Virus record (IMG/VR): IMGVR_UViG_3300046060_000085
Coordinates: 1 to 39,443 of that record
Source of the DNA: a virus
Lineage: Duplodnaviria > Caudoviricetes
DNA length: 39,443 bases
Reading direction: 5' to 3' (one strand)
In this document: positions 1 through 39,443 of the stretch, piece by piece
Position numbering within the stretch: position 1 is the stretch's first letter
Layout: each line of letters begins with the position of its first letter
The notes under the pieces: generated by a model
What the model saw: only the letters and a program-made list of their open reading frames with translations
What the model was told of the DNA's origin: nothing
Databases searched by the model: none
Program-made: the position numbers and the translations under genes

Positions 1-1332
1 ATGCCCACCCCGACCGAGGAGATCGAGACGCTCCGCCAACGCCTCAAGTCCGGCGAGCGCACCGTCCAGTTCGACGCCGACCGCCGCCACCTCCGAAAGA
101 TGAGCGACAATATCCAGCTCGTCCCCTCGGAGATCGGCGACCACCGCCACCTCAAGATCCTCCGACACTGCGCCCGGATGGCCGCGCTCGCGCCCCCGCC
201 AAGCGTCGAGGACTTCCGGGAAAACGATGAAGCCGACCCCGCTGACGTCGCCACCGAGGAGGACGTCGAGGCCCTCCTCGAAGAGCACGGCCTCTTCGGG
301 CTCACCCTCGACTACCGGGCCGCGGCCGAGGCGGTCGTGCGCTGGATCCACCACCAGTACGACAACGAACACACGAATCAGGACTACCGGACCGCCCTGC
401 GGTCGTTCGGCCGCTACCGCCTCAAGCAGGACGAGCCCCCGGACTCGCTGGCCTGGATTCCGACCGGGACGAGCAACGACTTCAACCCCGTCCCGAGCGA
501 GCGCGACCTCCTCCGGTTCGAGGAGGACATCCAGCCGATGCTCGACGCCTGCCACAACCCCCGCGACCGCGCGCTCATCGCCGTCCAGTTCGAGGCTGGC
601 CTCCGCGGCGGGGAGCTGTGGAACCTGCGGGTCGGAGACATTTTCGACGCCGAGCACTCGGTCGGTATCCACTCGGACGGGAAGAAGGGCGAAAAGCCCG
701 TCCACCTCGTCATGAGCGTCCCGTACCTCCAGAAGTGGCTGAACGAACACCCCGCGGGCGGTGACGACCAGGCCTACCTCTGGACGAAGCTGAACTCGCC
801 CGAGCGACCCTCCCGGAAGACGTGGTACGGCTACTTCAAGGGCCCCGCGGAGCGCGCGGGCGTAACGAAGGACGTCGACCCGACGAACTTCCGGAAGTCC
901 AACACGCGCTGGCTGATCCTGCTCGGAATGAGCACGGCCCGCATCGAGGACCGCCAGGGACGCAAGCGGGGGAGTGAGCACACCGCCCGCTACATGGCGC
1001 GGTTCGGGGCCGAGAGCAACGAGAAGGCCTACGCGCGCCTCCACGGTATCGAGGTCGAGGGCCAGGAGGACGAGGTCGAGGTCGGGCCCGTCGAGTGTCC
1101 GCGGTGTCATCGCGAGACGCCCCGGCACGAGGATTTCTGCGTCTGGTGTAATCACGCCCTCAGCTTCGAGGCGACCGAGCAGATTGGCGCGGTCGAGGAC
1201 GAGGTCGCGGAGTCCATCGCAGACTCGGCGGATCCGAGCATCGAGGACCTCACGCCCGAGGACATGCTCGAGATGCGCGAGGCGATGGAGGAGCACCCCG
1301 CCCTCAAGCAGTTGTTCGCGTCGATGCTGTAG
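1..1332 (+). CDS. int: Tyrosine recombinase/integrase with C-terminal Zn ribbon (SNJ2-like haloarchaeal type)
   Basis: RDRALIAVQFEAGLRGGEL (Arg I), DGKKG (Lys), PTNFRKS (box II), HTARY (Tyr); CPRC...CVWC. Confidence 0.93.
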   Translation: MPTPTEEIETLRQRLKSGERTVQFDADRRHLRKMSDNIQLVPSEIGDHRHLKILRHCARMAALAPPPSVEDFRENDEADPADVATEEDVEALLEEHGLFGLTLDYRAAAEAVVRWIHHQYDNEHTNQDYRTALRSFGRYRLKQDEPPDSLAWIPTGTSNDFNPVPSERDLLRFEEDIQPMLDACHNPRDRALIAVQFEAGLRGGELWNLRVGDIFDAEHSVGIHSDGKKGEKPVHLVMSVPYLQKWLNEHPAGGDDQAYLWTKLNSPERPSRKTWYGYFKGPAERAGVTKDVDPTNFRKSNTRWLILLGMSTARIEDRQGRKRGSEHTARYMARFGAESNEKAYARLHGIEVEGQEDEVEVGPVECPRCHRETPRHEDFCVWCNHALSFEATEQIGAVEDEVAESIADSADPSIEDLTPEDMLEMREAMEEHPALKQLFASML

Positions 1333-1333
1333 C

Positions 1334-1639
1334 TCAGTCATCGCGATCACCGTCCTCGTCGTCGACGTAGTCGAGGACGCGCTGGGCGCGGTCGCTAAGC
1401 GAGACGTCAGCGCTGGCGACGCGCTCGATGAGGTCGCGATGTTCTTCGACGAGGTCTTCGGGGTCGTCAGTGTCCGGTACGTCTGTGTCGTTGGGGGAGA
1501 TGCTGGGGGCGTTACTCATCAAAAAATCACCGTCCTGGGGGGTTGGTTCTCGAACGATACCGCTCGCGAGCGACTGCGTGGAGTTTTCCGCGCGCTCGCC
1601 GGTCCCGTCGCAGCGGATGCAGTCGATCAACTCAGTCAT
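1334..1639 (-). CDS. Hypothetical acidic protein (~101 aa)
   Basis: ATG at 1639 overlaps the end of the upstream ORF; acidic; CIRC motif; an alternative start at MSNAP is possible. Confidence 0.6.
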   Translation of the reverse strand: MTELIDCIRCDGTGERAENSTQSLASGIVREPTPQDGDFLMSNAPSISPNDTDVPDTDDPEDLVEEHRDLIERVASADVSLSDRAQRVLDYVDDEDGDRDD

Positions 1640-1886
1640 CAGCCACTTCCTCGCGAGCCGTCGCTCGCGTCTCTTCGTCGACGCCACGCAGCGGATGGGG
1701 GTCGGCCGCACCCTCGAATTCGGCGTGATTCCGGATGCGAAGCTCTTGGAACGCGAGGTAGTGGACCGCCGACATCGGGCCGGACTGGTCGGCCATCAGC
1801 TGATAGCGGTAACTCCACGACGCCCGCGGCGGCCGCCAGACGTGCCGGGCCCGTTGAACGACCTCGGCGACCTTACTCAGCAGCAT
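1632..1886 (-). CDS. Hypothetical protein
   Basis: Overlaps neighbours on both sides in the operon. Confidence 0.55.
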   Translation of the reverse strand: MLLSKVAEVVQRARHVWRPPRASWSYRYQLMADQSGPMSAVHYLAFQELRIRNHAEFEGAADPHPLRGVDEETRATAREEVADD

Positions 1887-2289
1887 CGGCCACCTCCTCG
1901 ACGACGGCGAAGTCGTCGAACTCGTCGCCGCAAAGCCCGCACTCGAAGCCGCCGTCGCGGAGGTTCGCGAAGCCCTCGAAGTGACAGCACGGGCTGACGC
2001 GGCCGCCCGCCTGCCGGGGTGAAGAGAACCGCTGGATGGCGTCGTGAACTGCTGGTCGAAGCCGCCAGCGGTGGGCTTCGGCGTCCTCGTCGTATTCGAC
2101 CTGTTCGAACAATTCGTTCTCCCGGAACCGGTCGAACATCTCGCGGGTTTCCGGCGGGAGGTCGCGCTGGAGGAACGTCTCCTCGGGACCGGGGATCAGT
2201 TGCACTCGGCGGAGATACGAGCAGACGAGCTGGGTGGTCGACCGGTGAAGGCCGGAGACCTTCGGCGAGTTGTCGGGGTCGGTGCTCAC
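1873..2289 (-). CDS. Hypothetical protein with C-terminal Zn finger
   Basis: PCCH...CGLC; GTGA overlap with upstream gene. Confidence 0.7.
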   Translation of the reverse strand: MSTDPDNSPKVSGLHRSTTQLVCSYLRRVQLIPGPEETFLQRDLPPETREMFDRFRENELFEQVEYDEDAEAHRWRLRPAVHDAIQRFSSPRQAGGRVSPCCHFEGFANLRDGGFECGLCGDEFDDFAVVEEVADAAE

Positions 2290-2642
2290 ACGGACCCCTC
2301 CTGTTCGTATCCAGTGTCCGGAACGAGGATGTCCGCGTCCGCGCCGGAGCGGTAGATGCAGGTCGCGCTCTTCGGGAGCCAGCAGCCACGCCGACCTTGG
2401 CGGGCGTAGTAGGCCGCGCCCGTTTCGCGGTCGGCGACGAACTCGGCGATGAACACGCAGTCCGTGTCGTCCTCCGAGTCGAGCACCTTCTCCTCGGCGA
2501 GCGGCCGGGGGAGATAGAGGACGTCCACGTCGGCGGCGGCGGTTCGGTCGAGTGCCCGAGCAATGGCGTTGGCGGCCGCCAGCCCGAGGTGGTCGTCGCT
2601 GACGAGGTCGTGATAGGTCTCGACGGGAATGACTTCAGGCAT
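2286..2642 (-). CDS. Hypothetical protein
   Basis: Acidic, coupled to neighbours. Confidence 0.7.
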   Translation of the reverse strand: MPEVIPVETYHDLVSDDHLGLAAANAIARALDRTAAADVDVLYLPRPLAEEKVLDSEDDTDCVFIAEFVADRETGAAYYARQGRRGCWLPKSATCIYRSGADADILVPDTGYEQEGSV

Positions 2643-2832
2643 TGTTCATCCTCGTAGTGGTCTCGCGATTGCAATTCTGGCAGGTGCTGACGCGGTACGG
2701 TTCGCGGGAGAACTCCGCGTTCTCGTTGTGTTCGCTCTCGGTCCGCATCTCGACCGACACCTCGTGGGGTGTCCGGCGGTCGCAGTCCTCGCAGTCCTCG
2801 CGAAGCTCGTCGGTCCAGTTCACCGCCGACAT
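2635..2832 (-). CDS. Small haloarchaeal Zn-ribbon protein (65 aa)
   Basis: MSAVNWTDELREDCEDC...SREPYRVSTCQNC; TGATG coupling at 2832; true start lies inside the longer ORF-track call. Confidence 0.8.
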   Translation of the reverse strand: MSAVNWTDELREDCEDCDRRTPHEVSVEMRTESEHNENAEFSREPYRVSTCQNCNRETTTRMNNA

Positions 2833-3662
2833 CAGGCGGTCACCTCCTCCGACCGAGCATCCTTCACGACCTTGGGTAGCTCGGGGTACTCGCGGATTTT
2901 GCGAGCCTCGGTGACGCCGGGCTCGACCTCGACCGAGAGGTCGACCCCACGCTCGGGGTAGCGCGCGCTCGACTGCTTGAAGTGGAACGCGACGTCCGCC
3001 TCGCGGCACTGCCGGCGGAGGTCGTCCGCCCAGCGGTGATCCATCTCGCGGCGTTGCGCCTTCGGCCCGGTCTCGCCGCCGACCACTGCCCAGTCGATGC
3101 CCGAGAGGTCCACGTCGCCGATCGGCTCGATGAGGGGCTCGAACGACACCCAGCGCGTCGCGACGTCGGCCTCGCGGAGCTGGTCGATTCGATGCGTCGT
3201 ATCTGGGAACTGGCCGCCGGGCCCACTGCCGACGGAGGTGCCCAGCCAGACGTTCTCGGGGAAGTCGAGGTCCCACTCGGCCGCGTTCTGCGGGCGCTTG
3301 GTGAGCGAGATGAACACCTGTTCGGGATGCTCGCCGCAGACGTCGAGGACGCGCTGGGCGAAGTCGGGGCCGACCTCGCGGTGGTAGAGGTCGCCCATCG
3401 ACACGACGAACACGCGACCGGGCCCTTTCGGGTAGGTGTAGCTCGCGGGCTCGTCAAGGCGGTCGCCGTGGCAGGTGACCACGCTCGGGGCGTTCTCTTG
3501 GATCCACTCCTCGCCGGTGACGTGCTCGGGTGGCTCGTCGCGGGCGGATTGGCGGAGTTCCATGGTTTCCGCCCAGCAGTTCCAGCACTCCGGGCCAGCA
3601 TGCGAACAGCCGGTGACGGGGTTCCAGGTGTAGTCAGCCCAGCTGATGTTCGTCGTCTGCAT
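2832..3662 (-). CDS. Phage Gp37/Gp68 (DUF5131) family, three-Cys radical-SAM-like protein
   Basis: TWNPVTGCSHAGPECWNCWAE, VFVVSMGDL, LTKRP, WLGTSV, SFEPL, WAVVGGETG, FHFKQ. Confidence 0.92.
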   Translation of the reverse strand: MQTTNISWADYTWNPVTGCSHAGPECWNCWAETMELRQSARDEPPEHVTGEEWIQENAPSVVTCHGDRLDEPASYTYPKGPGRVFVVSMGDLYHREVGPDFAQRVLDVCGEHPEQVFISLTKRPQNAAEWDLDFPENVWLGTSVGSGPGGQFPDTTHRIDQLREADVATRWVSFEPLIEPIGDVDLSGIDWAVVGGETGPKAQRREMDHRWADDLRRQCREADVAFHFKQSSARYPERGVDLSVEVEPGVTEARKIREYPELPKVVKDARSEEVTA

Positions 3663-3922
3663 CAGCTCGACACCTCCTCGTCGCGATCAGTATCCGTGTC
3701 TACTGAACGCCCGAACTCTTCTTGCGACATGGACGTTTTCAACTCTAACCCGACCGAGTCAGTGAACGCCCACCTGAAGACTTCGATGGTGTTATCGTCG
3801 TTATCAACCCGTTCTAACGTCGCTTCTGCCGGGCCTGTTCCAACGACGATGTATTCGTTACCGTCGAATTTCACCCGGTCGTCCAACTCCAAATCGTCGG
3901 GCCATACACGGGTATCGCTCAT
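3662..3922 (-). CDS. Hypothetical protein (lower GC)
   Basis: Acidic 86 aa, coupled at both ends. Confidence 0.7.
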   Translation of the reverse strand: MSDTRVWPDDLELDDRVKFDGNEYIVVGTGPAEATLERVDNDDNTIEVFRWAFTDSVGLELKTSMSQEEFGRSVDTDTDRDEEVSS

Positions 3923-4383
3923 GCGTCGACCACCTCGTCAATGCAGCTGGGACAGAGACGGTCAAACTCCCCCGTTCGGTCGAGGAGACGCCGACCGTCT
4001 TCGTCCTCGCACCTGTCGCACGCGGGGTCTTCGTCGGTCGCAGGACGATAGTGGCCTCCGCAGTCGTGGCACGGGCCGAACGGCTGAGAGGATACGATCT
4101 TTTTGCAGCCTGTGCAAATCCAGCCGTACCCTCGCTCGCGGTTAGTCCCGGTCGTCGACTGACCACCGTCGGTCACCAGTCCGTCGCCGAACTGGCTGTC
4201 GGCGTGGTAGCGGACCTCGACGTCGTCGCCGAACCGGACGTCCCACTCGACTGGATTGTCGGCGTCGACGACGTCGAGCGGATTACTCCACTCGTAGGTC
4301 TCGATGGCGAGTTCGACTGCGTCGCCCGGCGAAATCGCGGCGACGGTCTCGCGGCTGATCGGCGCGACTCCCTGCACGCTCAC
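3919..4383 (-). CDS. Hypothetical protein with Cys-rich C-terminal half
   Basis: CTGC, CHDC, CDRC, CPSC after an LVTDGG linker. Confidence 0.7.
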   Translation of the reverse strand: MSVQGVAPISRETVAAISPGDAVELAIETYEWSNPLDVVDADNPVEWDVRFGDDVEVRYHADSQFGDGLVTDGGQSTTGTNRERGYGWICTGCKKIVSSQPFGPCHDCGGHYRPATDEDPACDRCEDEDGRRLLDRTGEFDRLCPSCIDEVVDA

Positions 4384-4691
4384 GTCGCTCCCTCCGTTGC
4401 GAACGCGTCGAAGTCGCTCGGCGGTTCCTGGAGACCGAAGCTGCCCGTGATCTCGACGCGGGCCGCGGAATGTTCGATGGTGTGGAGTTCGAACCCGGAG
4501 AGGCTGACGCGGTCATGGGTCGCGGGCTTGATAGCCGCCTCGAGTGCGGTACGGAGGTCGTCGTCGACGTCGTCGCTGCGGCGGTAGCGCTGGGTCTCGC
4601 CGTACTCGCAGTCGGCCGCGTCGAGGAGTTCCTGAACGCGCTCGTCACCCGACGGGAGGTCGAAGACGATTTCGGGCCCGTAGGTGGACAC
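4380..4691 (-). CDS. Hypothetical protein
   Basis: Acidic, coupled, GTG start. Confidence 0.65.
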   Translation of the reverse strand: MSTYGPEIVFDLPSGDERVQELLDAADCEYGETQRYRRSDDVDDDLRTALEAAIKPATHDRVSLSGFELHTIEHSAARVEITGSFGLQEPPSDFDAFATEGAT

Positions 4692-4693
4692 GC

Positions 4694-5110
4694 TTACTCA
4701 CCTCCGTTACCCTGGAGTTTGCCTTTGAACGAGTTCATGAGGCGCTGGAGTTGCTCGGCGATGAGCTGGACGCCGTCGTTGGTCAGCTCGTAGTGGTTGG
4801 TGCGCTTGTCGAGTTCGCTCTTCTCGACGAGGCCGTGCTCGACGAGGGTGTCGAGGTTGGGGTAGAGGCGGCCGTGGTTGACCTCCTCGCCGAGCCATTC
4901 GTCGGTTTCGAGGATGTCCTTGATGGCGAGTCCCATCGCGCCCGCGGGGGCGCGGCCGTCGTACCGGCCGCGCTGGCAACCGCGCAGAACGAACAGGATG
5001 TTCGTCTGGAACGCGGTGAGGTCGGTATCCGAGACGGCCTCGCTGGCGTTCTCGAACTCGAAGCCCGAGTCGTCGGACTCCGTTTCGGCGTCGGCCTGTG
5101 CGGCGGTCAT
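4694..5110 (-). CDS. PadR-family wHTH transcriptional regulator
   Basis: DLTAFQTNIL...GLAIKDILE...EVNHGRLYPNLDTLVEHGLVEKSELDKRTNHYELT; ATG at 5110 overlaps the upstream stop. Confidence 0.88.
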   Translation of the reverse strand: MTAAQADAETESDDSGFEFENASEAVSDTDLTAFQTNILFVLRGCQRGRYDGRAPAGAMGLAIKDILETDEWLGEEVNHGRLYPNLDTLVEHGLVEKSELDKRTNHYELTNDGVQLIAEQLQRLMNSFKGKLQGNGGE

Positions 5111-5499
5111 CGCGACCCTCCCATCGAGACCGTGCGGCCGCAGGTCGTGCAACGCTCTTCGATCACGGCCTTCCCGCGAGCGTCGGTCCGGCCGTAGCGT
5201 CGGGTCCGTGGGTGCGAGCACCAGATGCCGACGTAGCCGCCGTCGGCGACGATTTGGTCGCCGCGGTCGATGGACTGGGTGCCAGCAGGGTTATCCGGAC
5301 TGGATGAGAACTGTTCGATTGGACGGGACTCCTGGGGTGAATGTTCTCCCGTCTGTGCATCCGCGATGGCACGCGGGTGCGTTTTCTGAGAGGCCCCCGC
5401 TAGGGAGTCGTTACTGGTTCGGTCGCCAGCGCGGCGACGGGTTGCTTCCGCTGTTCGATGGGCCTTATTCTTAAGACCCCTGATAGTGTCGTTCGACAT
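5107..5499 (-). CDS. Hypothetical protein, first gene of leftward operon 1
   Basis: Preceded by GGGAG and a structured leader; IVADGG motif; CSH...CTTC. Confidence 0.65.
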   Translation of the reverse strand: MSNDTIRGLKNKAHRTAEATRRRAGDRTSNDSLAGASQKTHPRAIADAQTGEHSPQESRPIEQFSSSPDNPAGTQSIDRGDQIVADGGYVGIWCSHPRTRRYGRTDARGKAVIEERCTTCGRTVSMGGSR

Positions 5500-5597
5500 G
5501 GCTTCTAAACTCCCTTGGTGGGATTGGAAGCCAAGTCCGACGTGCTTGTGACACGTCGGGCACCTTTTGACGGCACCCGAGAGGACTTGCTTCCAAT
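5498..5597. ncRNA. Structured 5' leader of operon 1 with a putative cis-antisense sRNA (+, ~5498-5568)
   Basis: Inverted repeats 5499-5508/5524-5533, 5523-5538/5583-5597, 5537-44/5552-59, 5556-64/5572-80. Confidence 0.55.
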
Positions 5598-5614
5598 TGG
5601 ACCCTTTTACTACA

Positions 5615-5692
5615 GGCCTATAATGTTACCGGTGGTAGCACCCACAGTGGAGGATGCCGATAGCCCTATTTGGGATGCTACCAACAGTATCA
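5615..5692. promoter_or_regulatory. Divergent promoter region with two palindromic operators
   Basis: Minus-strand TATA (ATTATAG, ~5618-5624); TGTTACC-N3-GGTAGCA at 5624-5640; TGCTACC-N3-AGTATCA at 5676-5692. Confidence 0.6.
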
Positions 5693-5695
5693 TGT

Positions 5696-6004
5696 ATGAC
5701 CCGCTTTTCGGATAGGATGATGCTGCTGCAGCTCCCGACGGACCAGTTGATTCTCGAGGAGCTGCAGGACGGTCGGAATCTCGGTGCGAACATCGCAGAG
5801 GAGATCGACCGACATCGAAAGACGGTGACTAAGCGCCTGAACCAACTCGAAGACTACGAGCTCGTTGAGAACATCGGCAGGGGAGTCTACGAAATCACCC
5901 TGCGCGGCGAAATTGCTCTTGAGCATATCGACGAGTACGACAGAGACACGACAGAGTTGGAAGAGCTCATCGAAGAGGAGTACGAACAGCGGAGTCAAGA
6001 CTGA
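5696..6004 (+). CDS. Winged-HTH repressor
   Basis: TDQLILEELQDGRNLGANIAEEIDRHRKTVTKRLNQLEDYELVENIGRGVYEIT; start at 5696 or 5717. Confidence 0.85.
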   Translation: MTRFSDRMMLLQLPTDQLILEELQDGRNLGANIAEEIDRHRKTVTKRLNQLEDYELVENIGRGVYEITLRGEIALEHIDEYDRDTTELEELIEEEYEQRSQD

Positions 6005-6058
6005 CCCACTGCGAGCGAACTCGCCCCGGTCGAAGACTCGGACTGACACCATTCTCGT

Positions 6059-6307
6059 CTATGCCCGCTGGAGTCTCGCGACGATGTCGTCCATCCAGTC
6101 CGGGACCTCGACGTCCGCCAGTTCGCCGTCGGCATTCCACGTCGTGACCACGGTGATGTTCCCTGCCCGTGTGATGTTGAGCCGCCACTTCGGCCCGTCC
6201 TCGGCGCTGATGTCGACGCGCGTGCCGCCGTTGGCGAGCGGTTTGATGGGCTTTACGGCCACCTCGGTGCCATCGTAGGCTTCGAGTTTTCGCATGCTCT
6301 CAGGCAT
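6059..6307 (-). CDS. Small protein downstream of cdc6; candidate antirepressor (SNJ2 Orf7-like position)
   Basis: Own TATA (TTTATAA) at 6335-6341; function inferred from position only. Confidence 0.65.
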   Translation of the reverse strand: MPESMRKLEAYDGTEVAVKPIKPLANGGTRVDISAEDGPKWRLNITRAGNITVVTTWNADGELADVEVPDWMDDIVARLQRA

Positions 6308-6334
6308 ACAGGTCAGCCAAGGAACCGCTACCTC

Positions 6335-7405
6335 TTATAAAGAGGTTGTATTTCCGGCATCCACGTCGTCGAGATCGAGCAGTGGCTCCACCGACGCATC
6401 GACCACCCGATACACGCGATTCTGCGGGTCCCCCTCGAACTCGATCAGCTCGTACTCCGTGAGCTTCGCCAGTTTGTTCCGCCGCGCCCGCCGGCCAATC
6501 GGCATCCGCTCCCTGCCCAAGTAGATGTCCTCACGAACATCGTACCGGTCATGCAACTCGCCAGCAGGGAGTTCACCAGCCTCGTGCAGGAGCCCATAGA
6601 GGACGTGGTGGTGGATGGTGAGCGAGTACAGGTTCGACTGGCGAATCCGATGCTGGGCGCGCTCGTAGGCGTCGTCGATGTCGCCGTCCCGGATGCGAGC
6701 GTGGTCGCGGTCGAACGCGATCTCGGCGGCCGAGCGAAGGACCTGGATCCCCGAGCGGGCGACGCCCGCCACTTCGTCAGCAATCGCCCGCAGTTGGTCG
6801 TTGGTGACCGTGTTCGGTCGGAGGCCGACGTTCGCGCGAGCGCGAAGAATCGACGAGAGTTCATCGACGCGGTAGCGCCCGAGCCGGATGGGGCCCGAGA
6901 CGCGTCGGCGAACCGTCTCGGGGGCGCGAGCCAGCCAGCGCTGTGGGTCGTGGACAACGGCGACGAACGAGACGTGGGAGAGGTCCGAGAGGACGTCGAG
7001 GAGATCGGTTTCGGGGAGCGAGTCAGCCTCGTCGAGAACGAGAAGATAGGGCTGGTCGATGGTCTCGCGGAGGCTGGTGCGGAGGTCATCGATGGATGCG
7101 TCGCTGGGGGTGGTGTGCTGGCTGGGGTAGTCCTTGAGGGCGGTCTGGAGTACGTCGGCGGTGGTTTCGCCGAGGCAGGGGATGTGGGTGTGGGCGACGG
7201 TGGCGAACTGGTCGAGTTTGCCGAGGGTGTGGCGGGCGAGGGCGGTCTTGCCGACGCCGCTGGGGCCAGCGAGGAGGACGTCGTCGGCGGGCTGGCTGGC
7301 GAGCGCGGGGTCGAGTGTGCGCGAGAGCGCTTCGACTTCGCCTTCGCGGTGCTTGAGTTCCCGCGGGAGGTGGTCGTCCCGGAATACTTGGGGATTTGTT
7401 ATCAT
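6335..7405 (-). CDS. cdc6: Orc1/Cdc6-family AAA+ protein (provirus type)
   Basis: LPRELKHREGE, Walker A GPSGVGKT, Walker B LLVLDEAD, C-terminal wHTH. Confidence 0.93.
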   Translation of the reverse strand: MITNPQVFRDDHLPRELKHREGEVEALSRTLDPALASQPADDVLLAGPSGVGKTALARHTLGKLDQFATVAHTHIPCLGETTADVLQTALKDYPSQHTTPSDASIDDLRTSLRETIDQPYLLVLDEADSLPETDLLDVLSDLSHVSFVAVVHDPQRWLARAPETVRRRVSGPIRLGRYRVDELSSILRARANVGLRPNTVTNDQLRAIADEVAGVARSGIQVLRSAAEIAFDRDHARIRDGDIDDAYERAQHRIRQSNLYSLTIHHHVLYGLLHEAGELPAGELHDRYDVREDIYLGRERMPIGRRARRNKLAKLTEYELIEFEGDPQNRVYRVVDASVEPLLDLDDVDAGNTTSL

Positions 7406-7429
7406 TCACCCCGAAGTGATGGATGCTGG

Positions 7430-7457
7430 GTTTATAAATAATTGCGGCAATTCCGGC
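7430..7457 (-). promoter_or_regulatory. cdc6 promoter
   Basis: TTTATAAA about 25 nt upstream of the ATG, preceded by GCCGGAATTGC. Confidence 0.65.
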
Positions 7458-7525
7458 GGTCGAATCAGCTAACTCAAAGACCGACTTTTATACACGTCTA
7501 ACGGATAGTAACTATAGTCAGGGGG

Positions 7526-7951
7526 TTAGGCGTCAGTTACCTGCCGACGATGGACACCAGCGAGTGGGCACGCCTCGTCGTGGACGATTTCGAAGAGATC
7601 CTCGTCGGCGTTCCCACAGGTGCAGACGAACCCGAGGACCTCGCCCTCGCAAAGCCCGCCCCGGCCTTCGGTTTCAGCACTCTCGATGAGGAAGAACTCG
7701 GTGTCCGGTCGGAGTTCGGGCGACGGGTCGTCTGGATCCGGTTCGAGGCCGTCGTAGTGCTGGCGGCCGTGCTCGCCGGCGAGCGAGCAGTCCTCGGCGT
7801 GCCAGATCTGCTCGCGCGTCTCATCGGTCTGCCGGCACTCCGAGCAGAGGTATCCGACGACCTCGCCCGCATAGTAGTCCGGCGGATGTGACTCCGTCAC
7901 GACGAGCCGTTGGATTTGGGTGCTGTCGAGATCCTCACGCCGCACCTTCAT
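7526..7951 (-). CDS. Hypothetical protein with duplicated Zn-binding repeat
   Basis: GEVVGYLCSEC...IWHAEDCSLAGEH and GEVLGFVCTC...IVHDEACPLAGVH. Confidence 0.75.
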   Translation of the reverse strand: MKVRREDLDSTQIQRLVVTESHPPDYYAGEVVGYLCSECRQTDETREQIWHAEDCSLAGEHGRQHYDGLEPDPDDPSPELRPDTEFFLIESAETEGRGGLCEGEVLGFVCTCGNADEDLFEIVHDEACPLAGVHRRQVTDA

Positions 7952-8082
7952 CGCTCGGCCCTCTCCGTCCAGCCCGCGGCCTCGTGTCGGCCGCGCAAGT
8001 GCTCGATGACGTCGAGGCCCTCGCCGGTCGCGTACGCGATGTCGAGCCGGATTTCGTCCGGGTCGCGGTTCCAGCGACTCAT
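7948..8082 (-). CDS. Small protein (44 aa), not in ORF track
   Basis: MSRWNRDPDEIRLDIAYATGEGLDVIEHLRGRHEAAGWTERAER; ATGA overlaps at both ends. Confidence 0.65.
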   Translation of the reverse strand: MSRWNRDPDEIRLDIAYATGEGLDVIEHLRGRHEAAGWTERAER

Positions 8083-8450
8083 ACTGCCCTCCCGATCACC
8101 TGGAACAGGTGTCGTGCTCGGTCGAAGAGCGTTGGTCCGTGGTGGGCAGTGCGTAGCTGGCGGCGAAACGTCCTGATTGCGGGCCCTGCCGTGATGACGT
8201 CTTGGCCATCGACCAGTGTGACTGCGTCAGCGTCCTTGAGAACGGAGAGGTGTGATTGGTAGAGGGCAGTGTAGACGTTCTTGCGCTGGATGCTGGTGAT
8301 GTGTCCGCGGACGACGCCGACCTCGCGAGCGGCGACGCGTTCGGCGAGGTCACCCAGCGACATCGGAGCGTCGGCGTCGTCGAGCACGCGGATAGCGATG
8401 CGGCGACGTCGGCACCGGAGGACCTTGAAAACGGTATCCGGGTCAGGCAT
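8079..8450 (-). CDS. Haloarchaeal ArsR-like wHTH protein (DUF7344-like)
   Basis: DTVFKVLRCRRRR...LGDLAERVAARE...RKNVYTALYQSHLSVLKDADAV. Confidence 0.82.
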   Translation of the reverse strand: MPDPDTVFKVLRCRRRRIAIRVLDDADAPMSLGDLAERVAAREVGVVRGHITSIQRKNVYTALYQSHLSVLKDADAVTLVDGQDVITAGPAIRTFRRQLRTAHHGPTLFDRARHLFQVIGRAV

Positions 8451-8452
8451 CG

Positions 8453-8716
8453 CTATCGCCTCCCAGTCAGGTCCATGTCCATGCGAGCGGTATGGGTTTT
8501 CTCGCGGGCGTCTTCGAAGCACGACTTGCAGAGCGGGTACTGGTCGGTGTAGGGGTGATCGTCATGGTCGTAGTGGTCACCACAGCGCTGGCATTTGCCG
8601 TCGGGCTTCTGGAGCGAGAGCACGATGGTCTGATAGCCATCGCGCGTGAAGCCCACCTCCTCGACGAGGTCGCGCTCGCGGAGTTCCTGGACGAACTCGC
8701 GGCGATCCTCCATCAC
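8453..8716 (-). CDS. Zn-finger hypothetical protein
   Basis: CQRC...CKSC. Confidence 0.7.
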   Translation of the reverse strand: MMEDRREFVQELRERDLVEEVGFTRDGYQTIVLSLQKPDGKCQRCGDHYDHDDHPYTDQYPLCKSCFEDAREKTHTARMDMDLTGRR

Positions 8717-9213
8717 ACCTGATCACCGTCCTCGAATGCGTCGTGGTCGAAGTCCACGCGGACCACCCGGTTGCCGTCGTGGTAGAGCGTGCCGATTCGG
8801 ACCGGCGGGTCGCCAGCCTGCTCGCGCTCGGCCTCACTCGGGATGACGTCGAACTCGTCGCGGAACTCAGGGTCGAGACAGTCGCGGGCCTGGCCTTCAA
8901 CCCATTCCGTCGTCGAGACCGGTCCCGGCGAGTCGAGCCCATCAACCTCATCGTCGAAGCTGCAGAACACGAAGTCCGCGGCCCCATTATCTGGCGTCAC
9001 GTGCCGATGCGCGTAGACGGCAGTCGCTTCGAGGAGCCGCGGGTCGTGCTCGACGTTGCGGACGGGGATGACGCCCTCGTGTTGCTCGTAGAGGTCGGGG
9101 GCTTCGTCGTGGAGGTGCGCGAACACGCCGTTCGCGAGCTCGTTGAACAACTCCCTGTCGGCGTCGTCGAGGTCCTCAGGGTCGAGGCCATCGAGGCGCA
9201 AGTAGGCCGCCAT
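8713..9213 (-). CDS. Hypothetical protein
   Basis: Acidic 166 aa, coupled. Confidence 0.75.
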   Translation of the reverse strand: MAAYLRLDGLDPEDLDDADRELFNELANGVFAHLHDEAPDLYEQHEGVIPVRNVEHDPRLLEATAVYAHRHVTPDNGAADFVFCSFDDEVDGLDSPGPVSTTEWVEGQARDCLDPEFRDEFDVIPSEAEREQAGDPPVRIGTLYHDGNRVVRVDFDHDAFEDGDQV

Positions 9214-9386
9214 CAGGCATCACGCTCCTTGAGGTCGTCCGGACTCACACAAAGGTGAATACCGAACGGGGAGCCAGCGCTATCGTAGTCGTCGAGGACC
9301 ACGTCGATACCGCCATCGTCGAACACTTCGACGACGGTCACGTCGGTCACCAGTGTCACTTCGTCGTGACGTTCGAACTCAGCCAT
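9213..9386 (-). CDS. Small protein (57 aa), not in ORF track
   Basis: MAEFERHDEVTLVTDVTVVEVFDDGGIDVVLDDY...KERDA; TGATG overlaps at both ends. Confidence 0.72.
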   Translation of the reverse strand: MAEFERHDEVTLVTDVTVVEVFDDGGIDVVLDDYDSAGSPFGIHLCVSPDDLKERDA

Positions 9387-9649
9387 CAGTCATCACCCTC
9401 GTTCTCGGGTTGGATGGCTCGCAAGCGGTCTGACCACCCGCGGTCTTCCAGACGAGTCAGCGAGGCTTCGAAATCTGTAGCGGCTTCGGTCGCGTTCTCA
9501 CCACGCCCTTCGATGAGGAGTTCGTCCTGGTCTCGCGTGCCGGTGCCGCGTTTCAGCTTGGCACGAATCTTCGTGCCGTGGTCGAGCGGCCGCTTCTCAC
9601 CGCGCTCGTACCCGCTGGGGTCGGCGTCCGTCTCGTCGTGTTCGGCCAT
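9386..9649 (-). CDS. Conserved halovirus-type small protein
   Basis: IRAKLKRGTGTRDQD motif. Confidence 0.75.
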   Translation of the reverse strand: MAEHDETDADPSGYERGEKRPLDHGTKIRAKLKRGTGTRDQDELLIEGRGENATEAATDFEASLTRLEDRGWSDRLRAIQPENEGDD

Positions 9650-10233
9650 CAGGCATCACCGTCCTCGTCTTCGACGAGTTTGACACTCGCGTTGTGGCCA
9701 ACCTTCCGCAAGTCACGCTGTGGGCCCTTCTCTACAGCGCCGGTCGTGGCCCAGACGTGGTAGACGTCGCCAGCGTCGGTCCGAATGCCGAGTTTGTAGA
9801 CGCTGCCGGAACGTGTGGGGAGCCAGTTCACGACTTCGCCCGTCCGCTCTTGGGGGTCGTGCTGGCTGTTCTGGGGGTCGTAGGTGACCGACACGCGCGT
9901 GCCGAGCGGGAGATCCGCGTGCTCGGCAGTGGTGCCCGCCGCGATGGTGATCGTGGCGGCGGGGACGGTGGCGGTCGCGCCATTGTCGCCGCGGAGCACG
10001 ATGCAGTCGCCGGCTGTCGTGACGTCGTGCGGACTGGTGACACGGGCGGTCCGACCCGCGTCGTCGTGGAGGACGACCGCGGTTGCGCCCGCGTCGAACT
10101 GGCGTGCGACGGCGTCGATGACGGTCTCGGCGTCGATTATGGCCGAGATATCTCGTGGGGCAGGGAGTTCGCGGTAGATTGCCCCGGTCGGTGCTTCGGT
10201 AGCGTTTTCTGCGTTCACGTTCTTGGTTGACAT
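9649..10233 (-). CDS. Hypothetical protein, first gene of leftward operon 2
   Basis: ATG at 10233 preceded by GGTGA; beta-rich C-terminal domain. Confidence 0.7.
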   Translation of the reverse strand: MSTKNVNAENATEAPTGAIYRELPAPRDISAIIDAETVIDAVARQFDAGATAVVLHDDAGRTARVTSPHDVTTAGDCIVLRGDNGATATVPAATITIAAGTTAEHADLPLGTRVSVTYDPQNSQHDPQERTGEVVNWLPTRSGSVYKLGIRTDAGDVYHVWATTGAVEKGPQRDLRKVGHNASVKLVEDEDGDA

Positions 10234-10308
10234 GCTTCGTCTCACCGTGGCGAAGCGCGAGGTCGGGCGCTCCATCGCCCGGCCGAGATTTTCCCGGCGT
10301 CGCGCTTC
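10232..10308. ncRNA. Structured 5' leader of operon 2 with a putative cis-antisense sRNA (+, ~10232-10292)
   Basis: Inverted repeats 10234-41/10249-56, 10252-60/10300-08, 10261-69/10276-84, 10282-88/10292-98. Confidence 0.55.
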
Positions 10309-10332
10309 TTACCCGATAGTATGTGGTGCTTG

Positions 10333-10435
10333 CCCTTATAGTTTGTGTTACAAACTCTTATACATAGCTCTCATCTACAGCTTGTGTCACAAACACTAAG
10401 TCGCGGGCGCACGTCGGTGGATTTGTAATGCAAGC
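10333..10435. promoter_or_regulatory. Divergent promoter with three TTGT-N3-(A/G)CAA operators
   Basis: Operators at 10343-53, 10382-92 and 10423-33; minus-strand TATA CTATAAG at 10335-41. Confidence 0.7.
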
Positions 10436-10451
10436 CAGAGACACAAGCGGT

Positions 10452-10697
10452 ATGGCACTCGACGAAGACGATCTCCGGGAGATCGACAGGGTCATCCTCG
10501 GCTATCTCCAAGAGGGCCGGGTGACGCCCGCCTACTGTCGCGACCGCATCCTCGACGAAGGCGTTCGCTCCGAGATCACCTCGACCTACTGCAGCCAACG
10601 CCTCGGACGCCTCGAAGAACACGACCACGTCCGGAATCTCTACAACACCGGACTCTACGAACTGGTCAGCGATCCCTGCGACGGGACTGGACGCTGA
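10452..10697 (+). CDS. phiH1-repressor-like wHTH protein
   Basis: DRVILGYLQEGRVTP...TYCSQRLGRLEEHDHVRNLYNTGLYELVSDP. Confidence 0.8.
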   Translation: MALDEDDLREIDRVILGYLQEGRVTPAYCRDRILDEGVRSEITSTYCSQRLGRLEEHDHVRNLYNTGLYELVSDPCDGTGR

Positions 10698-10776
10698 GAC
10701 CGATGAGTAAGACCCAGACCGATACTCCGCTTGGCACGAGAGACGAGAAGCGCCGACTCCAGGAGACCGAGAACGC

Positions 10777-12571
10777 ATGAGCCTCGAAACCAAAGACCCC
10801 GACACAAACAGCGAGATGACCGACGAACAGACTATCACCGTCGGCGACACCACCGACGGCCAGTCCTACCAGCTCCCCGTCGAGGACGTCCTCACCGGCC
10901 GCGCGTTCGCCACCGGCAAGAGCGGCGCAGGCAAATCCAACACCGGCTCAGTTATCGCAGAAGAACTCCTCACACGCGGCCACCCTCTGCTCATTGTGGA
11001 TACCGACGGCGAGTACTGGGGGCTGAAGGAGGAATACGAAATCCTCCACGTCGGCGCGACCGACGAGTGCGACCTCCAGGTCGGGCCCGAACACGCGGGG
11101 AAGCTCGCCGAGCTCGCGCTCGACCAGCACATCCCGATCATCCTCGACGTCTCCGGCTACGTCGATAGCGACACGAGCGACGCACTCGTCCGGGAGACCG
11201 CCCCAGGAGTTGTTCGCGCGCGAACAGCAGGCGATGCAGCCGTTTTTGATGCTCGTCGAGGAGATCCACGAGTACATCCCGGAGGGCGGCGGTCTTGACG
11301 AGACAGGCGAGATGCTCATCCGGGTCGCGAAGCGCGGCCGGAAGCGCGGCCTCGGCATCATGGGGCTCAGCCAGCGCCCTGCGGACGTTAAGAAGGACTT
11401 CATCACGCAGGCTGATTTCCTCGTCTGGCATCGCCTCACGTGGGACAACGACACCGACGTCGTCAAGCGCGTCGTTGGCAGCGAGTTCGGTGACGAGGTG
11501 CAGGACCTCGCGGACGGCGAAGCGTTCGTGCAGGCCGACTGGAGCGAGGTGGACGTCGAGCGTGTGCAGTTCCGACGAAAGCACACGTTCGACGCGGGCG
11601 CGACGCCTGGCCTCGACGATGTGGCCCGGCCGGAGTTGAAGAGCATCGGCGAGGATCTCGTCGAGGACTTGGACGAGATCTCGGCACGCGAGGAGCGCCG
11701 CCTCGACCGCGTCAGCGAACTCGAAGCCCAGCTGGCGGAGAAAGACGCACGGATTGACGACCTCGAACAGGAACTTGAGAATAAGGAGGATATCGCGGAC
11801 GCCGCCCAGCAGATGGCGGCAGCGCTCCAGCAGGGCACGGACGGGGAGCGCGCGGACGAGGTCCCAGGGGACTGGGAGGAGACACTGGAGGCGAAGAACG
11901 AGCGGATCCACGACCTCCAGGAGGACCTCGCGGCCGTTCGCGAGGAGCGCGACGAGTTGCGGGAGCGCGCCGAGGCGGCCGAATCGGAAGCAGAGCGGCT
12001 GGGGTCCTACCAAGAGCGCGTCGAGCAGGCCGAGGAGATCGAGGAGCAACTAGCGAAGGCCCGTGAGGTCCTCGGCGTGGAGGGTAAGGCCGAGGCTGGC
12101 CAGCCTGGTGCCGCCGACGGAGACAACAGTGAGCTTCGCGCCGAGCTCAACCAGCGCGAGGAGACGATCGCCGAACTGGAGGCGGAGATCGACCGTCTCC
12201 AAGAGCAGGGTTACTCGCTCGACGAGGAGTTCGAATCGAAGATGGACTTCATCCAGCACGAGGCCGTCCGCGAGGAGATTGAGCGCGCGGCCTCGAAGTC
12301 GAAGTGCAAGGCCGACCACACGTGGGACGTTCTCTCGGTGCTGATCGACCAGGAGTCGCCGACTACCGACGAGATTGCGACCTACTGTGACGTCACGAAG
12401 ACGTCAGTCCAGAACATCCTCTCGAAGCTCGCCGAGCAGAACGTCGTCGCGAAGAACACGAAGCGGGGGAAGGCGCGCTACGAGCTGAACGTCGACGGGA
12501 TGCGGAACATCATCCAGCAGCAGCGGAAGCGGAGCGAGATCTCGAACCTCAAAGAGCAGGTGAAGAGCTGA
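10777..12571 (+). pseudogene. HerA/DUF87-like ATPase + coiled coil + wHTH, split by a +1 frameshift at ~11201-11204
   Basis: Walker A GKSGAGKS in the first frame; Walker B MLVEEIHEY and SQRPA in the second; deleting one C from GCCCCAG gives ETAQELFAREQ. Confidence 0.8.
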
Positions 12572-12581
12572 TGGTCGCCGT

Positions 12582-12605
12582 GGGGGACGTTTTTTTATCT
12601 CCCCC
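12582..12605 (+). terminator. Putative terminator
   Basis: GGGGGA...TCCCCC stem enclosing a T7 run, just after the stop. Confidence 0.55.
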
Positions 12606-12620
12606 TGAGAGAGCGCGACT

Positions 12621-12947
12621 ATGAGCCAAGCTTTCCCAGCAGACGTCGCCCCGACAGTACTCGGCCTCACAGAAGGCGACGAGCTCCTCCTCGAGCTTTC
12701 CAGTAACGACTCTTTAATCGGGGAGGTCATCGCCACCGAGGGAACACCACCGGGCGAGTATCTCGACTCTCCAGGGTTGTACCAGTTCCATTTCGTGGCG
12801 TCGGGCGTCACCTTCGAGTTGACGATGCGGTATCGCGAGAATGCCAACGGCCACCCGAATGCGGAGTCGGTCTCCATCGCCCTTGTTGAGGGCCATGAGT
12901 GGTCGATTCCGATCCAAGTCGACATCGACCGCTTGGCAAATTGGTAA
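12621..12947 (+). CDS. Hypothetical protein (moron-like)
   Basis: Acidic, lower GC. Confidence 0.65.
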   Translation: MSQAFPADVAPTVLGLTEGDELLLELSSNDSLIGEVIATEGTPPGEYLDSPGLYQFHFVASGVTFELTMRYRENANGHPNAESVSIALVEGHEWSIPIQVDIDRLANW

Positions 12948-12997
12948 TCGGGAAGCAGGTGCGTAATATTAAGTAGTGTTCTGCTAATGCTGTAGTC

Positions 12998-13846
12998 ATG
13001 TCCATTTCAGAGCGCATTCCAGGAATGAAACCCGGCCATCGGCTACGGAACATCGGCATTGGCTTCCTCTACTTTTTCGTCATCGCAGGCGTCCTCGGCG
13101 CCGTCACGCCCGACCCCGAAGGCGGATCGGAGACTGCACCCGAAACCACGACCGCGGCCGACGCGGTGACCACCACCGCGGACATGGCGACCGATGGCGG
13201 CACCACGACCGCCGCGACGACCGCCGTCGCAACCACAGCGGAGACGACCACGACCGAAGCGCCGACTACGACGACCACGACGGTTGCGCCAGCGGAGGAC
13301 GGTGCATCCTACGAGTTCTCCGGATCAGGCAACGATGTCACCGATAGCTTCAGCACGGAGGGCGGGTTCGTCGTGCTCGACTTCCAGCATGACGGGAGTT
13401 CGAACTTCCAAGTGAAAGCCGTCTCCAGCAACGGCGATGAGGAGTACCTCGTGAACCACATCGGGAACTACGACGGCGAGGTGGCGGTCTATCTCCCGAG
13501 CGAGGACTACCGGCTCGACATCACGGCGGACGGCTCGTGGAGCGCGGACGTGACTCAGCCGCGATTCAACCAGCAGGATGTCGAGGACCTCCCGGCGAGC
13601 GCTGACGGTAAGCACGCCTACTGGCTGGGGCCGTTCGAGTTCGAGGGCGGTGAGGAAGTGACGTTCGAGATCAAGGGCGACTCGCAGGCAGCCGTCTGGC
13701 TCGCTACCACGCAGGGCGAGAAGGTAGATCTCCTTCACAATGAAATCGGGCCGTACGAGGGATCGGCGCTTGTCACCGATAGTGGGTTCGGACTGATCAT
13801 CATCGAAACGGATTCGGCCGACTGGCGGATCGAAATCAAGCGGTAA
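12998..13846 (+). CDS. Membrane-anchored surface protein (moron)
   Basis: Basic N-terminus, TM helix IGIGFLYFFVIAGVLGAV, Thr-rich linker, two similar beta domains; AT-rich promoter at 12965-12975. Confidence 0.85.
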   Translation: MSISERIPGMKPGHRLRNIGIGFLYFFVIAGVLGAVTPDPEGGSETAPETTTAADAVTTTADMATDGGTTTAATTAVATTAETTTTEAPTTTTTTVAPAEDGASYEFSGSGNDVTDSFSTEGGFVVLDFQHDGSSNFQVKAVSSNGDEEYLVNHIGNYDGEVAVYLPSEDYRLDITADGSWSADVTQPRFNQQDVEDLPASADGKHAYWLGPFEFEGGEEVTFEIKGDSQAAVWLATTQGEKVDLLHNEIGPYEGSALVTDSGFGLIIIETDSADWRIEIKR

Positions 13847-13876
13847 AAAGTCGCATTCCGAATAAACTGCCTACTA

Positions 13877-14143
13877 CTATCGGGTTCCCTGGGGCTGCTG
13901 TTGCGCAGCTTGCTGGGCGCGAAGCTGTTGACGGTTGTCGAAGAGCTCGGTAACGAGCTGGTTCACCCGTCGTTCGAGCGTGTTCTCGATGACGTTCTCG
14001 CCGAACTCCTCAACTAAGACCTCATAGGCGGTTGTTCGGGATGCGTCGAGTTTGAGCTCGACATCGGTGGTCTCAAACCCCAGCTCCGTCTCCCTCTCGG
14101 TCGCTGCTTCGGCGTCGTCAGTCTGTTCGCTGTCGTCGGTCAT
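13877..14143 (-). CDS. Hypothetical protein at end of tail operon
   Basis: Acidic, coupled. Confidence 0.7.
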   Translation of the reverse strand: MTDDSEQTDDAEAATERETELGFETTDVELKLDASRTTAYEVLVEEFGENVIENTLERRVNQLVTELFDNRQQLRAQQAAQQQPQGTR

Positions 14144-14448
14144 TGTTCGTTCTCGATGGTGATGGCGTTCGTGTAGGCTGTCTGGTCGTCCTCGAAGGCC
14201 GCCGACAGATTGGCGAGTTCGGCCGCAAGTTCGTCTTTCCCCTGTGGAAAGTTGTCTTCCGCCTCGTCGTGTTCAACCGTCAGCACGACGCGGTTGTCGG
14301 CCTCACTGTCGCTCGGCTGATAAACGATGTTCGACCAATCGACGCGATATTCGGCTGTCGCGTCCAGGTCGTAGAGTTCGCCGACCAGGGTCGCTAATTC
14401 ACTTCGGGACAATCCTTCGACAGTTCCGGTGTACTTAAGTACGAGCAT
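14140..14448 (-). CDS. Hypothetical protein, possible fibre-associated chaperone
   Basis: ATG at 14448 (MLVLKY); follows the fibre gene. Confidence 0.7.
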   Translation of the reverse strand: MLVLKYTGTVEGLSRSELATLVGELYDLDATAEYRVDWSNIVYQPSDSEADNRVVLTVEHDEAEDNFPQGKDELAAELANLSAAFEDDQTAYTNAITIENEQ

Positions 14449-14456
14449 AGGTCTGG

Positions 14457-14527
14457 GTTCTGTTTCGAGGCCGCACCACCGGCCCAACGCATCAAGGCCC
14501 CTTCACGCGTGGCTGGGGCGACAGAAC
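14457..14527 (-). ncRNA. Type III hammerhead-ribozyme-like RNA with variant core
   Basis: GUUCUGU-C / GCCCC..GGGGC / CUUGAUGCGUUG / GGCCG..CGGCC / UCGAA-ACAGAAC; loop I and loop II are complementary. Confidence 0.55.
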
Positions 14528-14579
14528 ACCGTCGTCGGCTCGTGACTCGCGGCGTCGGGCCGCGAACATCGACCGGAGT

Positions 14580-15920
14580 TCATGTCAGTGTGGTCACGTT
14601 GCCGTTGTCGTCACGAGCCTTTATTTCGCCGTTCTCTTTGAAGATAGCTGGCGAGGTCCCGCCGCCGTCACCATACCAGATTAGCTGGCCGTTGTCAGCG
14701 AACTCGACCGTCTCACCGTGGGCTTCGATATTTGCGTCCGCGTTCAAGACAATCTTCCCGTCGTAGTTTGGTGAGATCTCCCCGCGAATCGTGACGTTCT
14801 GTCCTGAGAGGGTCGCCGGGCCACCGACCGAGAACTCGCCACTCACGCCGCCACCGCCGAGCGAAACGCCCTCTGGGTCGATGGTCGCGCCGGGCGTTCC
14901 GGGGGCCGTACTTGAGATTCGGATACCCGTACTGCCCGTTTGAATGTCGAGTGGGTAGGTCCCTGCACCGTCGAGAACGAGTCCCGAGTTCAATACTTCG
15001 ATGGGACCACCTTCGTTCCAGCGCTGGAGTGGCACCGAATTTGCAGCGTCTCTCACTTGCACGGCGTCGTCGCCCTTCCCCGAACTAACCAACGTGAGGT
15101 AATTATCAGTCTGAATCTTTCTCACGTTCTGGATATTATTGCTATTCATATCCAGATTGACTCCGCGAACGTCGAGCGGCCCATTCTCGTTCGCGCGAAG
15201 AACGTCTCGGTCGTTCGCCCCATCACGCAACCCGACGTACGAACCCCCACTGCCGTCCGAAATCAGCCGCATCGAGCCGTTGCCAGCGAAAATCTCACTG
15301 ACGCCATAAAGCCTGTTCTCGTTGAGGTAGAGATGGTCATCGCGGATCTCGACACCACTACCGCTCGACCCAGATTCGACGACGAAGCGCGAGTTCGCCG
15401 ATTCAAACGACACCTCAAACTCGTCATCATCGCCCAAGTAAAGCGGCTGGTCGTTGCCGAGGCGCTCGACCCGCCCAACGGTCCGCTGGTCGCGTGCGGC
15501 GGTGACGCCACTCCCGTCAGTATCGAACTCCCAGAGCGGGAGCCGCCGGTCGTCGGCCGCGAAGTCTCCGGCGAGCCCGACAATCACGCCGTCCGACTCA
15601 GTCTTATTCCAGCCGACGAACACCGTCTGGCCGTTCGTCGAGGCCGCAAGATCGATATTCGTCGACGTGTCCCGTGCGACCCACGCACCATGGACGAACG
15701 CTTCTCCTGGGTCAATCGCCACTGAGAGACTGTCGGCGGCCGACGACTCGGCGAACGCGTTCAGTAACGATTCGTCCAGGTCAGGATCCTCGTCGGCGAG
15801 CGCAACTTCGCCGCTCGGGACGACGTATCCAGGGGTGAGGCCGCCGCCTTCAGCGATGGCGACCGCCGTCTCGTAGGCATTTCCGGAGTGTCGGATGCTC
15901 GGGTTTGCTTTGTCAGTCAT
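14580..15920 (-). CDS. Tail fibre / receptor-binding protein
   Basis: Distal tail position; Gly/Asn/Ser-rich beta repeats; lower-GC C-terminal part. Confidence 0.78.
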   Translation of the reverse strand: MTDKANPSIRHSGNAYETAVAIAEGGGLTPGYVVPSGEVALADEDPDLDESLLNAFAESSAADSLSVAIDPGEAFVHGAWVARDTSTNIDLAASTNGQTVFVGWNKTESDGVIVGLAGDFAADDRRLPLWEFDTDGSGVTAARDQRTVGRVERLGNDQPLYLGDDDEFEVSFESANSRFVVESGSSGSGVEIRDDHLYLNENRLYGVSEIFAGNGSMRLISDGSGGSYVGLRDGANDRDVLRANENGPLDVRGVNLDMNSNNIQNVRKIQTDNYLTLVSSGKGDDAVQVRDAANSVPLQRWNEGGPIEVLNSGLVLDGAGTYPLDIQTGSTGIRISSTAPGTPGATIDPEGVSLGGGGVSGEFSVGGPATLSGQNVTIRGEISPNYDGKIVLNADANIEAHGETVEFADNGQLIWYGDGGGTSPAIFKENGEIKARDDNGNVTTLT

Positions 15921-15934
15921 CTCTTAGTCTCCTC

Positions 15935-16570
15935 TCAGGTCGCCCGGAACTGGAGCTCCACGTCGATTGTCGCGGTCTTCGTCGAGTCCTTCTCGATGCT
16001 CGTGATCAACGCGTGGTTTACCATGAGATTGTCAGCGGTTCCGTCGTCGGTGAACAGTCCGACCTCGTTAAGCGTGTATCCGTTCGCTTCCGAGCTGTCG
16101 AGGAACGTCGACGTCGTGAAGTCGTTCCCGTTGTCGATGATGTCCGTGATCTCCGTCCGGTGCACTTCGTTCGTGAGCGTCGTGTCCGAGGTCGTCGGTG
16201 CAGTATCGTCGTTCCCGACTGCGAGATGTGTGACGTTGAGGTCGACCGCCTGAGTCGGGTCGAGGTTGCCGACGATGTACTCGTGGAGCCCGTCAACCGT
16301 CGTGTTCGTCGTCTCCTCAACATCCGCTTCGGGCGGCCTGGTTGCGAGAAGCTCCGCCGCCCGCGAGCGAGCGAGGCCGCGTTCGGCCTCGTAGTTCAGC
16401 GCCTCAAGGCCGAACTCGCCTGGGTCGCGAGTGAGCAACCACCGTTCGTACTCCGAGAGTTCGGAGTAGTCCTCGTCGTCGAGTGCGTCGTGTAGTTCGT
16501 CGGTGTCGAACACCGAGACCGTTACCTTGCCCCGAATGGGGCTCCCAGCAGCTGTGGTTCTCGTTGTCAT
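15935..16570 (-). CDS. Tail tip / collar-fibre-like structural protein
   Basis: VTHLAVGNDDTAPTTSDTTLTNEV...LNEVGLF. Confidence 0.72.
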   Translation of the reverse strand: MTTRTTAAGSPIRGKVTVSVFDTDELHDALDDEDYSELSEYERWLLTRDPGEFGLEALNYEAERGLARSRAAELLATRPPEADVEETTNTTVDGLHEYIVGNLDPTQAVDLNVTHLAVGNDDTAPTTSDTTLTNEVHRTEITDIIDNGNDFTTSTFLDSSEANGYTLNEVGLFTDDGTADNLMVNHALITSIEKDSTKTATIDVELQFRAT

Positions 16571-16615
16571 TGGTTCTCGTTCAGAAATCCGCGTTCGGCC
16601 GAGCAGATCAGCGCG

Positions 16616-16885
16616 TTACGACCACTCGTCGAAATTCCAGTTCGACTCGCCCCACGTCCAGCCGCCCGCGGTGCCGGTTGAGACGGCGGCGGAGTCACTG
16701 GTCGTCGAGGCGTCGCTGGCCGCGGCGTCGTTCTCGCGAGCGTCGACCTCGTCGGATGCGGTCGAGCGCTCGGTCAGGGGGCGGAGGAGGTTCGGAACCC
16801 CTTCTGTCGTCGAGACGGCTTCCTCGAGGTTGTCGATCCGGTCCTTGATGCCGCGAAGGATGCCGACTGCGTCTTTGTTGCTCAT
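16616..16885 (-). CDS. Small tail-associated protein
   Basis: N-terminal coiled coil; C-terminal WTWGESNWNFDEW. Confidence 0.7.
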   Translation of the reverse strand: MSNKDAVGILRGIKDRIDNLEEAVSTTEGVPNLLRPLTERSTASDEVDARENDAAASDASTTSDSAAVSTGTAGGWTWGESNWNFDEWS

Positions 16886-16891
16886 GTGTGG

Positions 16892-18313
16892 TCAAATGGT
16901 GTCGATGTCTTGGGCGACGATGTCCGTCGTCAGGTTCACGCCGCCGTAGCTGTCGCGGCGCTCGACGACGACGAAGTTCCCGACCGCGCGCTCGGCGGGT
17001 TCGTCGACGCCGATTACGTCGCCCGGTTTCAGGTTGTGCGCGCGAACCGATTCCGCCGGGAACTCGATGGTCCGAGCGGGCTTTCGCGAGTGCCGGATGG
17101 CGGACTTTGCAACCTCGTTGGTTTGCTGGCGGGTCTTCAGTGAGTCCTTTTGGATGATGCGCTCGCGACGGCGGTACTCGTCGATGCTGTCGGCGTCCGA
17201 GAGGATCGTCGCCAGCGGGTAGGGGTAGTAGGCCCGGTGCGCTGGGTCACTCGACGCGGTGTCGACGCCGATCTCTTGGCCGGTCGAGCCGTCGCTCTCG
17301 ATCATCAGCCACGGGTCGCGGTCGGGGAGCTTGTGCTCGGGGAGCAGGAACGTCGTCCAGTCGTCGTTCGCGAGGAAGTCGCTCGACAGCGTCTTCCGTG
17401 CGATGTCCGACTCCCGGCTTGACGGATCCTTCGGCGCGCCGTCCTGGTCGGCCTGCAGGCGCACGACTACGTTATCGCCACTCCCCGTCGTTCGCGTCCA
17501 GAGCTCGATGCGGGTGACTTCGGATTTCCGCGTGCGGATCTGGGTCTGGATTCGGTTCCCGTCGGAGACCGTTTCGTAGCCGTCGACGGTAGTCTGCTCG
17601 GCGTCGATCTCAACGCCTTCGCCGCCCTCGACGCGGATCTCGTTCGCGAGCGAGTCGTCGTTCTCCTTGACCTTGTGGAGGCCTTTATCGGCCGGTGTCA
17701 GTGTCCACTCGGTCGAGGCGGTTCCGAGCCGCTCGAAGACGAGGCTCGTCTCGTCCTGGGAGACAATCGCGTCCGCCCGATCGGCAAGGTCTCGCACCGC
17801 GTCGAGGAGCGACTTCCCCGTCCAGACGATGTTGACTTCCTCCGAGACGGTCGCGATCTGCGACCGGTCGATCTCCGGGGCGTTCCGCTTCAGGATGCGG
17901 TTCAAGACCGCATCCTCGGACCCCGCGATGGGGTCGCCCTCGAAGGCGTTCACGACCGAGCGCATATCGAGGACGCCGAAGACGAAGTCGTCAACGCGGA
18001 GTTCGAGTTGGGTCGTCGTCGGCCCGGTCTGGGCGTGCGTGACCGGGCGTGCGAGTCCGGTCCACCGATGCGAGAGCGCGTCCTCGCCGTCGAGTTGGGT
18101 TTTGAACCGCAGTCGGTCGCCGGACGTGATCGCGTCGGTGTAGGTCCCGCGGTCGTTCGTGAGTGCGATTCGGCCGGTGTCGATGAGGTCCTGGAGTCGA
18201 GAGTTGATGGTCAGCTGCTCGACGTCCACCCCAGGGATGACCGTGTCCGGGTCGGTCCCTGAGTTCGCTGGCGTGTAGACTTCGAGTTCCGCCGCAGCGA
18301 CGTTGCGTGTCAT
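16892..18313 (-). CDS. Tail tip / baseplate hub-like protein
   Basis: Follows tape measure; LANEIRVEG and LKPGDVIGV motifs. Confidence 0.72.
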   Translation of the reverse strand: MTRNVAAAELEVYTPANSGTDPDTVIPGVDVEQLTINSRLQDLIDTGRIALTNDRGTYTDAITSGDRLRFKTQLDGEDALSHRWTGLARPVTHAQTGPTTTQLELRVDDFVFGVLDMRSVVNAFEGDPIAGSEDAVLNRILKRNAPEIDRSQIATVSEEVNIVWTGKSLLDAVRDLADRADAIVSQDETSLVFERLGTASTEWTLTPADKGLHKVKENDDSLANEIRVEGGEGVEIDAEQTTVDGYETVSDGNRIQTQIRTRKSEVTRIELWTRTTGSGDNVVVRLQADQDGAPKDPSSRESDIARKTLSSDFLANDDWTTFLLPEHKLPDRDPWLMIESDGSTGQEIGVDTASSDPAHRAYYPYPLATILSDADSIDEYRRRERIIQKDSLKTRQQTNEVAKSAIRHSRKPARTIEFPAESVRAHNLKPGDVIGVDEPAERAVGNFVVVERRDSYGGVNLTTDIVAQDIDTI

Positions 18314-18326
18314 CGGTGAATCACTC

Positions 18327-20882
18327 TTACTCTAGTCGGAATCCAGCGCTGCGGAGTTCGTCGGTGAACCCGCGCGCCGCCTCTCGGCCTTCCCGGCGGC
18401 TTGACGCCTCGATCTTCTCGATGGTGATTTGCGGCCCACCACCGCCCTCGCCGCTCCGGCGGTCAACCTGAGCGGGGTTGAGCACGCGCTCACCCTCGTG
18501 GAGGTAAGCGTACCCCTCGTTGAGGATGTCACCGCCCGTGTCGAGTCCGGGCACAGCATTCGAGATTGAGGAACCGACGCTGGACCCGGTGTTCGAAACC
18601 GTCGACGAGGCCGCGCTCGCGGCCTTCGACGCGGCCGTGCTGGCTCGCGACTTCGCCTCCGAGAGTGCCTTCCCGGCCTTCGACGCGGCGTCCTTCGCGT
18701 CGTTGACGACGCCATCCACGACGCCCTTGATGTCGGAGGCGATGCCTTTGGCGACGTCGAGCGCTCCGCCGAGGACGTTACTGAAGGCGTCGGCGATGCT
18801 CCAGCTCTGAACTGCGGACAGGATGCCCGACAGCAGATCCGGGAAGATAGAGTTCCCGACGAGTGCCTGGTAGAGCCGCTTCGCGAGGGCGATAAGGCCG
18901 TCAATCACGCCCGTGAACACCGAGATGACGGTGCTCTTCCAGCTGGTGAACAGCGAGGTGATGCGCGAGAGCGTGCGATCGAGGTACCCGGTGATGATGT
19001 TCCAGGCGCCTTCCCAGTCACCCCGCAGTATGGCGAGTCCCGTCCGGACGGTCGTCAGGATAGCGTCGAAGACCTGCGAGACAACCGTCTGGATGACAGT
19101 GAACGCGAACTTGACAACCATCATGACTTCGTCTCCGAACGTGTTCCAGAGAGCGACGTATATCCCGACGTACTTCGAGATCACCGTCTGGAGCACGCCG
19201 AGGAACGTCGTGATGTAGGGTCGGACGAAGCCGACGAAGTCTTGGACGACGTTCCGGATGTGCTGGAACGTCGCCTGCGCCTCCTGCATCAGCTTCTGGC
19301 CGTGGGTCTGCCAGAGTCGCTGGATCGCCTGCAGCGTCGGCTGGACCAGATTCATCTGGATGAACCGCAGGACGGACTGGATGGTCGCCCGGATCGTGTT
19401 GAAGGCGTTCCGGGCGGACTGGAGTAGACTCGTCCCGTGGGTGTTCCAGAGCGCCTCAATCTTCGCGAGCGCTGGCTGGATGACGTTGTCCGAGAGGAAC
19501 GAGAGCACCGCCTGCGTCTTGTCTCGAATCCCGAATAGGTTCATCTGCCACGCCGCCGCCAGCGCCGCGATGGCCGCGATCGCGATGCCGATGGGCCCGG
19601 TCAGGATCGTGAACGCCGCCCCGAGCGCGCCCACCGCGCCTGATGCGGCGGCCGCCGCGGTCGTCGACGCTCCCAGGATGCCGATGAACGAGCCAATCGC
19701 GGTGACCGCGCCCCCGACGATGGCGGTGACGAGCGTCAGCGTCCCGAGGAGGCCGTTGGTCTTGTCGTTCCAGTCCGCGAACACCGACACGGCACTCGTG
19801 ACCTTCTCGAGGAGTGCGGTCAGGTACGGGAGCAGGACGTTCCCGATCGACCGGCTGATATTGCCCAGTTGGTTGTTGAGCAACCGCTTCTGGCCGGTGA
19901 GCGTGTTCGTCCGGATCTCCATCTCCTCCTCGAGGCTCGTCCCCTCCTGGAACTGCTGGTTGACCTTCTGCTGGGCCTCCTCGGTGCGCGCCATCTGTTG
20001 GCCGAGCTTCGAGAAGCCCCGCGTGGCCTGCGTGCCGAGCGCCGACGATAGTTCCTCGGCGGTGTCGCCGCCCTCGGCCATCTTCTGGGCGACGAGGTCG
20101 AACAGTTTCTCGGGGTTCTCCTCGCGCATCGCGCGGAACTGCTCGGGCGTCATCCCGAGTGCGGCCGCGATGTCCTCCATCTTCGACGGATCCATCAACG
20201 CCTCGGCCGCGCGCCGGAGTCCACCGGCCGCTCGGCGGGAGCTGGGCGAGACCTCGTTCATGCTCGCCGACAGCGCGAGGACCTTGTCCTCGGCCAGGCC
20301 GAACCGCTGGGAGAGGACGTTCGACGTCCGGGTCGCGGTGTCCGTGATCTCGGCGGCGTCGGTCTTCATCGAGTCAGCGAGGATGTTAACCCCGTTACCG
20401 AGCTTCTCGATCTCGCTCAGGGGGACGCCGACAGCGCTGGCGATCTTCGAGAACCGCTTGCCGGCCTCCTCAGCCGAGAGGTCGGTCGCGGTCTGGATCT
20501 TCGCGATGGTCCGGACGAAGTTCTCGATGTCATCGACGCCCTCGGCACCGAACTTCCCGGCCTGCTCGGCGAGCTCCGCGAAGTTCTCCGTCGCGACGGG
20601 GATCTCCTCACTCAGGTCCTGGAGCCGACCGCTCAGTTCGCCAGCCGTCTCCGGGTCGGTGACCTTCTCGACGTCCGCCATCACGGACTCCCACTCTTCA
20701 GCTGCACCGACCGCGTCGGCCAATTGCTTTGTCGCGAACGTCGCGAGCGCTGCGCCGGCGAGCCCGACGGCCGTCCGGAAATCACCGAGTTTTCCAATGC
20801 CGCCCTCAAGGGCGTCGTTGAGACCACTGGAGTCGCCACTAATCGGGACTTGAATCTCTTCCGCTGCACCTGTTATTGCCAT
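18327..20882 (-). CDS. Tail tape measure protein (851 aa)
   Basis: TP901-like core (WESVMADVEKV...), hydrophobic segments, spaced Trp, GLDTGG...AYLHEGERVL. Confidence 0.93.
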   Translation of the reverse strand: MAITGAAEEIQVPISGDSSGLNDALEGGIGKLGDFRTAVGLAGAALATFATKQLADAVGAAEEWESVMADVEKVTDPETAGELSGRLQDLSEEIPVATENFAELAEQAGKFGAEGVDDIENFVRTIAKIQTATDLSAEEAGKRFSKIASAVGVPLSEIEKLGNGVNILADSMKTDAAEITDTATRTSNVLSQRFGLAEDKVLALSASMNEVSPSSRRAAGGLRRAAEALMDPSKMEDIAAALGMTPEQFRAMREENPEKLFDLVAQKMAEGGDTAEELSSALGTQATRGFSKLGQQMARTEEAQQKVNQQFQEGTSLEEEMEIRTNTLTGQKRLLNNQLGNISRSIGNVLLPYLTALLEKVTSAVSVFADWNDKTNGLLGTLTLVTAIVGGAVTAIGSFIGILGASTTAAAAASGAVGALGAAFTILTGPIGIAIAAIAALAAAWQMNLFGIRDKTQAVLSFLSDNVIQPALAKIEALWNTHGTSLLQSARNAFNTIRATIQSVLRFIQMNLVQPTLQAIQRLWQTHGQKLMQEAQATFQHIRNVVQDFVGFVRPYITTFLGVLQTVISKYVGIYVALWNTFGDEVMMVVKFAFTVIQTVVSQVFDAILTTVRTGLAILRGDWEGAWNIITGYLDRTLSRITSLFTSWKSTVISVFTGVIDGLIALAKRLYQALVGNSIFPDLLSGILSAVQSWSIADAFSNVLGGALDVAKGIASDIKGVVDGVVNDAKDAASKAGKALSEAKSRASTAASKAASAASSTVSNTGSSVGSSISNAVPGLDTGGDILNEGYAYLHEGERVLNPAQVDRRSGEGGGGPQITIEKIEASSRREGREAARGFTDELRSAGFRLE

Positions 20883-20903
20883 AAATGGTGAGTGTGGCGG
20901 TCG

Positions 20904-21164
20904 TTACCCGCCGGTCATGTCACTTATCTCGTCCAGGAGGCGCTGGCGTTCGGCTCGATGTCCCGCTTCGAGCTCCTGCTTGCGGGCGGCGACGTTCGCC
21001 GACGACTTTGTCCCGGACTGCTGTGAGCGCCGTTGCTCGTTCCGGTAGCGGACGCCCTCGGCGAACCGCCGGATTTCGCCTGCATGGAGCTGTGGAATCG
21101 AGAAGTAGTCGTAGCCGCCGGTCTTGTGGAGCGCGACCTCGAACGCCGCCTGCTCGGCTAGGGA
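20904..21164 (-). CDS. Tail chaperone gpT-like part, expressed by -1 frameshift
   Basis: Coding-like frame AEQAAFEVALHKTGGYDYFSIPQL with no usable start of its own; -1 relative to upstream ORF. Confidence 0.7.
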   Translation of the reverse strand, partial: SLAEQAAFEVALHKTGGYDYFSIPQLHAGEIRRFAEGVRYRNEQRRSQQSGTKSSANVAARKQELEAGHRAERQRLLDEISDMTGG

Positions 21165-21640
21165 GTGGCCTCCTCGGCGTCGTCCTCGTTGACCTCCTCC
21201 ATCGCCTTCTCGAGGAGCTCGTCGCCCATCCCGCCGACGGCTTCGAGCGCCGCCGCGTTCTCCTTCATCTGCTGCTGCTGGACCGCCGAGAATGCTGTAA
21301 ATCCCGACGAATTCTTCACACATTGGATGAGGGCAGGGACGAGGTAGTCGGGGACGTTCTCGAGGTCGCCACTGGAACCGATGCCTTCAGCGATGAACTC
21401 GCCGAAGAACGCCTCGACGCGCTCGTCGTCCGCGCGGTCGCTCTCGAGGACGTCCTCGTAGCGTTCGGCCGCGCCGCCGACCAGCGGCTTGACCTTCACG
21501 GCGAGGTCCGTGCCGGGGATGCGTTGCTTCACCGGGGCGAGCTCGCCCTCGTCGTCGCGGCGCACCCCGAAGTCCTCGGGATGCGCGATCTCCAGGTCGT
21601 CGTCTTCACCGTCTGCGAATCGGGTTTCGCGATCAGTCAT
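21158..21640 (-). CDS. Tail assembly chaperone gpG-like
   Basis: Lies between tail tube and tape measure genes. Confidence 0.8.
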   Translation of the reverse strand: MTDRETRFADGEDDDLEIAHPEDFGVRRDDEGELAPVKQRIPGTDLAVKVKPLVGGAAERYEDVLESDRADDERVEAFFGEFIAEGIGSSGDLENVPDYLVPALIQCVKNSSGFTAFSAVQQQQMKENAAALEAVGGMGDELLEKAMEEVNEDDAEEATP

Positions 21641-21643
21641 GCG

Positions 21644-22906
21644 TTAGTTTGCCTCCAGTTCGATGGCGGGATCGCCACTCGCTTCGAGCGTCTCCGAGAG
21701 ACTCGCGACGCCTTGGTCGGCCTCGACCGTCCGGGTCGCCGAGTCGGTCGGGACCGTGTTCTTGAATCGGATGATGCCGCCGCTGAGTTCGTGCTCGAGG
21801 TCGCCCTGGTCTTTCTGGAGCGACTCCATCATCGACTGATGGGAGACGAACGGGCCCGCGACGTCCGCGTCGACCGAGACCGTCCGGTTGCCCTCGTCGA
21901 CGGACGGAGCGCGCGTCTCCGAGAGCGCGTTCGTCTCGAGGTCGTTCTCGACCGTCCACGATGCGCTGTTGACGCGAGCGCGGAGGGCCGACCCCGCGCG
22001 CTCGAAGCGGTCGCCGACGAAGTGCTCGAACGACGTGCCGATCTCGGCGGCGTGCGAGCCCGCGCCGAGCGGCGGGACCCCGCGGTCGCCGTCGACGGGC
22101 TGGTCGTCGTCACTGTAGGTCAGACCACCCTCGATCCCGCAGAGAGTCGTCCCCGACCCATCGGTGACCGTGACGTCACCCACGGGGTTGTCGCTGATCC
22201 AGATCGCGTCGATGTCCGCGAACTCGGACTGGGTCGTGGCGTTGGCGGCCACGAAGTTGCCGTTGGCGTCCGTCTCTTCGGTCAGCGAAATCGTCTCGGC
22301 CGTCCCAGCGTCTTCGTCTTCGATCGTGACGTCGAGGGCGATGTCGTTCTGATTCTCGGACTCGACGGTGACCGTCGTCGCAGCGCTCGGCTGATGAATC
22401 AGGTACGACCGGACTTTCTGGGGTTGGGCTTGCATTTCGAGGAGAATCGGGTTCTCCTCGCTCGGGTCGAGCGTCGGCTCGACCGACTCGACCCGAGCGC
22501 CGCGGGCGACGGTGTACTCCCGGACGCCAGCGCCGTCGTTGCCGCCGGGGTGCTCGCGCCGACCGCCGATCAGGAGTGTGCCGGGGAGCTGGTTGTACTG
22601 GTTGCGGAGGATTCCGTACGCACTCGCGTCGACCGGGTCCCCCGCAGCGTCGACGGGGAACTGCTGGAGATCGTAGCCGGTCGTCAGCGACGGTTCCTCC
22701 ATCGCACGGTTGTGGTCGACCGCGTCCGGCGTACTGACGCCGTCCTGGCGGCCGAGCGACGCGCCAGCCTCGGCCTCGAACGACCGGACGACGTCGCTGA
22801 ATCGCTGCCAGTCGGGGTCGGTTGGTACTTCGCCGGGCGCGGGTTCTTCAACCCATTCGTAGCGCCCGGGGAGTTGTCCACTCTCGGGGGTATCGCTTGC
22901 AGGCAT
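21644..22906 (-). CDS. Major tail (tube) protein
   Basis: Synteny; 420 aa, acidic and beta-rich. Confidence 0.8.
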   Translation of the reverse strand: MPASDTPESGQLPGRYEWVEEPAPGEVPTDPDWQRFSDVVRSFEAEAGASLGRQDGVSTPDAVDHNRAMEEPSLTTGYDLQQFPVDAAGDPVDASAYGILRNQYNQLPGTLLIGGRREHPGGNDGAGVREYTVARGARVESVEPTLDPSEENPILLEMQAQPQKVRSYLIHQPSAATTVTVESENQNDIALDVTIEDEDAGTAETISLTEETDANGNFVAANATTQSEFADIDAIWISDNPVGDVTVTDGSGTTLCGIEGGLTYSDDDQPVDGDRGVPPLGAGSHAAEIGTSFEHFVGDRFERAGSALRARVNSASWTVENDLETNALSETRAPSVDEGNRTVSVDADVAGPFVSHQSMMESLQKDQGDLEHELSGGIIRFKNTVPTDSATRTVEADQGVASLSETLEASGDPAIELEAN

Positions 22907-22909
22907 GAT

Positions 22910-23077
22910 TTAGTCCTCTTCCTCTTTGCGTCGGATAGCGTCGTACTGGGCGACCAGCGCCTCGCCGACGTCCTCCGAGACCTGCGCGGTCCCGGTCTCG
23001 GCGAACTCGACAGGCTCGTCCATGAGCTCGTCGTCGTAGAGGCGTCTCGTCGCCCGATTCTCGGTGATGATGAACAC
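22910..23077 (-). CDS. Small structural-module protein (55 aa), not in ORF track
   Basis: GTG start; FIITENRATRRLYDDELMDEPVEFAETGTAQVSEDVGEALVAQYDAIRRKEEED fills the gap exactly. Confidence 0.7.
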   Translation of the reverse strand: MFIITENRATRRLYDDELMDEPVEFAETGTAQVSEDVGEALVAQYDAIRRKEEED

Positions 23078-23083
23078 GGTTCT

Positions 23084-23614
23084 TTAGGGCGTCTCGGTGT
23101 GTTTCGTTCTCGCGACGACGATTCGCCGATAGTGCGTCGGCGACCGCTCGATGTCGTTCGACGAGGACGGCTGCTCGGCGTTGACCCACTCGTAGCCGTC
23201 CGGCACGGGTGGGCCCACGTCGGCTTCGTCAGCCTCGAAGAGGACGCGATGCGTCTCGCGGCCCAGTTCGTTCGCGACGGTGTCGGGATTCGAGTCCTCT
23301 GTCTGGTAGACGTCGGCATCGTGGGGGCCGCCCCAGCAGTCGATCTGGACCGCCGTGATGACGTCCTGGATGCCGCCGCGGCCGCCGGCGTCGATGCCGG
23401 AGTACTGCGTCTGTCCACCGCCGGCGACGACCGGATCCTCCGAGACGACCGCGACCTGCGGGTAGTCGTTCGCGCCGTCGTAGCCGGCGAACCGGACGTC
23501 GCCCTCTACGGTCGGGTCGGTCGGGTCGCCAGGGCTGAACGTGACCGAGACGGCAGTTTCGTCGAAGTACTCACGCAGGAATGCGACGAGGTCGGCCTTG
23601 ATGTCGCGCGTCAC
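23084..23614 (-). CDS. Tail terminator-like protein
   Basis: Synteny; YPQVAV and VQIDCW motifs. Confidence 0.7.
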   Translation of the reverse strand: MTRDIKADLVAFLREYFDETAVSVTFSPGDPTDPTVEGDVRFAGYDGANDYPQVAVVSEDPVVAGGGQTQYSGIDAGGRGGIQDVITAVQIDCWGGPHDADVYQTEDSNPDTVANELGRETHRVLFEADEADVGPPVPDGYEWVNAEQPSSSNDIERSPTHYRRIVVARTKHTETP

Positions 23615-23733
23615 AGCACAACCACCGTCAACGCGAAGGCGACGGCGAAGAATAACATGACGATAACGCCAGTCACGCCGTCACCACCGCCCTTGAACGT
23701 CGTTTGCGTTTCGATGTCGGGTCTATCCTGCAT
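23611..23733 (-). CDS. 40-aa single-TM micro-protein, not in ORF track
   Basis: MQDRPDIETQTTFKGGGDGVTGVIVMLFFAVAFALTVVVL; GTGA-coupled to next gene. Confidence 0.6.
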   Translation of the reverse strand: MQDRPDIETQTTFKGGGDGVTGVIVMLFFAVAFALTVVVL

Positions 23734-23736
23734 TGT

Positions 23737-24084
23737 TTAGTCCTCCACGACCGTCAGTGCGGTCACGCCGCCGTCCTCTTCGTGCGTCTCGAGGAGCCGG
23801 TAGGTCGTCCCGTTCGGATGCTGCAGTTTCGTCGGGTAGCCGTCGTCACTCCCCGCCGGACGGAGCGTCACCCCGCCGGGGACGGCGCGAAGTTCGAGGT
23901 CAGTCTCGACCTCGGTGCCGTCGGAGTCGGTGGCGGTCTGGGGCATCCCCCGGCGCTCGAGCAGGGCGGCGACCGTTCCGTCGTCACTGTACGACGGCGT
24001 CGACCGTCCACCGCCACCGCTGGCGTTCCGGACGGTGTACGTGCGGCCTTGCGACTGGATGAGTCGCTGGATGGGGCCGTGCAT
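23737..24084 (-). CDS. Head closure-like protein
   Basis: ATG at 24084 (MHGPIQRLI); synteny. Confidence 0.68.
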   Translation of the reverse strand: MHGPIQRLIQSQGRTYTVRNASGGGGRSTPSYSDDGTVAALLERRGMPQTATDSDGTEVETDLELRAVPGGVTLRPAGSDDGYPTKLQHPNGTTYRLLETHEEDGGVTALTVVED

Positions 24085-24085
24085 G

Positions 24086-24469
24086 TCAGATCTCGCTCTC
24101 CTTCCGGGCCTGGATCGACGCGATCGTCGTGCCCGACTCGCGGACGTCCTTTCGGTCGGCGATCTTCTTCGCCTCGTTCTGGACGGCCAGCGCGGCGCAC
24201 TTGACGACGTTCGCCTCGCTATCCAGCGGGATGTTCTGCGTCGTGCTGATCTGCTGGACATGCATCGAGAGGTTCGACCGGACCCGGTCGGCTGCTGGGC
24301 GCATGAACGGCCGCGCCTCCATCTTGCTGGTGCCCAGCTCGTGGTAGACCGCGTAGCTGGTGGCCGGGCCCACGAGGTAGACGGTGTCGCCCTCAAAGTT
24401 GACGCGGACCTCCTCGAAGAGGTCCGTCACGGCGTCGATGCCGGTAACCGAGATGCCCCAGCCGTTCAT
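24086..24469 (-). CDS. HK97 gp10-like neck/tail completion protein
   Basis: YAVYHELGTSKMEARPFMRPA. Confidence 0.88.
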   Translation of the reverse strand: MNGWGISVTGIDAVTDLFEEVRVNFEGDTVYLVGPATSYAVYHELGTSKMEARPFMRPAADRVRSNLSMHVQQISTTQNIPLDSEANVVKCAALAVQNEAKKIADRKDVRESGTTIASIQARKESEI

Positions 24470-24876
24470 GATTTACCCCCTGTCGAGTGGATGTTGCGGC
24501 TGGTATCCCGGATGACCCTACTCGACCGGCCGAACGCGTCTCCCGGATCTGCTCGCCGGACGCGTTTGCGGAGGTTTGAGATCTCGCTGGTCTCGTACTT
24601 GGTCGACGACCGGCCTGATGCGACGGACTCGCCACGGCGGTCACGACCCTCGGCGATACGTAGCGCGGCGAGCACGGCCTCTAAGTCCTGGCGGTGCTGG
24701 TCGTCCTCGAACAGGACATCTCCGGAGGCGTACTCGCGGTCGATTTCGCGCTCGACACGCCCGAGGATTCCGGTATCGTTCGAGTCGCCTTCCGTGCCCT
24801 CGATGTCTGAATCCGCGAGGTGAGTGTCGATCTCGACGCGGACGTCGGAGGCAGTGGTGCCAGCGCTCGTCGCCAT
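24466..24876 (-). CDS. Head-tail adaptor-like protein
   Basis: Synteny and size; TTASDVRVEIDT N-terminus. Confidence 0.65.
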   Translation of the reverse strand: MATSAGTTASDVRVEIDTHLADSDIEGTEGDSNDTGILGRVEREIDREYASGDVLFEDDQHRQDLEAVLAALRIAEGRDRRGESVASGRSSTKYETSEISNLRKRVRRADPGDAFGRSSRVIRDTSRNIHSTGGKS

Positions 24877-24879
24877 GGG

Positions 24880-25275
24880 TTACTCCCGCCGGTTTTCGAT
24901 GGCTGTGGCGACGCCGTCTCGGTCGCGGCCCGCTTCCTCCGCGGCTTTGATCGCGTCGAGATGGTCGTCGTAGCCGCCCGATTCGAGGTCGGCGACGACG
25001 TCGGACATCGGCGTCCGGTCGACGAACGCCTCCGCGTCGAACTCGTGCGTGCTGTCGCCCTCCGCATCGTCGTCGGTCTCCGTGCTGGCCGAACCTGCAG
25101 GGCCCTTTCCGCCACGTTCGATGTGACGGTGCATCGCGAGGAGTTTGTCGGCGACTGCCGAGTCCTCGACGTACGCGTAGCCGTCCTCGTCGAACTCCAG
25201 CGGAGAGTCGTCGCCGAGTACCTGCTGGTTGCGGACCTCGGCCGACTCACCGGAGTCGTTTTTAAGATAGGGCAT
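24880..25275 (-). CDS. Hypothetical protein after MCP
   Basis: Acidic; C-terminal E..GRDRDGV helix motif. Confidence 0.75.
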   Translation of the reverse strand: MPYLKNDSGESAEVRNQQVLGDDSPLEFDEDGYAYVEDSAVADKLLAMHRHIERGGKGPAGSASTETDDDAEGDSTHEFDAEAFVDRTPMSDVVADLESGGYDDHLDAIKAAEEAGRDRDGVATAIENRRE

Positions 25276-25281
25276 GAGTGG

Positions 25282-26148
25282 TTAGGTCTGGATGGCGATG
25301 TTTGCGGTCGGCTGGGTCGCCGCGAAGCCGACACGCTCGTCGATCTGCCAGACGTCGGCTTCAATCGACTCGTCGCGGTACTGCGTGATGTCCTGAGCGC
25401 GCCGGGTGGATTCCCAGCCGAAGTTCGTCGGATCGACGAGGTAGCCTTCGCCGGCGCTGTAGTCGGTCGTGTTGGTGAGGAAGACGGGGATGTCGCCGAC
25501 GGTTCCGAGGAACGCCTGGCTACCGACGAGGTTGCCGCCGGGCAGGACACCCTGTTCGATGACCTGGTCGCCGAGCTCACTCGCCTGTGTGAACTCGCCC
25601 ATCTGGAGGAAGTCGGACATGTTCAGTCCTCCCGTGATGAGTCGGAGTTCGTCCAGGTCGAGTTCCTCCTGGAACGCGCGCTGGCGCGCCTCGACGATGT
25701 CGCCGTACTCGAACGTGCCCGAGCCGTCGCCGGACGCGTCGATTGCGCCCGCGCTGTTGGTGTTGCCCGAGAGGACGTTGTAGGCGATGGAGTCGAGACG
25801 AGTCTCCTCGGCTCGGACCATGTCCTGCTCTTGGTCCATCGTGATGTCGATGACGTTGTCCTCAACGTCCTCGTCTGGGATCACGATCTCGACCCCGTAC
25901 TTCGTGTGGGCGACCTGGACGGTGCCGTAGTCCTTGGTCGCTCGCGGGTACTCGCTCCCAGCCGGAATCTCGGAAACCTCGCCATCGAAGTTCCCATCGC
26001 TGATGGGGAACTCGACGGAGTTCGAGTCGTTGTTGGTGGCGTCGTAGTCGCGGAACGCCCGCCGGTTCTGGTACTTCTTGTTGCGGATTTTCTCGACGAT
26101 GCTCCGAACGTCGTCGTCGCTGATGATGTCGGATGCTTTCTGAGCCAT
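25282..26148 (-). CDS. Major capsid protein (HK97 fold)
   Basis: EIPAGSEYP, HTKYGVEIVI, GTVGDIPVF, ERVGFAATQP; synteny. Confidence 0.9.
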   Translation of the reverse strand: MAQKASDIISDDDVRSIVEKIRNKKYQNRRAFRDYDATNNDSNSVEFPISDGNFDGEVSEIPAGSEYPRATKDYGTVQVAHTKYGVEIVIPDEDVEDNVIDITMDQEQDMVRAEETRLDSIAYNVLSGNTNSAGAIDASGDGSGTFEYGDIVEARQRAFQEELDLDELRLITGGLNMSDFLQMGEFTQASELGDQVIEQGVLPGGNLVGSQAFLGTVGDIPVFLTNTTDYSAGEGYLVDPTNFGWESTRRAQDITQYRDESIEADVWQIDERVGFAATQPTANIAIQT

Positions 26149-26175
26149 AAGTAATCAGGATGCGTCGTCAGTTGT

Positions 26176-26574
26176 CTACAGCAGGACCCACGCGTAGCCG
26201 TCCGGTGCCGTCTGCCCGCGCCACGACCCGCCCGCATCCGATAGAGCGTGGGCAGGCCCCCCGGAGGACGTGTCGAGTGCACCGACCGTGCCGTCGGTTG
26301 CGTTGCCGAGATCGAGGTCGTCGCCAGCAGTAACGCCCGCCGCCACCGCAACCACCGTTGGCCCGCTGACGTGGACCGGCGAGACGCCACTGTTCTCGGT
26401 CCGGCGGCCGCGCGCTCGCGCACCGAGGAGTTCGTGACCAGCCTCGCTGTCGCCGGGCTCGACCTCGCCAGCGTCGATTGCGACCGCGTCGCCCGCTTCG
26501 GTGGTGTCGCTCGCATCGGAGTAGCCGATGGTGGTGGTGCTGTCGCCGCCGTTCTGTCCGGGTTCGCTTGCCAT
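26176..26574 (-). CDS. Capsid decoration/cement protein
   Basis: Gly/Ala-rich; EAGDAV and VTAGDDL motifs; directly upstream of MCP. Confidence 0.72.
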   Translation of the reverse strand: MASEPGQNGGDSTTTIGYSDASDTTEAGDAVAIDAGEVEPGDSEAGHELLGARARGRRTENSGVSPVHVSGPTVVAVAAGVTAGDDLDLGNATDGTVGALDTSSGGPAHALSDAGGSWRGQTAPDGYAWVLL

Positions 26575-26577
26575 GGG

Positions 26578-27846
26578 TTAGAGCACCTCCACCGCCGCGT
26601 CGTAGTCGTCAGCATCCGCGAGGTCGGCCGCCTCCTGGCGAAGCGCCTCGACCCGCGAATCGGGGAGCGCGCTCCCGGCCGTCGAGAGCTTCTGGTCGAT
26701 CTCTTCGATCCGCTGCTTGTCCTCGTCGCTCAGACCACTCGAACCGTTCGAGCCGCCGGTCGGCCCGCTACCCGTCTCCGGCGTTTGTGTGAGCGCCTCA
26801 ACGTCGAGGTCGCCATCGTCGGTCTCGAACTCCGCGGCCATCGCGTCGAAACTCATCGCCTCGACCGTCGCCTCGCGGAGCCCCTTCTCTTCGGTGAGCG
26901 CCTCCGCCATCATGCCCTCCACGATGTTGACGCGCTCGCGCATGGCCTCGGCCTGCTCGGTGTCGATGACCTCGGGCTCGTCGACCTCGGTGGCCTCCTC
27001 GATGAGGTCTTCGTGTTTGTCTGCCTGTTCTTCGAGTTCGTCGAGCCGCTCGCGCACCTCGGCCTCGACGACCGTGGGGTCGTCCTTCTGCCGAGCCGCT
27101 GCGACCAGCTCCTGCTCTTTGTCAGTTAGATCCATGGTGAATTCGTTGTTGTCGGCCGGGGTGCTCTGGCCACCGTCGCCGTTCTGGCCGTCATCGCCCC
27201 CGGTGTTCGTCACCTCCATTCGTCCGTCGGACAGCACCTCGACTTCAACGTCGAAGTGCGAGGTCAGCGCCTCCGCCGTCGCCGACACGTCCGCCGACGA
27301 CCCGACGGCAATCTCGTTCGACGGGGCCGCGCCATCGGCGACGATTGCTAGGTCGCGGACCGCGTTGACCGCCGTCGGCTCGTAGAGCGCGTCTGGACTT
27401 CCTTCCTCGCCCTCGACGAGTTCGACCTCGCGAAGGATGACCGGGGAGACCTGCGCCAGCCCGCGTTCGACGACGTCCTCGGCCTCCCAGTCTGCGAGGA
27501 AGCCCTCGAAGAGCAAGCCGACACCCTCCTCGTAGGCGTCGGCGGTGATCTCGCCGACCTTTTCGTCGAGGCTGACAGCACCGGACAACTCCGGGCCGTC
27601 CTCCGTAACGACCACGCCGACATGCTGTTCGGGGTCGAGAGAGTCAGCCATCGTGATCGGCTTCCCCTCGAACATCCCAACCATCTCCTGGAGGGTGTCC
27701 GCGGGCCAGCGCGTTCGCTTCCCCGAGAGGCCGTTCGTGATATCACCCTCGCCAAGGACGACGCCGTGGACTTGCGTCCCTCCGTCAACGTCATGGGCGA
27801 GGGCGGCGATACCGCAACCGTCGTTGAGAACTGCGTAAGTTGTCAT
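26578..27846 (-). CDS. Prohead protease-scaffold fusion
   Basis: ATG at 27846; globular N-domain (QVSPV, DLAIVADGAAPS), low-complexity linker, acidic coiled C-domain. Confidence 0.72.
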   Translation of the reverse strand: MTTYAVLNDGCGIAALAHDVDGGTQVHGVVLGEGDITNGLSGKRTRWPADTLQEMVGMFEGKPITMADSLDPEQHVGVVVTEDGPELSGAVSLDEKVGEITADAYEEGVGLLFEGFLADWEAEDVVERGLAQVSPVILREVELVEGEEGSPDALYEPTAVNAVRDLAIVADGAAPSNEIAVGSSADVSATAEALTSHFDVEVEVLSDGRMEVTNTGGDDGQNGDGGQSTPADNNEFTMDLTDKEQELVAAARQKDDPTVVEAEVRERLDELEEQADKHEDLIEEATEVDEPEVIDTEQAEAMRERVNIVEGMMAEALTEEKGLREATVEAMSFDAMAAEFETDDGDLDVEALTQTPETGSGPTGGSNGSSGLSDEDKQRIEEIDQKLSTAGSALPDSRVEALRQEAADLADADDYDAAVEVL

Positions 27847-28709
27847 GCGTTCCCTGTGTAGATCACCAGCGCACACCGGCAGTTCGGATGCTGTGGGAGC
27901 AATCCAGCTGCCTGGTCCGCTGGATACGGCGCGTCCGATTTCAGCGCCCGACACTGCGCGCAGGCGTCCGGCGCGAGCAGAATCGTCACCTGTTCGACGC
28001 CGGCGCGCTGCCACTCCGTTGCTCTCGCCCGATTGTGCGAGTGCATCACTTCGGTCCGCGCGATGACGTTCGCCCGCGTCTTTCCGACCGCATCGACGCG
28101 GTCGGCGAGGTCGCGAGCAATGTCCCGCGGCCCATCGCCCGACGCCAGTCCCTCGGTCAGGACGCGCCGCATGTCGTTGGCGGTCGCGTCCGTCATCCCC
28201 TGAAGAGCGCCGAAGTTCCGCTGGTAGAGCGCCTGCAGTTGCTCACGATGAACGGGTAACTGGAGCGCTGTCGCCCCGACCTCGCTACTGGCCCCGCTCT
28301 CGGCGAGACCGAGCGTGTGAAGCTCAGTCCGAGCGTCCTTGATCCCGCGCTCGTACGCCGACGTCACGAACTCGTTGTCCTGGCCGAACGTCTGGAGGAT
28401 CTCGCGGTCGGTCTGGCGCTGGAGCCACCGGTTGAACGCCTGCACCTGGTCGGCCTCTCGGTCGAACGTGAAGTCTCGCGGGGCGTTAGCGAGCGCCTCG
28501 GTCTGCAGGCCGAACGCGTCGTGTTCGACGATGCCCTCACGGAGTGCCGTCATGATCGCCTGCCACCGCCCACGGAGTCGCTCGGCGTACTTCGTTCGGA
28601 GCGTCTGCGTCCGGGTCGGCTCGTCTCGCTCGCGAGCGCGCTCCAGATAGCGGTCGTGCGCCGCGGTCTGGGCGAGCCCGCTGGCGTCGGCGCTGGCAGT
28701 TGCACTCAT
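27843..28709 (-). CDS. Head morphogenesis protein (SPP1 gp7/MuF)
   Basis: RANVIARTEV, CAQC, PQHPNCRC. Confidence 0.92.
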   Translation of the reverse strand: MSATASADASGLAQTAAHDRYLERARERDEPTRTQTLRTKYAERLRGRWQAIMTALREGIVEHDAFGLQTEALANAPRDFTFDREADQVQAFNRWLQRQTDREILQTFGQDNEFVTSAYERGIKDARTELHTLGLAESGASSEVGATALQLPVHREQLQALYQRNFGALQGMTDATANDMRRVLTEGLASGDGPRDIARDLADRVDAVGKTRANVIARTEVMHSHNRARATEWQRAGVEQVTILLAPDACAQCRALKSDAPYPADQAAGLLPQHPNCRCALVIYTGNA

Positions 28710-28712
28710 CGG

Positions 28713-30239
28713 TTAGTCACCGGCCTCCCCGGCCATTTCGCCGGTGAGGTCTTCCGCCATCTCTTGGACCTCGGGGTCGGACTCGTCGACCTCGACGTCG
28801 CCACCCTTCGGAAGTGCGTCCTCGGGGAGCTGGAGGACCAACTGGAGGAGTTCCTCGGGGTCGGCGAACATGTCGGTCGGCTGGTCGCCGCGGATCTTGT
28901 CGAACGCGTTGGCGAACCGTTCGAGGCGCTCGATGTCATCATCGTCGAGCGACATGACCGGCGACTCGTCCTCCTCGGGCTCGAGCTTGACCGTCAGCCC
29001 GGACGGGTCGAGGTCGGGATGGCGCTCGGCGACGGTCCGGAACGCCTGCGTCCAGGACCGCGCCTGGGCTTGGCGCTCCTCGTGGATCGTGTCCTGGTAG
29101 GAGTTTTCCTGGCGGTCCGAGACGTGGTTCGCGATGGACTCGCCGAACGCGGTCGCGTACTTCGGCGCGGGGAGCGGGCCGAGGATGTCCGCGACATAGT
29201 GTTCGAGCGTGCTGTCGAGGTCGGGGACGGTTGGCTCCCACTGGTCGAGCGTGATCGAGCCGTCGTGGCCGATGATGTCGCCGGGGCCCAGCTCGCCGAC
29301 GTCGTCGACCCAGTCGTCCTGTTCGTCGTCGCTCCACTCGGTGAGGATGACCTCGTCGCCAGCCTCGATAACATCGGTGTCGAACTCTGCGGACCAGACG
29401 CCGTACGCTTTCGTCTTGATAGCTCGGGAACGGTCGCGCTTGATTTCGCGGTACTCTTCGGCGTCGGCGGCGATTGCCTCCATGATGGAGGTGCCGAAGA
29501 TGCCGTCCTCGGTCGCGTCGTCGCCCCCGATGTCGGGGTTGAGCGTCTGCTTGAGGACGTCGTTCTGGGAGAGCGGCACCTCGTCTTTGTCGAGGCCGTC
29601 CTGCCGACGGCCGAGGATGGAGCTGTCGTCGAACTGGACAAACGCCGCGGCCTCGTCGCGCTTGGTCGTCTCCTCGGCCGTCTCCGTGTCGTCCGGGTCG
29701 ATGAGGATGTTCGTGTTCGCGTAGGTCCGCGCCGAGACGGTCTCCGGGCGGATGTGCTTGAACCCCGAGATCGGACCCTCGGGGTCAGTCTCGGTTCCAT
29801 CCTGTTTGAGGTACTCAACGAGGACCGTCCCGCGCGTCCACTTCTGGACGGTCGTCACTTTGGCGAACGGATAGAACGGCTGGTGTTTCTCGCCCGCCAT
29901 GACCGCGCAGTTCTCGAGGAACCCACCGTCGGGGGTTGACTCGGGGGCATCGTCGCCACCCATGAAGTAGGCTTCCGTCGCGTCGTCATCGGCTTCGACG
30001 CGGACGCCGGGGTTCCAGACGTCGCGGACGAACTGGTTGATGTTCGCCCGGATGATACCGATCTCACGGTAGTACTCGTGGTATTCGTCGATGTCCTCGG
30101 GTGGGTTGAGGTCGTCGACGTCACTACTCTCGACGAAGATCCGCGAGTTGCGCGTGACGGTCTCGACGGTCTGGGTGAGACGGGACGAGAGCGCTTCGAG
30201 CGTGCCGCGGATACGGCCAGATGACTGTGTCTTCGACAT
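28713..30239 (-). CDS. Portal protein
   Basis: 508 aa directly after TerL; FGTSIMEAI. Confidence 0.85.
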   Translation of the reverse strand: MSKTQSSGRIRGTLEALSSRLTQTVETVTRNSRIFVESSDVDDLNPPEDIDEYHEYYREIGIIRANINQFVRDVWNPGVRVEADDDATEAYFMGGDDAPESTPDGGFLENCAVMAGEKHQPFYPFAKVTTVQKWTRGTVLVEYLKQDGTETDPEGPISGFKHIRPETVSARTYANTNILIDPDDTETAEETTKRDEAAAFVQFDDSSILGRRQDGLDKDEVPLSQNDVLKQTLNPDIGGDDATEDGIFGTSIMEAIAADAEEYREIKRDRSRAIKTKAYGVWSAEFDTDVIEAGDEVILTEWSDDEQDDWVDDVGELGPGDIIGHDGSITLDQWEPTVPDLDSTLEHYVADILGPLPAPKYATAFGESIANHVSDRQENSYQDTIHEERQAQARSWTQAFRTVAERHPDLDPSGLTVKLEPEEDESPVMSLDDDDIERLERFANAFDKIRGDQPTDMFADPEELLQLVLQLPEDALPKGGDVEVDESDPEVQEMAEDLTGEMAGEAGD

Positions 30240-30241
30240 GG

Positions 30242-31603
30242 TTACTTGAGATTACCTTTGGTGGGCGAGGAGCCCGAGCGCCGCCGGACGGTCGGCGCAT
30301 CGGCCACGTACCGGTCGCCCATGACCGCGTACCGGAGCGAGTCCAGCGCGTGGTCTTCCGCGCGCGACGTGCCGACGTCGTCCTCCTTGTACGACTGGAA
30401 CTCCTTGATGAGCTCCGTGCAGTCCTCGACGACGAGCAGGCCAGGGCCGACCGTCTCATCGACCTCGAGGACGCCGCGGACCTCGTCGATGCCCTCGTCG
30501 ATGTCCTTTGTCGCGGCGGCCGCGCTGAAGCCAGCGTCGCGGAACTTCTGGATGTGCTCGGGGTCGTGGTCGCAGTAGACCGCGCCCGTCGGCTTCTCGT
30601 TCTCGAACACCCAGCCGGTACCGTCGTCCGGGTCTATCAGGTGGTCGAGAGGCATCTCCGTCCTGTAGTAGCAGTCCAGGACGACGTACTGGTCGGCGGG
30701 CGTCTTCCCGATCTCAAGGAGCACTCGCGGGTGTTTGAACCCGTAGTCGTAGCCGTAGATCCGCCAGTCGTCGACGACCTCGACATCGCTCCTCGACACG
30801 ACGTGCGTGCCGCGGGAGAACGTCGGGTAGACGAGGCCCTCGGCCGCAGCAAACCCGCCGGCGAGACCCTGTTCCTCCTTCTCGGTGCCCTCGAACTGTC
30901 GGGTGAGCTTCTCTTTCTCCTCGAGGAACGGGTTGTTCCGGGAGTCCGCGATGATGTTCGTGATGCGGGTCGGGAGCTCTTCGTCGTCCGGCGTCTCCTG
31001 GCGCTCGACGAAGTCGTAAAACTGGTTGTAGCCGTTCCCCGTCGACGTCCAGAGCGTGACGTTCGGCCCGCGGCTGGTGCGCTGCCGGGAGATAAGCATC
31101 CGGTTGAGCTTGAACAGGTCGGTGTGCTCGTAGTGCGCGACCTCGTCGCACCAGATCGTGTTGAACTCGCCGCCCGCGTACCGGTTCCAGACGTCCGCGC
31201 TCCCGAGCCGGATCACGCTGCCGTTGAAGACGGTGAGCCGTGACTCGTTCCGGTTGTAGTCTGTGATGATCGGGGAGTTCTCCGGGTCGCCGCCCTCCTC
31301 GGGGACAGTGTCCTCGCCGGGGAGTTGCTCGAAGAACACCTTGTACGTCGTCGGCGCGCCCTTCTGGGAGTCGGGCGCGATGATGAGGTTGTCGCTTCGC
31401 GGCACCTCAAGCGCCTTCTCGATAGTGTACCGAGCGCCGAGGATGGTCTTCCCCGATCCGTAGCCGCCGCGGAAGACGACGACGTCGTACTCGCCGGACT
31501 CCAGCGCCTCGATCGCGCGGAGCTGGGCGTCCCAGAATCCCCAGTCCAGGTCGAGCCCGGAGTCGTCGACGGTGACGTCGACGCCCTCACTCTTGATCGA
31601 CAT
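30242..31603 (-). CDS. terL: Terminase large subunit
   Basis: GGYGSGKT, IWCDE, TSTGNG, YGYDYG, VYCDHD, DHALDSLRY. Confidence 0.96.
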   Translation of the reverse strand: MSIKSEGVDVTVDDSGLDLDWGFWDAQLRAIEALESGEYDVVVFRGGYGSGKTILGARYTIEKALEVPRSDNLIIAPDSQKGAPTTYKVFFEQLPGEDTVPEEGGDPENSPIITDYNRNESRLTVFNGSVIRLGSADVWNRYAGGEFNTIWCDEVAHYEHTDLFKLNRMLISRQRTSRGPNVTLWTSTGNGYNQFYDFVERQETPDDEELPTRITNIIADSRNNPFLEEKEKLTRQFEGTEKEEQGLAGGFAAAEGLVYPTFSRGTHVVSRSDVEVVDDWRIYGYDYGFKHPRVLLEIGKTPADQYVVLDCYYRTEMPLDHLIDPDDGTGWVFENEKPTGAVYCDHDPEHIQKFRDAGFSAAAATKDIDEGIDEVRGVLEVDETVGPGLLVVEDCTELIKEFQSYKEDDVGTSRAEDHALDSLRYAVMGDRYVADAPTVRRRSGSSPTKGNLK

Positions 31604-32075
31604 CGTCCTCCGTCACCCGGTGGTGCGTGATGTTCACGGCGACCTCTCCAGTGAGCTCGCCAGAGAGTTCGCCCGACACTTCGAGTTCGTCCGCCGGGGC
31701 GATGCCGAACGTGTCACAGATCGACTCGTACCGCCGGAGAAACCGCTCGTCGCCAGTCCGCCGGAACTGCTCCTTCGCGATCGCCGCCATCAACCGCGCA
31801 TCAGCCTGCGCGCCCTCCGGCGTCTCGAGGACCTCGCGCGCCTGCTCGACGCGCTTGATCTCCTTCTCGGTGAGGAAGTCCTTCACGAACGACTCGGAGT
31901 ACGCGCCGTGCGTTGCCGCCCAGTCGTTGCCTTCGTGGGAACTCCCGTCGCTCGACGTCCCCCGATGATGCTTGCACTTCCCCTCATCGAAGTCGGTCCC
32001 GTAACCGGCTGGCTGACCGCAGGGGTCCCCCTCACGGTTGGTGCCACCGTAGTCGCCGCAGGTCTCGTGTCCCAT
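31587..32075 (-). CDS. terS: Terminase small subunit
   Basis: CG...C...CKHHRG, GNDWAATHGAYS; upstream of TerL. Confidence 0.82.
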   Translation of the reverse strand: MGHETCGDYGGTNREGDPCGQPAGYGTDFDEGKCKHHRGTSSDGSSHEGNDWAATHGAYSESFVKDFLTEKEIKRVEQAREVLETPEGAQADARLMAAIAKEQFRRTGDERFLRRYESICDTFGIAPADELEVSGELSGELTGEVAVNITHHRVTEDDVDQE

Positions 32076-32087
32076 GGGGTGTTTCGT

Positions 32088-32306
32088 TCAGAACCGGCCC
32101 GGTGTCCCCGTCGACGGGCGACGAGGTCCGTACCGTCTTGCGGTTTGGTTGTCGACGGCGCGCGGGTTGTTGTGAGTGCCGTCGTGGTGACAGCGCCGGC
32201 ACCGGGTCGTGAGGTTGTCGGGGTCGTTGTTTCCGCGTTGCTGGTCGACGTGGTGTTCTTCGGTGTGGTCTGCGGGTTCGCCGCAGTGTGTACAGCGGTC
32301 AGTCAT
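32088..32306 (-). CDS. HNH endonuclease (HK97 gp74-like position)
   Basis: CTHC...EHHVD..GNNDPDNLTTRCRRCH. Confidence 0.88.
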   Translation of the reverse strand: MTDRCTHCGEPADHTEEHHVDQQRGNNDPDNLTTRCRRCHHDGTHNNPRAVDNQTARRYGPRRPSTGTPGRF

Positions 32307-32610
32307 CGTGGTCAGCTGGGACGATGTCGGGGAACGTGTCCGAGTCCTCGCAACGTGGGCACTGTTCGAAGTGGTCGGGGAGGTCCGCAGCGGGAGTGGT
32401 GTAGCCGCAACGCTGACAGACTGCTACCTTCCCGGCGAGGAACAGGAGTTCAGCGCACTCTTGGCAAAGGGTGAGCGTTTCACCGGGGCGAAACGCCTGC
32501 GTGAGCGCCGACGGCGACGTCTTGAGAAAGGACTCGCGGAACTCGCCCATGAACGCGGGGGAGCGGTCGTAGCGGACCTCGCAGATGTCGCAGTTGAACG
32601 TGTAGCCCAT
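32299..32610 (-). CDS. Zn-finger protein
   Basis: Four CxxC motifs. Confidence 0.75.
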   Translation of the reverse strand: MGYTFNCDICEVRYDRSPAFMGEFRESFLKTSPSALTQAFRPGETLTLCQECAELLFLAGKVAVCQRCGYTTPAADLPDHFEQCPRCEDSDTFPDIVPADHDD

Positions 32611-32613
32611 CGG

Positions 32614-32943
32614 TTACTCCTCTCGGTCGGCGGTTTCTTGGCTGACTTCGACGATGGCTTGGGCGAGCGCCTGGTAGTCGGCGATCTCGACGCCATTGTA
32701 CGCGCCGAGGATGGCGAGGGCGAGCGGGGCGATGACGGTGGGGTCGCCGCCGTGCTTGATGCCGAGGACGGTGATGGCGGTGAGGCCGGCGTTGACGACG
32801 ATTGACCGAATGATCTTCAGGCTCTTGAGCATCTTGAGGTCACCGCCGGTCTGGTGGATTGTCTTCCAGTCGTCGACGAGGTGGTCCGAGCAGTACCACG
32901 GCCGATCACAGGATGTCGGTTCTGCGGCCATGGCATGCATCAC
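32614..32943 (-). CDS. Membrane protein, holin-like
   Basis: Two hydrophobic segments. Confidence 0.65.
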   Translation of the reverse strand: MMHAMAAEPTSCDRPWYCSDHLVDDWKTIHQTGGDLKMLKSLKIIRSIVVNAGLTAITVLGIKHGGDPTVIAPLALAILGAYNGVEIADYQALAQAIVEVSQETADREE

Positions 32944-33200
32944 CCTCCAGACTCCCCACTCTCGTCGTCGGACGTATCGTTGCCTTGCAGGTCGCCGACT
33001 GCGGCGACGCCGTCGCGCATCGAGTCGTCCCAGAGGTAGTAGGCCGCGCCGAGCGCGATGGCGACCGCGCCCAGAAGGATGAGCGAGTCAGGTTCGCGGC
33101 CGGTCCATTCCATCGCCAGCCAGCTAGCGAAGAGGCCGAGGATGATGATGGCGGCGAGAACGGTACGAATCAGTCGTGGAATCGTGGTGTTTCGTGTCAT
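32940..33200 (-). CDS. Two-TM membrane protein, holin-like
   Basis: VLAAIIILGLFASWLAM and LILLGAVAIALGAAYYLW. Confidence 0.72.
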   Translation of the reverse strand: MTRNTTIPRLIRTVLAAIIILGLFASWLAMEWTGREPDSLILLGAVAIALGAAYYLWDDSMRDGVAAVGDLQGNDTSDDESGESGG

Positions 33201-33215
33201 GATTGTTATCGTAGA

Positions 33216-33338
33216 TTAGAAGCGTTTGAGTTCCTGCCAGCCCTCCCGTGTGCGGATGCCGACGACGGTCTCGTTGGCCTCGTCATGCACCTGGAGCGGG
33301 GCACCGAGGGCGAGTTCGATTGGGGGCTGGCGAGCCAT
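33216..33338 (-). CDS. Small protein (40 aa)
   Basis: MARQPPIELALGAPLQVHDEANETVVGIRTREGWQELKRF. Confidence 0.5.
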   Translation of the reverse strand: MARQPPIELALGAPLQVHDEANETVVGIRTREGWQELKRF

Positions 33339-33343
33339 CCGTA

Positions 33344-33532
33344 TTAGAGAAGGGTTAGTTCGTCGAGGGACGCGACGACCGTGGCGGTGCCGACATCGAC
33401 CGCGACGGACAGCGCCTCGCACGGGCTGGTGTTGTACTGGGGCGACCAGCGGACGTCCGCGACCTCGCCCTCGACCTCGCGACCGGCGACGGCGACTCGG
33501 ACCGGGAGGCCTTTGGGGAGCGACGTGATCAT
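33344..33532 (-). CDS. Small protein
   Basis: ATGA-coupled, beta-rich. Confidence 0.6.
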   Translation of the reverse strand: MITSLPKGLPVRVAVAGREVEGEVADVRWSPQYNTSPCEALSVAVDVGTATVVASLDELTLL

Positions 33533-34059
33533 GAGTCGAAGAGCGTGATGCTATTGATGGCGTCGTCGAACGCCGCCTCATAGAGGTCGAGGATACGTTC
33601 GACGATCTCGACAGTGCGGTTGTTCGAGTCCGCCCCGCACGAGGACGCGCACAACGCGTTCACGTAGCCAGTGGGGGTCGGTTCGTACTGGAGCCGACTT
33701 GAACACCGGGGGCAACGGGCTTCGACGTGGTCGAGCATCCACTCGGTGTCGAAGCCCTTGCGGTGGAGGCGCTCGGCGAGCGTGTACCACAGCCAGCAGT
33801 CCCACGGATCTTTCGCGCGAAGGCGGGCGATACCGAGTGCGGCCGCTTGATAGAGACGGCCGTCTGCAGTGTCGTGGCGTCGTTGGTGGATGCGCTTGAA
33901 GTACCGGGCGAGCGCGGTCGAGGAGTCGGAGACGAGCTTGCCGTTCGAGAGTTCGCCGCTACCATCGAGTGCTTCGCGGAGCGGGAGCGTTCCAGGATAG
34001 TGTCGGTCGCGGGAGAGTTTAGCGCCGCTGGTGGGGCTGAATTTGTGTGCGCCTTTCAT
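33529..34059 (-). CDS. Hypothetical protein with Zn ribbon
   Basis: CPRC...CASSC; first gene after intergenic gap. Confidence 0.72.
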   Translation of the reverse strand: MKGAHKFSPTSGAKLSRDRHYPGTLPLREALDGSGELSNGKLVSDSSTALARYFKRIHQRRHDTADGRLYQAAALGIARLRAKDPWDCWLWYTLAERLHRKGFDTEWMLDHVEARCPRCSSRLQYEPTPTGYVNALCASSCGADSNNRTVEIVERILDLYEAAFDDAINSITLFDS

Positions 34060-34202
34060 ATCTCGGGGGAGAAGAAAGCTGTCGCTGTGGTTCGTCCCCC
34101 TTCATCAACCACGCCGACCGCTGGGGTGGTCATCCGAGCGACGCACGATCCTGTTGTCAGAAGTGAAAGGAATAGAGGCATTAGTTCTATGTGAAACCGG
34201 AA

Positions 34203-34463
34203 TTATTCCCGACTGTTCTCCCGTGAACGCACGGTGTAGACGCTCTGCCGAGCATCACCCCCTACGAAGGGGCGCTTCTCGACCACATCCTCATCGACGA
34301 GCTCCCGCAACGCCGCTCGGGCTGTCCGCGCCGGCAGGAGCGTGCGCTCGATGACGTCCTGCTGAGTGAGGGGACCATCCTCCTCCTGGAGGACGAGGTA
34401 GACGAGCTTCGCGCTCGGCGGCAGATCTCGAACCGCGTCGGAGTCAATCTTGAGCGTAGTCAT
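34203..34463 (-). CDS. MarR/TrmB-like wHTH regulator
   Basis: DLPPSAKLVYLVL...LTQQDVIERTLLPARTARAALREL...DARQSVY. Confidence 0.88.
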   Translation of the reverse strand: MTTLKIDSDAVRDLPPSAKLVYLVLQEEDGPLTQQDVIERTLLPARTARAALRELVDEDVVEKRPFVGGDARQSVYTVRSRENSRE

Positions 34464-34527
34464 GGGTCTACGTGCTGATGTCCAAGCAATCTGCCCGAGA
34501 ACCAGAGCCAGCGAGCCCGAGAGAACT

Positions 34528-34794
34528 CTAACTGTTGATGAGTTCGACGATGATTTCCCGCATTTCGTCGTTGGGGCGTCGCCGGTTCCCCATCTTCCGG
34601 AGAACCGTGAAGTAGAACCGTTGTTCGACAGTCATCTGACTCCACCCGACTTCGTGCGGGCATTCTGGACAGTATATGACTTCTCCGCCATACGCTTTCG
34701 CGCTCATGTCGTGGCCGCATTCCGGACAGGTAAACGCCCCGTCGACTGATTGCATGAACTTGGGTTCGTCGCTGACTTTCGTTCGCCGTAGCAT
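34528..34794 (-). CDS. Zn-ribbon protein (lower GC)
   Basis: CPECG...CPEC. Confidence 0.65.
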   Translation of the reverse strand: MLRRTKVSDEPKFMQSVDGAFTCPECGHDMSAKAYGGEVIYCPECPHEVGWSQMTVEQRFYFTVLRKMGNRRRPNDEMREIIVELINS

Positions 34795-34884
34795 GGTATC
34801 TCAATTTCGGGCCGCTTTCAAGAAGATACTTGTCACTGTTCATCCGGCCACCACACGACCGGATTTGAGCGAGCATCGATGCGG

Positions 34885-37800
34885 TTAGGTTCCGCCTCCT
34901 GGGTCCAACCGCGCCGATCCGAGCTCGTGACGGTTCCCGGAGAGGCCGAACACCTCCCGCGCTACGGGAAGCCAGTCGGTCAGGGATTTGGATTCCTCAA
35001 CGAGAGCCCGCAAGCGCCGGGTTAACGCTACTTCGACGCTGTCGTTACCAGTTAGAACCGATAACGCCTGTGTCAAAGTAGCGATTTCCGCCGTGTAGAC
35101 CACTCCAGACCGCTGTTCGTACGCTCCCGCGTCAAGCAGTCCGATGGCTTCCAGATCGGCTACCCACCGCCGGACCGTGCGCTCCGTGACGTCCAAGCCG
35201 TGGAACTGGGCGAGTCGGTGGATCGCCTCGATGTTGAACTCGACGCCGTCCGCGGTCGCGTCGCCGCCCGTGGTTTCGATGAGTGTCTCAGCGCGGAAGC
35301 CATCGGGGCCGTCCCCCTCGCCGGCGCTCGCGATGACATCCGCAAGATCGAGAGCGCGGTCGGCGACCGGGAGGAGTGCGTGGAGGGGGTCGGCGAGCTC
35401 TTCGAACTGGCAGACCTCGTCGACGGGCACGTCGGTCGGCACGTTCGTCAGCAGGTAGGCGTGCTTGGTCTCGTCGGCGAGCAGCGGCCGAATCCGGTGG
35501 ATGACCTGCTCGAGTTCCTTCTCGCGCGTCTCCTCGAAGAGCTCGCCGACGAGGCCCGTGTAGTGCTTGGTCGGGACCGCCCGCCCACGGCCGTGGTCGT
35601 CTTCGTAGAGGAGCTTGCGGTAGACCGGTGGGTTCGAGCAGTCCTGCCGGGTCGAGTGTTCGGTGCCGCCGACGCGGAGATCGTCGTGGTCCTGGGAGAG
35701 CAGCGCGGCCTCGCGTTCGAGATCTTCGACGTTCGCGTGAGGCGCGCCGAGGCAGACGACGGCATCACATTCCGTCCGGTTGAGGCCGCGAGCAGCGTGA
35801 TAGTGCAGCCACTCGACGGACTCGGGGATGTCGAGTATCTCGCGGGCCTCCTGGCGACCGACGACGAGCAGGTTGTCGTGAACGGTCGCGAGCTTCTCGA
35901 CCGCGCGCTCGACACGCTCGCGGAGGCTCTCGGTCTGCTTGAGCGTCGACCAGTGGTACTGGCCGTTGAGGACTTGCGTCACCTGCAGGTTGGCGTCGAG
36001 CGGCTCGTCACCAGTGACTGCGACGTGATCGGTCGGGACGCCGTAGAGGCCGGCGACTTTCTGGGGAACTGCGGTGGCGTCCAAGACGAGGGGCTTGCTG
36101 GGGAGATCGCTCACCAGTGGGAGTGACTCGTAGGTGAGTCGGGCTCCGTCCTCGATGTCGGCGTGGAGGTAGGCGGAAGCGCGTGCGGCCTCGGCGGTCT
36201 TGCCGACGAGGAAGTCGGTGCGTTCGTCCCAGCCGCAGCCGTCCTCCTGATTACAGACACGCCCACCGTCCTGGTGAGTAAGGTCGCCCCCGCAACGCGG
36301 GCATTGTTCGAGGAAGTCGGACGCGGCGATGGCCTTGCGAGCCTGATCACTCGGAAGTCCGGCCTCCATCGCGGCTGCGAGCAGTGCGTCGACGGCGAGG
36401 GGTTCGCCGTTCCAGTCGTCCTCGCGCATGCGCTTGAGGATGGTTTCGTTGTACTCGAGTTTCGCCTCGGCGAGCGTTTCCGCTACGAGCTCGCGCTCGA
36501 CGACGTAGCAGGTGCGCTTCCGGTAGCCCTCGCTGGGCATGCCCTTGAACTCCTTTTTCGTGGTCTGCTCGACGTCGTCGGGGTCGACGTCTGCGGGAAG
36601 ATCGTCCGGGTCGACCTCGACCGAGATCAGCTCGCCGTCGACCGCTGGCGGATCGATGGCCGCGAGCGTCAATGGCCCATCGGGATTCGTGAGCGCGTCG
36701 ACGAGCCGGTGGGCGAACGCGGCGAGTTCGCCGAGTACGTCGGGAGCACCCGCGTAGTTCCCGATGCCTTCGAGGGCGTTGCCGAGTCGGACGAGGTCCT
36801 CGACCGAGAGATCCTGTTCGGAGCGTAACGCCCCAGGGGTTTCGTCGATGAGGACGTCGCGGTCGGGGCCGTTCGCGGGGTTGCGGATGGTCTTGAGCGT
36901 CTGGTATTCGTGAACGCCGGCGATCTGGTCGGCGCTGGCGGCCTCGGCGAACTGGTCGAGCCACGCGCAGTTGCCGTCCTCGTCATGGCCGGGGAGCTCG
37001 TCGCCGAGGAGGGTGTGTGCGCGGACAGGGCCCAGCTGGTCGGCGAGCGCCTCGTATCGCTTGCGGTCGGGGTGATCCTGCCCGAGGTCGTACACGGGAC
37101 ACACGTGCGCGCAGTCGCCGTTCGGGTGGGTTGGGCAGTCCTCGTCGGCGTGGTCGGCGTCCATGCAAACGGGGTCGCGCTTCTGTGCGCCGCCCTTTAA
37201 GTGGAAGTAGCGGTCGGGAGTGGCGTCGTCTTTGATGAACTCGCGAGCTTTCTCGTGCTTGTCGAAGAGCACGGCGTGGGGGCGGTCGCGAGTTGCCGCG
37301 GCCCGAGCGGCGTTCGTAGTTTTCCCTGCGCCGGCGTCGTCGCCGAAAATGACGGGGCCAGTGGCGTCGAGGAACTCGTCGTAGCGTTCGCCCTCGAGGG
37401 CGGCCCACCGCTCTTCGCGGTCGAACGACTCGGCGTCGCGAACTGGCGGGTCACACTCTTCGACATTCCACTGCGTGTTCGACGCGTTGCGATCTGGAGT
37501 CGTAGTAACCAGTTCGGGGATGTCGAACCCGAGTTCGCGAAGGTGCTCGATGGCCGTGAACCAGAGTTCGCCGCGGGCCCGGCGGGGCGAGGCGTTGCGA
37601 TGGCTCATCTCGCCCATGTGGATGAGGCTCATCACGACGGGGCCGCCGTAGCCGCCTTCGTCGCCAGTGTCCTGCCAGATGCGGTCGTCGACGATGTTCG
37701 CCGTCCCGTTCGCCGACCGCCCCCACGTCGGGGCGAACGCGCGGTAGCCGTCGCTGGTCGACGCGTTGTCGTTCCAGCTAGCGACAATCGTTCGGTTAGC

Positions 37801-39210
37801 AACGCGGCGAGCGTCGAGGCGGTCGAGCGCGGCGAAGACGTCCCGGATGTCGTCAGTAGTCTCCGTCGACGACGTCGCGCTTGGCTGGTAGTCGTCGAGG
37901 TCGTAGTCCTCGCGAGTAGTCGAGACGTCGTCATCCCGGTCGCGCTGGCTGGTGGCGACCTCGTCGTTCGCGTCGAGGAGCGCGTCTAGGACGTCGGCGT
38001 TCCAATCGCGGATCTCGGTCGGGGTGCCGAGGACGTGGTCGCCGGTCGCGACGCACACGCGCTTGCCGGGATAGATCTCGATGGAGGGGAGGTCGTCGTT
38101 GTCTCCCCAGGGCTCGTCGTCGATCTGCCACGCCGCCTGCTTGACCCCGTCGGGGAGATCGCCGCGGTACTGGGCGTGGACGCCCGCGCCGGACTGGGAG
38201 ACGTCGGCGTACGTCAGGCCGAGATGTTCGAGGATCGCCTCGAAGGCGGGGTGAACCTCGCCGGTCTTGCGGTCGCGGACATCGTCCCCGTCGACGTAGA
38301 CGTAGGGGTCGCTCTCCTGTTGGAGGAACGCGCGGCCGTCGAGGCGGTCGTCGACCTCGGCCATCGCGATGGTTTCGCCGTCGACGTAGTGGCCGGTGTA
38401 GCCCCACTTCCAGCGAGCGTCGCAGTCGCACTTCGCGGCGGTGTCGTGGCCGTCTCTGCTACACTCCGCGGGCGCGTTGCGGTCGCCCCACGGCGCGAAC
38501 GGCTTCTTGTCCCGGTGGCCCATCCACTGCTCGCGGTCGAGGAGTTGCTGCGGCCAGACGCCAGACTCGGGAGTGGCGAAGTTGGCCTCGTTCCACCCAG
38601 AGTTGGTCGGTCGTGCATCGTCGGAGCTGAGGTCCTCCGAGATCTCGGGGTCGGAGTGTGCATCGTCGTGGGTATCTTCTGGGGTGTCGCTAGCCGAGTC
38701 GGTCGCGGTGGTAGGTTGGTCGTCGGGGGTGGCGAGACGAATCGCGGGATTCTCGCTGAGGGTGTCGTCGGCGAGTTCGAGGGCGTCGGTCTCGCGGAGG
38801 GCGTCCCGGAACTCGTAGTCGCTGTAGCCGTGCGCTTGGGCTTGCGCAAGGAGTTCGTCGCGGGGGACGGGCGCGAGGATTTCCTCGTGCCCGAGGCGGC
38901 CCTGGGTCTCCCACATTAACTCGATGACGTCGATGTCCGCGTCGGCTTCGTCGCGGTGCGTGCCAGACTGTTCGTCGAGGTCTGAGCGAGACCGTTCTCG
39001 CGACCTTCTACCGTGGTCCGGGGTGCTACTACTTGTGCTTTCGGGCGAATCGGTGGATTCGGAGGTGTCCTCACGGAGGGCGTCCGCGACCGCGGTCGGC
39101 GACGCGTTGAGTGCGCCCGCGAGTTCCGGGACGTCAGCGTCCGGGTGCTGGTCACGATACTGGGCGACGCGCTCGGCGAGCGAAAGGTCGTCCCCCGTCA
39201 AGGCGACCAC
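34885..39210 (-). CDS. Replication protein: primase-polymerase (AEP-like) + SF2-like helicase + wHTH
   Basis: YVYVDGDDV, YADVSQSGAGVH, IEIY; DAGAGKTT, VLIDE, AARGLN, EQVIHRIR; C-terminal ERTVRRWVADLEAIGLL. Confidence 0.82.
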   Translation of the reverse strand: MVALTGDDLSLAERVAQYRDQHPDADVPELAGALNASPTAVADALREDTSESTDSPESTSSSTPDHGRRSRERSRSDLDEQSGTHRDEADADIDVIELMWETQGRLGHEEILAPVPRDELLAQAQAHGYSDYEFRDALRETDALELADDTLSENPAIRLATPDDQPTTATDSASDTPEDTHDDAHSDPEISEDLSSDDARPTNSGWNEANFATPESGVWPQQLLDREQWMGHRDKKPFAPWGDRNAPAECSRDGHDTAAKCDCDARWKWGYTGHYVDGETIAMAEVDDRLDGRAFLQQESDPYVYVDGDDVRDRKTGEVHPAFEAILEHLGLTYADVSQSGAGVHAQYRGDLPDGVKQAAWQIDDEPWGDNDDLPSIEIYPGKRVCVATGDHVLGTPTEIRDWNADVLDALLDANDEVATSQRDRDDDVSTTREDYDLDDYQPSATSSTETTDDIRDVFAALDRLDARRVANRTIVASWNDNASTSDGYRAFAPTWGRSANGTANIVDDRIWQDTGDEGGYGGPVVMSLIHMGEMSHRNASPRRARGELWFTAIEHLRELGFDIPELVTTTPDRNASNTQWNVEECDPPVRDAESFDREERWAALEGERYDEFLDATGPVIFGDDAGAGKTTNAARAAATRDRPHAVLFDKHEKAREFIKDDATPDRYFHLKGGAQKRDPVCMDADHADEDCPTHPNGDCAHVCPVYDLGQDHPDRKRYEALADQLGPVRAHTLLGDELPGHDEDGNCAWLDQFAEAASADQIAGVHEYQTLKTIRNPANGPDRDVLIDETPGALRSEQDLSVEDLVRLGNALEGIGNYAGAPDVLGELAAFAHRLVDALTNPDGPLTLAAIDPPAVDGELISVEVDPDDLPADVDPDDVEQTTKKEFKGMPSEGYRKRTCYVVERELVAETLAEAKLEYNETILKRMREDDWNGEPLAVDALLAAAMEAGLPSDQARKAIAASDFLEQCPRCGGDLTHQDGGRVCNQEDGCGWDERTDFLVGKTAEAARASAYLHADIEDGARLTYESLPLVSDLPSKPLVLDATAVPQKVAGLYGVPTDHVAVTGDEPLDANLQVTQVLNGQYHWSTLKQTESLRERVERAVEKLATVHDNLLVVGRQEAREILDIPESVEWLHYHAARGLNRTECDAVVCLGAPHANVEDLEREAALLSQDHDDLRVGGTEHSTRQDCSNPPVYRKLLYEDDHGRGRAVPTKHYTGLVGELFEETREKELEQVIHRIRPLLADETKHAYLLTNVPTDVPVDEVCQFEELADPLHALLPVADRALDLADVIASAGEGDGPDGFRAETLIETTGGDATADGVEFNIEAIHRLAQFHGLDVTERTVRRWVADLEAIGLLDAGAYEQRSGVVYTAEIATLTQALSVLTGNDSVEVALTRRLRALVEESKSLTDWLPVAREVFGLSGNRHELGSARLDPGGGT

Positions 39211-39443
39211 CTCCAGTCGTCGAGCGTGGTCTGCCCATGGACGTTCTCAGGCGGACCGTCACCGGGCGCGGACTCGGGCGTGGGGACGTTCTCAGTAGTC
39301 TCCTCGCCCGACGGCTCGGGCTCGGTCGCGTAGACGGTCTCGTCGCCACCGCTGTCGTCGTCGAGAGCGGGGCGCTCGGTGATGTACTGGACGGTGCCGT
39401 CGAGCGCGCGTCCCGAGTACGAGCGGCGGTTCACGCCCACCAC
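39198..39443 (-). CDS. Hypothetical protein, 5'-truncated by the window edge
   Basis: Acidic; ends GQTTLDDWRWSP, overlapping the rep start. Confidence 0.6.
   Translation of the reverse strand: MVGVNRRSYSGRALDGTVQYITERPALDDDSGGDETVYATEPEPSGEETTENVPTPESAPGDGPPENVHGQTTLDDWRWSP

What the first reader, a model, noticed from the sequence alone, without database searches (positions are those of the whole stretch)
5466..5597. Antisense-RNA / switchable-leader system in front of early operon 1
Seen: on the minus mRNA, UGGCUUCCAA (5533-5524) can pair with the 5' end of the leader (5597-5583, 15 bp with one bulge). It can instead pair with the start-codon region (5508-5499), which buries GGGAG and the A of the AUG. 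These two pairings are mutually exclusive. Two overlapping internal hairpins with 7-nt loops also compete. The start-proximal hairpin has a G-U on the + strand but a C-A mismatch on the minus strand, while the distal hairpin has two G-U pairs only on the minus strand. A + strand TATA-like element (TTCTTAAG, ~5468-5475) inside the ORF points to a start near 5498, and a T4 run follows the second hairpin (5565-68). Inference: a ~70-nt two-hairpin antisense RNA flips the leader into the translation-off state. This is reminiscent of phiH Tant antisense control and P1 C4/P4 CI RNAs, though I cannot assign it to a family.
Basis: partly seen in the sequence, partly recalled or inferred. Interest (0 to 1): 0.8.

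Follow-up and report, generated by a model that had tools for sequence, protein, structure and literature searches.

The report
Widespread phiH-type leader–antisense RNA module
This virus of salt-loving archaea has a folded messenger leader, shared with more than a hundred related elements, whose layout matches the antisense RNA site of virus phiH, so it likely makes an opposite-strand RNA that would keep the first early gene switched off.

Summary
The structure is real (z about -5 to -6). The window is a tailed haloarchaeal virus whose early operon faces an SNJ2-type repressor module. The leader belongs to a family with no Rfam match, hit in 74 of 151 sampled Halobacteria genomes. Both exclusive pairings covary. 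The start-proximal stem carries 121 A·C against 3 G-U in the mRNA, which favours folding on the opposite strand. A profile of the 39 bases after the ATG, trained without phiH or this window, ranks the phiH T(ant) gene 1 of 1062 ATGs and 5499 1 of 730; T(ant) starts one base before that ATG. So an antisense RNA from about 5500 is likely. It would cover the start region directly rather than flip the leader; its length is open. Against: no matching start site in H. volcanii dRNA-seq tables, reads at one homologue show a long antisense RNA rather than a short one, and two covariance models miss phiH. No transcript data exist for this window. The scan reported this family before on other DNA (e1-10025636).

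The parts
5500..5595 (-). Predicted 5' leader of the early operon (start inferred at 5594-5595)
   Evidence: TTATA at 5623-5619; homologous leaders have mapped starts at the a1 arm: SNJ2 114 nt, H. volcanii HVO_1422A 105 nt, phiH T1
5583..5597 (-). a1 arm plus extension; pairs with b and with the 3' arm of H2 (ON fold)
   Evidence: covariation in 26 window-type elements, 6 of 10 pairs changed on both sides
5558..5578 (-). H1, distal hairpin, 7-nt loop, two G-U pairs on the mRNA strand
   Evidence: family-wide G-U 71 vs A·C 24 on the mRNA strand in 102 elements
5535..5561 (.). H2, middle hairpin; second hairpin of the predicted antisense RNA
   Evidence: A·C 65 vs G-U 28 on the mRNA strand in 121 elements
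5524..5533 (-). b, the shared arm that pairs with a1 or with a2
5511..5523 (-). Small UCCC/GGGA hairpin, typical of the window-type subgroup, formed in both folds
5500..5508 (-). a2, the arm abutting the AUG; a near copy of a1
5458..5496 (+). Predicted antisense promoter block inside codons 2-14 (TTAA at 5471-5474 within a GC-armed palindrome)
   Evidence: profile rank 1 of 730 ATGs in the window, phiH T(ant) gene rank 1 of 1062; T[GA]AA at +27 in 89 of 120 elements
5500..5568 (+). Predicted antisense RNA, minimal form: two hairpins and U4; may run on across the whole leader
   Evidence: fold z -6.2; start by analogy with phiH T(ant); no transcript data for this window
5619..5623 (-). TATA of the early promoter
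   Evidence: sequence; TATA-like motif 18-40 nt before a1 in 96 of 102 elements
5624..5640 (.). Candidate repressor operator (TGTTACC-N3-GGTAGCA) next to the TATA
   Evidence: same position as the tested SNJ2 Orf4 palindrome
5676..5692 (.). Second candidate operator
   Evidence: inverted repeat I1
5107..5499 (-). First early ORF, 130 aa, C-terminal cysteine motif
   Evidence: one full-length homologue keeps the first 14 residues unchanged
4694..5110 (-). PadR-like second ORF, overlapping the stop of ORF1
   Evidence: Pfam PadR 1.3e-10; 44% to phiH PhiH1_295, 47% to SNJ2 Orf3 over 108 aa
5720..6004 (+). Divergent winged-helix repressor, SNJ2 Orf4-like (start codon uncertain)
   Evidence: 45.6% to the SNJ2 regulator over 70% of its length
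6059..6307 (-). SNJ2 Orf7-like small protein (anti-repressor in SNJ2)
   Evidence: 28% over 50 aa, pairwise E 6e-8
6335..7405 (-). Orc1/Cdc6 homologue, SNJ2 Orf8-like
   Evidence: 34% over 349 aa; Pfam Cdc6_lid

Best explanation
The stretch is a conserved folded leader with two exclusive pairings, and it is likely overlapped by a phiH Tant-type antisense RNA that would start at about 5500 and would silence the first early gene by pairing over its start region. Steps: (1) The divergent repressor likely controls the early promoter (inferred from SNJ2). (2) The ~95-nt leader is predicted to fold ON by default: its 5' arm a1 holds b, so a2 next to the AUG stays open. (3) A counter-promoter in codons 2-14 likely makes an RNA beginning opposite the base before the AUG, folded into two hairpins. 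(4) That RNA would form a full duplex over a2, b and H2 and block translation, and, as reported for phiH, the duplex would probably be trimmed by a host RNase, leaving the downstream message. (5) The mRNA carries the mirror image of the antisense hairpins, which would close over its own start; the A·C mismatch weakens that mirror stem and a1 out-competes it. Loss of the first five bases is predicted to lock the message OFF. Shown: sequence, folds, conservation, covariation. Inferred: both transcripts in this virus, the block, the processing.
For: Family: 74 of 151 genomes hit by model R1, 33 of 151 by the window-type model R2 (all 20 loci returned show the anatomy); 98 of 110 elements with enough flank have a divergent repressor-like gene. 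Both pairings covary in 26 window-type elements: a1:b 6 of 10 pairs, on an alignment not fitted to that structure; b:a2 11 of 13 and H2 6 of 10, fitted. b:a2 non-canonical cells in 121 elements: 121 A·C, 3 G-U, 13 other, spread over five stem positions; the antisense fold is more stable in 119 of 121; H1 leans the other way. phiH: T(ant) starts at 38732, one base before the ATG of a PadR-like gene; T1 starts 151 bases upstream; its leader folds with the 5' end closing on a b-like arm and its antisense with two 5' hairpins; a1:b changes together between phiH1 and phiCh1; promoter-block rank 1 of 1062 (16.3 bits, next 6.8). Window: ON -59.5 vs OFF -57.1 kcal/mol; P(b:a2) 0.05 with the full leader, 1.00 with five bases removed. 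Reads at homologue L270: antisense 66-77x over the leader against 0-5x sense in run X22, while sense RNA is 190-540x further downstream.
Against: No RNA data for this window. The H. volcanii dRNA-seq table lists the mRNA start but no opposite-strand start near the ATG of the Halfvol3 element, a search of its upstream sequences for six family promoter words gave one unrelated row, and the 3'-end tables have no entry near the predicted terminator. At L219/L270 the antisense RNA is long, begins about 220 nt inside ORF1 and runs into the repressor gene; no start or end was called at the predicted positions (150-nt paired libraries, about 6% of each main run read, which lose short RNAs). In SNJ2 lysogens, operator mutations alone derepress a reporter carrying the whole leader, and a 5'-UTR palindrome mutation had no effect (plate assay). 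Models R1 and R2 do not hit the phiH leader. A·C also arises by single transitions and 59 of the A·C cells sit at one inherited position. a1:b itself has an A·C in 61 of 121 elements, and the OFF pairing is predicted to win in 30 of 102. T[GA]AA is missing from the block in 25 of 120.
Confidence: 0.6

Rival explanations
1. Cis-acting switch with no dedicated antisense RNA: the leader toggles between a1:b and b:a2 through a protein, folding kinetics or 5' trimming, and the palindrome after the ATG is an operator or an mRNA hairpin.
For: Small ON/OFF gap, 2.4 kcal/mol; both pairings covary; no antisense start site in the H. volcanii table; the palindrome is strand-neutral, G-U 44 vs A·C 45.
Against: A mapped antisense start lies at -1 in phiH behind the same block; the stem mismatch is almost always the one that pairs on the other strand; the A/T core keeps a fixed spacing.
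Confidence: 0.15
2. One reading: a discrete ~70-nt RNA acts allosterically, capturing a loop or a1 so that the leader flips into b:a2.
For: Removing a1 flips the model completely; the antisense 5' arm is also complementary to a1 because a1 copies a2; A-rich run before H2 (at least 4 A in 8 nt) in 57 of 121.
Against: Full duplex gains about 73 kcal/mol and removes b and a2 together; GGGAG is not switched; phiH T(ant) is >151 nt.
Confidence: 0.12
3. The effective regulator is a long counter-transcript from further inside the operon that also encodes the repressor; the -1 promoter is minor or vestigial outside phiH.
For: Read pattern at L270: antisense from about 220 nt inside ORF1 through the repressor, sense RNA nearly absent over the same span; published H. 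volcanii + strand RNA HVO_1422s inside the first ORF of Halfvol3.
Against: Does not explain the conserved block at +4..+42 (0.77 vs 0.13 bits per position further downstream) or hairpins that begin exactly at -1; one homologue only.
Confidence: 0.1
4. A P4 CI / P1 C4-like same-strand RNA is cut from the leader and pairs with a1 and a2 of new transcripts.
For: The a1-b-a2 order resembles seqA-seqB-seqC (recalled).
Against: No Rfam C4-type match; b is paired in both folds, not exposed in loops; sense RNA is scarce over the leader at L270.
Confidence: 0.03

Closest known systems
Halobacterium virus phiH1 T1 / T(ant) pair (Stolt and Zillig 1993; original not seen; GenBank MK002701 notes, and review passages)
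   Same: Antisense start at -1 to the first ATG (predicted here), related +4..+42 block, long early leader whose 5' end pairs with an arm near the start, two 5' hairpins in the antisense fold, PadR-like gene at the head of the operon, small divergent gene upstream.
   Different: Leader about 95 vs 151 nt; leader sequence not matched by R1 or R2; PadR is the second ORF here; upstream gene is an SNJ2-type repressor, not imm; the passages I saw mention no alternative fold; no transcript shown here.
SNJ2 PInt leader and Orf4-Orf7-Orf8 switch (PMC10123103, PMC5861418)
   Same: Divergent repressor, palindrome beside the TATA, Orf7-like and Orc1/Cdc6 genes, long 5' UTR that is a member of this family (R1 95.6 bits, but it was in the training set).
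   Different: Those papers contain no occurrence of 'antisense' and do not describe the leader fold in the parts I read; SNJ2 is a pleolipovirus, this is a tailed virus; the integrases are not detectably similar pairwise.
Bacterial cis-antisense RNAs over a translation start (IS10 RNA-OUT, P22 sar; recalled)
   Same: Promoter inside the 5' end of the target gene; small structured RNA covering the start region.
   Different: No sequence relation tested; archaeal promoter; added a1 arm.
P4 CI / P1 C4 RNAs (recalled)
   Same: One segment complementary to an upstream and a downstream site.
   Different: Same-strand, processed RNAs; no Rfam match here.

Membership tests
phiH T1/T(ant) system | Antisense promoter inside the first codons of the first early gene | tested here: met
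   One profile ranks both the phiH gene (1 of 1062) and 5499 (1 of 730) first; neither was in the training set. Sequence-level only.
phiH T1/T(ant) system | Long 5' leader on an early transcript, PadR-like gene at the head of the operon | tested here: met
   leader start in the window inferred from TATA and homologues
phiH T1/T(ant) system | Leader sequence/structure homology detectable by covariance model | tested here: not met
   R1 and R2 give no hit at the T1 leader; only the architecture agrees
phiH T1/T(ant) system | Antisense transcript starting at -1 is expressed | tested here: inconclusive
   No reads for the window; at homologue L219/L270 antisense RNA covers the leader but no start at -1 was called; none in the H. 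volcanii table
phiH T1/T(ant) system | Duplex-dependent RNase processing removes the first ORF's start and spares the rest | tested here: inconclusive
   L270: sense RNA nearly absent where antisense lies and abundant beyond it; an internal promoter would look the same
SNJ2 Orf4-Orf7-Orf8 lysogeny switch | Repressor, Orf7-like and Orc1/Cdc6 genes in SNJ2 order, divergent from the early operon | tested here: met
SNJ2 Orf4-Orf7-Orf8 lysogeny switch | Repression at a palindrome beside the TATA, relieved on DNA damage | not testable with these tools
   Candidate palindrome 5624-5640 present
P1 C4 / P4 CI RNAs | Match to Rfam C4-type models | tested here: not met
   0 matches at gathering score in the window; 0 at E<=1 in 9 homologous loci
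P1 C4 / P4 CI RNAs | Same-strand RNA processed from the leader, acting through exposed loops | tested here: inconclusive
   b is paired in both predicted folds; short RNAs not assayable in the libraries laid

The most novel reading that the evidence does not exclude
phiH Tant is the outlying member of a class-wide riboregulator used by haloarchaeal myo-, sipho- and pleolipoviruses and other mobile elements, in which an antisense RNA starting at -1 and a true two-state leader form a second lysogeny lock beneath the protein repressor. Because elements occur in up to ten copies per genome and share the a2/b core, the RNAs could also cross-silence unrelated elements in the same cell.
Probability: 0.3. 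Interest if true: 0.85.

Novelty: new variant of a known kind. Interest (0 to 1): 0.65.

Why it matters
Tant was among the first antisense RNAs reported in archaea, and the phiH1 genome paper calls the topic not fully explored. If this family is Tant-like, a single 1990s example becomes a common control element with more than a hundred natural variants, testable in tractable hosts (SNJ2 in Natrinema J7, Halfvol3 in H. volcanii). It would add an RNA layer to the published SNJ2 switch, give substrates for finding the duplex-end RNase, and supply a compact repressible leader for haloarchaeal genetics.

Tried and rejected
Close relatives: blastn of 5000-6100 against phages, the search for related loci with ORF1 and the repressor in viral contigs, and a window-specific pattern found nothing; pattern scans 41 and 59 in viral contigs gave 2 and 6 loci, none with the anatomy. 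Most of the 120 genome contigs pattern loci were chance bacterial matches; 22 were kept by eye. Searches used the wrong frame for the PadR gene and are void for it. Model R1 was given two helices one column out of register; it served as a search tool only and pair counts do not rest on it. The OFF index and the lower ON register were off by one and were corrected in 127 and 136. GGGAG as a switched ribosome-binding site: rejected (the larger subgroup lacks it). Loop motif GUCA-AA as a conserved ligand site: not kept across the family. Ten reads ending at L219:1147 in three runs may be a library hot spot and are not used. phiCh1's own first ATG was not among the top six by the profile. The phiH1 paper's supplement held nothing on T(ant). 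The switch calculation does not reproduce for the second window element.

Full report
Setting. The 39,443-base record is a tailed haloarchaeal virus or provirus: tyrosine integrase at 1-1332, tape measure, capsid, head morphogenesis and terminase genes further on. A leftward early operon starts at ATG 5499 with a 130-aa ORF and a PadR-like gene (4694-5110). Facing it are a winged-helix gene (5720-6004), an 82-aa ORF and an Orc1/Cdc6 gene, similar in order and sequence to SNJ2 Orf4, Orf7 and Orf8. In SNJ2 these form a tested repressor / anti-repressor / damage-sensor switch (PMC10123103: abstract, section 17 part 1 of 2, section 21, term search). A palindrome at 5624-5640 lies beside the early TATA, where SNJ2 has its operator.

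The observation. I name the parts a1 (5' arm), H1, H2, b (5533-5524) and a2 (5508-5500). With a start at 5595, ON (a1:b) is -59.5 and OFF (b:a2) -57.1 kcal/mol; b:a2 has probability 0.05 with the full leader and 1.00 once five bases are removed. a2 is 0.77-0.84 unpaired in the full leader and about 0.3 when truncated; the AUG itself moves only from 0.4 to 0.3, and GGGAG stays near 0.2. These are 37 C, low-salt energy models.

A family. The SNJ2 leader has the same anatomy with a different sequence. blastn with it and with the window's leader found named haloarchaeal plasmid loci, nearly all of the annotated ones opposite a repressor-like gene. A pattern scan added 22 elements. Model R1, from 28 elements of the larger subgroup and not the window, hit 74 of 151 sampled Halobacteria genomes, up to 10 per genome, and ranked the window's element first within the window, though weakly (18.5 bits, E 0.0026). 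Model R2, from the window and four close elements, hit 33 of 151; the 20 loci returned all show the anatomy, the other matches were not inspected. Harhisp1 is hit by both models and Halfgib1 carries the element. Of about 158 matches I obtained 90 loci and gave 88 of them, with 12 earlier ones. After dropping two matches without ATG, two partial tandem copies and duplicates, 121 distinct elements were analysed. 98 of the 110 with 750 bases of flank have a divergent repressor-like ORF. Rfam has no match.

Both pairings are under selection. a1, b and a2 change together in many elements (for example L013, L151, L158, L168, L209, L213, L226, L228). In 26 window-type elements a1:b has 6 of 10 pairs changed on both sides (covariation 0.267 against 0.149 shuffled and at most 0.145 when slid), on an alignment fitted to the other structure. 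b:a2 has 11 of 13 and H2 6 of 10 (fitted). These counts do not correct for relatedness.

Which strand folds. In b:a2 the non-canonical cells are 121 A·C, 3 G-U and 13 other. A·C on the mRNA is G-U on the opposite strand, where the fold is more stable in 119 of 121. H2 leans the same way (65 to 28), H1 the opposite way (24 to 71), and the palindrome after the ATG is neutral (45 to 44), as a DNA element would be. Caveats: 59 A·C cells share one position, the seed pattern allowed this mismatch, transitions favour A·C, and a weakened mRNA stem is also useful to a cis switch.

The link to phiH. That protein is 44% identical to the window's PadR over 108 aa. A weight matrix of positions +4 to +42 from 116 elements, without the window, its subgroup or phiH, ranks this ATG 1 of 1062 in phiH1 (16.3 bits, next 6.8) and 5499 1 of 730 in the window (12.9, next 7.1). 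The block is conserved at 0.77 bits per position against 0.13 further into the ORFs, with T[GA]AA at +27 in 89 of 120, which puts TT[CT]A at -30 to -27 from a start at -1; in the window TTAA 5471-5474 is -29 to -26 from G5500. The phiH leader folds with its 5' end closing on an arm near the start, and its antisense begins with two hairpins; the a1:b pair changes on both sides in phiCh1. But neither model finds the phiH leader, so I claim shared promoter and layout, not a demonstrated single RNA family. What Tant does I know only from review passages (PMC4284463, PMC8707807, PMC6210493): the duplex is cut by a host RNase, the first ORF loses its ribosome-binding site, and the products persist.

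Transcript evidence, all from homologues. Mapped mRNA starts fall at or just before a1: SNJ2 114 and 132 nt upstream (PMC5861418, passages and section 15) and H. volcanii HVO_1422A 105 nt upstream with TATA at -28 (PMC4983044, supplement rows only), located through the stated >90% similarity of Halfvol3 to Halfgib1 (PMC7911831, passages). That table lists no opposite-strand start near the ATG; PMC7237163 (supplement rows) lists no 3' end near the predicted terminator; PMC6490895 (supplement rows) lists an opposite-strand RNA, HVO_1422s, inside the ORF rather than over the leader. I laid 4 raw-read runs from 2 studies on L219/L270, a Halfgib1-like element (160 of 175 aligned positions identical). 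Taking the first mate as opposite to the RNA, which fits the repressor gene, antisense RNA dominates the leader (66-77x against 0-5x in X22), begins about 220 nt inside ORF1 and runs through the repressor; sense RNA is 190-540x beyond that point. This is what antisense-directed removal of the 5' part would give, but so would an internal promoter, and no start at -1 was called. A rise of 25-60% over the leader in X22 and X23 is only a hint. In SNJ2 lysogens, operator mutants were derepressed and a UTR palindrome mutation had no effect, which argues against strong silencing in trans; those reporters stopped at the ATG.

Mechanism. Most likely (0.6) an antisense RNA from about 5500 pairs over a2, b and H2 (about 73 kcal/mol gained) and shuts the first ORF, with a1 keeping the free message open against the mirror image of the antisense hairpins. 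A cis-only switch (0.15) and a long counter-transcript (0.10) remain open.

In print? Searches of the open library listed no paper whose title or abstract start describes this leader family; the two SNJ2 papers have no occurrence of 'antisense', and PMC12091111 (passages) uses it only for library preparation. Subscription papers, the 1990s phiH originals and bioRxiv supplements were not seen and could bear on this.

Verdict. Real, conserved and widespread; works like phiH Tant with good but indirect support; a new variant of a known kind. Interest 0.65.

Noticed in passing
window 10233-10310 (-): A second leader of the same anatomy in front of the ORF whose likely start is ATG 10233 (not 10275): three-way junction on the mRNA (z -2.8), two-hairpin antisense fold with G-U pairs (z -3.7), R1 18.1 bits. 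The ON/OFF calculation does not reproduce, and it was not among the top six by the promoter profile.
   Followed up: partly
window 10300-10440: AT-rich stretch with repeated TTTGTG-TACA/ACACA-like words before a divergent 89-aa ORF (10428-10697, no Pfam match); possibly a second repressor and operator set.
   Followed up: no
BJ1 3598 and 9660 (+); Humcor1 27367 (+): Candidate elements of similar anatomy in two named tailed haloviruses, seen through the profile scan; not hit by R1.
   Followed up: partly
G005:C6 5773 and 7204; G012:C1 422833 and 425407; G013:C1 2216614 and 2218224; G079:C1 1817152 and 1818235: Elements often come in pairs 1-2.6 kb apart on the same strand.
   Followed up: no
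L270 1295-1320: Sense and antisense coverage switch sharply about 20 bases apart inside the first ORF: sense 5' ends near 1295, antisense 5' ends near 1317-1322. Candidate duplex-end cleavage site or divergent promoter.
   Followed up: partly
window 10777-12571 (+): HerA-like N-terminus (10777-11298) and a coiled-coil/HTH C-terminus (11210-12571) in different frames; looks like one gene split by a frameshift.
   Followed up: no
window 2832-3662 (-): DUF5131 protein in the early operon.
   Followed up: no
phiCh1 33204-33222 and 53737-53753: Two further exact or near copies of the b-loop segment of the phiH T1 leader elsewhere in phiCh1.
   Followed up: no

What the first reader, a model, noticed from the sequence alone, without database searches (positions are those of the whole stretch)
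10232..10308. Second leader with the same architecture but little sequence similarity
Seen: the layout matches 5498-5597. A CATG start is followed by the hairpin GCTTCGTC/GGCGAAGC, with the SD GGTGA in its loop; it has a G-U on + and a mismatch on minus. GAAGCGCGA can instead pair perfectly with TCGCGCTTC at the leader 5' end (10300-08). The middle hairpin is favoured on +, a T4 run follows at 10289-92, and the overlapping distal hairpin is favoured on minus. A minus-strand TATA sits ~27 nt upstream of the leader. Both leaders share only CATG(G)CTTC...GAAGC...GCTTC. Two independent copies, each facing a wHTH repressor gene, suggest a recurrent module of protein repressor plus RNA switch in haloarchaeal mobile elements. 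The antisense TATA is weak here.
Basis: partly seen in the sequence, partly recalled or inferred. Interest (0 to 1): 0.75.

Follow-up and report, generated by a model that had tools for sequence, protein, structure and literature searches.

The report
Widespread halovirus antisense-RNA leader lock
This virus of salt-loving archaea carries a short stretch, shared by many related viruses and plasmids, that is predicted to be read in both directions, so that a small antisense RNA would pair with and likely silence the front end of an early viral message, a control so far described for one virus (phiH).

Summary
The window is a haloarchaeal temperate tailed virus. 10234-10310 is the predicted 5' leader (minus strand) of an early operon facing a phiH-RepR-like winged-helix gene. 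A sequence-only model finds it in 127 of 430 haloarchaeal genomes, pNRC200, ChaoS9, Humcor1 and HJTV-4; Rfam has no match. Across 95 copies the two start-proximal hairpins carry G-U pairs on the antisense strand, the long-range and distal helices on the leader strand. A BRE/TATA promoter lies inside the first codons, pointing antisense from the base next to the AUG, exactly where phiH T(ant) starts. In published H. salinarum NRC-1 dRNA-seq tables a + strand 5' end maps to that predicted nucleotide (p=0), but as a processed end, not a primary start. Best reading: a T(ant)-like antisense/leader lock on top of a protein repressor. Corrections: the two leaders are distant homologues, not independent; the antisense promoter is family-typical; a 60-nt terminator and a leader 'switch' are unsupported; 35 of 95 copies face a non-wHTH gene. 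One earlier scan note (e1-9743534, other DNA) also invokes T(ant), for a different multi-target RNA.

The parts
10231..10233 (-). ATG of the first gene (9649-10233, 194 aa, no family at curated cut-off) of a leftward early operon
10197..10224 (+). Predicted antisense promoter inside codons 4-13: BRE-like CGGTA 10197-10201, TATA-like GTTTTCT 10204-10210, WW 10223-24
   Evidence: family profile; control ORFs; matrix score 5.2
10234..10292 (+). Predicted antisense RNA, start at G10234; folds H1+H2; 3' end unknown (10292 is the earliest plausible; it may cover the whole leader or run on)
   Evidence: homologous 5' end in NRC-1
10234..10256 (+). H1, 5'-terminal hairpin of the antisense RNA; its loop is the complement of the SD-like GGTGA (10246-10242)
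10261..10284 (+). H2, middle hairpin; full length with U-G on +, inner 6 bp also forms on the leader; loop variable among copies
10282..10298 (-). H3, distal hairpin of the leader (G-U on minus, A-C mismatch on +)
10252..10308 (-). P0, long-range helix 10308-10300 with 10260-10252 closing the leader's three-way junction; predicted to keep SD and AUG open
10234..10310 (-). Predicted 77-nt 5' leader, start at 10310
10335..10344 (-). Leader promoter: TATAAG 10340-10335, BRE AA 10344-10343
   Evidence: score 14.3; this copy is in the training set
10343..10433 (.). Three candidate operators TTGTRWYRCAA at 10343, 10382 and 10423, about 40 nt apart, over the leader BRE and the repressor start; none elsewhere in the window; pattern drawn from this region, binding untested
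10428..10697 (+). Winged-helix protein, phiH1-repressor-like
   Evidence: PHROG 2440 E 3e-4, same family as phiH1 RepR; model pLDDT 89, top fold hit 3b73 E 9e-3; hhalign to the 5720 repressor 90.7%
5463..5475 (+). Sister cassette: predicted antisense promoter (CTTAAG 5470-75), start G5500
   Evidence: score 6.1
5497..5596 (-). Sister cassette: leader and ATG of ORF 5107-5499; distant subfamily of the same element
5720..6004 (+). Sister cassette: winged-helix phiH1-repressor-like gene

Best explanation
The element is predicted to be a cis-antisense lock on an early viral operon: a promoter inside the first codons would make a small two-hairpin RNA from the base next to the AUG, which would pair with the mRNA leader and likely block its translation. 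Shown by sequence and comparison: the two promoters' motifs, strand-specific helices, the divergent regulator gene and the family's spread. Shown in a homologue only: a + strand RNA 5' end at the predicted base. Inferred steps: (1) the winged-helix protein binds three palindromes and holds the leader promoter off; (2) leader that is made folds P0+H3+inner H2 as it is transcribed, which prevents H1 on the mRNA and leaves SD and AUG open, so P0 is an anti-hairpin that offsets the H1 which the antisense RNA's own 5' hairpin imposes on the complementary strand; (3) the antisense RNA pairs with the leader, probably starting at the variable loops, and covers the SD up to the AUG; (4) by analogy with phiH, a host RNase cuts at the duplex ends and removes the leader. 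Induction would raise leader synthesis above the antisense pool. The variable loops would make each cassette specific.
For: Strand asymmetry of non-Watson-Crick pairs, scored symmetrically in 95 copies: P0 49 A-C vs 7 G-T on + (G-U on leader), H1 21 G-T vs 1 A-C; H3 70 vs 9 in 66 copies; H2 U-G in 82 of 85. In 68 representatives under 85% identity: P0 39 vs 5, H1 27 vs 3. H1 pair 15-32 has G 134 against a tree-null maximum of 75 in 100 simulations; 98.1% of H1+H2 cells pair. Antisense promoter: W at -27 in 99% of 95 copies vs 27% of 254 control ORFs, in front of diverse proteins. A matrix trained only on leader promoters peaks at offset 0 on the antisense strand (4.0; background -6.5; 89% of copies above the 95th background percentile) and gives phiH T(ant) 6.0. 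phiH1 record: T(ant) starts at 38732, the base before the ATG at 38733. NRC-1 pNRC200: 5' end at 219774 +, p=0, uncertainty 0, the predicted base; the previous + row is 1.66 kb away. SD 4-mers lie in the H1 interior in 42 of 95 vs 15.5 shuffled. The NRC-1 target gene VNG_6286H has total RNA 34-40 but ribosome-fraction RNA and protein at 1, apparently the floor value, while the HTH gene has both.
Against: No RNA data for this virus. In NRC-1 the 219774 end is TEX-depleted (called a processing site); the TSS table has no call there, and has one at 219797 (p=0, uncertainty 6) assigned to the HTH gene with a 173-nt UTR. I read that as an exonuclease stall before H2 because no promoter scores there (2.7 at most), but that is inference. 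No leader TSS at 21985x was seen in that table (the file was cut when stored). P0 and outer H2 show no significant covariation, and only one H1 pair does (14-33 E 0.29). The H2 U-G was part of my seed patterns and is one conserved position. No clear terminator: longest T run 2-3 in 69 of 85. P0 dominates the predicted leader ensemble in only 52 of 95 copies, H1 in 38, including the NRC-1 copy. In the 18 copies with a 1-nt offset the BRE moves with the ATG, so codon phase is not fully separated from promoter spacing. YUNR loops are not enriched (15 of 42 distinct loops, p 0.06). No sequence homology to phiH1 leaders.
Confidence: 0.68

Rival explanations
1. The + strand transcript is not a free small RNA but the long 5' leader of the repressor mRNA (lambda PRE-like or excludon-like overlap; both recalled). 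One promoter would both antagonise the early leader and establish repressor synthesis. Compatible with the best explanation if read-through is partial.
For: Weak T run after H2. The NRC-1 TSS table assigns a start inside the element to the HTH gene with a 173-nt UTR; the listed + rows between it and the gene are weak (219807, 219828, 219851; p 0.003-0.05). The NRC-1 HTH ATGs score poorly for their own promoter (2.7 at most). phiH T(ant) is annotated as longer than 151 nt.
Against: 87% of 76 divergent ORFs have their own promoter-like signal (best of several ATGs, AT-rich background not matched), including this window's repressor (7.5). phiH1 imm and repR have their own mapped starts.
Confidence: 0.15
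2. Cis-only leader switch: P0 and H1 are alternative folds of the mRNA set by a ligand, protein, salt or temperature, with no functional antisense RNA.
For: P0 and H1 share one arm; family-wide both are populated (52 vs 38 of 95) and removing the 5' arm closes the start region in 86 of 95.
Against: H1 and outer H2 wobble on the antisense strand; conserved antisense promoter; + strand 5' end in NRC-1; in this copy H1 is negligible on the leader.
Confidence: 0.09
3. The antisense RNA activates: a cut at the duplex end next to the AUG would release a leaderless mRNA, which haloarchaea translate well (own knowledge).
For: The predicted antisense start is the base adjacent to the start codon in 71 of 95 copies and one base off in 18, as in phiH.
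Against: Reviews describe the cut phiH T1 as untranslatable (PMC8707807 section 22; PMC4284463 passage). The NRC-1 target gene, where the + RNA end is seen, has ribosome-fraction RNA at 1. Leader SD motifs are conserved.
Confidence: 0.05
4. DNA-level feature (cruciform, protein-binding or recombination site) or chance folding of GC-rich DNA.
For: Inverted repeats pair on both strands; most stem positions are invariant.
Against: Helix-specific G-U versus A-C bias in opposite directions, compensatory change in H1, fixed position against start codons of diverse genes; none of the 66 pattern hits in genome records without an archaeal title passed the three-arm filter.
Confidence: 0.03

Closest known systems
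phiH/phiH1 T1 leader and T(ant) antisense RNA (Stolt and Zillig 1993, not held; seen through GenBank MK002701 notes and passages of PMC4284463, PMC6210493, PMC8707807)
   Same: Antisense start at the base next to the AUG; promoter inside the first codons with like spacing and score; long structured leader whose 5' end pairs downstream; antisense 5' end folds two hairpins; divergent immunity/repressor gene; two such cassettes 4-5 kb apart; repressors in the same PHROG.
   Different: Leader 70-87 nt (85-100 in the 5498 subfamily) against 151 nt; no detectable sequence match; occurs in many genomes, up to 6 copies each, on plasmids as well, with varied downstream genes and at least two unrelated divergent protein families; I found no description of a family or of the strand-specific folds.
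Bacterial cis-antisense translation locks: Tn10 RNA-OUT, R1 CopA/CopT, IncI Inc/repZ, P22 Sar, lambda PRE (all recalled, no call)
   Same: Small hairpin RNA complementary to a structured leader or RBS; variable loops give specificity; second layer beside a protein repressor.
   Different: Archaeal BRE/TATA promoters; no clear U-run terminator; U-turn loops not enriched; no Rfam match; haloarchaeal duplex processing is reported as end-cutting.
HF2 class I/II intergenic repeats (PMC8707807, passages and section 22)
   Same: Conserved non-coding halovirus elements carrying promoters.
   Different: Described as promoter repeats of 29-58 bp without a leader/antisense pair; the two HF2 motifs quoted in the passages do not occur in 10197-10433 (by eye); no alignment was run.

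Membership tests
phiH T(ant)/T1 antisense system | Antisense promoter inside the first gene, start at the base next to the AUG | tested here: met
   Predicted from motifs; geometry identical to MK002701
phiH T(ant)/T1 antisense system | Antisense RNA is made | tested here: inconclusive
   NRC-1 homologue has a + strand 5' end at the predicted base, but TEX-depleted and absent from the TSS table; nothing for this virus
phiH T(ant)/T1 antisense system | Complementary to a long 5' leader of an early transcript, facing a repressor or immunity gene | tested here: met
   Leader promoter and 77-nt leader predicted; repressor in RepR's PHROG; early timing inferred from gene context
phiH T(ant)/T1 antisense system | Antisense RNA spans the whole leader | tested here: inconclusive
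   3' end unknown; weak T run; weak + strand processing call at 219861 near the predicted NRC-1 leader start (p 0.005, uncertainty 5, not filtered in)
phiH T(ant)/T1 antisense system | Acts in trans; duplex ends cut by a host RNase; mRNA untranslatable | not testable with these tools
   Only hints: minus-strand processing call at 219765 (p 1e-6, not filtered in) and low ribosome association
phiH T(ant)/T1 antisense system | Sequence or covariance-model homology to T(ant) | tested here: not met
   No hit at the phiH1 leaders in L043 with R1 or R2 at E<=2
Any Rfam 15 family | Match to a curated model | tested here: not met
   Window: one unrelated hit E 0.62 elsewhere; 10 homologous or phiH1 loci: 0 hits at E<=1
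Kissing-loop antisense RNAs (CopA type) | YUNR U-turn in a recognition loop | tested here: inconclusive
   33 of 85 copies, 15 of 42 distinct loops, p 0.06; this copy has AUGG
Kissing-loop antisense RNAs (CopA type) | Intrinsic terminator U-run after the last hairpin | tested here: not met
   T run of 4 or more in 11 of 85
Riboswitch or attenuator | Conserved ligand-binding core or two near-isoenergetic leader folds | tested here: inconclusive
   Two folds are possible family-wide, not in this copy; loops are variable; ligand binding untestable

The most novel reading that the evidence does not exclude
T(ant) is not a phiH curiosity but one member of a general RNA immunity code of haloarchaeal viruses and plasmids. 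Hundreds of cassettes use one two-faced scaffold whose variable loops set specificity, a host duplex-end RNase executes the cut, and the antisense promoter doubles as a repressor-establishment promoter. It predicts an unreported second antisense RNA over the phiH1 T4 leader, starting at 34729 on the minus strand (promoter score 5.4).
Probability: 0.3. Interest if true: 0.85.

Novelty: new variant of a known kind. Interest (0 to 1): 0.7.

Why it matters
The first archaeal antisense RNA (phiH T(ant)) has had no described family, and its duplex-end RNase is unnamed in the passages I read (PMC4284463, PMC8707807); PMC6210493 says work on phiH stopped in 1994 and calls the topic not fully explored. 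This family gives about a hundred aligned natural variants, an exact promoter and start prediction, and a copy in the genetically tractable H. salinarum NRC-1 with a matching 5' end already in public tables. That makes the mechanism, the specificity code and the RNase directly testable, adds an uncatalogued archaeal ncRNA family, and offers small orthogonal repressor/antisense parts for haloarchaeal genetics.

Tried and rejected
RNA runs: 20 of 24 listed runs hold part of a genome stretch identical to the NRC-1 copy, all as assembled contigs. Eight were laid; 7 of 8 left most or all of the leader uncovered and one spanned it; contigs give no strand, start or level, so nothing is concluded. The A2 repressor alignment found no viral locus. 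blastn with two further members and the 5498 type found no H. volcanii plasmid copy, so no second dRNA-seq organism was tested. The de Almeida aTSS table cannot list 219774 because it lies outside the CDS; it lists 219577 + (p 9e-4) with no 3' end, so processing from a longer antisense RNA is not excluded. In-frame upstream starts are not conserved (10 of 89), so a leader-peptide model was dropped, as was the long ORF 9649-10275. HMM search of solved structures with A1 gave nothing. ESM Atlas and Foldseek did not name the PHROG 26393 protein. Paper searches found no description of this family; the library lacks most subscription papers, and the two Stolt and Zillig 1993 papers are not held. 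R-scape and structure-aware aligners were not available; my tree null is an approximation.

Full report
Context. The 39.4-kb window is a virus record with acidic proteins, an integrase at 1-1332, a Cdc6-like gene, terminase and major head genes: a temperate haloarchaeal tailed virus. It has two divergent control regions. In each a leftward operon starts at a CAT (5497-5499, 10231-10233) and a small rightward gene follows 200 nt away. Both rightward proteins hit PHROG 2440, the family of phiH1 RepR; the 10428 protein folds as a winged helix with the 'PhiH1 repressor-like' structure 3b73 as top hit, E 9e-3.

Observation. The minus strand folds as a three-way junction closed by P0 (z -3.4) and the + strand 10232-10292 as H1+H2 (z -3.9). 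Rfam has no match.

Family. blastn gave an intergenic match in HJTV-4. Pattern scans of viral and genome contigs and repressor neighbourhoods gave 25 seeds. Of 80 genome pattern hits, 14 had archaeal titles; 11 of these and none of the other 66 passed a three-arm filter. A sequence-only model matched 47 of 140, 32 of 151 and 48 of 139 genomes in three haloarchaeal families at E<=0.001. Only about 30 candidates per genome were scored, seed genomes are included, and a few weak hits are not full elements (L236, L239). One genome has 6 copies. Named carriers: H. salinarum pNRC200, ChaoS9, Humcor1. From 121 loci (25 seeds and 96 returned loci, not all matches) came 114 distinct cores; 17 did not parse and 2 lacked the distal arm, leaving 95. 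Downstream proteins are diverse. 76 of 95 have a 55-125 aa divergent ORF. Of 50 scanned (50 of 82 candidates), 13 gave HTH-type Pfam hits; 15 loci match the window's 10428 repressor by tblastn; 35 of 95 carry a different small protein, PHROG 26393, predicted as three helices with no fold match. Whether all chromosomal copies lie in mobile elements was not tested.

Which strand folds. With G-T and A-C scored alike, P0 has 49 A-C and 7 G-T on + (so G-U on the leader), H1 has 21 G-T and 1 A-C, H3 70 A-C and 9 G-T in 66 copies, and outer H2 has T-G in 82 of 85. The bias holds in 68 representatives under 85% identity. On an alignment made without structure, 98.1% of H1+H2 cells pair and 7 of 12 pairs change on both sides. 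Under a tree-aware null only H1 pair 15-32 is clearly significant; 14-33 has E 0.29, and P0 and outer H2 none. The H2 U-G and the GCTTC arms were in my seed patterns, so their invariance is partly by construction; the P0, H3 and H1 biases were not selected on.

Two promoters. Upstream of the leader lies AA/TTTAA/WW; upstream of the G next to CAT, inside the coding region and on the opposite strand, lies CGGWA/TTYWW/WW with the same spacing. W at -27 is 99% against 27% in 254 control ORFs. A matrix trained only on leader promoters peaks at offset 0 on the antisense strand. The window scores 5.2 (10234) and 6.1 (5500). Caveat: in the 18 copies with a one-base offset the BRE follows the ATG.

The known case. 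The phiH1 record places T1 at 38582, T(ant) at 38732 and the ATG at 38733, with imm divergent, and a second cassette repR/T4 4 kb away. T1's 5' end pairs downstream, T(ant)'s 5' end folds two hairpins, and its promoter scores 6.0. Passages of PMC4284463 and section 22 of PMC8707807 say the hybrid is cut by a host RNase at duplex ends, making the mRNA untranslatable. Neither of my models matches the phiH1 leaders: the element works like T(ant) but is not shown to be its homologue.

RNA evidence in a homologue. From the pNRC200 sequence the predicted antisense start is 219774. Supplement Table S3 of PMC8303175 (rows seen, plus main-text passages) lists 219774 +, p=0, uncertainty 0, filtered in; the previous + row is at 218117. 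Against a simple reading, that table holds TEX-depleted ends; the TSS table of PMC6161675 (supplement rows only, file cut) has none at 219774 and has 219797 +, p=0, assigned to the HTH gene. 219797 lies at the foot of H1, just before H2, with no promoter signal. I infer a monophosphorylated RNA from 219774 and an exonuclease stall, but a processed or read-through transcript remains open; PMC6523106 (supplement rows only) lists a weak antisense start 197 nt upstream. The atlas PMC10134880 (supplement rows only, file cut) gives the target gene RNA 34-40 but ribosome-fraction RNA and protein 1.

The two leaders. The 5498 leader has its own subfamily: 9 of the 30 returned loci of 5720-type repressors show it, each with a positive antisense promoter score at offset 0. 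A structured model of the 10232 family ranks 5493-5596 and L303, L295, L294 above background (E 0.004-0.07, rough). Several genomes carry both types 4-5 kb apart (coordinates). So the copies are likely diverged homologues. Predicted cross-duplexes are far weaker than cognate ones (-47 and -54 against -140 and -154 kcal/mol).

Mechanism. Co-transcriptional folding forms H3, inner H2 and P0 before the start region is made; in this copy P0 has probability 0.997 and the start region is 72% unpaired. Family-wide, deleting the 5' arm lets H1 form on the mRNA in 83 of 95 and closes the start in 86 of 95, but P0 wins in only 52 of 95 full leaders. I therefore read P0 as an anti-hairpin rather than a ligand switch. 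SD-like 4-mers sit in the H1 interior in 42 of 95 (15.5 shuffled), so the antisense loop exposes an anti-SD. Three palindromes over the leader BRE and repressor start are candidate operators.

Novelty and score. The kind is known (phiH T(ant); bacterial cis-antisense locks, recalled). I found no description of the family, its two-faced structure or its spread in ten paper searches, in passages of the phiH1 and ChaoS9 genome papers (PMC6210493, PMC6471424), or in Rfam; subscription papers, the 1993 originals and cut supplement files were not seen and may bear on this. Earlier scan notes had no look-alike by sequence; one note on other DNA invokes T(ant) for a multi-target RNA and was not tested. 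New variant of a known kind, interest 0.7.

Noticed in passing
L043:757-933 (phiH1 MK002701 34556-34732): The phiH1 T4 leader (174 nt, z -7.2 for its first 144 nt) has the same 5'-closing helix, and an antisense promoter signal (5.4) at the base before the ATG; the record lists no antisense RNA there.
   Followed up: partly
L180:1201-1404(-) and 34 other loci: A 65-85 aa three-helix protein (PHROG 26393, no Pfam, no fold match, invariant Cys near the C terminus) replaces the wHTH gene opposite 35 of 95 elements; a candidate new repressor or immunity protein.
   Followed up: partly
window 10777-12571: HerA-like ATPase with coiled coil and C-terminal HTH split over two overlapping ORFs (10777-11298, 11234-12571), probably a frameshift or assembly error.
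   Followed up: no
window 5107-5499 and 4694-5110: The first ORF of the sister operon overlaps a PadR-like gene; phiH1 T1 also begins with a PadR-like gene.
   Followed up: no
window 5620-5700: Palindrome-like GTTACC..GGTAGC / GCTACC..AGTATC repeats in front of the 5720 repressor, kept in homologues L292-L303; candidate operators of the second repressor.
   Followed up: no
L271 (ChaoS9 41997-42602): The annotated start of ChaoS9_315 runs through the element, so its start is probably called too far upstream; the paper reports no RepR homologue, but HTH gene ChaoS9_310 faces the element.
   Followed up: no
L292, L293, L297, L301, L314 upstream of the repressor: Further structured leader-like stretches with other arm sequences next to 5720-type repressors; possibly more subfamilies (by eye).
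   Followed up: no
L270:3207-4058 and L003:2683-4350: In pNRC200 and HJTV-4 the HTH gene is followed by annotated toxin-antitoxin genes.
   Followed up: no
window 34885-39210: 1441-aa acidic ORF with no Pfam match at E 0.01, probably a replication protein.
   Followed up: no

What the first reader, a model, noticed from the sequence alone, without database searches (positions are those of the whole stretch)
14457..14527. Hammerhead-ribozyme-like RNA with a variant catalytic core behind the tail-fibre gene
Seen: the minus (mRNA) strand reads GUUCUGU C GCCCC[AGCCACGCGUGAA]GGGGC CUUGAUGCGUUG GGCCG[GUGGUG]CGGCC UCGAA ACAGAAC. It has three perfect stems in type III hammerhead order and a GUC triplet, with the predicted cut between 14520 and 14519. 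CGAAAC is in the expected place. Loop I GCCAC can pair with loop II GUGGU (5 bp). Known: loop I-II contacts are the hallmark of natural hammerheads, and the canonical core is CUGANGA. Here the core strand is CUUGAUGC(GUUG), so it carries insertions and lacks A9. Inference: this is a core-variant ribozyme, possibly salt-adapted or conditionally active, or a non-cleaving derivative. It could process the late mRNA 8 nt before the ATG at 14448 and uncouple the last two genes from the fibre gene.
Basis: partly seen in the sequence, partly recalled or inferred. Interest (0 to 1): 0.85.

Follow-up and report, generated by a model that had tools for sequence, protein, structure and literature searches.

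The report
Halovirus hammerhead RNA with altered core
A virus of salt-loving archaea carries, behind a tail gene, an RNA segment predicted to fold like a self-cutting hammerhead ribozyme but with one extra and one swapped base in its core, so it likely cuts its message slowly or only in high magnesium; the extra base resembles halovirus variants known since 2011, while the swapped base is untested.

Summary
The motif is real. Minus strand 14527-14457 has three Watson-Crick stems (7/5/5 bp) in type III order, GUC, UGA-U-G and CGAAAC, in a 131-nt intergenic gap of a haloarchaeal provirus. A relaxed descriptor scores it 17; none of 975 simulated windows exceeded 15.

A better register restores the G10.1-C11.1 pair and puts UU in a stem II bulge. 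Two core departures remain: one extra pyrimidine at C3, and A9 replaced by C. The first matches known halovirus variants (Perreault 2011; HF1 group). The second does not: 7 of 7 HF1-group copies keep A9.

No homologue was found, so covariation is untested. Rfam gives no hit, and the lowest-energy fold pairs loop I with the core strand. Best reading: an attenuated hammerhead-derived cutter of the late message (0.5). Main rival: a recently inactivated copy (0.27). It works like a hammerhead but fails the consensus-core test. The scan noted other halovirus core variants before, one with A9-to-C (unchecked). New variant of a known kind.

The parts
14457..14527 (-). Type III hammerhead-like RNA, whole element
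   Evidence: descriptor hit
14521..14527 (-). Stem III 5' strand (G16.2 = 14522, U16.1 = 14521); pairs with 14463-14457
   Evidence: 7 WC pairs by sequence; present in both competing folds
14519..14520 (-). Predicted cleavage site, C17 (14520) / G1.1 (14519)
   Evidence: GUC triplet at the junction; cleavage inferred, untested
14497..14519 (-). Stem I (5 WC pairs) with 13-nt loop I (14514-14502)
14489..14496 (-). Core strand: two pyrimidines (C14496, U14495) where consensus has C3; U4 G5 A6 U7 G8 at 14494-14490; C at position 9 (14489)
   Evidence: consensus as given in PMC7151607
14467..14488 (-). Stem II in revised register: G10.1 (14488)-C11.1 (14467), UU bulge (14487-14486), G-U, 5 WC pairs, 6-nt loop II (14479-14474)
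   Evidence: constrained fold; isolated fold
14457..14466 (-). G12 A13 A14 (14466-14464) and stem III 3' strand starting at A15.1 (14463)
14509..14513 (-). Loop I segment complementary to loop II 14479-14475 (predicted kissing contact)
   Evidence: by sequence; no covariation available
14505..14510 (-). Loop I segment that pairs with core bases 14492-14487 (A6 to the first bulge U, including C9) in the competing minimum-energy fold
14547..14565 (-). 7-bp hairpin between the upstream stop codon and the element; would stay on the 5' product
   Evidence: (z -1.59, 15 of 200 shuffles as stable, so not significant alone)
14580..15920 (-). 446-aa distal tail gene; 'fibre' is inferred from position and a conserved N-terminus with variable C-terminus
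   Evidence: phrog_18555, unknown function; N-terminal match to HGTV-1 gene 29 and phiCh1/ChaoS9 proteins
14140..14448 (-). 102-aa ORF starting 8 nt after the element; no relative found
13877..14143 (-). 88-aa ORF overlapping the 102-aa ORF by 4 nt, followed by a T-tract near 13850; no relative found

Best explanation
This is a hammerhead-shaped RNA element in the intergenic gap after the distal tail gene of a haloarchaeal provirus, with an extra base at position 3 and C in place of A9, and it likely acts as a weakened self-cutter that would split the late message only slowly or at high magnesium. Shown: the three stems, GUC, U4-G5-A6-U7-G8, G12-A13-A14, a possible G10.1-C11.1 pair, the intergenic sense-strand position. 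Inferred: loop I docks on loop II; G12 acts as base and the G8 2'-OH as acid, cutting after C14520; the 5' product (tail message) would end in a cyclic phosphate behind a 7-bp hairpin, and the 3' product would carry the 102-aa and 88-aa ORFs behind a 71-nt leader with a 5'-OH end. The extra base and loss of the sheared G12-A9 pair are expected to lower the rate, so only part of the messages would be cut.
For: Null tests. All 17 WC pairs, GUC and CGAAAC are intact while the departures cluster in one 12-nt strand, which is not the scatter expected of long decay (inference). Haloviruses carry hammerheads altered at this same spot: U2a G2b U3 in HF1/HF2 and three forms among 7 HF1-group copies. 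HHmeta cleaves only slowly, reaching about 0.13 per min at 300 mM Mg2+; HHphage lies 13 nt before a start codon and a transcript end maps within 3 nt of its cut site (PMC3088659). Phage hammerheads between genes were shown to cut polycistronic RNA. G12 and G8, the catalytic residues (PMC11300833), are both present.
Against: A9 forms a sheared pair with G12 in the active core. Here C9 can instead form a Watson-Crick pair with G12 in the predicted fold, which would block the general base (inference). 7 of 7 HF1-group copies keep A9. A Xanthomonas phage candidate whose primer label shows U at position 9 is listed among inactive RNAs, though it departs at more than one position. In a sTRSV-type hammerhead, single and double changes in the CUGA turn gave low activity apart from the C3-G8 swap (PMC9901934). 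The hammerhead fold lies 2.6-2.7 kcal/mol above the ensemble, about 1.3% without counting the loop contact. No Rfam match at E up to 10. No homologue found.
Confidence: 0.5

Rival explanations
1. A halovirus hammerhead of the insertion type recently inactivated by A9-to-C; it no longer cuts and persists as an inert or merely structural element.
For: One substitution suffices if the extra base and the bulge were already there. A9 is invariant in 7 of 7 HF1-group copies. C9 can pair with G12 and also strengthens the competing fold. Singleton; absent behind 26 relatives of the tail gene with downstream sequence and in the closest virus found.
Against: No mismatch in any stem; the structural ORFs scanned match their families over most of their length.
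Confidence: 0.27
2. A two-state switch: loop I pairs either with the core strand (off) or with loop II (on), and salt, magnesium, temperature or a ribosome leaving the upstream stop shifts the balance.
For: The minimum-energy fold pairs loop I 14510-14505 with core 14492-14487 in 6 pairs that use the two non-consensus features, C9 and the bulge U; both folds share stem III and differ by about 3 kcal/mol.
Against: The fold is no more stable than shuffles (z -0.63). G+C-rich 70-mers readily offer such alternatives. The on state would still lack A9. No covariation.
Confidence: 0.1
3. C at 14489 is a sequencing or assembly error in an ordinary insertion-type hammerhead.
For: Single contig, no second copy of the element.
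Against: No sign of frameshift errors in the flanking ORFs; the prior for an error at one given base is low.
Confidence: 0.06
4. A chance arrangement of G+C-rich hairpins, picked from a very large scan.
For: No Rfam hit, no homologue, not the minimum-energy fold; about 250,000 windows are scanned.
Against: 0 of 975 simulated windows reach the score; 0 of 119 sequence-matched loci exceed 14 of 18; it is also intergenic, on the transcribed strand, and in a virus group known to carry such variants.
Confidence: 0.04

Closest known systems
HHphage, the type II hammerhead of haloviruses HF1/HF2 and kin (Perreault 2011, PMC3088659; AF222060.2 10292-10359; Rfam RF02276)
   Same: Halovirus; extra bases between stem I and U4 with U at position 3; GUC site; CGAAAC; intergenic, just before a start codon.
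   Different: Type II, early region, before a helicase; keeps A9; scores above the Rfam cut-off (40.2 and 45.4 bits against 37 for the two copies tested); no DNA similarity to this element.
HHmeta, saltern metagenome variant (Perreault 2011)
   Same: Insertion beside C3; hypersaline viral origin; model for slow, Mg2+-dependent cleavage.
   Different: Two-base insertion before an intact CUGACGA; keeps A9.
Type III hammerheads with loop I-loop II contact (Rfam RF00008; pseudoknotted forms in Perreault 2011)
   Same: Order of stems, open end at stem III, possible paired loops.
   Different: Core not consensus; stem II longer than stem I and bulged; RF00008 does not match at E up to 10.
Bcep176 A6C phage hammerhead (Naghdi 2020, PMC7151607)
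   Same: Natural A-to-C change at a conserved core base in a phage intergenic hammerhead, with altered ion preference.
   Different: Position 6, not 9; shown active, better in Mn2+; bacterial phage.

Membership tests
Hammerhead ribozyme, type III (RF00008) | Three helices around a junction in type III order | tested here: met
   7/5/5 WC pairs
Hammerhead ribozyme, type III (RF00008) | NUH site with A15.1-U16.1 pair | tested here: met
   GUC 14522-14520; A14463-U14521
Hammerhead ribozyme, type III (RF00008) | G12 A13 A14 after stem II, closed by G10.1-C11.1 | tested here: met
   met in the revised register with a UU bulge
Hammerhead ribozyme, type III (RF00008) | Core strand C3 U4 G5 A6 N7 G8 A9 | tested here: not met
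   one extra pyrimidine; C at 9; no A follows G8 in any register
Hammerhead ribozyme, type III (RF00008) | Loop I-loop II tertiary contact | tested here: inconclusive
   5 possible pairs; no homologues; competes with a loop I-core helix
Hammerhead ribozyme, type III (RF00008) | Score above the Rfam gathering threshold | tested here: not met
   no match at E up to 10; the model also found 0 of 151 haloarchaeal genomes above cut-off, with no positive control for this model
Hammerhead ribozyme, type III (RF00008) | Covariation of stems among homologues | tested here: inconclusive
   no homologue found
Hammerhead ribozyme, type III (RF00008) | Site-specific self-cleavage | not testable with these tools
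   needs a bench assay
Saltern/halovirus core-insertion hammerheads (HHphage, HHmeta) | Short insertion beside C3 and stem I | tested here: met
   one base here, two in HHphage and HHmeta; HF1 group varies
Saltern/halovirus core-insertion hammerheads (HHphage, HHmeta) | Virus of extreme halophiles | tested here: met
   relatives are haloviruses and Halorussus halobius
Saltern/halovirus core-insertion hammerheads (HHphage, HHmeta) | Rest of core, including A9, intact | tested here: not met
   C9 here; A9 in 7 of 7 HF1-group copies and HHmeta
Saltern/halovirus core-insertion hammerheads (HHphage, HHmeta) | Activity that needs high Mg2+ | not testable with these tools
   bench assay
Pistol ribozyme | Match to the Rfam model; short core loop and 6-bp pseudoknot (PMC11300833) | tested here: not met
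   no Rfam family matches; by eye at most 5 loop pairs and a hammerhead-length core strand

The most novel reading that the evidence does not exclude
A natural hammerhead that cleaves without A9 and is built as a salt or magnesium switch: the swapped C9 and the stem II bulge let loop I lock the core in an off fold until brine-level ions favour loop-loop docking, tying release of the last two late genes to the host's ionic state. With the earlier unchecked A9-to-C note, this would define a halophile-specific core.
Probability: 0.1. Interest if true: 0.75.

Novelty: new variant of a known kind. Interest (0 to 1): 0.42.

Why it matters
Perreault 2011 left open whether halovirus core variants are tuned salt sensors or relaxed copies. 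This 71-nt RNA adds a type III example with a second change at A9, a base treated as invariant. One afternoon's assay would show whether brine conditions relax that rule. If it cuts, the hammerhead consensus and the search models built on it miss a class in halophiles. If it does not, it is an ordinary dead copy.

Tried and rejected
Rfam, whole window and region: no hammerhead, pistol or other match.

DNA homologues. Phages blastn: none, then 2 chance 19-mers. Plasmids: 1 chance piece. Metagenome: 0 with the strict pattern; 119 loci, best 14 of 18. A loose pattern over 401 haloarchaeal genomes matched all 401 and was uninformative.

One-sequence covariance model R1: 0 of 20 and 0 of 4 virus records; 2 of 151 haloarchaeal genomes, both without the core; no second copy in the window. 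RF00008: 1 weak hit in 151 genomes, not a hammerhead by eye.

Sequencing runs: none was listed, no RNA holder listed.

Tail-gene relatives: 30 matches in 28 loci, 4 run off the contig; none of the other 26 shows such an element behind the gene (several are near-identical). The closest virus found (63% in the 473-aa tail protein) has the next ATG overlapping the stop.

Idea that the 88-aa ORF is the small Q-rich protein that follows the tail gene in L003 and L004: not supported (BLAST E 6.3; hhalign probability 5%). Atlas look-ups for both ORFs stayed under the 0.9 bar.

Promoter fusion: no AT-rich box by eye in the gap (68% G+C); the sigma-70 scan does not cover archaea.

An alternative register using the UGA in loop I and a permuted pistol parse were tried by eye and fit worse. 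Two look-ups for a review of A9 mutant data failed.

Full report
Setting. The window is a provirus record, 85% complete, with integrase, Cdc6-like ATPase, terminase, portal, major head protein and tape measure protein. Its relatives are haloviruses and Halorussus halobius (75% in the Cdc6-like protein). Structural genes run on the minus strand and end with a 446-aa distal tail gene (15920-14580), a 131-nt gap, a 102-aa ORF (14448-14140), an overlapping 88-aa ORF (14143-13877) and a T-tract near 13850. The label 'tail fibre' is inferred: the protein has only an unnamed PHROG, a conserved N-terminus and a variable C-terminus.

Observation. A tight descriptor gave 1 hit in the window and 0 in 40 simulated windows, but it was written after seeing the motif. 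I therefore used a relaxed one covering all three permutations. With G-U allowed it also recovers the annotated HF2 hammerhead. With Watson-Crick pairs only, the motif scores 17; 975 Markov-4 windows gave 31 hits of 11-15 and none above; 807 kb of other halophile DNA gave 2 hits, 12 and 13. A second control: 119 metagenome loci that already match GUC, G+C-rich arms, the variant core strand and CGAAAC reached at most 14 stem pairs, against 18 here. Against the motif: Rfam finds nothing at E up to 10, while two HF1-group hammerheads pass their cut-off. The lowest-energy fold is a rod, no more stable than shuffles (z -0.63).

Register. With the three stems enforced, the folding program extends stem II: G14488 pairs with C14467, UU is bulged, then G-U and five pairs follow. 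This restores the conserved G10.1-C11.1 pair. The core then differs from the consensus C3 U4 G5 A6 N7 G8 A9 - G12 A13 A14 in two ways: two pyrimidines stand where C3 should, and position 9 is C. The program also pairs C9 with G12. In solved hammerheads A9 makes a sheared pair with G12, G12 is the general base and the G8 2'-OH the acid. A Watson-Crick C9-G12 pair would occupy the edge G12 needs; this is my inference. That A9 changes are strongly harmful in minimal hammerheads is recalled; two look-ups for a source failed.

Competing fold. The hammerhead-compatible ensemble lies 2.6-2.7 kcal/mol above the total, about 1.3% in four fragment lengths, without credit for the loop contact. The competitor keeps stem III and pairs loop I 14510-14505 with core bases 14492-14487. 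That helix uses C9 and a bulge U. It may be a built-in off state or an accident of G+C-rich sequence. The 5-pair loop I-loop II match is plausible but weak alone; my hand estimate of chance is about 0.2, and the planned shuffle test was lost.

Precedent. Perreault 2011 (PMC3088659; read: parts 1-3 of 8, passages of the discussion, supplement legends, primer table part 2 of 2, Figure S7 text; Dataset S1 is cut in storage and Text S1 unreadable, so a C9 example there could be missed) reports three saltern hammerheads with insertions near C3. HHmeta barely cuts in 15 mM Mg2+ and reaches about 0.13 per min at 300 mM; HHphage of HF1/HF2 lies 13 nt before a helicase start, with a mapped transcript end within 3 nt of its cut site. 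Naghdi 2020 (PMC7151607, part 1 of 4) spells these cores U2a G2b U3 and G2a C2b C3 and shows an A6C phage variant active in Mn2+. Of 41 phage records matching the HF2 element I aligned 7: the stretch before U4 takes three forms, and all 7 keep A9. A Xanthomonas phage candidate labelled with U at position 9 is among the inactive RNAs, with more than one departure. Roberts 2023 (PMC9901934, passages) found low activity for changes in the CUGA turn except the C3-G8 swap. Zhan 2024 (PMC11300833) and the HF1-group genomics paper (PMC7230728) were read as passages. Searches for hammerhead with saltern, halovirus, haloarchaea, core variants, A9C and A9U listed no natural A9C hammerhead; subscription journals are mostly not covered.

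Relatives. None was found for the RNA (see Tried and rejected for all counts), nor for either downstream ORF (0 of 231 and 1 marginal of 231 genomes). Behind 26 tail-gene relatives with downstream sequence, and in the closest virus found, no such element appears. The element and both ORFs therefore look like a lineage-specific piece of the variable tail end. Covariation cannot be tested.

Mechanism. Most likely (0.5) it is a weakened cutter that splits part of the late messages after C14520, leaving the tail message behind a 7-bp hairpin and the last two ORFs on a 5'-OH RNA with a 71-nt leader. The anatomy is shown; folding, cleavage and effect on expression are inferred. Rivals: recent inactivation by A9-to-C (0.27), a two-state switch (0.1), a base error (0.06), chance (0.04).

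Verdict. It works like a hammerhead and descends from one, but fails the consensus-core and Rfam tests, so I do not file it as a canonical member. It shares one trait with a variant class known since 2011 and adds one untested change. Earlier notes of this scan on other halovirus genomes describe further core variants, one with A9-to-C; I could not check them. New variant of a known kind; interest 0.42.

Noticed in passing
window 14565-14547 (-): Perfect 7-bp hairpin 15 nt after the tail-gene stop and 20 nt before the hammerhead-like element.
   Followed up: partly
window 14511-14504 (-): Loop I holds an 8-nt palindrome that could let two molecules pair loop to loop.
   Followed up: no
L002:10280-10380, L358-L363: HF1-group hammerheads vary just before U4: UGU in 4 of 7, UAU in 1, UG in 2, so position 3 is not fixed in this group.
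   Followed up: partly
window 11210-12571 (+): 453-aa ORF with an ATPase-like N-terminal piece, long coiled coil and C-terminal winged helix, on the strand opposite the late genes.
   Followed up: no
window 12998-13846 (+): 282-aa ORF with a membrane anchor and Thr/Ala-rich linker, no family match; looks like a surface protein, possibly for superinfection exclusion (inference).
   Followed up: no
window 34885-39210 (-): 1441-aa ORF with a primase-like stretch at residues 261-444 and no Pfam match.
   Followed up: no
L003:4610-4792, L004:4480-4671: Small acidic, Q-rich gene directly after the tail-gene relative in two viruses, 52% identical; resemblance to the window's 88-aa ORF was not supported.
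   Followed up: yes
L010, L011, L012, L015, L016, L217 downstream of the tail-gene relative: The next gene carries short tandem peptide repeats.
   Followed up: no
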